A stretch of DNA of 32,000 bases from Nitrosarchaeum sp. (lineage in GTDB: Archaea > Thermoproteota > Nitrososphaeria > Nitrososphaerales > Nitrosopumilaceae): positions 260,488 to 292,487 of the forward strand of contig JAILWJ010000001.1 of NCBI GenBank assembly GCA_025699025.1, written 5' to 3'. The stretch's first letter is position 1; the number at the start of each line of letters is the position of its first letter. The position numbers and the translations under genes are program-made. Below, in pieces: positions 1 to 32,000 of the stretch. The notes below the pieces were generated by a model. That model made no database searches and had not been told where the DNA came from. It saw only the letters and a list, made by a program, of their open reading frames with translations.

Positions 1-1
1 T

Positions 2-718
2 TCTGAAACAAACCTCACTCCATGCGGATTGTCCGAAGAATATGTTGTTCCGGAATGGAATGTCTCTCATGGCGGCGTCCTCAAGCTTCCTGATTCTGTG
101 ACTTTTGAAGAGGCTGCAATGATTGAACCCTTGGCATGCTGTGTGAGGGCATGGACAAAATATCGTTTTCAAGAAGGAGACTCTGTGGCAATTTTCGGAG
201 TGGGTCCTACAGGAATGATGCACGTGATGATAGCTCTTGCAAAAAAATTCTCAAAGATCTTCTGTTTTGATGTCAATGATTTTAGGTTGAGCTTTGCAAA
301 AAAATTCAATGTTACAGAATCCATCAACTCCATGGATGAGAACAGGATGCAAAAGATCTTAGATCATACTGAGGGAAGGGGTGTTGATGTGGCAATAGTT
401 GCTACAAGCAGCCTGAAGGCATTAAGCGACGCAATTGACATGGTGAGAAAAGGTGGAGCCGTCATGATGTTTGGTGTTCCATCAAAGGGAGCAAAGATTG
501 ACCTGGATATGAGTAAAATATATTCAAAGGAAATCACATTGGTGACAAGCTATGCTGCATCTGATGCTGACACCAAGGAAGCATTGCATCTTATCAGTTC
601 GGGTCAAATTGATGTAAAACAACTTGTGACTCATACGTATCCAATCCAGGACACTCAGAAAGCATTCGAGCATGCTCGCAGCGGCGATAACGCGATGAAG
701 ATCATCATAACTAAATAA
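2..718 (+). CDS. Zn-dependent alcohol/threonine-dehydrogenase-like oxidoreductase (MDR family), C-terminal part; 5' end lies upstream of the window
   Basis: Frame is open from nt 2 (SETNLTPCG precedes the TTG at 29), so the gene is truncated by the window edge. Rossmann GxGxxG motif (FGVGPTG), EPLACCV and the C-terminal AFEHARSGDNAMKIIITK are typical of medium-chain dehydrogenases. Confidence 0.8.
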   Translation, partial: SETNLTPCGLSEEYVVPEWNVSHGGVLKLPDSVTFEEAAMIEPLACCVRAWTKYRFQEGDSVAIFGVGPTGMMHVMIALAKKFSKIFCFDVNDFRLSFAKKFNVTESINSMDENRMQKILDHTEGRGVDVAIVATSSLKALSDAIDMVRKGGAVMMFGVPSKGAKIDLDMSKIYSKEITLVTSYAASDADTKEALHLISSGQIDVKQLVTHTYPIQDTQKAFEHARSGDNAMKIIITK

Positions 719-756
719 GAAAGGCTTAAGAAGGGAATTTTTTTCAAAAAAGAGAC

Positions 757-1680
757 ATGGATTGGGGATTGCAAAACAGAATTTCAAAAATTATCAAACC
801 ACAAAATAACCGTGCGTTAATGCTGGCAGTTGATCATGGCTACTTTTTGGGACCGACTGAAAAATTAGAAAACCCAAAAAAAGTGATTGCGCCATTGCTC
901 AAATACTGCGATTCTCTGATGCTTACTCGCGGTGTTCAAAGAACATCCGTACCTGCAACCACTGACACTCCTATGGTCTTGAGAGTCTCAGGAGGTTCCA
1001 GTATTATTGGTGAAGATCTGTCTCAGGAAGACATTACTGTTAGCATTGAGGATGCAATTCGACTAAATGCTAGTGCTCTGGCAATGTCTATCTTTGTAGG
1101 CTCAAAATATGAATATCAAACTATTGTGAATCTTGGAAAGTTAGTTGGCGAGGCTGAAAAATATGGCATTCCTGTATTGGCAGTCACTGCCGTTGGCAAG
1201 GAACTTGGAAAAGATGCCAGATACCTGTCTTTGGCATGCAGAGTGGCAGCAGAACAAGGTGCTCATATTGTAAAGACCTACTACTGTGAAAACTTTGAAA
1301 AAGTTGTTCAGTCATGCCCCATCCCAATTATTGTTGCAGGAGGAAAAAAAATTCCTGAACGTGATGCATTACAATTAACATACAATGCAATCAAGGGGGG
1401 TGCAGTAGGTGTTGATATGGGAAGGAACATCTGGCAATCAGAAAACCCAGTGGCCATGATCCGGGCTGTTCGTTATATTGTACATGGCAACGCAAATGTC
1501 GAGCAAGCTTTTCAGTTATACAAAAAACTTGTAAATGAAAGCAAGAATGGTCGCCAAAACAAACCTACTGGAAAACAACCTAATAGTTCAAACAAACCAC
1601 AAAACAAACCCAAGGGAAAGCAGCCTACTCAACAAACCAAAACACAATCCACAAAACAAACCAAAAGCAAATCAACCTAA
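757..1680 (+). CDS. Class I aldolase of the DhnA/FbaB/ADH-synthase family (COG1830-like) with a K/Q/P/N/T-rich C-terminal tail
   Basis: 307 aa. Motifs AVDHGYFLGP, LRVSGG, IVKTYY, IVAGGKK, VGVDMGRNIWQ and RAVRYIVHGNANVEQA resemble archaeal fructose-bisphosphate aldolase class Ia / 2-amino-3,7-dideoxy-D-threo-hept-6-ulosonate synthase. The last ~45 aa are low complexity. Confidence 0.75.
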   Translation: MDWGLQNRISKIIKPQNNRALMLAVDHGYFLGPTEKLENPKKVIAPLLKYCDSLMLTRGVQRTSVPATTDTPMVLRVSGGSSIIGEDLSQEDITVSIEDAIRLNASALAMSIFVGSKYEYQTIVNLGKLVGEAEKYGIPVLAVTAVGKELGKDARYLSLACRVAAEQGAHIVKTYYCENFEKVVQSCPIPIIVAGGKKIPERDALQLTYNAIKGGAVGVDMGRNIWQSENPVAMIRAVRYIVHGNANVEQAFQLYKKLVNESKNGRQNKPTGKQPNSSNKPQNKPKGKQPTQQTKTQSTKQTKSKST

Positions 1681-1707
1681 TAATTCAAACAAACCAAAAA
1701 CAAATCC
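1576..1707 (+). repeat. A/C-rich low-complexity region with two near-identical ~36-nt copies (1576-1611 and 1673-1707) 97 nt apart
   Basis: caacctaatagttcaaacaaaccacaaaacaaaccc versus caacctaataattcaaacaaaccaaaaacaaatcc: 2 substitutions plus a 1-nt indel. The 97-nt offset is not a multiple of 3. Confidence 0.8.
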
Positions 1708-1746
1708 TTCCAACCCAAGCAAGCAATAAACACCGTTTGGGTATTC

Positions 1747-2208
1747 TTACCTGTTAATTTTTGATAGGTGGATGTGTGCAATCTTCCATGTTGGTTGTTT
1801 TACCAAGACAAACGTTGCCCTTCCATCAATAGAAATGTGCTCTCCAGTGTATGCCTTGTTGTCCACTAGCATTCCTTTTTGATTTACCTCCATTGCAACA
1901 ACTGCCATGTTGCCAAACACGCTTATCTTTGGATTTTTTATCTGATAATCATAATCTGAAATGCTGACAAATTTGAGCTCTTCTAACTCTATGGTGGTTT
2001 GAAAGTCTTTAAGATCATATGGTGGCAAATCGCTGAAACTAGAGAATTTTGAGTCATTGAGGTGTATCTCTTTTAAACGTGAAAAGTCCTTTGTTTTTCC
2101 TGCCTCAAAAAGGCTGTCAATCACTTGGATAATCTCTTCGTTGTCTGACAAAATCTCTACACGTGCTGAGAAAATATTGAGTTTAAATCTTCTGCGGCGT
2201 TTCCTCAA
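1747..2208 (-). CDS. NTF2-like / SnoaL-like (DUF4440-type) small protein
   Basis: 153 aa. An N-terminal helix (IIQVIDSLFEAGKTKDF) is followed by beta-rich FGNMAVVAMEV...GRATFVLVKQPTWKIAHIHLS, typical of the ketosteroid-isomerase/NTF2 fold. The start is uncertain: TTG at 2208, or an in-frame TTG at 2151 giving MSDNEEII. Confidence 0.5.
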   Translation of the reverse strand: MRKRRRRFKLNIFSARVEILSDNEEIIQVIDSLFEAGKTKDFSRLKEIHLNDSKFSSFSDLPPYDLKDFQTTIELEELKFVSISDYDYQIKNPKISVFGNMAVVAMEVNQKGMLVDNKAYTGEHISIDGRATFVLVKQPTWKIAHIHLSKINR

Positions 2209-2387
2209 AATACAATGTTATTTTTCTGAGAATCTTTATTAGTTATAATCTACCTGTATTTTTTGAATTTCAATGAGCACAAAACCAACCGTGAAAACTA
2301 TGTCTTTTCTACTAGTTGAACTTGTACTGTAAAGTGTGCTCAAAATTTTAACACATTAAAATTATGGAGAAAAATTTGGTGAATTAA

Positions 2388-4076
2388 ATGGAAACTATGA
2401 CTGGTGCAAAGGCATTGATGACTGCCATGGAAAAAGAAGGCGTCAAACAAGTATTTGGCTTACCGGGAGGTGCAAACCTTCCAATGTATGATGAGTTTGC
2501 TAGATGTGACATTAGACATATCTTGGTACGACATGAACAGTCTGCAGCTCATATGGCAGATGGATTTGGACGTGTTAGTAGGAAACCCGGAGTTTGTTTT
2601 GCAACATCAGGGCCTGGTGCCACTAACATTTTGACTGGCATTGCAACAGCTCAAGCAGACTCTGCACCAATGATTGCCGTAACTGGTCAGGTACCTGTCG
2701 CAATGATTGGGAGAGATGCATTTCAAGAAAGTGATATTATTGGAATGGCAAATCCTGTTGTAAAATATGCGTTTCAGCCAAGGACTGCAAAAGAAATTCC
2801 AGAAGTAGTCAAAAAGGGATTTTTCATTGCAGAGACTGGAAGACCAGGACCTGTTCTTATAGACATACCAAAAGATGTACAACAAAACACAGCCGAGATG
2901 GTGTTTCCAGACGAATTTAAAATCAGGGGGTATCATCCTTGGGCTGATCCGGATATCTCCAACGTTGAAAAAGCCATAGAGATGCTACTTCATGCACAAA
3001 AGCCAGTCATTTTAGCTGGTGGCGGAACAATAATCTCTTCTGCATTTGCAGAACTTCAGGCCATTGCAGAATTTCTCATGATTCCTGTCGTAACTACATT
3101 CAAAGGCAAAGGATCATTTCCTGAAACTCATCCGTTATCTTTAGGTCCAATTGGGATGCACGGACACGCAGAGGCAAACAGGATAATGTCTGAAGCTGAC
3201 TGTGTTTTGGCAATTGGAACCCGTTTCTCAGACAGATCTGTTGGAACATTTGAGGCATTTGAAAAAAGGTTGAAGATTATTCACATGGATGTAGACCCTG
3301 CAGAGATTGGAAAGAATCAGACTACCCAGATTGCGGTGGTTGGTGATGTTAGGGCATCGCTTCGAATTATGGTAAAAATGTTGATGCAAAAGGCACTCAA
3401 AAAATCTGAGGAAACGCCTTGGTTAAAACATGTTAGGGAAACCAAAGATTACTGGAAGCAAAATTTGAAACTACATCCTGGTGAAATGGGTGCTGCAAAA
3501 ATCCTCAGAAAATTGCGTGAACTATTGCCACCAGAGTCCATAATTACTACGGAGGTAGGACAACACCAAATGTGGGCATCATTGTTTTATGATGTAATCC
3601 AACCTGGAACCTTCTTTAGCTCTACTGGTCTTGGTACCATGGGCTGGGGATTTCCTGCAGCTATAGGTGCCAAAGTTGCAAAACCTGATGTTCCAGTGGT
3701 AGACATTGCAGGTGACGGTAGCTTTAGTATGACCGAAAACTCTCTTGCCACTGCTGTTTTGGAAGACATTCCAGTGATTGTATTTTTGCTAAACAACTTT
3801 ACTTTGGGCATGGTTGCACAGTGGCAACGAACCTTCTATGACAGGCGAATGATTGGAGTTGATCAAGGCAAGTGCCCTGACTATGTTAAACTAGCTGAAT
3901 CATATGGTGCACAAGGATTACGCGCACAATCAATGGATGAGTTGGACAAAGCAATCAAGACTGCATTGAGCAGTGATGTTGCAACCGTAATTGATATTCC
4001 AATTGATCCTGAAGAAGACGTGTTACCTTTTGTTGCTCCCGGAACATCGCTTTCGGATATGATTTTACCATCATAG
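2388..4076 (+). CDS. ilvB: Acetolactate synthase (acetohydroxyacid synthase) large catalytic subunit
   Basis: 562 aa. ThDP-binding motif GDGSF...x24...NN (IAGDGSFSMTENSLATAVLEDIPVIVFLLNN), an N-terminal GxPGG region and FQE are present. It is followed directly by the small subunit. Confidence 0.95.
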   Translation: METMTGAKALMTAMEKEGVKQVFGLPGGANLPMYDEFARCDIRHILVRHEQSAAHMADGFGRVSRKPGVCFATSGPGATNILTGIATAQADSAPMIAVTGQVPVAMIGRDAFQESDIIGMANPVVKYAFQPRTAKEIPEVVKKGFFIAETGRPGPVLIDIPKDVQQNTAEMVFPDEFKIRGYHPWADPDISNVEKAIEMLLHAQKPVILAGGGTIISSAFAELQAIAEFLMIPVVTTFKGKGSFPETHPLSLGPIGMHGHAEANRIMSEADCVLAIGTRFSDRSVGTFEAFEKRLKIIHMDVDPAEIGKNQTTQIAVVGDVRASLRIMVKMLMQKALKKSEETPWLKHVRETKDYWKQNLKLHPGEMGAAKILRKLRELLPPESIITTEVGQHQMWASLFYDVIQPGTFFSSTGLGTMGWGFPAAIGAKVAKPDVPVVDIAGDGSFSMTENSLATAVLEDIPVIVFLLNNFTLGMVAQWQRTFYDRRMIGVDQGKCPDYVKLAESYGAQGLRAQSMDELDKAIKTALSSDVATVIDIPIDPEEDVLPFVAPGTSLSDMILPS

Positions 4077-4567
4077 TGATTATCATGTGGGCAATTCTTT
4101 CTATCTTGGTTGAAAACAAACCTGGTATCTTGTTTAAGGTGACTCATCTTTTTAGATCAAGAAACTTTAACATTGACAGCATCTCTGTTGGTGTTACTGA
4201 TAACCCTGAATACTCTAAAATGACAATTACTACTTATGGGGATGAAAAACAAATCGACCAGATAGTAAAACAGCTTGATAAGATGATAGATACTGTGGAA
4301 GTAAAGCAACTTGACGAGCATAAAACAGTCTACCGCGAACTTAGTATTTTTAAGATTAAGGTGAGTAATGCTAATGATAGCATGGAGATTAACAAATTGG
4401 CAAATGCATACGGCGGCAAAGTACACGATGTCAGAAAAGATTCTATCATGGTAGAGTTGACTGCAACCCCTGATCAAATCCGGGCGTTTGAAGAATTGGC
4501 CAGACCATTTGGGATAATTGATGTTGCAAGGACCGGTGTTGCTGCATTGCAGAGGAGCGGATCATGA
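4076..4567 (+). CDS. ilvN: Acetolactate synthase small regulatory subunit (ACT domain)
   Basis: 163 aa. ACT signature ILSILVENKPGILFKVTHLFRSRNFNIDSISVG. The GTG at 4076 abuts the ilvB stop; an alternative ATG lies at 4085. Confidence 0.9.
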   Translation: MIIMWAILSILVENKPGILFKVTHLFRSRNFNIDSISVGVTDNPEYSKMTITTYGDEKQIDQIVKQLDKMIDTVEVKQLDEHKTVYRELSIFKIKVSNANDSMEINKLANAYGGKVHDVRKDSIMVELTATPDQIRAFEELARPFGIIDVARTGVAALQRSGS

Positions 4568-6078
4568 GAATCAGGATATTTGACACTACACTAAGAGACG
4601 GAGAACAGACCCCTGGAATCTCCTTATCCCCTGAGCAAAAGCTTTCCATTGCAAAAAAGCTTGACGAGTTAGGAGTTGATGCAATAGAGGCAGGGTTTCC
4701 TGTAATCTCTGAAGGTGAATTCAAGGCAGTCAAGATGATTGCTAGTGCGGGTTTAAATTGCGACATCTGTGGTTTGGCAAGAACCAGCAAAAAAGACATT
4801 GATGCTGCTGCCGATGCAGGATTGAACTACATCCATACATTCATTGCAACTTCGGACATTCACTTGCAATACAAATTAAAGATGACCCGTGAGCAGGCGC
4901 TTGCAAAAGCAATAGAGGCAGTAGAGTATGGCAAGTCACGCGGATTGCAGGTAGAATTTTCTGCTGAAGATGCAACGCGAACTGACAGGGAGTTTTTGAA
5001 AAAGGTATTTGGTGAAGTTGCAAAAGCAGGTGCTGACAGGATAGACATACCTGACACCGTTGGATATTCCACTCCTGAATACATTGCAGAAATTACCAGG
5101 GATGCAATTGCTGCAACGAATCTTCCGATAAGTGTTCACTGTCATAATGATTTTGGACTGGCAGTGGCAAACGCGCTCTCTGGAATAAGAGCAGGTGCCC
5201 AGTGTGCACATGTTACAATTAACGGAATCGGGGAGAGAGCAGGGAACGCCTCCTTGGAGGAGTTTGTCATGGCACTAAAATGCCTCCAGTATGATCAAAA
5301 GTATGAAACAGGAATAAAGTCCGAACTAATCTATGACACATCCAGGTTTGTCTCAAAGATAGTTGGCATCCAGGTACAGCCAAACAAAGCCATAGTGGGT
5401 GATAATGCGTTTGGACACGAGTCTGGCATACACACACATGGAATCTTGAGCAATCCGTTGACGTATGAGCCAATTAGCCCCGAGCTAGTTGGAAGAAAGA
5501 GATGGCTTCAAGTCGGAAAGCATGCAGGAATTCATGGCATGAATGCAATGCTTGCCGAATATGGAATCAAACCCTCTGAGGATCAGTCAAAGCAAATCCT
5601 TGACAAGGTCAAGGTACTGGGTGACCAAGGAAAGCAAGTCACTGATGTAGAGTTGCTCTCAATTGCAAGTGACATCTTGGGCGAAAAGGGAATCAAGAGG
5701 ATTGTTCAACTGACTGGATTTTCAGTCTCTACTGGAATCGGGACGATGCCTTATGCATTTGTAAAACTAAACATTGACGGCAATGACTTTATCGGAACTG
5801 ACTATGGAGTTGGACCAGTCGATGCAGCCCTCAATGCAATTCAAAAAATCACCGGAAAGATATCTGAAGTCAAGATCAAAGACTATGGACTTGCATCAAT
5901 CTCTGGCGGCTCTACTGCATTGTGTGAGGTGACCATTCGCGTTGAGGATGCACAAGGAAACAACGTGTCTGCAAAGTCTGTAGGCGAGGACATTGTAACT
6001 ACCAGCGTTCAGGCAGTAATTGACGGATTGAATCGAATAATGCTCAAGAAAATGCTTCAAGAGAAGCAGCTAAACTAA
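4564..6078 (+). CDS. leuA: 2-isopropylmalate synthase (LeuA/CimA family; citramalate synthase cannot be excluded)
   Basis: 504 aa. Motifs FDTTLRDGEQ, HCHNDFGLAVAN and GIGERAGNASLEE, plus a C-terminal LeuA-type regulatory domain. Its ATG overlaps the ilvN stop (ATGA at 4564-4567). Confidence 0.85.
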   Translation: MRIRIFDTTLRDGEQTPGISLSPEQKLSIAKKLDELGVDAIEAGFPVISEGEFKAVKMIASAGLNCDICGLARTSKKDIDAAADAGLNYIHTFIATSDIHLQYKLKMTREQALAKAIEAVEYGKSRGLQVEFSAEDATRTDREFLKKVFGEVAKAGADRIDIPDTVGYSTPEYIAEITRDAIAATNLPISVHCHNDFGLAVANALSGIRAGAQCAHVTINGIGERAGNASLEEFVMALKCLQYDQKYETGIKSELIYDTSRFVSKIVGIQVQPNKAIVGDNAFGHESGIHTHGILSNPLTYEPISPELVGRKRWLQVGKHAGIHGMNAMLAEYGIKPSEDQSKQILDKVKVLGDQGKQVTDVELLSIASDILGEKGIKRIVQLTGFSVSTGIGTMPYAFVKLNIDGNDFIGTDYGVGPVDAALNAIQKITGKISEVKIKDYGLASISGGSTALCEVTIRVEDAQGNNVSAKSVGEDIVTTSVQAVIDGLNRIMLKKMLQEKQLN

Positions 6079-6110
6079 ATCCTAAAATCCTCTTTGGTTG
6101 AAGAGCATCC

Positions 6111-7124
6111 ATGTATAAAATTTCTTTAATTACTGGCGATGGAATAGGCCCGGAACTATCCGAATCTGCAGTATCCGTACTTGATACTATTCATGACAAA
6201 CATGGCTTAAAATTTGAAATTGCCAAACTATCTGCAGGAGATGCCGCACTCAGAGAGACTGGAAAGGCATTGCCTGATGAGGCTGTAAATGCAATCTCTA
6301 ATTCACAGGTGTGTCTCAAGGCACCTGTAGGTGAGAGTGCAGCTGATGTCATTGTGGTGCTAAGACGGATGCTGGATCTTTATGCAAACATTAGACCTGC
6401 AAAGTCATATCCTAACATGCCTGCATTACGCGATGACATTGACATGGTAATAGTCCGAGAAAACACAGAGGATCTGTATACTGGCAAAGAATTCAGCCTC
6501 GGAGATGCATCTGTTGCATTGAGGATAATCTCAGAGCGTGCATCAAAGAGAATTGCAAAATATGCGTTTGAGACTGCAATGCAGCGAAACTCCAAAAAGA
6601 AGGTGACATGTGTTCATAAATCAAATGTGATGCGCGTCACTGATGGCATGTTTGCAAAAGCATGCGCTGATGTCTCAAAGAACTATCCTGATGTCTCATT
6701 TGAGCAGATGTATGTTGATGCATGTGCGATGAATTTGATTCGCCAGCCAGACCAGTTTGATGTGATTGTGACTACAAACTTGTTTGGTGATATATTGTCT
6801 GATGAGTCCTCCCAAGTAGTCGGAGGCCTTGGCATGGCACCAGCTGCAAACATTGGGGATGACTTTGCATTGTTTGAGCCAGTGCACGGGGCGGCATTTG
6901 ACATTGCAGGAAAGAACATTGCAAATCCTTCATCTTTCTTGCTTTCAATCAAGATGATGTTTGATTGGCTTGGTGCAAAATACAATGACAAAAAGTGCAT
7001 AGACATGGGGCAAAAACTAGAATCCACAATATTTGATCTGGTAAAGACTGGCATGAAAACAAAGGATATTGGCGGAGATATGACCACTGATGCATTTACC
7101 CGAGAAATCACAAAAAACCTCTAA
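6111..7124 (+). CDS. leuB: 3-isopropylmalate dehydrogenase (isocitrate/isopropylmalate dehydrogenase family)
   Basis: 337 aa. Motifs ITGDGIGPE, VRENTEDLY, NLFGDILSDE and EPVHGAAFDIAGKNIANP. Sits next to leuA. Confidence 0.85.
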   Translation: MYKISLITGDGIGPELSESAVSVLDTIHDKHGLKFEIAKLSAGDAALRETGKALPDEAVNAISNSQVCLKAPVGESAADVIVVLRRMLDLYANIRPAKSYPNMPALRDDIDMVIVRENTEDLYTGKEFSLGDASVALRIISERASKRIAKYAFETAMQRNSKKKVTCVHKSNVMRVTDGMFAKACADVSKNYPDVSFEQMYVDACAMNLIRQPDQFDVIVTTNLFGDILSDESSQVVGGLGMAPAANIGDDFALFEPVHGAAFDIAGKNIANPSSFLLSIKMMFDWLGAKYNDKKCIDMGQKLESTIFDLVKTGMKTKDIGGDMTTDAFTREITKNL

Positions 7125-7151
7125 TGTTAGAATCTAGTATTAAAGGCGTAC

Positions 7152-7415
7152 GTGGGATACATTGAACAGCAATTACTAGAAAAAACAATCCCTCAAACAT
7201 ATCATGTGGAATCGCAAAAAAGGACGCTGCTAAAGACCTGCATCTATCGAGGTTTTACCACCGTGGTGCTCTTTGCAATATCGTGGATATACACTGGAAG
7301 CTTTGTTGACACATCTTTTATCACAATAATGTTTAACGTAATTGCCACTGTCTTTTACTATGTTCATGAACGGCTGTGGTCAAAATCCAAATGGGGCATT
7401 CCGGTATGTCAGTGA
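7152..7415 (+). CDS. Small membrane protein, DUF2061-like
   Basis: 87 aa. RTLLKTCIYRGFTTVVLFAISWIYTG...VFYYVHERLWSKSKWG matches my recollection of the DUF2061 pattern. GTG start. Confidence 0.55.
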   Translation: MGYIEQQLLEKTIPQTYHVESQKRTLLKTCIYRGFTTVVLFAISWIYTGSFVDTSFITIMFNVIATVFYYVHERLWSKSKWGIPVCQ

Positions 7416-7780
7416 TCTCTTCTCTTCAAATCCGATGATGGTGGGTTTAAAGACCAAAAAAACATCGCAAGGCAAATTGGAATCATTATGAGCAGTAACG
7501 CCACAAGCGTGATTGTGTAAAACATTGGGTCTAGTCCCGGAAGGAATGGCCCCGGATAAACTGCATAAAACCACAAAATCCCTACAAACACAAGCACTAG
7601 TTTGTTCTTTCTTACAAGTTTTTTCCATCCCAATCGTCGTTTTTTGATGTAGCATTCCTTACACCTTGTCCTGTCATCTGTCATGCATGTCGTGCAGCAA
7701 TTTTTATCGCAAAAATAACATATCCTGTCCCCAAATGCCGATCCACAAAAGTCACATTTGTACACTGGTACTGGATCCAC
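7409..7780 (-). CDS. Cys-rich zinc-ribbon protein with C-terminal transmembrane helices
   Basis: 123 aa. CDFC...CYFC...CCTTC...CKEC (four CxxC-like pairs) is followed by two hydrophobic helices. GTG start. Its 3' end overlaps the convergent DUF2061 gene by 7 nt. Confidence 0.55.
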   Translation of the reverse strand: MDPVPVYKCDFCGSAFGDRICYFCDKNCCTTCMTDDRTRCKECYIKKRRLGWKKLVRKNKLVLVFVGILWFYAVYPGPFLPGLDPMFYTITLVALLLIMIPICLAMFFWSLNPPSSDLKRRDH

Positions 7781-7843
7781 TTCTTTTGGATTTATCTTTT
7801 TTTGAACTCAATTTTTATTAGTTGGATTTTTTTTAATTATTCT

Positions 7844-7975
7844 ATGGCAGTATGCTGTATATGTAAAATTGCAGAAGGCACGCTAAAAATAAGCGATGGC
7901 AATCCAAAGTACAAAGGCAAGCCTATATGCAAGGAATGCCAGGGATATAGAAAACTAATGCATGAAACAAAATAA
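7844..7975 (+). CDS. Unlisted 43-aa zinc-ribbon mini-protein
   Basis: Hand translation: MAVCCICKIAEGTLKISDGNPKYKGKPICKECQGYRKLMHETK*. It has CxxC ... CxxC. An A/T box (atttttatta, 7811-7820) lies ~25-30 nt upstream of the ATG. Too short for the ORF track. Confidence 0.4.
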   Translation: MAVCCICKIAEGTLKISDGNPKYKGKPICKECQGYRKLMHETK

Positions 7976-7976
7976 C

Positions 7977-8222
7977 CTAGTCTGATTTTGTCTTGTTTTT
8001 ATTTGCCCACTCTTCGTACATCTTGATCAGCTCATCTACATCGCTTCCATTTTCAGAATATGTGACAATTACCCCAAACGTGCCTTTCTTGTCATGACCC
8101 CTTGCAAAATACCCCCAAAAAGAGTCTGGCAGCTTTTGAAAGCTCTTCGAGTCATGTGACACTCCAATCAGGTTGTTGCCAATTACCTCGACTACTTTTT
8201 TTGCGTCAGTTTGCTCTATCAT
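7977..8222 (-). CDS. Hypothetical protein (81 aa)
   Basis: ATG start at 8222. A TATA-like TTTTTATT box lies on the coding strand at 8250-8243. No recognisable motif. Confidence 0.5.
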   Translation of the reverse strand: MIEQTDAKKVVEVIGNNLIGVSHDSKSFQKLPDSFWGYFARGHDKKGTFGVIVTYSENGSDVDELIKMYEEWANKNKTKSD

Positions 8223-8257
8223 ATGGTGTGTGGTTTCCTGAAGAATAAAAATCTGAA

Positions 8258-8272
8258 TCCCACTAGACCCGC
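8258..8272. repeat. Left attachment-site core (attL): TCCCACTAGACCCGC
   Basis: Perfect 15-bp direct repeat of 18683-18697. It lies 9 nt upstream of the integrase ORF and 35 nt upstream of the ATG of the 81-aa ORF. Confidence 0.8.
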
Positions 8273-8280
8273 CATCCTTA

Positions 8281-9717
8281 TTGGTCTTAAAATACGACCC
8301 GCCACATTATGTATCATTGAAGATAAACTATGATGATATCAACAGCAGAAACAATCCATACCAGTTATTCTTGGATAACATCAAGAGTCCAGAGACTGCA
8401 AGAAAATACAAAAAGATGCTAGAGAGGTTTCTGCTATCCATTCCAGATCAGGTATATGAAAATACAAAGGTAAAGTCAGATCTTAAAAGCATGATAAAGC
8501 ATTTTGTTGCCCTTGCAAAAAAGAATCCAGATTTGGCAACTGACATCATTGCAACATACATCAAAGAGGAAAAGAAACTGGTAGAGGCAGGCAAGCTAAG
8601 CTCAGGAACACTAGAGAATCATATCAAGCCAATCAAGGTACTACTTGATGCAAACAGAATCGCCATACACTGGAAGTCCCTGCACAGATTATACCCAAGA
8701 AAGCAGAGCACCACAAATGACAGGGCATACACAAAAGCAGAACTGCAAAAGATGCTAGAGGTTGCACGAGACCTCACAGACAAGGTGATAATTACCGTAT
8801 TCTCATCAGGGGGATTCAGGCTAGAGGCGTGGAACTATTTTACATGGAAGGACATCAAACTGTTCAAAAATCAAGACAACTCCTACAAGGGAGGAGCCTT
8901 GTTAGTATACAGTAATGATGAGGAGAGCTACTGGACTCACATCACTCCAGAGGCTTGCAAATACGTGGAGATGTACCGAGAAAAATGGAAGTCTGACATT
9001 GGGGTTTATCCAAAAGATGATCAGCCGTTTCTAAAGGCAGTAAAGTATCCCACTATCCACAGGCTGAATTCAACTGGCGTCAAAAAGAGAATCGGAAAAA
9101 TTGTAAAGGCAATCGGTATGCGAGATTCATTGCCTGAAGGCAAGAAGAGATACGAGGTTCCACTAGATCACGGGTTTAGAAAATATTTCAACACCATGAT
9201 GAGGCGTGCCAAGGTAAACTATCTGGACAAAGAGGACATGATGGGACACAAGGTAGGATTGGAAAAACACTATGAGCGATATCAGGAAGAGGACTTTGAG
9301 CGATTCCCCGAGTATCAAAAGGCAATAGCATTTCTTACCATATCAGATGAGGACAGGCTACGCTTTGAGAACCAGCAAAAGCAAGAGATACTAGATGAGG
9401 TTACGCAGAAAGACTATCAGATTGAAGACATGTCAGCAAGACTAAGCGAGGTGGAAAACGAGGTGAAAAACGGGCGGAACACAAGATGGAACTCACTTTT
9501 CCAAGAATCTTTCAGACATCAAGACAATGAGAAGGTACAGCTGATTCTTACCCTGTTGCACATGTGGTTTGAGATGAGGGCAACAGAAGAGGAAAAACAA
9601 GCGTTATGGAAGAAGCTCCAAGACGCAAAAAAGGAAGGAAAACCACTAAACATCATGGATATGTTAGATCCAGACAAGGATGAGCTTAGCTGGAAGAACC
9701 TCTACTCCAAAAAGTAA
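8281..9717 (+). CDS. Tyrosine recombinase / integrase with a long C-terminal coiled-coil extension
   Basis: 478 aa. Catalytic pattern R (GGFRLEA, R180), HxxR (DHGFRKYF, H297/R300), H (MMGHKVG, H323) and Y (EKHYERY, Y331/Y334). An N-terminal SAM-like region is present (SPETARKYKKMLERFL). There is no in-frame ATG before M46, so the start is non-ATG (TTG 8281 or 8317). Confidence 0.9.
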   Translation: MVLKYDPPHYVSLKINYDDINSRNNPYQLFLDNIKSPETARKYKKMLERFLLSIPDQVYENTKVKSDLKSMIKHFVALAKKNPDLATDIIATYIKEEKKLVEAGKLSSGTLENHIKPIKVLLDANRIAIHWKSLHRLYPRKQSTTNDRAYTKAELQKMLEVARDLTDKVIITVFSSGGFRLEAWNYFTWKDIKLFKNQDNSYKGGALLVYSNDEESYWTHITPEACKYVEMYREKWKSDIGVYPKDDQPFLKAVKYPTIHRLNSTGVKKRIGKIVKAIGMRDSLPEGKKRYEVPLDHGFRKYFNTMMRRAKVNYLDKEDMMGHKVGLEKHYERYQEEDFERFPEYQKAIAFLTISDEDRLRFENQQKQEILDEVTQKDYQIEDMSARLSEVENEVKNGRNTRWNSLFQESFRHQDNEKVQLILTLLHMWFEMRATEEEKQALWKKLQDAKKEGKPLNIMDMLDPDKDELSWKNLYSKK

Positions 9718-10182
9718 ATCCAATCATTCTCTACATCGATACAAGTCGTTAATCGGATTAACGCTACTTCTTACAACCATGCAAGACCCCTTTTTGTAGA
9801 GGTCGTTAGGCATGACATGTTAGGCATGAATAGTAGATGTAGAGCCCGTGTAGTCCAGATGTAGAGATTGTTAAAGATTGTAATGCCTAACGATGTGTTA
9901 ACAGTCGTTAATAGTGCATAGTCATTAGAGATATCATTTGTAATAACATGTAGAAAAATTTGTGCCTAACGTTAATGTCTAATGTAAGAAGTGTTAAGCC
10001 TGACACCATATCTGACACAATCTGTCAGGCTTTACGTACAAAATAACATCATTCTACTCTTTCAAAATGTACCAGAGTGTCAGGTCATAACAGAACAAAA
10101 AACTAGTTTTAGTGTTTTTGACTATATTTTTTATTTTTGGTATAATCTTGTTTTATAGGATTCATAACTATGTCAGACTCGC
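9718..10182. promoter_or_regulatory. Non-coding block dense in iterated and inverted short motifs (candidate origin or regulatory region of the element)
   Basis: GTTAGGCA occurs 4 times: + at 9805 and 9819, reverse complement at 9884-9891 and 9963-9970. GTCGTTAA is at 9745 and 9904. AGATGTAGAG is at 9835 and 9857. CGTTAAT-cgg-ATTAACG palindrome at 9747-9763. AGCCTGACA/TGTCAGGCT inverted repeat at 9997-10005 and 10023-10031. TGTCAG(G/A) family occurs 5 times. No ORF of 60 aa or more. Confidence 0.6.
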
Positions 10183-10344
10183 ATGAAATTGGAACATAAG
10201 ATGTCTAGCAAAAAATGTGGTATTGATGTAAAAAGAAAAAAGAGAAGTGGAAAACATTCACACAAAATACAAGTAATGGTTGAATTTAAGAAATATCACT
10301 TAATCAAGTTGCTAAATCAAATAGAACAAATTCATAGGTTAGGA

Positions 10345-10863
10345 TTAACACGCCAAATTCTCTTCATCATTTAGCATGTTCCAAAAATCCAATGCAGTGT
10401 ACTGTTCTGATACTACATATGGAATTCCAATTATTGTTGTTTGAAATTGGATTACTATATCCATCTTTCTAGGATCGATTCTAACGGTATTGTCACTGTC
10501 ACTAAACAAGTGATCAAAATGCATGAAAAGAGTTTGTGAATACTCTATTGATTCTGAAATATACTCTCCATTTGCTTTAAAGATTGAATTTGGTTTAATG
10601 CTTGCTGAATCAATTACATAAGTACCTAAAAGTTTTTTTTCAAAATAAATCAGTATGTCCAACTCGTTATAATTTGCTGGAATTAAAGAATTATTACAAA
10701 TATTGATTTTACCATCTGCCGTATAAAATGTAAAAAATCTAAAAAGATTATCTATTCCACCAAATTCAAGTTGCTCTAAAGCATAGATATTCAATAATGA
10801 ATTTCCTACTGTGCCAATTATGACTATAATTGCAATAAAACTAATTATTTTTTGTTTTTCCAT
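10345..10863 (-). CDS. Hypothetical N-terminally membrane-anchored protein (172 aa)
   Basis: One N-terminal TM helix (IISFIAIIVIIGTVGNSLL) followed by a beta-rich ectodomain. Abuts the upstream 94-aa ORF with a 2-nt gap. Confidence 0.5.
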   Translation of the reverse strand: MEKQKIISFIAIIVIIGTVGNSLLNIYALEQLEFGGIDNLFRFFTFYTADGKINICNNSLIPANYNELDILIYFEKKLLGTYVIDSASIKPNSIFKANGEYISESIEYSQTLFMHFDHLFSDSDNTVRIDPRKMDIVIQFQTTIIGIPYVVSEQYTALDFWNMLNDEENLAC

Positions 10864-10865
10864 AT

Positions 10866-11150
10866 CTATCTAGTAGGATTCATCAGAATTGCTCTCTCTT
10901 TTATTTTTGCATCATATGTAGCAACTATGACCTCACCATCTTCAGCATCGCACTGACCTATGTTTATTGCAAAATTATCCATAGTCTGAACAATACATCC
11001 ATCTACTGTATTTGCAACCACCATTACTCTTTCAGTCACTTCATCAGGTGAAACATACCATACAAGGTAAACAAGCAGTCCAATTCCGACAGTAACTACT
11101 GCAATAAAAATTTGGATTGTAGTTTTGTTGTTCCTTGCATAATCTGACAT
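10866..11150 (-). CDS. Hypothetical N-terminally membrane-anchored protein (94 aa)
   Basis: TM helix IQIFIAVVTVGIGLLVYLVWYV followed by a small domain with two Cys. ATG start. Confidence 0.45.
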   Translation of the reverse strand: MSDYARNNKTTIQIFIAVVTVGIGLLVYLVWYVSPDEVTERVMVVANTVDGCIVQTMDNFAINIGQCDAEDGEVIVATYDAKIKERAILMNPTR

Positions 11151-11239
11151 GCTTTTGATTGTAATATGAATAGATAATCCCTCTTATTGTTTGATGTTTC
11201 TACCAATCTTTTTTATTATCAGATATGTATTTTTAAAAT
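11151..11239. promoter_or_regulatory. Divergent intergenic promoter region inside the element
   Basis: An 89-bp A/T-rich spacer between divergent genes, with A/T boxes (cttttttattatc, gtatttttaaaat) just upstream of the ATG at 11240. Promoter presence is inferred from gene arrangement only. Confidence 0.3.
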
Positions 11240-11623
11240 ATGCAGAAAACACATCTTGACAATGGTTCAAAATTCAAGATTCTTGCATTAATTAGTGGAA
11301 TACTAATTTCAATTAGCGTACCTGTTTTTTTACCTCACTTTCTTCATGGACATGGAGTCCACGTGTCTATTCATCTAGCTGGAATAGGTTTGGGCTCATT
11401 TCTTTCTATAATCGGGGCTATGACATATCTGGAATACAAAACAACGAGGCTACTTTTGGTATTTTTTGCGTTTTTTGTAATAACCATAGCTGAAATTTTA
11501 TCTGCATTAAATATGGTTCTTATTTTTTGGCCTTCTTATTCCAGTGTTGATTCAATTGTTACCCATCTACTCATTCTCATGATGCTGTCTTTCTTTTCAA
11601 TAGGAATATTCAGGAGAGATTAG
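11240..11623 (+). CDS. Small polytopic membrane protein with a His-rich segment
   Basis: 127 aa, about 4 hydrophobic helices, His cluster PHFLHGHGVHVSIH. Its stop lies 1 nt before the next ATG. Confidence 0.55.
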   Translation: MQKTHLDNGSKFKILALISGILISISVPVFLPHFLHGHGVHVSIHLAGIGLGSFLSIIGAMTYLEYKTTRLLLVFFAFFVITIAEILSALNMVLIFWPSYSSVDSIVTHLLILMMLSFFSIGIFRRD

Positions 11624-11624
11624 C

Positions 11625-12131
11625 ATGTCTAATGCAGTTGAAAAAAGGAAAAAAATTCTAAAAATAATTATCGAAAATCCGGGTGCAGGTTTTCTAGACA
11701 TACAAAAAAATACAGGTTATGGTCACGGTAATCTTAGCCATCATTTGAAAACGCTGGAGCAAGAAGGCTCAATCAGGATTAGACGAGAAAAGAGAAAGGT
11801 TTGGGTTTTTGATTCTGCATCAGATCCAAATTATGATCGATTTTGGATGTTTCTTAGAAAAGAAACTTGCAAGAAAATTCTTATTTTTCTTTTAGAAGAA
11901 AGATTTGCAAGTTTTGCCCATATACGAGATGCCATAAAAAAAAGTCCCGGTACCACATCTACTACTATGAAGACGTTAATGGAGAAAAAACTGATTAAGA
12001 AAATTCCAGGATTTCCTGATATATACACATTAGAAGATTATGAAAAAACTAAAAAAATCATAGACAGAATGAATGTATCTCAAACTGATGAGTTAAAAGA
12101 TAGGTTTGTAGACACATTCTCTTATTATTGA
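11625..12131 (+). CDS. Winged-helix (ArsR/MarR-like) transcriptional regulator with two wHTH-like halves
   Basis: 168 aa. ILKIIIENPGAGFLDIQKNTGYGHGNLSHHLKTLEQEGSIRIRRE is a classic ArsR-type wHTH. A second similar unit follows (ILIFLLEERFASFAHIRDAIKKSPGTTSTTMKTLMEKKLIKK). Confidence 0.65.
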   Translation: MSNAVEKRKKILKIIIENPGAGFLDIQKNTGYGHGNLSHHLKTLEQEGSIRIRREKRKVWVFDSASDPNYDRFWMFLRKETCKKILIFLLEERFASFAHIRDAIKKSPGTTSTTMKTLMEKKLIKKIPGFPDIYTLEDYEKTKKIIDRMNVSQTDELKDRFVDTFSYY

Positions 12132-12203
12132 TCACGTTGCTTAAAGTGGTATAACCATCAAACAATCTGTATAATTATTAGAGTCTGAGAGAATATTTTT
12201 CAG

Positions 12204-13238
12204 ATGAGAACATACGGAGCAAACACAAGTTTTCTATATACAGTTATGATTGGTTCTCTGTTTATGGTTATTGGTGTATCGAATACGGAGTTATCACATG
12301 CCGAAGAGTTTAGAGTAAACATTCCATATGGAGCATTTAATCCGGAATTAAATACTCCTGCTGAAGTATGGTATGATCCTCCAATTATAGAAATCAGTGT
12401 TGGGGACATGATAACTTGGTATAATGATGACAGAGAAGGTCATACTGTTACTAGTGGGGAAGGTTCAGGAAGATTTGGTTGGATGAGTGATAATTTTGGA
12501 ACTCCCGATGGATATTTTGACAGTGGACGATTTATGCCTGGTGAGTCTTGGTCATTCCAATTTGAAGAATCTGGAACATTTTCATATTTCTGTGTAATTC
12601 ATCCTTGGATGGAAGGGATTGTTAATGTTCAAGCTGCAATACCTGATTATCCACACGATGCAAGCGGGAAAAAAATTGAACAGTTTCCAATGTATCAGAT
12701 AACACCAGACCAATCAGTTGAAATTAATTTTTCATGGGAACCCAAAGTAATCAAAACTCATGAAAAAGTAAATTTCATCTATCGGTTTTATGATGCAGTA
12801 AACGATCTTCCATTAAGAAAAATGCAATATGACATTTTCATTATTCATAATGGAAAAGAGGTGTATAGTGAAAATGGTGCAGTATCTGGAGCAGGGGGAG
12901 ATTATCGGCAATGGATTTATGAAGAACCAGGCACTACAATTGTAAAAATTCAAAATATCAAACCTTATGGAACTGTAGCTGAAATGGAAATATCTTTTTC
13001 AGATGATTCTTCGGGTAGATTAGCTGATTTTAGTACAATAGTATATGAAAATACAGAAAAGACTTTCACTACACAAGAAATCATTCAACCTAAACAAACA
13101 TTCCAGTTTTACTATGAAATCGCAGTTGCAATAATTGCAGTTCCTGCAATCATGTTGCTTGCAATCGTCATCTATATGAAAAATAAAGGATCTAAAACGC
13201 CAATAAATCAAGGAGAAAGGAAATCTAGCCCTATCTAA
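12204..13238 (+). CDS. Exported, C-terminally membrane-anchored type-1 copper protein (plastocyanin-like cupredoxin domain plus a second beta domain)
   Basis: 344 aa. N-terminal signal/TM. Cupredoxin ligand pattern His (EGHTVTSG) ... Cys-x2-His-x2-Met (YFCVIHPWMEG). C-terminal TM helix IAVAIIAVPAIMLLAIVIYM. Confidence 0.8.
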   Translation: MRTYGANTSFLYTVMIGSLFMVIGVSNTELSHAEEFRVNIPYGAFNPELNTPAEVWYDPPIIEISVGDMITWYNDDREGHTVTSGEGSGRFGWMSDNFGTPDGYFDSGRFMPGESWSFQFEESGTFSYFCVIHPWMEGIVNVQAAIPDYPHDASGKKIEQFPMYQITPDQSVEINFSWEPKVIKTHEKVNFIYRFYDAVNDLPLRKMQYDIFIIHNGKEVYSENGAVSGAGGDYRQWIYEEPGTTIVKIQNIKPYGTVAEMEISFSDDSSGRLADFSTIVYENTEKTFTTQEIIQPKQTFQFYYEIAVAIIAVPAIMLLAIVIYMKNKGSKTPINQGERKSSPI

Positions 13239-13242
13239 AATC

Positions 13243-13905
13243 ATGGAAATAAAAAAAGAACGTCAAATAATTCGTTGGGCACTTATTCTTTCCATCGTTT
13301 CTGGCACGTCATATCTTGTTGTTTTGTTTTCAGATACTTCAGATTCTTCAAAAAATACAATTTTAGGTACAGAGATTGCTGTTTCTGGCTTTGGTGAAAT
13401 TAAATTGTATAATCCAGAAAAAGTAAATCTATTTTCAACTAATACCTATCAAGATACAAATCTGGGATTTCAAATTTCAAAACCAAACAATGATTGGGAG
13501 ATTCATTCTGCACTTGATGAACTAAACACGAATGAATTGAATTCCTTGAAAACCAAGGGATTTCTTGACGGAGTATTTGTTGAGCAAGATCATGACAGAC
13601 GTTTCATGTTAACTATATTTGATATTCAAAAAGAAAATTTTTCATTGCATGAATATGTGGATAATCAAATCTCCCTCATGGAGTCTCAAAATATTGTACT
13701 TCAATTTGAACAAGTCTCATCTGAAGATGATTGGGCAATATTTGCAGTTGAATCCTCAGATGAAAAACAATATGGAGAGCATCTTTTATTTCTAAAGGAA
13801 AACAGATTGTACATGTTACAGTATTCAGGAGATTCTCCACAATCCATTAATTTAGAACAGAAAAATGATTTTCAATTTATTATGGATTCATTTGAGGTAA
13901 TTTAG
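13243..13905 (+). CDS. Hypothetical N-terminally membrane-anchored protein (220 aa)
   Basis: TM helix WALILSIVSGTSYLVVLF followed by a soluble domain. Starts 4 nt after the previous stop, and its own stop abuts the next start. Confidence 0.55.
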   Translation: MEIKKERQIIRWALILSIVSGTSYLVVLFSDTSDSSKNTILGTEIAVSGFGEIKLYNPEKVNLFSTNTYQDTNLGFQISKPNNDWEIHSALDELNTNELNSLKTKGFLDGVFVEQDHDRRFMLTIFDIQKENFSLHEYVDNQISLMESQNIVLQFEQVSSEDDWAIFAVESSDEKQYGEHLLFLKENRLYMLQYSGDSPQSINLEQKNDFQFIMDSFEVI

Positions 13906-15474
13906 TTGAACTTCTCAGTACCGTTTTTAGCAATTTTTCTTGTTGTTAGTCTAGGATTTTCTACAGATTTTGCATTTGGTCATGGTTTAGGCGGTGAGAT
14001 GCTCCCTCCAACAACAATTGGAGACAGAGATGCAACTCTTTCCATAGATATTTCTCCTTCTACATTTGATCCAGAGAATCCTGAAAATTTTGTAACTCTA
14101 AGATTGTTTGACTCTAACACAGAAGCAGTGATTGAGCACGTGACCTTTATTTTGGAGCTCAAAAAAGACGGGGAACGAATTTTCAGATACATGTTTCATG
14201 ATGAGTTTGGAAATCTAAACTTTCGTGTAATCTCTGATAATTCTGATAAAATTTCTGTCAATGGCGCTCAAGAGCCTCTTTTGGGAGGCTGGATGAGGGG
14301 AAATGATGGACCTCTAACTCTAACAGGACCAATCTTTACGTCTGGTGGACTCTATGAGTATAAAGTAGAAGTTTTAACAGTTGATTCAGATGATAATGTG
14401 TTAGATCACCGAGTAGAATTAGAAGGTGCAATCAGTCTTGCTGATGTTAAGACTTTTGAGGTTGCAGACAGCAAAAACCAATCTCATGATGTTCAAGTTA
14501 TATCATATTTTGATACTATACGCGAGTTTGATTTTGATTCAAATCAAATGATCTTCTCTATGCCTTTTGATTGGAATCAAGACTTGGAACAACTAAGTGT
14601 TATTCATGAAGAAGTAAGAGTGCCAAACACTTTCGGGGAATTTCTATCTACAAGATACAACTCGTATGCCAATGGAATCTTGTTGCCAGATCAAGTTGTA
14701 ACTATAGATGATTATTCTTTTGATGATAGAACAGTTCATATGACAATTTATCGTGACCTGATAAAAGAAATTAAAGAAAAAGCAATCAAGACTTCTGATT
14801 CTAAAATAGATTTCAAGCTAGAGACCAACGACAATGTAAAATTTCCACTAGAGTTTGCAACTCCTGACTATCGATTCAAAGTATTCCTATCTTGGGATCC
14901 TGAAACAATTCGTGCGGGAGAAAAGACAACGTTTTTTGTAGATTTTGATGAGCTGTTTAGTGCAAAGACAAAAAGAATTACAGAGTACGATTTGACTGTA
15001 ATCCAAAATGGTGAAGAAATTTACAAAAAACATCTAACTGGAAATGTCAATTCGGATACTCCAAATTCTCACAAGATAATGTTTGCCCCAGAACATTCAG
15101 GAACTGCAAATATTTTCCTCTCAAATATTGATGGAAATTCTCTCTCAAAGGGAAATTTTATCATAGTAATTGAACCACCATTCAGATCTCAAGAATCCAA
15201 TTCCAATGAAATTCCTTCATGGATTAAGAATAATGCAGGGTGGTGGGCAGATGATTCCATAGATGATGAGACCTTTGTGCAAGGAATACAATTTTTGATT
15301 AAACAAAACATATTGCAAATTTCTTCTATCACTCCTAAAGAATCCAATTCCAATGAAATTCCTTCATGGATTAAGAATAATGCAAAATGGTGGGCAGATG
15401 GACAGATAGATGACAATTCATTTCTTCAAGGAATTCAACACTTGATTAAAAATGGAATTATTTTTGTAAATTGA
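13906..15474 (+). CDS. Secreted multi-domain protein with two C-terminal ~49-aa Trp-rich repeats
   Basis: 522 aa, TTG start. Signal-like N-terminus FLAIFLVVSLGFSTDFAFG followed by HG. An internal domain is similar to one in the 12204 ORF. The C-terminus carries two copies of ESNSNEIPSWIKNNAxWWADxxIDDxxFxQGIQxLIK. Confidence 0.65.
   Translation: MNFSVPFLAIFLVVSLGFSTDFAFGHGLGGEMLPPTTIGDRDATLSIDISPSTFDPENPENFVTLRLFDSNTEAVIEHVTFILELKKDGERIFRYMFHDEFGNLNFRVISDNSDKISVNGAQEPLLGGWMRGNDGPLTLTGPIFTSGGLYEYKVEVLTVDSDDNVLDHRVELEGAISLADVKTFEVADSKNQSHDVQVISYFDTIREFDFDSNQMIFSMPFDWNQDLEQLSVIHEEVRVPNTFGEFLSTRYNSYANGILLPDQVVTIDDYSFDDRTVHMTIYRDLIKEIKEKAIKTSDSKIDFKLETNDNVKFPLEFATPDYRFKVFLSWDPETIRAGEKTTFFVDFDELFSAKTKRITEYDLTVIQNGEEIYKKHLTGNVNSDTPNSHKIMFAPEHSGTANIFLSNIDGNSLSKGNFIIVIEPPFRSQESNSNEIPSWIKNNAGWWADDSIDDETFVQGIQFLIKQNILQISSITPKESNSNEIPSWIKNNAKWWADGQIDDNSFLQGIQHLIKNGIIFVN
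15191..15400 (+). repeat. Direct repeat with 147-nt period inside the 13906 ORF
   Basis: 47 nt are identical (15191-15237 versus 15338-15384). After a 3-nt difference, 13 more nt are identical (tggtgggcagatg). Confidence 0.9.
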
Positions 15475-15491
15475 GCAGTTTGTGATTAAAA

Positions 15492-15710
15492 ATGAATTTT
15501 TGTAAAGGTTTTTGCAAACGATTTGAAGTTAAGAGTTTCAAAGCCAAAACACGATATGAAAATAATCAAAAACGATGTCCTGTATGTGAAGTTTACATAA
15601 AATGTACTGAAGTAAGATGTCCTTGTTGTAGTGTAAAACTGCGAATTACTCCCAGAGCAAATCATTCTAGAAAGCTATTTCATAAAAGAAAGAATGAATC
15701 AAGACATTAA
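15492..15710 (+). CDS. Basic zinc-ribbon mini-protein (72 aa)
   Basis: CPVC...x11...CPCC, flanked by K/R-rich segments. ATG start 17 nt after the previous stop. Confidence 0.5.
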   Translation: MNFCKGFCKRFEVKSFKAKTRYENNQKRCPVCEVYIKCTEVRCPCCSVKLRITPRANHSRKLFHKRKNESRH

Positions 15711-15745
15711 TAACATAATGAAACTAATTTTTTGGTACAGTATTA

Positions 15746-16369
15746 ATGCCAGACGATGATGATTTACCAAAAGATCTAGATCATATCACACCTGCATATC
15801 GTAGGGCATTGTGGATTGTTGTTTTGATCAATGTAGGGTATGGAATTGCTGAGATGATTGGAGGATTCCTTGCAGATTCTCAAGCACTCAAAGCTGATGC
15901 ACTTGATTTTCTAGGTGACGGTTCTATCACGTTCTTAGGATTGCTTGCAATAGGATGGGGTTTGAAATTACGTGCGTGCTCAGCTTTACTACAAGGAATT
16001 TTTCTTGGAGTAATGGGTATAGCAGTGCTTGGCTATACGATATACCGTACACAAGTTCTGCATACTCCTGAAGCTGGATTGATGGGAGTTTTTGGCATTG
16101 GTGCACTTTTGATCAATGTCATTGCAGTTATCATTCTACTTCCACATCGAAAAGGTGACGCCAATGTACGGGCAGTATGGATATTTAGTCGCAATGATGC
16201 ACTAGGTAATATTTTGGTAATAGTTGGTGCAGGTTTTGTATTTTTGACAGGTACATCATACCCTGATCTCATAGTAGCTGGAGTAATTGCTAGTCTCTTT
16301 TTACAATCATCATTATCAATCATTAAAGACGCAAGAAATGATATAAGAGAATCAGAATCTATGAAGTGA
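15746..16369 (+). CDS. Cation diffusion facilitator (CDF)-like transporter, membrane domain only
   Basis: 207 aa, about 6 hydrophobic helices. LKADALDFLGD (TM2-like DxxxD) and SRNDALGN (TM5-like) resemble CDF metal-site motifs. It is too short to carry the usual cytoplasmic C-terminal domain. Confidence 0.6.
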   Translation: MPDDDDLPKDLDHITPAYRRALWIVVLINVGYGIAEMIGGFLADSQALKADALDFLGDGSITFLGLLAIGWGLKLRACSALLQGIFLGVMGIAVLGYTIYRTQVLHTPEAGLMGVFGIGALLINVIAVIILLPHRKGDANVRAVWIFSRNDALGNILVIVGAGFVFLTGTSYPDLIVAGVIASLFLQSSLSIIKDARNDIRESESMK

Positions 16370-16425
16370 AAATCAAAATTGAATATTATGAGATTTTATA
16401 TATTTGAGATTGTATCAGATTTTTT

Positions 16426-17274
16426 ATGACAAACCAATATGTAATAATTGGAATTGCAGTTGGGGTATTTGTTGCTGGGATTGGAATAGGTTATGGAATT
16501 TCACAAAGCACAGTAACTTCAAACTTTATGCACATGACACCACAACAGATGCAACAAATGATGGATGATCCTAACATGATGAACCAATGGATGGGCACTA
16601 TGATGAATAATCCACAAACCATAACAGAGATGCACAACATGATGATGTCTAATCCTCAATACATGAATCAAATGATGAGTACTATGATGAACATGATGAT
16701 GGATGATCCACAAATGCAACAACAAATGATGACTCACATGATGAATAATCAGGGAATGATGGACACTATGATGAATAATCAAGACATGATGAACATGATT
16801 ATGGGAAACAACATGATGGATGGAAATATGATGGGAAACAACATGATGGGTTCAGGAATGATGAGCTCTCAATCTTCTCAAACAATTCCCACTAATGAAG
16901 ATCCTCAAACTAGAATATTTCAAATTAGTATGGAAGAAGTAGAGTTCTATGCTGAAGTCAAAAATGAAGGAGAAGAAACAATAGCATTTGTTGAATTACA
17001 CAGATGGGAGCCAAATACAATAATTGTTAATCAAGGAGATACTGTTGTTCTTGAAATTACTAATCCAAGAAAACATGCACACACATTATCAATTCCTGCA
17101 TTTAACATAAATTCAGAAATGCTTGAACCACGAGGAGGAGTAGATGCTGTAACATTTGTTGCAGATAGTCCAGGAGTTTTTACATTTTATTGTGGATTAC
17201 CATATAATCCTGACAAACTGTATTGTGATCCTGATCATAGTATGATGACAGGGACTTTGATTGTTTTAGAATAA
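16426..17274 (+). CDS. Membrane-anchored Met-rich protein fused to a C-terminal cupredoxin-like domain
   Basis: 282 aa. N-terminal TM (YVIIGIAVGVFVAGIGIGYGI). About 43 Met in ~113 residues by hand count. C-terminal beta domain with His (KHAHTLSIP) and FYCGLPYNPDKLYCDPDHSMMTG (C...C-x3-H-x2-M). Confidence 0.75.
   Translation: MTNQYVIIGIAVGVFVAGIGIGYGISQSTVTSNFMHMTPQQMQQMMDDPNMMNQWMGTMMNNPQTITEMHNMMMSNPQYMNQMMSTMMNMMMDDPQMQQQMMTHMMNNQGMMDTMMNNQDMMNMIMGNNMMDGNMMGNNMMGSGMMSSQSSQTIPTNEDPQTRIFQISMEEVEFYAEVKNEGEETIAFVELHRWEPNTIIVNQGDTVVLEITNPRKHAHTLSIPAFNINSEMLEPRGGVDAVTFVADSPGVFTFYCGLPYNPDKLYCDPDHSMMTGTLIVLE
16528..16866 (+). repeat. ATG-rich low-complexity coding region (Met-rich tract)
   Basis: Reiterated atgatg / aacatgatg units encode MM, MMM and NNMM motifs. 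Confidence 0.85.
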
Positions 17275-17541
17275 CCTAATTTTTATGTCTACTTGGTACC
17301 AAAATAATCCACAAAATAGTTTTAATCCTGCCACTGTCCCGTTACAATTTTAGTGTAGATAAAATCTTTTCAAAATTCCTCAACAGGATTTAGACCCTAT
17401 GATTAGTTATGATTCAAATTCTGAATTCTCTTTTACTTTCCAAACAAAAATCCACTAAATTCTGACAAGAAGATATTATAGAATTCTGATTTGAAATCTT
17501 TGAGAAATATTGATACTCCGTAGCCTCGAAGAAGTTTCACG

Positions 17542-18468
17542 TTATAATGATTCTTTGAATTTTTCAAAGTCATCTTTCAATTCCTTGTATTCAACATCAA
17601 GAAAAGGATCAGTTTGATTGAGTTGATTGTAAACCATGAATATTGCAATATTTAGGCAATTCCAAGATTCTTCAATTGTTACATCCCTGCTTTTTCTATG
17701 AACAATATCGTTTCTTAATTTTCGGAGTTTTGTTAAACAATCATAGCCTTTTTTGTTCAATTTTCCTGCAAAAGATAAGCTTTCGATATAATGACTAGTA
17801 TGCCATGAATGATGATTTCTTAATCCGTCTTTTTCAAACTTATTTCTATCAAGTAAAGATACATAATCATTCCAAATTTTTTCCAAAATATTTTCAATTA
17901 CAATCCATGACAAAAGAAAAGATACTTGGTATAATCCGTCTTGAAATAAGCCACTAGATTCCCCAATTAGTAAAGAATCTGTTTTGTAATCAGGCTTTCT
18001 AAAAAAAGAATATGCTTGTTGAATCAATCTTTTCATTAATAGGGGGTAGATTGTTTGTCTTTCAATACTGAGCCACTCTGATTGATGGGACTCTTTATCT
18101 TCCCGTTTCCATTCTTGTAGCGATCTTAGTGATTTGGAAATACGAGTTGAAATGTGTGCTAATTTTTTATTATTCTCAATTTCAAAATAACATAAATCGT
18201 CTTTTGTAATGAATCTGGCTCTGTGAAATTTTGTTACAAAAATAGCAAATAAAACATTCATGAAGTCAAACGCATCTGCATAATTTTGTGTTATTGGACA
18301 GACAAAACAATCATCAGTTACTAATACTCTAAAATCATCAGAGCATTGCACATCCACTTTAATTGGTCTTCCAAAAAATGCACAATCCATGTATTCTTCT
18401 AGATCCCCTTGAATCTTAGATGGAGGGTAGAAAAAAGATCCAAAACCCGAAAGTTTTTCATCACTCAT
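17542..18468 (-). CDS. HEPN-motif protein (possible Abi-like RNase); N-terminal domain unknown
   Basis: 308 aa. C-terminal helical region with LTKLRKLRNDIVHRKS, i.e. Rx4H (R252..H257, nt 17698-17715), preceded by helices WIVIENILEKIW. It is the only cargo gene on the minus strand at the distal end of the element. Confidence 0.55.
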   Translation of the reverse strand: MSDEKLSGFGSFFYPPSKIQGDLEEYMDCAFFGRPIKVDVQCSDDFRVLVTDDCFVCPITQNYADAFDFMNVLFAIFVTKFHRARFITKDDLCYFEIENNKKLAHISTRISKSLRSLQEWKREDKESHQSEWLSIERQTIYPLLMKRLIQQAYSFFRKPDYKTDSLLIGESSGLFQDGLYQVSFLLSWIVIENILEKIWNDYVSLLDRNKFEKDGLRNHHSWHTSHYIESLSFAGKLNKKGYDCLTKLRKLRNDIVHRKSRDVTIEESWNCLNIAIFMVYNQLNQTDPFLDVEYKELKDDFEKFKESL

Positions 18469-18682
18469 AATCTTGAACTAATTAATTCTGTCTTAAGATT
18501 TACGACAACACAGCATGTTTTCTCTCACAAAAGTGGGGGATACCATTTTTACTGATTGTCGACAAAAAGGGAACACGCCCCATTTTCGATGGAGTGTTCA
18601 TTCAAATCGATTGAATGTTACATAAAACAGTGAATTTAGGCACGAAGTTGGGTCTGAAATTAGACCCAGAAAGGTATATCAG

Positions 18683-18697
18683 TCCCACTAGACCCGC
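18683..18697. repeat. Right attachment-site core (attR): TCCCACTAGACCCGC
   Basis: Perfect copy of 8258-8272. It lies 42 nt downstream of the aspS stop codon (18740-18742, minus strand). Confidence 0.8.
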
Positions 18698-18739
18698 TAC
18701 TCACTTAATGGTTCGGTAACCCATAAGGTAACTGAATCC

Positions 18740-20053
18740 CTATGGCGTCAGTCTGTCAGGATCTCTTGGATACAGTACTACTTCTCTAACATTGTCTATT
18801 CCAATTAACGTGGTCATTAGCCTATCCAGCCCCATGCCCCATCCTGAATGCGGCGGCATGCCCCAGTCAAATGTCTGAAGGTGGTCTGCAAATTGAGCCG
18901 GATCCAGCCCTTGCTCTTTTAGCCTCGATTTTATCATCTCCGGATCATGAAGCCTGGTTCCGCCAGATGACAATTCCAGGTATCCGTACTGCAAGTCAAA
19001 TGATCGTGACAGTTCTGGGTTTTCGTCCTTTTCTCTGATGTAAAACGGCTTTAGCTTCATAGGCCAGTCTGTCAGAAAATAAAATCCTGGATGGTTCTTT
19101 CCAACAATTCTAAGATGCGAGTCAAGCAGGTCATCGCCAAACTCTACCTTCTCGCCGACGCTTTTTAGCTCCTCGATTACCTGAGAGTATGTTACTCTTT
19201 CAAACGGAAATGACGGGATCTCTATTGTGTGGCCCATCCCTTCCTGCTCTTTTTTGCAGTTTTCCGATGTGTACTTGTAGACTTCGATTACAAGTGACTC
19301 CAACACATCCATCACGTCACTGTAATCCATAAACGCGGCTTCGATATCGACACTTGTAAACTCACTAAGGTGCCTTCCGGTGTGGGAATTTTCTGCCCTG
19401 TAAAAGCTTGAAATCTCAAAGACCCTTTCTAGCCCTATTGTCATCTGCTCTTTGTACAATTGTGGTGACTGTGCAAGATATGCAGTTCTGCCAAAGTATT
19501 CCAGAGAAAACAAGTTTGCCCCCCCTTCACTGGCACTGCCGATAATCTTTGGCGTTGTAATCTCTATGAATTTTTTTTCTGACAATGTTTTTCTAAGCGA
19601 TGCTAAAACATGATGCCTTAGTTTGAAGATGGATGCAGTCTTTTGGTTTCTCATGTCAAGTGCCCTGTGGTTCAGTCTGGTGTCGATGTTGCTCTCCAGT
19701 CTCCCGATTGGGTCCACTGGTAATGGGTGTATTGCTTTTGCAAGCACGTCAATCTCTTCAGCTTTAATCTCAAAATCAAAATCGCGAGCTTTTGTCTCTT
19801 GAACTATTCCCCTCACACTTATCACGCTCTGGCGGTTTAGCTCCCCCAGGTTGTCATTTAGATCACCTTTGACAATTATCTGCGATATTCCAGACACGTC
19901 CCTTAAAGTGATAAATGTCATCTTTCCAAGCTTTCTTAGGTCCTCTACCCATCCGCCTAGAACAACCTCCTTGCCAATTGTGCCAGAGTCTAATTCTGAA
20001 ATGTCATGAGTCTTTACAAATGCCAAACCTATTTCACGCTCTTTTGTCCTCAA
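18740..20053 (-). CDS. aspS: Aspartate--tRNA ligase, archaeal/eukaryal-type short form
   Basis: 437 aa. OB-fold N-terminus (VVLGGWVEDLRKLGKMTFITLRDVSG). Class II motifs FYRAE and GWGMGLDRL. TTG start overlaps the upstream gene by 20 nt. Confidence 0.9.
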   Translation of the reverse strand: MRTKEREIGLAFVKTHDISELDSGTIGKEVVLGGWVEDLRKLGKMTFITLRDVSGISQIIVKGDLNDNLGELNRQSVISVRGIVQETKARDFDFEIKAEEIDVLAKAIHPLPVDPIGRLESNIDTRLNHRALDMRNQKTASIFKLRHHVLASLRKTLSEKKFIEITTPKIIGSASEGGANLFSLEYFGRTAYLAQSPQLYKEQMTIGLERVFEISSFYRAENSHTGRHLSEFTSVDIEAAFMDYSDVMDVLESLVIEVYKYTSENCKKEQEGMGHTIEIPSFPFERVTYSQVIEELKSVGEKVEFGDDLLDSHLRIVGKNHPGFYFLTDWPMKLKPFYIREKDENPELSRSFDLQYGYLELSSGGTRLHDPEMIKSRLKEQGLDPAQFADHLQTFDWGMPPHSGWGMGLDRLMTTLIGIDNVREVVLYPRDPDRLTP

Positions 20054-20549
20054 ACTCTATCTCAATGTCAAGGTTTCGGGCATTTTTGACAATCTGGACT
20101 ACTTTTTGCGTGTCTATTGGGAATCTTGGCGTCCATTTGCCTGAAACAACTGCCTTTGTCTTTTGCACTCCTCCTGGAGCCCATACCGAATTTATGGACA
20201 GTATCTTTGTTGGAAAGAACAGATCCTCGATGAATTTCTTGTCATTTTCGTCTGCCTCTACCAGCCATATCTTTGCTTGAAACTGATCTTGTAATAGTCT
20301 GTAAAGTGTCCTGCTCTGCCTGATTATCATAATGTCGTTTTTGGCAAGTGATATGATATAATTCCCTTCTATTTCCTTGCATGAAAAAAGCGTGAAACCG
20401 TCAATATGCTGATTGATCTTTGCCAGTTGTGCCAGCTTGATTGATGCCTCGACATCTGCTTTTGTGAGACTTCCTGCCTCTACCTTGCCCTCACACTGGG
20501 GGCAGAGCACCGCATTTTTTGCATCAAAATTACATATTGGAAGCTTCAT
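20034..20549 (-). CDS. NusA-like KH-domain protein with N-terminal zinc ribbon (tentative)
   Basis: 171 aa. CNF...CPQC ribbon. The second half (DKKFIEDLFFPTKILSINSVWAPGGVQKTKAVVSG) resembles the archaeal NusA C-terminal KH arrangement, but the GxxG loops look degenerate. Confidence 0.45.
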   Translation of the reverse strand: MKLPICNFDAKNAVLCPQCEGKVEAGSLTKADVEASIKLAQLAKINQHIDGFTLFSCKEIEGNYIISLAKNDIMIIRQSRTLYRLLQDQFQAKIWLVEADENDKKFIEDLFFPTKILSINSVWAPGGVQKTKAVVSGKWTPRFPIDTQKVVQIVKNARNLDIEIEFEDKRA

Positions 20550-20635
20550 CTGAACCGACTTTTTTAATTTCTATTAAAGTTGTTTATATCCCTTAGCGCA
20601 TGGATTTTCATGATGTGTTGTGGATGATACTTTTT

Positions 20636-21919
20636 TCAGTTATGTGTGATTTTTGATGACACTATATTCCTCATGTAAACTGAAAAAACCACAACTGATA
20701 CCACAAGTAGCGTTGCTGCCATGACAAATGAGACTGTATATCCAAAAGATGAGCTGACAAATCCTGAGATCAATGATGCTGAAAATATTCCGATTCCTAC
20801 CATAAAGCTGTTCACTCCTAGGAACCTTCCCTCAAATCCCTTTGGTATGGCCTTGAAAAATATCACCGAGTTTGAAGTTGAAAATATTGAAAATCCTACT
20901 ACCATTATGCACGACGCTGCCACGGCAGCCAAAAACGAATAGTCTCCAATTAATATGGGGACCAGCGTTCCGCTCAGCACAATGCCTGCAATTCTTGGCC
21001 CATATGAAATCCTCACTGACCTGCTTTCTCCAATCCATGAGACAAGTCTTGGGGTGAGGAAGAAAAAAGCCATCATTACTATGGTCTGAATCAAATACAC
21101 TGCAAAAATTTGTGAAGTTGAAAATTCATAGTGTTTTAAGAATGGAATTAGTATGGTAAAGAAACTATTGCTTCCAAAATAAAAGAAAAAGTTTGTAAGG
21201 TACAACAGTCCAATTTCGTGCTTTATTTTTCCTTTAAAGAGAACCGTGATGTGCTTGAAGTCCTCTAATTTTGGATGCTTTGGAAAATAAATGTGAAAGT
21301 GCATTCTGTGGTGCCTCAAAAAATATGTTGCACCATGAATCGATTCTGAAATCGTGTGTCTTTCAAGAAATGAAGATTTTCCAACTAACACACTGGTAAA
21401 TAATGAAAACAAAGAAAACCCCGCACAGAATAAAAAATAGGGCCTTAGATCAAACATCTGACTCCAAAACATGCCTACTGCAAATGCAGCAAGACTTCCA
21501 AACGTGGTAAGATTTGATGTTAACGCAAACATTGCACTCCATCTGTTGTTGGGGTTTGTCTCCATTACCATCATCTGCGTGATTGGATTTTTACCAATGA
21601 TGAAAAATCCCACAATTGCAGATAGGGCAAATATCGTTGGCAGTTCCATTGCAAAATATAATGCCACTGATGAGGCAGTAACGGCACTAAATGAAATTAA
21701 GAGAATCACTCTTTTGATGTGGTATTTGTCAATTATCTTGCCCCAAAAAATCGCGCCCAAGGCAGACCCACAATACTGAACCGCAATTACAATGCCTACA
21801 TCAGCCACGGTTCCATTCAAAAATAACACGTACAGTGGGATTACTATGTGGAGTCCCTCGATAGTGACACTTGATGGAAAGATGTACCACATCCAAGATT
21901 TTGAGACCATTGGTATCAA
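20636..21919 (-). CDS. Major facilitator superfamily transporter
   Basis: 427 aa, about 12 hydrophobic helices in a 6+6 layout with a central loop. The start may be the ATG at 21910 (MVSKSW) rather than the TTG at 21919. Confidence 0.7.
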   Translation of the reverse strand: MIPMVSKSWMWYIFPSSVTIEGLHIVIPLYVLFLNGTVADVGIVIAVQYCGSALGAIFWGKIIDKYHIKRVILLISFSAVTASSVALYFAMELPTIFALSAIVGFFIIGKNPITQMMVMETNPNNRWSAMFALTSNLTTFGSLAAFAVGMFWSQMFDLRPYFLFCAGFSLFSLFTSVLVGKSSFLERHTISESIHGATYFLRHHRMHFHIYFPKHPKLEDFKHITVLFKGKIKHEIGLLYLTNFFFYFGSNSFFTILIPFLKHYEFSTSQIFAVYLIQTIVMMAFFFLTPRLVSWIGESRSVRISYGPRIAGIVLSGTLVPILIGDYSFLAAVAASCIMVVGFSIFSTSNSVIFFKAIPKGFEGRFLGVNSFMVGIGIFSASLISGFVSSSFGYTVSFVMAATLLVVSVVVFSVYMRNIVSSKITHN

Positions 21920-22063
21920 GACTGGTATTTCATCTTCAATATGATCAAATCATATAACAAATTCTAACAAACTAGTTGAATCTTGCAGTATCTTGAACTC
22001 TTGATGCATGTTTCTTGTACTTTTCACTGCAAAACAAAAATGCAACTATACATCTAAGGAATC

Positions 22064-23011
22064 ATGGCTTTGCTGGTTGTCAAAGATCTTTCTTCTCAAT
22101 ACTTTACATCAAAGGGCCCAGTTTACGCAGTTTCAGATGTAGATTTTACCCTTGAGGATGGCAAGTCCATAGGAATTGCAGGTGAGAGCGCGTGCGGCAA
22201 AAGCACGCTTGGCTTGTCTGTGATAAGGATGCTTTTGGGCGGCACGTCAACTGGCAAGATTGTCTTTGATGGCACCTCTTTGCTTGATCTGCCTGGATCC
22301 AAATTCGACAAAGAGTTCAGGTGGAAAAAAATATCCATGATTTTCCAGGGCGCCATGAACTCCCTTGATCCTGTGTTCACAATTGACGAGCAGTTCAATG
22401 AAATCCTAAAGCAGCACAAGTTCCAAGGCAATGCAAGACAGCTAATCTCTGATGCAGTAAAGTCTGTCCACCTTGATGAGGCAGTTCTGAAAAAATACCC
22501 TCACGAACTGAGCGGTGGCATGAAACAAAGGGTAGTCATTGCCATGGCATTGCTGCTAAAGCCAAAGTTTGTAATTGCCGACGAGCCAACAACTGCACTT
22601 GATGTGCTAATCCAGGCTCAGATTGTGAACCTGCTAAAGGAATTGAAAAAAGACGGCATGTCGTTTATGTTTATCACGCATGACCTGGCGGTTTTATCTG
22701 AGATTGCCGATAACATTGGAATCATGTATGGTGGCCAAATGATAGAGTTTGGCTCTTCTCACGAAGTCTACAAAAACCCAAAACATCCTTACACCCAAGG
22801 ACTATTGCAATCGATTCCAAGGCTGAGGGGCCACCCGCCAATCCACATCAAAGGAAACCCGCCCAGTCTTTTGGAACCTGCAACCCAGTGTCGCTTCATT
22901 GAGCGATGCCCGTTGGCAATTGAAAAATGCAAACAGGTTCCACCTGCTATCAAAACCAAAACAGGCTATGTAAGGTGCTGGCTCTACGATGATGAATCTC
23001 TAGTTGTTTAG
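22064..23011 (+). CDS. ABC transporter ATP-binding protein, Dpp/Opp (peptide/nickel) type
   Basis: 315 aa. Walker A GESACGKST, signature LSGGMKQR, Walker B FVIADEPT. C-terminal oligopeptide-transporter extension (HPYTQGLLQSIP ... CRFIERCP). Confidence 0.85.
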   Translation: MALLVVKDLSSQYFTSKGPVYAVSDVDFTLEDGKSIGIAGESACGKSTLGLSVIRMLLGGTSTGKIVFDGTSLLDLPGSKFDKEFRWKKISMIFQGAMNSLDPVFTIDEQFNEILKQHKFQGNARQLISDAVKSVHLDEAVLKKYPHELSGGMKQRVVIAMALLLKPKFVIADEPTTALDVLIQAQIVNLLKELKKDGMSFMFITHDLAVLSEIADNIGIMYGGQMIEFGSSHEVYKNPKHPYTQGLLQSIPRLRGHPPIHIKGNPPSLLEPATQCRFIERCPLAIEKCKQVPPAIKTKTGYVRCWLYDDESLVV

Positions 23012-23305
23012 ATATTCCTTGTCTATCTTTGAGAGATATATCTCCTGAATCTCTGAAATCTCTCTTTCTGTCGTGTTTCTGCAGATCATCTTTGCATACT
23101 TTGCAAATTCAGGATTCGTCCCGTTTCTTTCAAGCTCGTCAATTTTCTCAAATGACTCTCGCTCAAACTCCATCACTGCCCTTAGCTCTCTGCTGATTTC
23201 ATCTATCTTCATTTTGTGGTAGTTTTTTACTGGTCTTTGATTTATGTCATCAATTATTTTTTGTATCTGCTCAAGATCTTCCACAACATTTCTTTGAAAA
23301 TCCAT
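23000..23305 (-). CDS. Hypothetical coiled-coil protein (101 aa)
   Basis: Highly charged helical sequence. Last gene of a three-ORF minus-strand array. Its 3' end overlaps the convergent ABC gene by 12 nt. Confidence 0.45.
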   Translation of the reverse strand: MDFQRNVVEDLEQIQKIIDDINQRPVKNYHKMKIDEISRELRAVMEFERESFEKIDELERNGTNPEFAKYAKMICRNTTEREISEIQEIYLSKIDKEYLNN

Positions 23306-23316
23306 ATAGAAAAAAG

Positions 23317-23418
23317 TTAAGATCTTTTTTGATTTTCCTTTTTATGCTCTAGCACATGCTTTAGCCCGTCTGTCATGCTGAGCAGATCCAAATCAATTTT
23401 GCAATACGGGCATTTCAA
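23317..23418 (-). CDS. Unlisted 33-aa C2H2-like zinc-finger mini-ORF (tentative)
   Basis: Hand translation from TTG: (M)KCPYCKIDLDLLSMTDGLKHVLEHKKENQKRS*. Pattern is CxxC-x14-HxxxH. It fits between the 130-aa and 101-aa ORFs. The non-ATG start lowers confidence. Confidence 0.3.
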   Translation of the reverse strand: MKCPYCKIDLDLLSMTDGLKHVLEHKKENQKRS

Positions 23419-23424
23419 GGTAAG

Positions 23425-23817
23425 TTATTTGGAGTATTTTTTCACTATTGGCAGGCAAGAGTCGATTATTCTGAGCATCTCTGATCTGATGACCTTCTTG
23501 TCAATTGATATCCATACCCGCACCTTGTCTATTGCAAATGAGATTGTCTGAACTTTTTTTCTTTCCTCCCAAACAAATTCTACTTCTCCCAGACTCTTGT
23601 CAAAGAATGACTCGAGATCGGTCTTTATTGCAATGTGTGAGAACTGGTGTTGCGTGTTTTTTGCATTAAGCAACGGCTCTAGGTCTGGCCTTCTTCTGTA
23701 TGCCAAAAGATTGCCCCCCTTGCCTACAACTCCTACAAATCTAATGTATGGGCTAATTGATGCAATGGCATCACAAATAATCTGATACTCTTTTTTTGCC
23801 ATTTTCTTTTGGTTCAA
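23425..23817 (-). CDS. Hypothetical protein (130 aa)
   Basis: ATG start. Alpha/beta pattern (IRFVGVVGKGGNLLAYRRR...). No motif I can name with confidence. Confidence 0.5.
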   Translation of the reverse strand: MNQKKMAKKEYQIICDAIASISPYIRFVGVVGKGGNLLAYRRRPDLEPLLNAKNTQHQFSHIAIKTDLESFFDKSLGEVEFVWEERKKVQTISFAIDKVRVWISIDKKVIRSEMLRIIDSCLPIVKKYSK

Positions 23818-24151
23818 AAATATGATATTTTAATGATTGTAGTGTCTGACTAGCTAGTTTTGGTCAAGTGATTCTGTCTCTGGTCATATTGTACATGAAT
23901 TCTGTTTTTGGCAGTACTCTTGTTTGGATGCCTTTTGATTACCATTCAAATTCAATATTTACAACTATAATCACATCTCTAGTGAATTGACACTAGTATC
24001 TGGCGTTTGATGATTGTACCAGTACGTTTCAGCCATTCCCTTTCACTGCACATTGGATGCTTTGATAGCTGTCTGTGCAACCATTAATCGTTGTAATGTG
24101 ATTCTGCAAGTTGAACACAATTAAAATAGCTAAATACCTCAGAGGAATATC

Positions 24152-25873
24152 ATGGGCTTTGTCAGCATAGGTTCAAAATTAATATTTCTTGTACTTGTGA
24201 TTAGTATAACTTCTATCGCAGTGACCACCGGGCTGGCTTATAATTTTGCTGACACTATAATCAAAGGCAACATAAAAGAATCCCTAAAAGACGAATCTGA
24301 GACTCGGGGTCAGACAATCACTTCTATTATTGAATCCAGATTGGACAAACTGCAAACTTTTGCCACAAACAGTGTCTTGCTTGAAACCTTTGATGAAGTG
24401 TCTGCATCATTAGATGATGTGACCTTTAACACTTTGCTTGAAGAAAAAATCCCCCTTATTGACAGCGAGGTTCGCTCGTTTCAACTAAACCATCTCGAGG
24501 CCGGGCTTAGAGATCTCCAGATAATCAACATGCGTGCAAAGCCCATATTTTCCCTGAACGAAAAAATTGATCCATTTACGTATGTGAGAGGCAGCTACAT
24601 TGTAGATGCACCAACAGTCGAATTCATTCAAGACAATGCTAAGAACCGCCTCATGAAACTCTCATTACCAATATTCTCTGCCAATGAGCGCCAAGTCGGA
24701 GTCTTGATTGCAACTATGGGAAGTTCTGTGTTTGATGATGTGCTGCTAAACAAGTTTGGCCTGCACGAGACCGGCGAAGTGTATCTGGTAAATAAAGACA
24801 GGATGATGATCTCTGAATCTCTTTTTGTTGAAAATGCACGCTTTAATCAGCAGGTTGCTACCTTTGCAGTCTCTGAATGCTTTGATCACAACCGAAGCGT
24901 CCAAGCCGCAGAATATGCCGACTATCGCGGCGTAGACATATTTGGATACTCTTACTGCAACAAGGATCTGGGATTTGTCTTGTTGACCGAAGTCGACGAG
25001 TCCTCCATTCTGGAGCCTATTTCAGAACTGCAAAACAGGATTCTTGTTGTGGGCTTGATCCTCATGATTATTGCCACTGTAATCACGTTCATACTCTCAA
25101 AAAGGATCTCCTCTCCCATTCTCAAACTGCGCGATGCCGCTCAAAAACTCTCATCTGGCAACTTTGATGTGAGAACAAACATCCGGACCGGCGATGAAAT
25201 TGAGCATCTGTCTGCATCCTTTGATGACATGGCAAAGACATTGCAAGAAACAATCTCTGCAATAGGCAAACGAGAAAACATCATACGACAGCAAGAAGAT
25301 ATCTTGCTAAAATTCTTTGAAGAAAAGCAGAGCAGCTATGTCTGCTTGGTTGATCTTGTGGGCTCTGTACGATTAACTGCATCACTTGACCTGAATGCAA
25401 AAAAACAATACAGCAAAATCTTTACAGACGCCGTTGTTCCTGTCATAAAAAAACATCATGGTATTTCAATTAAGATAATAGATGATGCAATACTGTTTTA
25501 CTTTCCAACATCTGTGGAAAGCAATGACGCCATCAAAAACATGCTAAACTGTTGTCTGGAAATATCGCAACTAGATGAGGCTCTTAATGCAAAAACAACC
25601 TCTGAGAATCTACCCGGAATGGCATACAGAATCAGCTCCGCATATGGCACAATCAACGTAGCAAAAACATCTGATTCTCTGATTCAGGATATTTTTGGCG
25701 AGCCGGTAAACACCTGCTTTAAAATAAACCAATACGCTCTTCCAAACACCGTAGTTGTCGACAAGTCCGTATATGATAAAGCAAAGGATCTAGACTTTAA
25801 ATTCACCAAGATAGATCAGAGCATTGTCAAGAACCTGGAATATGACATTTTCATCGTTTCTAGAAACTCATAG
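24152..25873 (+). CDS. Membrane sensor: extracytoplasmic Cache-like domain, HAMP, and a class III nucleotidyl-cyclase homology domain
   Basis: 573 aa. TM1 LIFLVLVISITSIAVTTGLAY. Cache-like GEVYLVNKDRMMISES...ADYRGVDIFGYSY...GFVLLTEVDESSILEPI. TM2 plus HAMP (PILKLRDAAQKLSSGNFDVRTNIRTGDEIEHLSASFDDMAKTL). Cyclase-like VCLVDLVGSVRL...IKIIDDAILFYFP...YRISSAYGTINVA...IFGEPVNTCFKIN (about nt 25330-25870). Confidence 0.7.
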   Translation: MGFVSIGSKLIFLVLVISITSIAVTTGLAYNFADTIIKGNIKESLKDESETRGQTITSIIESRLDKLQTFATNSVLLETFDEVSASLDDVTFNTLLEEKIPLIDSEVRSFQLNHLEAGLRDLQIINMRAKPIFSLNEKIDPFTYVRGSYIVDAPTVEFIQDNAKNRLMKLSLPIFSANERQVGVLIATMGSSVFDDVLLNKFGLHETGEVYLVNKDRMMISESLFVENARFNQQVATFAVSECFDHNRSVQAAEYADYRGVDIFGYSYCNKDLGFVLLTEVDESSILEPISELQNRILVVGLILMIIATVITFILSKRISSPILKLRDAAQKLSSGNFDVRTNIRTGDEIEHLSASFDDMAKTLQETISAIGKRENIIRQQEDILLKFFEEKQSSYVCLVDLVGSVRLTASLDLNAKKQYSKIFTDAVVPVIKKHHGISIKIIDDAILFYFPTSVESNDAIKNMLNCCLEISQLDEALNAKTTSENLPGMAYRISSAYGTINVAKTSDSLIQDIFGEPVNTCFKINQYALPNTVVVDKSVYDKAKDLDFKFTKIDQSIVKNLEYDIFIVSRNS

Positions 25874-25954
25874 TTCTTTTTTTGAACATGTCCTATACAT
25901 CTGCAAAAATTATGACCTCGTGACATGGTTTCTGTTAAATAAAGCCTGTTAGTT

Positions 25955-26596
25955 GTGGGAATTGTGGATTTTACTGACATCTTCCCCTTTGCACCCGAGG
26001 TGGGCTATCTCGGTCTGGGGCTTGTCAATTTTTTTGGCTCTCTAATCCCGTTTGTCCCGCTACCTGGTTTTCTTTTGCTTGCAACAATGTCTGTAGGCAA
26101 TCAGTTTGACCTGCACATTTTGGCGCTGCTGTCTGCAATAACTGCGACCGTTGCAAAACAGATAATCTTTTACGTCAGCTATGGTGGCAGGCGCATAATT
26201 AACGAAAAAACCAGAAAGCGAATGAGACCGTTTGAGCGCCTTGTAAAACGATATGGCGCGGCTGCCGCATTTTTTGCAGCTGCCACTCCTATACCTGATG
26301 ATCTGGTTTATGTCCCACTGGGGCTGGCAAAGTACAACCCAAAAAGATTTTTCATCGCGACTCTTACTGGCAAAATCGTCCTAAGCTATGCAATTGTCCT
26401 GGTGTCCCACCATCTTGGCATCTCGCTTGTTGAGCCGTTTCTTGAGAATGTGGAGGACACCACCCCTGTGTATGTGGGAATAATTGTCTTTGGCGCGATA
26501 ATGACCTCCGTGGTTGTCTTGATGCTAAGGCTGGACTGGCAAAAAATACTGGGCAGGTTTGCGCCTTGGACTCTTGATGAGAACAACAATGACTAG
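25955..26596 (+). CDS. DedA/TVP38-like (VTT domain) membrane protein
   Basis: 213 aa, about 5 helices. ATPIPDDLVYVPLGLAKYNPKRFFIATLTGKIV resembles the VTT-domain core. GTG start. Confidence 0.5.
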   Translation: MGIVDFTDIFPFAPEVGYLGLGLVNFFGSLIPFVPLPGFLLLATMSVGNQFDLHILALLSAITATVAKQIIFYVSYGGRRIINEKTRKRMRPFERLVKRYGAAAAFFAAATPIPDDLVYVPLGLAKYNPKRFFIATLTGKIVLSYAIVLVSHHLGISLVEPFLENVEDTTPVYVGIIVFGAIMTSVVVLMLRLDWQKILGRFAPWTLDENNND

Positions 26597-27150
26597 ACCC
26601 TGATCTTAAAGTTCCACAGCTTTTCTGTTGCCTCTTTTATCCCTATTCTTGGATTTGCGCTAAACTTTTTGACACTGATGCCCTCTGTGATGAACAGACT
26701 TCCTCTCTTTGTAAGGTCTGTTCCGTACTGCTCCTTTGTAATCTGAAGTGCCTGGGCTAGTTTTGCAGGACCGTTTGCCAAGTTTCTCAGATCATTTGCC
26801 TTTCTGTTCTTTTTCATAACCTCGATGCCGTTGATGGGCTTGATTGCCCTGATCAGTACTGCGCCTGCATCATGTCTTGAATTTCTTGCAACCACGTTAA
26901 AGCAATAATGCATTCCATATGTAAAATAGACATATGCCCTTCCCACCTCCCCAAACATTGCCTTGTTTCTTTCTGTTATTCTCCTGTGTGCATGGCTTGC
27001 AGGATCGTCTTTGTGTCTGTAAGCTTCAGTCTCTACAATTATTCCTGATACTTCCTGGCCACCGATTACTCGTGTTATTTTTTTCCCAAGCAGGTTCTTT
27101 GCGGCAACTACTGTATCTTGCAAATAAAACTCTCTAGGAATCGTACTCAA
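26593..27150 (-). CDS. mpg: DNA-3-methyladenine (alkyladenine) glycosylase, Mpg/AAG family
   Basis: 185 aa. Motifs FYLQDTVVAAKNLLGKK, GIIVETEAYRHKDDPASHA and GRAYVYFTYGMHYCFNVV. TTG start overlaps the UDG gene by 17 nt. Confidence 0.85.
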   Translation of the reverse strand: MSTIPREFYLQDTVVAAKNLLGKKITRVIGGQEVSGIIVETEAYRHKDDPASHAHRRITERNKAMFGEVGRAYVYFTYGMHYCFNVVARNSRHDAGAVLIRAIKPINGIEVMKKNRKANDLRNLANGPAKLAQALQITKEQYGTDLTKRGSLFITEGISVKKFSANPRIGIKEATEKLWNFKIRV

Positions 27151-27727
27151 TGTCTATCTTTACCTGTCTGTTGTTTTTTAGCTCCTTTACGGTCTCAAAC
27201 AGCTTTGCAATGTCTGATTCTAACACCCCGATTAATTCTTGATTGTAAATTGTTGCTGCTGGGTGTACTGTCAAAAAGTAAATTTGGTTGTCTTTTCTCA
27301 CTATCTTTCCCCTGAATTTTGTAATCTCTGCCCCTCCCAAAACTGAGTTAAATGCTGTATTGCCCAAAACGCATATCACTTTTGGTTTTATGATTGAGAT
27401 TTCTTTTTGCAAGTATTCCTTGCATGTATCCCTTTCTACAACGCTTGGAACCCTGTTGTTTGGAGGCCTGCACTTTACAACATTTGTAATGTATACTGAA
27501 TCCCTGTCGATTCCTGCACTCTCCAATGCATGATCCAGCCTCTTTCCTGCAACCCCTACAAACGGCTCTCCTCTCTGATCCTCGTTTCTTCCCGGAGCCT
27601 CTCCAACAAAAATCACATCTGACTGAAAGTTGCCCTTTCCAGGAACTGCGTTTGTCCTGGTCTTGCACAGATCACAGTTTGTACATTCAACTACGTTTTG
27701 CCGTATTGCCTCTAGTTCTACATCCAT
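27134..27727 (-). CDS. udg: Uracil-DNA glycosylase, family 4 (Fe-S type)
   Basis: 197 aa. Motifs CTNCDLC, FVGEAPGRNEDQRGEPFVGVAGKRL, VKCRPP and VHPAA. Confidence 0.9.
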   Translation of the reverse strand: MDVELEAIRQNVVECTNCDLCKTRTNAVPGKGNFQSDVIFVGEAPGRNEDQRGEPFVGVAGKRLDHALESAGIDRDSVYITNVVKCRPPNNRVPSVVERDTCKEYLQKEISIIKPKVICVLGNTAFNSVLGGAEITKFRGKIVRKDNQIYFLTVHPAATIYNQELIGVLESDIAKLFETVKELKNNRQVKIDIEYDS

Positions 27728-27728
27728 C

Positions 27729-29147
27729 CTAACTCACACTCTTTACCGTTGCAATTCCTCTAATTGATGGCCCTCCATTGCCCATTATCATTGACTGCAT
27801 CGGGTCTCCCTTTCCACAGTTTGTAATCGGCCTTACCGCAAAATCCTTCCCGCAAGCGTCAATTGACTTGAAGAATTCAGGAGCGGTTCCCATCACTATG
27901 ACGTCTCTTAGCAGGTCTGTAATCTCACCATTCTCAATTTTTTGTGCATATTGGCATGAAATGCTCCAGTTGTATCTTTTCATGTCAATTGATGGTATTT
28001 TCATGTTTGATACAAAATACCCATTTTTTACATCCTTTATCATCTCTTCTTGTTCCCAATCTCCTTTTTGTATGCATGTGCAAGCCATTCGTATGAGTGG
28101 CATGAACATGTAGCTTGTCGCCCTCATGTTTCCAGTCGGCTCTTTGCCAAAAACCTGAGCTGTCTCTCTGTTTTGCATGTGGTTTTTCAAAATCCCGTTT
28201 TCGACAAGATTTGTTCTCTTGGTCTTCACTCCTTCGTCATCGTAATGGTACCATCCAAGGCTGTGGCTGATTGTGGGATCATCAAACACGTTTAGATTCT
28301 CTGAGCCTATTTCCTCTCCTAATTTTCCGCTCCACCAAGCTCCTCCTGCCCATGCCATCTCTTTTCCCAAAACCCTGTCTGCCTCTGATGGATGGCCAAG
28401 AATCTCATGTGTAAGCAGTGCGACAAAGTCCGGATTCATCACTACGACTCCCCTCTCTTCCTTTGCTGGCTTTGCGTCAATCAGCTCTGATGCTTTTTCT
28501 GAAATCTTCCTTGCACTGTTTTGTGCGGTGTCATTTTGAATGATCTGTTCCATGCCTCCTCTTCCGCCCTCTGTGATGTTGACTGACTGGGTTTTTCCAG
28601 ATTTGTGGGCAGTTGCAATCATCTCTATTATGACATCTGTATGATTTTGTAAAATCTCAGTTCCCTCGCTGCTTTTAAAATATTTGGAGTTTTCTGAAAA
28701 CCACGGGTTTACGACAGACTTTGTTATTCGGGGATTCTCTGAGATAATCCTGTCGCATTCCAGCCCTGCTTTTATCATCTCCTCAATGTCTGGTTTTCTC
28801 AACACTGGTAGATCTTTTCTTGTCTTGGTTGTCGGAATCGGACACATCTCAACTCTTTGCTTGTTTTTTGATGTATAGTCTGAGCTTCTCAGTGCGCTGT
28901 CAATCCTGCTTCTTATCTGCTCAAACGAGTCTGGGTTTGTGATGGAGACAAATCCCCACGCTCCGTTTTTTAAGATTCTTATCCCTAGCCCGCTGTCTGA
29001 CTTTTCTCGTATGTGTTCCACCTGCCCGTTCTCTATTTGGGCTGACTTTTTGTTTTGAATCTCTGCTCTTGCGTCGCAGTACTGTGCGCCTGAATCCTGA
29101 CAGTATGATATTGCCCTGCATGCAATTTCTTGTAGAAAAGAATCCAT
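27729..29147 (-). CDS. tldD: TldD/PmbA-family metallopeptidase
   Basis: 472 aa. THEILGHPSEADR (HExxxH-type site) and C-terminal NCGKGDPMQ plus GGPSIR motifs typical of TldD/TldE. Confidence 0.8.
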   Translation of the reverse strand: MDSFLQEIACRAISYCQDSGAQYCDARAEIQNKKSAQIENGQVEHIREKSDSGLGIRILKNGAWGFVSITNPDSFEQIRSRIDSALRSSDYTSKNKQRVEMCPIPTTKTRKDLPVLRKPDIEEMIKAGLECDRIISENPRITKSVVNPWFSENSKYFKSSEGTEILQNHTDVIIEMIATAHKSGKTQSVNITEGGRGGMEQIIQNDTAQNSARKISEKASELIDAKPAKEERGVVVMNPDFVALLTHEILGHPSEADRVLGKEMAWAGGAWWSGKLGEEIGSENLNVFDDPTISHSLGWYHYDDEGVKTKRTNLVENGILKNHMQNRETAQVFGKEPTGNMRATSYMFMPLIRMACTCIQKGDWEQEEMIKDVKNGYFVSNMKIPSIDMKRYNWSISCQYAQKIENGEITDLLRDVIVMGTAPEFFKSIDACGKDFAVRPITNCGKGDPMQSMIMGNGGPSIRGIATVKSVS

Positions 29148-29179
29148 GAAAGATGATTGGTTATGGTGTTCCTAAATCT

Positions 29180-29344
29180 TTAGTGGTTTGAGATTGCAGG
29201 CATTGTAAAGTAATACTCGTCCTCAAACTCATAGTCAAATTCGCCCTTTTTGCGTAAATGCTCAAAATACGAGGCACAGTTTGCATAAAACTCGTGATTT
29301 TTGTGACTATCTGCATCCATGTAACACCCTTGAAAAAACCCCAT
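29180..29344 (-). CDS. Unlisted 54-aa acidic/aromatic mini-protein (alternative frame to the 63-aa track ORF)
   Basis: Hand translation: MGFFQGCYMDADSHKNHEFYANCASYFEHLRKKGEFDYEFEDEYYFTMPAISNH*. ATG start. Its composition looks more protein-like than the overlapping 29161..29352 frame. Confidence 0.35.
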   Translation of the reverse strand: MGFFQGCYMDADSHKNHEFYANCASYFEHLRKKGEFDYEFEDEYYFTMPAISNH

Positions 29345-29389
29345 TTTTTCAAGAGAGTGAGTGAATTTAGTTAAGAAAGTTTGTTTTCT

Positions 29390-31270
29390 TTAAGCAATTC
29401 CTATTGGAGACTTTGTTGCAGTGTTTTTTGGCAGTGTGAATGAAAACTCTGCGCCTTGATTTGAATTGCTTTTGACTGTGATTTTTCCGCCATGGTTCTC
29501 GACAATTCCTTTGCATATTGCCAGTCCTAGCCCGCTGCCCCCCTTCTCCCTTGTCAGTGACGCATCCACCTGGTAGAATTTCTTAAACAAGTCCCTTTGC
29601 TTCTCAATTGGAATTCCAACACCGTTGTCTTTTACTGTGATCTTGACTTGGTCGCCCACATCTTCCATTGTGACTTTGATCTTGCCTTGTTTTTGAACAA
29701 TGGCATTTATGCTGTTCTTAATTAGGTTGGATACTACTTGCTTGATTCTCTCTGGATCATGGTTGACTATGGCATCATGCATATGCGTCTCTATCTCGAT
29801 GTTGTTTTCAGCAGCATATGGCCTCAACAATTCCACCGTGTTTGTGATTGTGTTTTTGATGTTGGTGTTTTCCATTTTCATTCTAAGCTGACCCAGCTCT
29901 AATTTCTGCGCGTCAAGCAGATCAGATATCATTGAAAGAAGCGTCTCTGAGCTTGCTTTTATGATGCTTATTCGCTCTTTTTGCTTCGGGGTCAGTTTTC
30001 CCAAATGCTCGCTAAGCAAAATATCTGCATATCCCTGTATTGGCACCAACGGCGTCTTTAACTCGTGTGTGATCATTGCAAGAAATTCATCTTTTGCAAT
30101 GTCTGTCCTTTTTGATTCCTCTTCTTTTTGTTTAATTGTATCTGACATTGTGTTGAATGTGTCTATTAGCTCTCCCATCTCATCTGATGCATTGTACTGT
30201 ATTTTTTCACCATAAATCCCCTCTTTGATTTTTGATAGTGCGTTTGTGATCTTCTCAAGGGGTGAAAATGACTGCCTGATCACAAAAAACACGATGATAA
30301 ATACTGCGATATTGACTACTAGCAAAACCTGGATGATAATCTGGTCTGCGTTTCCCTGCGCCCTTATCTGTCTGTCCCACGATTCTAGCATGCTGTCTAT
30401 GTCCTCATATAAAATTAATTTCTTGTAATTCATGTTCTCTTTTGCCACGTTGTATTCTGGTGACAAAAGCGCCCTTTCTTCCAAGATACTGATTCTTGCC
30501 TGCATTGCCTCCCATAGCGGGTCTATCTGTCGTAATGCCTCGGAGTTTTGTCGTGGCAGTGGAATCAGCTCCTCGTGCTCCTCTCCTACGCTTTCTACAT
30601 CTAGATTGCTGGTGGGAATCTGCAGTAGTTTTTTAATTGCTATGTCGAATTTCAATCGCTCAATTTTGAGCTTTTCTTGTATGTTCTCTTCCTCTCCTAT
30701 TGAAATCAAAAGTATTTGCTGGCTCAATGATTTTGCATGCGTTACAAGATCTGTTGCTATTTGTTTGTGTCTGTTGTAGTCTCTGTCAAGACTGTCTACC
30801 TCTTTTTGTAACTTGTCTGCAAGTAAAATCAGTTCGCTGTTTTTTTCTAACAAGTAGTTAAGCGCGTTTGTTGCCTCCATGTCAAAAACAGAAGTATTTT
30901 CAACCTGAACCGCTGCTTGTTTGTATTCTTCCCATGATGATACGACTCTCTGAAAATCTGGCGAGATTTGCGGCGGAACCTTTTCAACGGGCAGCTCGTT
31001 TATCTTCCCTCCTGTCTTGAGCGTGTTTATTGAATACTGGATTTGGTTGATCTCGTCTTCAAGCTTTGGCCTTTCATCCTCGTTCCCACTTGCTATTGCT
31101 GCTGCTAGTCCCGAGATGGCCTCGGCCTTTACCTTGATGTCTCCTGCTTTGATAATGGAATATGATTGGCTTTCCTCCGCATTTTGATTTTCATAAAGTA
31201 GTACTAAATTGATTATGGCTGCAGCAACAAGCACACCGATTAACAGGTATGTCTTACTGACTATTTTCAT
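29390..31270 (-). CDS. Sensor histidine kinase (large extracytoplasmic helical sensor, HAMP, HisKA, HATPase_c); no receiver domain
   Basis: The likely start is the ATG at 31270 (MKIVSKTYLLIGVLVAAAII), not the track start at 31375. HAMP region (SPLEKITNALSKIKEG...MGELIDTFNTMSDTI). H-box FLAMITHELKTPL, N-box NLIKNSINA, G-boxes DNGVGI and GGSGLGLAI. Confidence 0.85.
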   Translation of the reverse strand: MKIVSKTYLLIGVLVAAAIINLVLLYENQNAEESQSYSIIKAGDIKVKAEAISGLAAAIASGNEDERPKLEDEINQIQYSINTLKTGGKINELPVEKVPPQISPDFQRVVSSWEEYKQAAVQVENTSVFDMEATNALNYLLEKNSELILLADKLQKEVDSLDRDYNRHKQIATDLVTHAKSLSQQILLISIGEEENIQEKLKIERLKFDIAIKKLLQIPTSNLDVESVGEEHEELIPLPRQNSEALRQIDPLWEAMQARISILEERALLSPEYNVAKENMNYKKLILYEDIDSMLESWDRQIRAQGNADQIIIQVLLVVNIAVFIIVFFVIRQSFSPLEKITNALSKIKEGIYGEKIQYNASDEMGELIDTFNTMSDTIKQKEEESKRTDIAKDEFLAMITHELKTPLVPIQGYADILLSEHLGKLTPKQKERISIIKASSETLLSMISDLLDAQKLELGQLRMKMENTNIKNTITNTVELLRPYAAENNIEIETHMHDAIVNHDPERIKQVVSNLIKNSINAIVQKQGKIKVTMEDVGDQVKITVKDNGVGIPIEKQRDLFKKFYQVDASLTREKGGSGLGLAICKGIVENHGGKITVKSNSNQGAEFSFTLPKNTATKSPIGIA

Positions 31271-31330
31271 ACATTGTTCCACTCCCCATAGAGTATAAAA
31301 ATAATAGTGAATTTTCTTTAATTGATTCTG
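31271..31330. promoter_or_regulatory. Divergent promoter spacer between the histidine kinase and the Hpt/receiver genes
   Basis: A 60-bp spacer with a central A/T box, tataaaaataata (31294-31306), 25-36 nt from both start codons. Promoter function is inferred from the arrangement. Confidence 0.35.
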
Positions 31331-31687
31331 ATGTCTGATGAATTTATCAAATTGGCAACGCAGGAAATCAACCAAGAGATTTCAGGCATCTCTGACATTT
31401 TGAGCTCGTGCAAAAACAATGATGAAGTAATCAAACAAGCAACTCCAATAGAAAGACACGTGCATAAAATCAAAGGCTTGGCCCCAATGATGGGACAAGA
31501 GGGTCTTGGTGAATTGGCATCTGAGTTGGATTTTGTATTAAAGAAAATCATTGGCGGCAAGAACATACAGTTCTTTGACGAAATGTCTGCAAGCGTGGAT
31601 GCCATGAAACTCTCCATGGTTTCGTCAGATTATGACCTTAGTGAAATGAAAAAACGCATTAGGGCAATCTCTGTCCACCTTCACTGA
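31331..31687 (+). CDS. Stand-alone Hpt (histidine phosphotransfer) domain protein
   Basis: 118 aa from the ATG at 31331 (MSDEFIKL). Hpt signature ERHVHKIKGLAPMMGQEGLGELASELD (HxxKG). Confidence 0.7.
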   Translation: MSDEFIKLATQEINQEISGISDILSSCKNNDEVIKQATPIERHVHKIKGLAPMMGQEGLGELASELDFVLKKIIGGKNIQFFDEMSASVDAMKLSMVSSDYDLSEMKKRIRAISVHLH

Positions 31688-31724
31688 TGAATATTTTTAA
31701 ATTTACAAATGACTGGAACACTCC

Positions 31725-32000
31725 ATGGCCGATATCCTGATTGCTGATGATTCTGATGCCATACGACTCGTCTTGAAGGACATCTTGTCAATTGGCGAAC
31801 ACAATATTGTTGGTGAAGCAATCGATGGGGCAGAAGCAATTGAAAAGTTTTTTCAATTAAACCCTGATCTGATGCTTTTGGATTTGGCAATGCCAAAAAA
31901 AGATGGCTTGACTGTGGTAAAGGAGGTCATTGCCTCTAAACCAAACGCAAAAATTATTCTTGTGACTGCAAGCGATGATCAAAAAATAATCGGACAATGC
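31725..32000 (+). CDS. CheY-like response-regulator receiver domain, 3'-truncated by window edge
   Basis: Hand translation: MADILIADDSDAIRLVLKDILSIGEHNIVGEAIDGAEAIEKFFQLNPDLMLLDLAMPKKDGLTVVKEVIASKPNAKIILVTASDD... It has the DD acidic pocket, phospho-acceptor D in LLDLAMP, and the conserved T in LVTA. Not in the ORF track because there is no stop in the window. Confidence 0.85.
   Translation, partial: MADILIADDSDAIRLVLKDILSIGEHNIVGEAIDGAEAIEKFFQLNPDLMLLDLAMPKKDGLTVVKEVIASKPNAKIILVTASDDQKIIGQC

Follow-up and report, generated by a model that had tools for sequence, protein, structure and literature searches.

What does a protein do that carries a tract of 38% Met between a membrane helix and a cupredoxin-like domain? 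The question is raised by an ORF in the window, by which we mean the whole stretch of 32,000 nucleotides of Nitrosarchaeum DNA that was analysed. Ammonia-oxidising archaea drive marine nitrification and are unusually dependent on copper proteins; little is known of how they take up copper, buffer it and render it harmless. The locus offers a concrete candidate for archaeal copper handling, namely a portable module with up to 30–38% Met that is found on two cupredoxin classes or alone. We give about an even chance to the reading that the ORF encodes an extracytoplasmic, membrane-tethered copper protein serving its ammonia-oxidising host as an accessory Cu(I)-buffering and redox module. Beyond the single protein, the data point to Met-tract proteins and a short CDF transporter as an undescribed metal-handling module. 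A literature search found nothing that ties Met-rich proteins to ammonia-oxidising archaea or Thaumarchaeota or to CDFs, or Nitrosopumilus to CDF.

Membrane anchor, Met-rich tract and linker

The ORF at 16426–17274 (+ strand) begins with ATG and encodes 282 amino acids, as described in an earlier note that had been made from the sequence alone. No entry for exactly this protein was found in public assemblies. By hand, that note had counted about 43 Met (~38%) in residues 35–147, behind one transmembrane helix; a scripted count gave exactly 43 (38.1%), compared with merely 4 in residues 148–282. Across 22 other long ORFs in the window Met makes up 2.64%; against this background, the binomial probability of at least 43 Met in 113 residues is 7e-38. 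The gene and its upstream region divide as follows:

16394–16403, + strand: TATA-box-like element TTTTATATAT, ~28 nt 5' of the ATG (read from the sequence)
16438–16506, + strand: N-terminal hydrophobic helix, residues ~5–27, membrane anchor or uncleaved signal (hydropathy, AF2, orthologues)
16528–16803, + strand: Met-rich helical-repeat tract, residues 35–126, with units such as [DN]P[QN]xMxQ(M/W)MxxMM (composition, AF2)
16804–16905, + strand: linker of residues 127–160, predicted to be disordered, with abundant Gly, Asn, Met and Ser (pLDDT, orthologue alignment)
16906–17271, + strand: cupredoxin domain, residues 161–282 (PF13473, AF2, Foldseek)

The element TTTTATATAT, which we take to be TATA-box-like from general knowledge of archaeal promoters, suggests a dedicated promoter for the gene and a leaderless or near-leaderless transcript. 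The top Kyte-Doolittle 19-residue windows begin at residues 5–7, AF2 places a helix at residues 4–18, and the N-terminus MVSQxIxIGIAVGVFFAGIGIGY is common to the orthologues. Because this N-terminus carries no positive charges, the topology can be deduced from homologues only. Distant homologues have lipobox-like or Sec-type signals in place of the hydrophobic helix, which supports the extracytoplasmic location that we infer for the protein.

Seven helices are predicted in the tract by AF2 (residues 39–47, 49–60, 63–75, 77–93, 95–107, 109–117 and 119–126), and each of them begins at [DN]P[QN]. The block pLDDT is ~80 for residues 41–60, then 73–79, and 59–67 past residue 100. In comparison with shuffled sequences, Met pairs are clearly under-represented at i+2 (z −3.9) and at i+3 (z −2.2) and nominally, not significantly, more frequent at i+1, i+4 and i+5 (z +0.8 to +1.8). 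Apart from Met, the tract is rich in Asn, Gln and Asp; it contains 3 His and no His-rich segment. The pLDDT is below 50 for residues 126–146, and the linker ends at an SSQSSQTIPT..PQTR junction that is kept in orthologues. At the DNA level the Met tract is repetitive, with periods of 15, 30 and 54 nt. An antisense His-rich ORF at 16519–16782 is a by-product of the tract, as ATG reads CAT on the opposite strand.

A CuA-type ligand set interrupted by an insertion

For the C-terminal part of the protein a cupredoxin-like domain had been proposed, and this proposal was borne out by profile, model and structural matches. PF13473 (Cupredoxin_1) scores above its cut-off (E=1.1e-6, 29.1 bits vs 27), and the AF2 model of the domain is all-beta with a pLDDT of 89.4. 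Foldseek gave 520 matches in the PDB at E≤1e-3; the 50 that were listed are without exception cupredoxin-containing copper proteins. The best of them is nitrosocyanin (1ibz, E=1.8e-9, TM 0.76); the CuA domain of NosZ superposes with an rmsd of 1.3 Å over 87 columns, and the extra cupredoxin of NirK was matched as well. A cupredoxin fold is thus confidently predicted. PF00127 (plastocyanin/azurin) gave no match to the window protein at E≤0.1.

Two motifs carry the putative metal ligands, KHAHTL with H217 and H219, and FYC256GLPYNPDKLYC267DPDH271SMM274, the ligand loop; both were found in the ORF:

17080–17082, + strand: H219, N-terminal His ligand (alignment to Thermus ba3 CuA; 55/55)
17191–17247, + strand: ligand loop C256-GL-[PYNPDKL]-Y-C267-DPD-H271-SM-M274, a CuA-type set with a 7-residue insertion (alignment)

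The earlier note had equated C-x3-H-x2-M with the second half of the CuA motif, which understates the likeness: each of the five side-chain ligand positions (H219, C256, C267, H271 and M274) has a counterpart in the alignment with Thermus ba3 CuA, where the ligands are H114, C149, C153, H157 and M160. Conservation of the Cys and His residues among homologues, which had been named as a test, is complete for H219, C256, C267 and H271 in the 55 representatives of the long-loop family; H217 is conserved in only 24. At the axial position 274, Met occurs in 23 of these members, Gln in 19 and Ile in 10, along with Leu and Val, and the axial Met is kept in the Nitrosopumilaceae clade. H192 (ELHRW) was considered as an essential extra ligand and rejected: it was invariant in the first alignment of 19 sequences, yet is found in 38/55 of the wider family.

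The distance between the two Cys sets the family apart from CuA, with C-x10-C in the window protein instead of C-x3-C, and appears as a clean 7-residue gap against cupredoxins with the canonical C-x3-C-x3-H-x2-M. In 44 family members the two Cys are 10 residues apart; a spacing of 12 occurs in 12 members, of 9 in 3 members, and spacings of 11 and 13 in a single member each. DSSP assigns isolated strand or bridge residues at N261 and Y266 of the AF2 model and does not give their partners; provided that the two pair with each other, they would fit a looped-out hairpin. The spacing C267-x3-H271-x2-M274 also matches the type-1 pattern, and the variability of the axial residue (M/Q/I/L/V) resembles type-1 sites and not CuA; the second Cys is nevertheless invariant. 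Outside the family, the closest relatives by sequence (L024–L031) are small cupredoxins that stand alone and have the canonical motif. Among the top 150 matches, the long-loop subfamily comprises at least 61 clusters at 50% identity. The locus reveals a sizeable and structurally uncharacterised cupredoxin subfamily, in which the CuA ligand set is split by an insertion of 7–9 residues, and this interrupted set is of interest for how electron-transfer sites with copper evolve and are tuned.

The Met tract is portable

In complete orthologues the tract is ~40 to 154 aa long. The 12 full-length orthologues from Nitrosopumilus and Nitrosarchaeum have tracts of 114–154 aa with 25–34% Met, zero Cys and hardly any Lys or Arg, next to cupredoxin domains that are mutually ~54–68% identical among orthologues. 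In two proteins with short tracts (L015 and P0012) the tract contains 12% Met, two others (P0021 and L016) have an unrelated "WIKNN" domain in its place, and from distant homologues it is absent. As length varies and the tract can be replaced or absent, no fixed stoichiometry or structure is required. Compared with Pfam and PDB, the tract has no relatives and gave chance-level matches only.

A database search for fusions of Met-rich regions with cupredoxins had been suggested, and it found the tract fused to type-1 plastocyanin-like as well as CuA-like domains, and also alone. Across Nitrosopumilaceae, similar tracts make up proteins of their own behind a TM anchor, are joined to PF00127 type-1 domains or follow other N-terminal domains. 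Tract-only proteins are P0040, L042 and L050, together with L047 and L048, which are whole proteins of 427–459 aa with 30% Met (130–138 residues). The Met tract is a portable, reusable module in Nitrosopumilaceae.

These relatives bear on a simpler explanation, in which a plain electron-transfer cupredoxin sits on a low-complexity stalk. The Met/Asn/Gln tract would then be no more than a flexible spacer giving the domain access to partners beneath the S-layer, and its composition would result from slippage of ATG repeats. Much of what we found can be read in this way. NrfC-like 4Fe-4S and NrfD-like genes come next in order after the distant homologues, which do without the tract; together with their lipoprotein or Sec signals, this fits an extracellular electron-transfer cupredoxin and counts for our own reading as well. 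On a stalk, the window protein would be a redox carrier like these NrfCD-linked relatives. The extreme variation in tract length, the tandem repeats in its DNA, the assembly gap inside the tract of L001, the exchange for another domain in two proteins and the predicted disorder of residues 127–160 all suit a stalk. Slippage alone, however, does not explain why the Met content stays so high among orthologues whose cupredoxins have diverged to this degree, nor does it explain the helix-start motif, the missing Cys and the near-zero Lys and Arg. A stalk that carries nothing, as in the tract-only proteins, would be pointless, and the conserved adjacency of a metal transporter also argues against it. 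A tract that is highly variable in length or absent in orthologues had been named in advance as the sign of a simple linker. The variability and the absence in distant homologues were indeed found; the conclusion of a plain linker is opposed by the Met content, the helix-start motif and the re-use of the tract. We consider the stalk an unlikely explanation.

A short CDF transporter on a probable integrated island

The region upstream of the ORF and its surroundings contain three further features:

15492–15710, + strand: Cys-rich small protein of 72 aa (CxxxC, CPVC, CPCC) that co-occurs with the module (homologues near the module)
15746–16369, + strand: short CDF transporter of 207 aa, membrane domain alone, without C-terminal cytoplasmic domain (PF01545, TIGR01297)
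8251–18697, no strand: putative integrated island carrying the module (GC profile, direct repeats, integrase-like ORF)

The transporter matches PF01545 (E=2.4e-16) and, with 78.4 bits, scores slightly below the TIGR01297 cut-off of 82.35; it is devoid of a ZT_dimer domain. Its metal site consists of D-x3-D in TM2 and F-x3-D in TM5, where Phe stands instead of the TM5 His, and includes no His, Cys or Met. The sole PDB relative is the Ca/Mn antiporter SLC30A10. The strongest new lead comes from this transporter. Close relatives of this CDF have an adjacent Met-rich ORF in 15 of 15 informative metagenomic loci, in at least six gene arrangements and with 130–138 Met in some of these neighbours, against just 2 further Met-rich ORFs in ~160 kb of control DNA. 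In one locus (L036) a CDF copy with 82% identity adjoins a stand-alone Met-tract gene. Also encoded there are an HTH+TRASH regulator and, with 51% identity, a homologue of the small Cys-rich protein of 72 aa. Other homologues of this small protein, which has no Pfam match, lie near the module in L011 (48%) and L013 (45%).

Most of the cupredoxin-bearing orthologues (L004–L010, L012–L014 and L017) are not next to a CDF, and the combination of a CDF with the long-loop cupredoxin type occurs in the window and in L011 only. The CDF is therefore linked to Met-tract proteins generally and not to the cupredoxin family. A conserved operon around the cupredoxin orthologues was rejected, as the neighbourhoods of L004–L017 are largely unrelated. 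Copper-related neighbours of orthologues include DUF326 Cys-rich four-helix proteins (in L006 and L017) as well as plastocyanin-like genes and a DM13 protein.

The earlier note had suggested that the tract could buffer copper and feed it to the adjacent transporter. The association is upheld by the conserved gene adjacency; feeding of Cu(I) is unlikely, because the CDF site has no His, Cys or Met and CDFs export metal out of the cytoplasm. We also know of no CDF that is established as a Cu(I) carrier. The same site raises the alternative that the module serves a metal other than copper: the CDF would export a hard or borderline cation such as Mn2+, Fe2+, Zn2+ or Cd2+, the tract would buffer that ion on the outer side of the membrane, and the cupredoxin would be incidental or oxidise Mn(II) or Fe(II). 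The all-carboxylate site and its relation to SLC30A10 favour this, as do the Asn, Gln and Asp residues of the tract and the L011 orthologue, whose neighbouring CDF is of the canonical HD-HD type and includes a ZT_dimer domain. The fused domains, on the other hand, are always copper proteins, and the TRASH-type regulator and the DUF326 neighbours point to copper. From general coordination chemistry, thioether-only tracts without His, Cys and Glu are poor ligands for hard cations, which counts against a non-copper metal. We regard this alternative as distinctly unlikely.

The window pair of CDF and Met-tract gene is probably cargo of an integrated island. Direct repeats with a 15-nt exact core, TCCCACTAGACCCGC, lie at 8251–8272 and 18676–18697, an integrase-like ORF with a weak Phage_integrase match follows at 8281–9717, and the GC content falls to 0.30–0.36 at ~10 to 18 kb, compared with 0.39–0.45 outside. 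In L045, too, an integrase-like ORF precedes the CDF. No tRNA was found at the island borders by ARAGORN or by Rfam at gathering and permissive thresholds, and IMG/VR contigs contained no relatives of the cupredoxin or of the CDF. Carriage on a probable integrated island argues for an accessory function in metal stress or homeostasis rather than a core respiratory one.

Proposed function and relation to known systems

We propose that the N-terminal helix anchors the protein at the membrane and that a tract of ~90 residues, arranged as short Met-lined helices and followed by a floppy linker of ~35 residues, would trap and retain Cu(I) in the compartment beneath the S-layer. The tract is most likely a thioether-only, oxidation-tolerant zone of low affinity and high capacity for Cu(I). 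The terminal cupredoxin would be a redox-active copper centre, with a CuA-derived site and a 7-residue hairpin between its two Cys. It may receive its own copper from the tract, or exchange electrons with the tract copper (Cu(I)/Cu(II)) and with other cupredoxins, and the tract may work together with the atypical short CDF exporter encoded alongside. The analysis shows the architecture, the fold, the conserved ligands, the modular nature of the tract and its link to the CDF, and from these we infer Cu(I) binding by the tract, the nuclearity of the copper site and which way copper or electrons would flow. Precedents are CueO, in which Met-rich domains are transient Cu(I) recruitment sites (PMC11494321), and the cupredoxin CopI with its disordered His/Met copper-capture modules (PMC13308877).

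A bolder version of this proposal seems improbable to us. It holds that the long-loop (C-x9-13-C) cupredoxin centre represents a new spectroscopic class, distinct from both canonical CuA and type 1, and that Met-tract proteins and the CDF without C-terminal domain constitute a hitherto undescribed archaeal means of exporting a soft metal and buffering it outside the cell. Integrative elements would carry this system between ammonia oxidisers of marine and estuarine waters, and it would possibly include the first copper-dedicated CDF. Very improbable is the remaining alternative, in which the tract is a sink for oxidants (H2O2, HOCl or NO-derived) or a redox sensor acting through Met oxidation and self-association, with the cupredoxin supplying or removing electrons. 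It would account for the very high Met density and the predicted amphipathic helices with Met-rich faces; Met is an antioxidant residue, ammonia-oxidising archaea are peroxide-sensitive, and reversible Met oxidation alters the self-association of Met-rich low-complexity domains of eukaryotes, but a methionine sulfoxide reductase gene adjoins none of the examined loci and the recurring partners (cupredoxins, CDF, TRASH regulator and DUF326) are all metal-related.

Nitrosocyanin from Nitrosomonas (1iby/1ibz), the top structural match, is likewise a PF13473-type cupredoxin of an ammonia oxidiser. Its copper is bound by one Cys, two His and Glu, with a C-x2-H-x4-H loop. The match to nitrosocyanin ends at the first Cys of the window protein, and identity with it was rejected (TIGR03096, 27.8 vs cut-off 142.85).

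The tract can be compared with the Met/His sponge proteins PcoE and SilE, in which a flexible chain offers a large number of weak sites and turns helical. The inserts of CueO and PcoA/CopA similarly place a Met-rich region beside a copper redox centre, and that of CueO takes over Cu(I) even when it is tightly chelated (PMC11494321). In contrast to CueO, PcoA, PcoE and SilE, the window protein is archaeal and membrane-tethered, has no multicopper oxidase domain, is much denser in Met (38%) and is linked to a CDF instead of Cus or Pco systems.

CopI from Rubrivivax gelatinosus, which is implicated in copper tolerance, also combines an extracytoplasmic cupredoxin with flexible Met-containing copper-capture modules, a likeness in architecture only (PMC13308877). 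CopI has a type-1 site and His-rich and His/Met-rich segments of ~17–18 residues, whereas the Met tracts described here exceed 100 residues, are essentially Met-only with 2–6 His, are predicted to be helical and accompany a two-Cys site.

With the CuA domains of Thermus ba3 (2cua/6pty) and P. stutzeri NosZ (3sbp), the protein shares the fold, the five aligned ligands and an identical C-x3-H-x2-M half. Identity with NosZ or CoxB was rejected, as the profile scores are far under the cut-offs (TIGR02866, 20.7 vs 147.7; TIGR04246, 35.2 vs 625; TIGR04244, 29.7 vs 625; NF052460, 33.9 vs 700) and the matches are restricted to the C-terminal ~100–175 model positions, that is, to the cupredoxin/CuA end. 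The long-loop family differs from these CuA domains by its C-x9-13-C spacing, its variable axial residue and the absence of an oxidase or NosZ catalytic partner domain.

Proposed function

We consider that there is about an even chance that the protein encoded by the following gene is an accessory extracytoplasmic copper-handling protein.

16426..17274, + strand: Met-tract/cupredoxin gene, confirmed ORF of 282 aa

Its Met tract would offer many Met-only, oxidation-tolerant sites for capturing Cu(I), tied to a copper centre that is redox-active, and both might work alongside a short cation diffusion facilitator (CDF) transporter encoded next to it. Two known systems support this reading by analogy: in CueO, Met-rich domains recruit Cu(I) transiently (PMC11494321), and in CopI a cupredoxin is joined to disordered copper-capture modules (PMC13308877). 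The cupredoxin, the Met-rich copper region and the CDF are known kinds of ingredient. Four features appear undescribed: a Met tract this extreme and modular, the CuA-like site with its long loop, the conserved pairing with a CDF, and the island setting. Nothing relevant turned up in the paper library that was searched.

The Met content claimed in the earlier note, ~38% over ~113 residues, was reproduced by script (43 Met in residues 35-147), while the remaining C-terminal 135 residues contain 4 Met. Against a background of 2.64% Met, taken from 22 further long ORFs of the window, the binomial P of this enrichment is ~7e-38. The single N-terminal TM helix coincides with the peak of hydrophobicity (residues 5-27), and both expected motifs, KHAHTL and FYC256GLPYNPDKLYC267DPDH271SMM274, are present. 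The DNA of the tract repeats imperfectly in tandem, with unit lengths of 15, 30 and 54 nt; a His-rich antisense ORF (16519..16782) is a mere ATG->CAT reading of the opposite strand.

Fold and metal site of the cupredoxin domain

The cupredoxin fold suspected for the C-terminal domain is established by three lines of evidence: a Pfam Cupredoxin_1 match exceeding the cut-off, an all-beta AF2 model of residues 152-282 (19 homologues, mean pLDDT 89.4), and Foldseek matches in the PDB. These include nitrosocyanin (E=1.8e-9, TM 0.76), the NosZ CuA domain (rmsd 1.3 A across 87 columns) and the additional cupredoxin at the N-terminus of Hyphomicrobium NirK. The NCBIfam matches are local and all below threshold; they cover part of nitrosocyanin and, in the NosZ and CoxB models, the C-terminal end with the cupredoxin/CuA domain.

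The proposal that C-x3-H-x2-M equals the second half of the CuA motif holds, and the correspondence goes further. In a phmmer alignment H219, C256, C267, H271 and M274 fall on the Thermus ba3 CuA ligands H114, C149, C153, H157 and M160, with a 7-residue gap between the two Cys. The same clean insertion separates the domain from natural small cupredoxins with canonical C-x3-C-x3-H-x2-M (L024-L031, from Woesearchaeota and other MAGs). A profile search run exhaustively gave 4353 relatives (E<=1e-3), and among the top 150 representatives the long loop (C-x9-13-C) occurs in 61 and C-x3-C in 40. H219, C256, C267 and H271 are invariant in 55/55 long-loop members; the axial position 274 is M23/Q19/I10, plus L and V, and this variability resembles that of type-1 sites. 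H192, seemingly invariant in a first alignment, is present in just 38 of the 55. By DSSP, N261 and Y266 are isolated strand/bridge residues in the full-length AF2 model and Y266 alone is so marked in the model of residues 152-282; their pairing, if real, would make 259-265 a looped-out hairpin and bring C256-G-L...Y-C267 into roughly C-x3-C register. The metal site is thus CuA-derived; it may bind two coppers, or a single one as type-1 sites do.

Long-loop homologues without a tract but with respiratory-type neighbours occur in MAGs of Nitrososphaerota and of bacteria, of which one bears the title Armatimonadota and the others are unclassified or Candidatus Calidihabitans (L018:4579-7316, L019:4686-7050, L022:5398-8178, L023:5402-8161). 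NrfC-like 4Fe-4S and NrfD-like genes, Pfam-confirmed, lie downstream in L018; by sequence clustering, L019 has an NrfC-like ORF alone (4686-5555), and L022 and L023 have long ORFs of which part is NrfD-like. These neighbours suggest that the ancestral domain took part in quinol-linked electron transfer.

The Met tract as a variable, reusable module

The full-length AF2 model places seven short helices within residues 39-126, each beginning at a [DN]P[QN] motif, with block pLDDT falling from ~80 at residues 41-60 to ~59-67 past residue 100; a disordered Gly/Asn/Met/Ser segment follows (127-160, pLDDT <50). Compared with shuffles, there is a clear deficit of Met pairs at i+2 (z -3.9) and i+3 (z -2.2) and just a nominal excess at i+1, i+4 and i+5 (z +0.8 to +1.8). 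Such an MM-x3-MM-like pattern would align Met along one helix face.

We regard it as unlikely that the cupredoxin is simply a redox carrier and the tract nothing but its low-complexity stalk. The earlier note held that a tract highly variable in length or absent from orthologues would indicate a simple linker, and variation of this kind is literally what we found. Complete orthologues from 12 Nitrosopumilus or Nitrosarchaeum MAGs, all in the order TM anchor, tract, cupredoxin, have tracts 114-154 aa long that are 25-34% Met, lack Cys and contain 0-6 His and nearly no Lys/Arg. Other complete genes (P0005, P0011-13, P0016, L015) have tracts of just 40-74 aa, P0021 and L016 carry an unrelated 'WIKNN..' domain instead, and Nitrososphaerota and bacterial homologues lack the tract entirely. 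Family lengths in databases are unreliable, because many 'homologues' of 150-225 aa are fragments starting at internal Met codons within the tract, and because the L001 orthologue (1649-2594, 55-kb contig) has a scaffold gap (run of N) inside its tract, with MSNPEHMNQM repeats on either side.

Against the stalk, the tract alone as database query retrieved similar sequence in four kinds of protein and so is not an idiosyncratic linker:

Stand-alone: TM anchor plus tract (e.g. P0040, complete gene)
Tract fused to PF00127 type-1 domains, C-x2-H-x2-M (P0044, P0045, P0048)
Tract with other N-terminal domains (P0042, P0054)
WIKNN plus tract plus cupredoxin (P0052)

Met-rich/cupredoxin fusions, for which the earlier note had proposed a search, thus exist on type-1 domains as well as on this CuA-like one.

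The WIKNN domain (~35 residues, 'NEIPSWIKNNAxWWAdgxIsDxxFlxGIqxLIkxgII', without Pfam match) recurs in secreted proteins of these archaea (L001:3085-4404, L016:3746-4375, P0021, P0052) and occupies the Met-tract position in some cupredoxin homologues. It is also found in the window:

13906-15474: 522-aa protein, WIKNN domain twice at the C-terminus (DNA repeat 15188-15303 / 15335-15450)

Linkage to the short CDF

15746..16369, + strand: short CDF, 207 aa, no cytoplasmic C-terminal domain (Pfam/NCBIfam)

In a metagenome scan with this CDF (34 loci), a Met-rich ORF adjoins it in 15/15 intact close relatives (at least 76% identity, sufficient flank), in at least six arrangements:

CDF, then a 461-467-aa secreted Met-rich protein ending in a type-1 domain
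CDF, then a 427-aa protein with 130 Met
A 459-aa protein with 138 Met, then CDF
Convergent genes, the Met protein being TM anchor plus tract only
A Met-rich YtkA-like protein upstream of CDF
The window's own: CDF, then the cupredoxin-bearing Met protein

As about 160 kb of control DNA held just two other Met-rich ORFs, the sequences point to a linkage of the short CDF with Met-tract proteins in general. In L036, a CDF 82% identical to that of the window lies just downstream of the stand-alone tract gene P0040, in a locus that further encodes a divergent HTH+TRASH regulator and a protein homologous to the 72-aa Cys-rich one of the window. No Met tract was found at two loci with decayed CDFs (L063:397-782, L064:3001-3386, stop codons after about residue 129); L064 has a downstream plastocyanin-like gene with TM anchor and without tract. 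The secreted 427- and 459-aa proteins (L047:1889-3172, L048:445-1824; Met 30% of residues each) are almost wholly Met/Asn/Gln/Pro repeats, preceded by a small two-Cys N-terminal domain (ITCADGKVLMM..ACVNP..RLADRGWGN).

The earlier suggestion that the tract buffers copper for the adjacent transporter gains from this conserved adjacency but not from the transport site (D-x3-D in TM2, F-x3-D in TM5), whose lack of soft ligands argues against Cu(I) as substrate. In the PDB, a weak match to the Ca/Mn antiporter SLC30A10 is the single relative. That the CDF sets the specificity and the module handles another metal is to us less probable than the stalk, and a Met tract serving as oxidant sink or sensor the least probable.

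Around the cupredoxin orthologues, gene neighbourhoods are mostly unrelated to one another. Copper-type exceptions are DUF326 Cys-rich four-helix proteins (copper-storage-like) directly 5' of the orthologue in L006 (3081-3398) and L017 (887-1207); downstream of the orthologue in L006 is a DM13 protein that itself contains MMEDVMEDKMME repeats. In L011, from a Nitrosarchaeum MAG, a full-length CDF lies downstream of the orthologue, and a plastocyanin-like gene and the 72-aa Cys-rich protein are present. L011 (1018-1933) shares with the window (11240-12131) two consecutive genes, for a 127-aa membrane protein that has a His cluster (FLHGHGVHVSIH) and, after it, a 168-aa winged-helix regulator (73% and 56% identity); the two may form a metal-sensing pair. 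Window 12204-13238 encodes a 344-aa protein with a type-1 plastocyanin-like domain (FCVIHPWMEG) at its N-terminus and a TM helix at its C-terminus; the long region between them matches no family. The protein shares 69% identity with the product of a gene near the L011 orthologue.

A putative integrated island

8281..9717: integrase-like ORF (weak Pfam hit), starting right after a 22-nt element
8251-8272 and 18676-18697: putative island direct repeats, 22 nt, exact 15-nt core TCCCACTAGACCCGC

GC is 0.30-0.36 from about 10 to 18.5 kb of the window versus 0.39-0.45 outside, and a search of both island borders found no tRNA genes. Judged from these features, 8251-18697 is probably an integrated element with the Met-tract gene and short CDF as cargo. 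Their patchy occurrence fits this reading: a genome scan found 30 loci in about 185,000 species genomes, all MAGs and none titled cultured isolate. In L045 an integrase-like ORF likewise precedes the CDF. At the right end of the island, a 308-aa ORF (17542-18468, - strand) weakly matches the RiboL-PSP-type HEPN family, short of the cut-off (E=4e-4), and may serve the element in defence or as a toxin.
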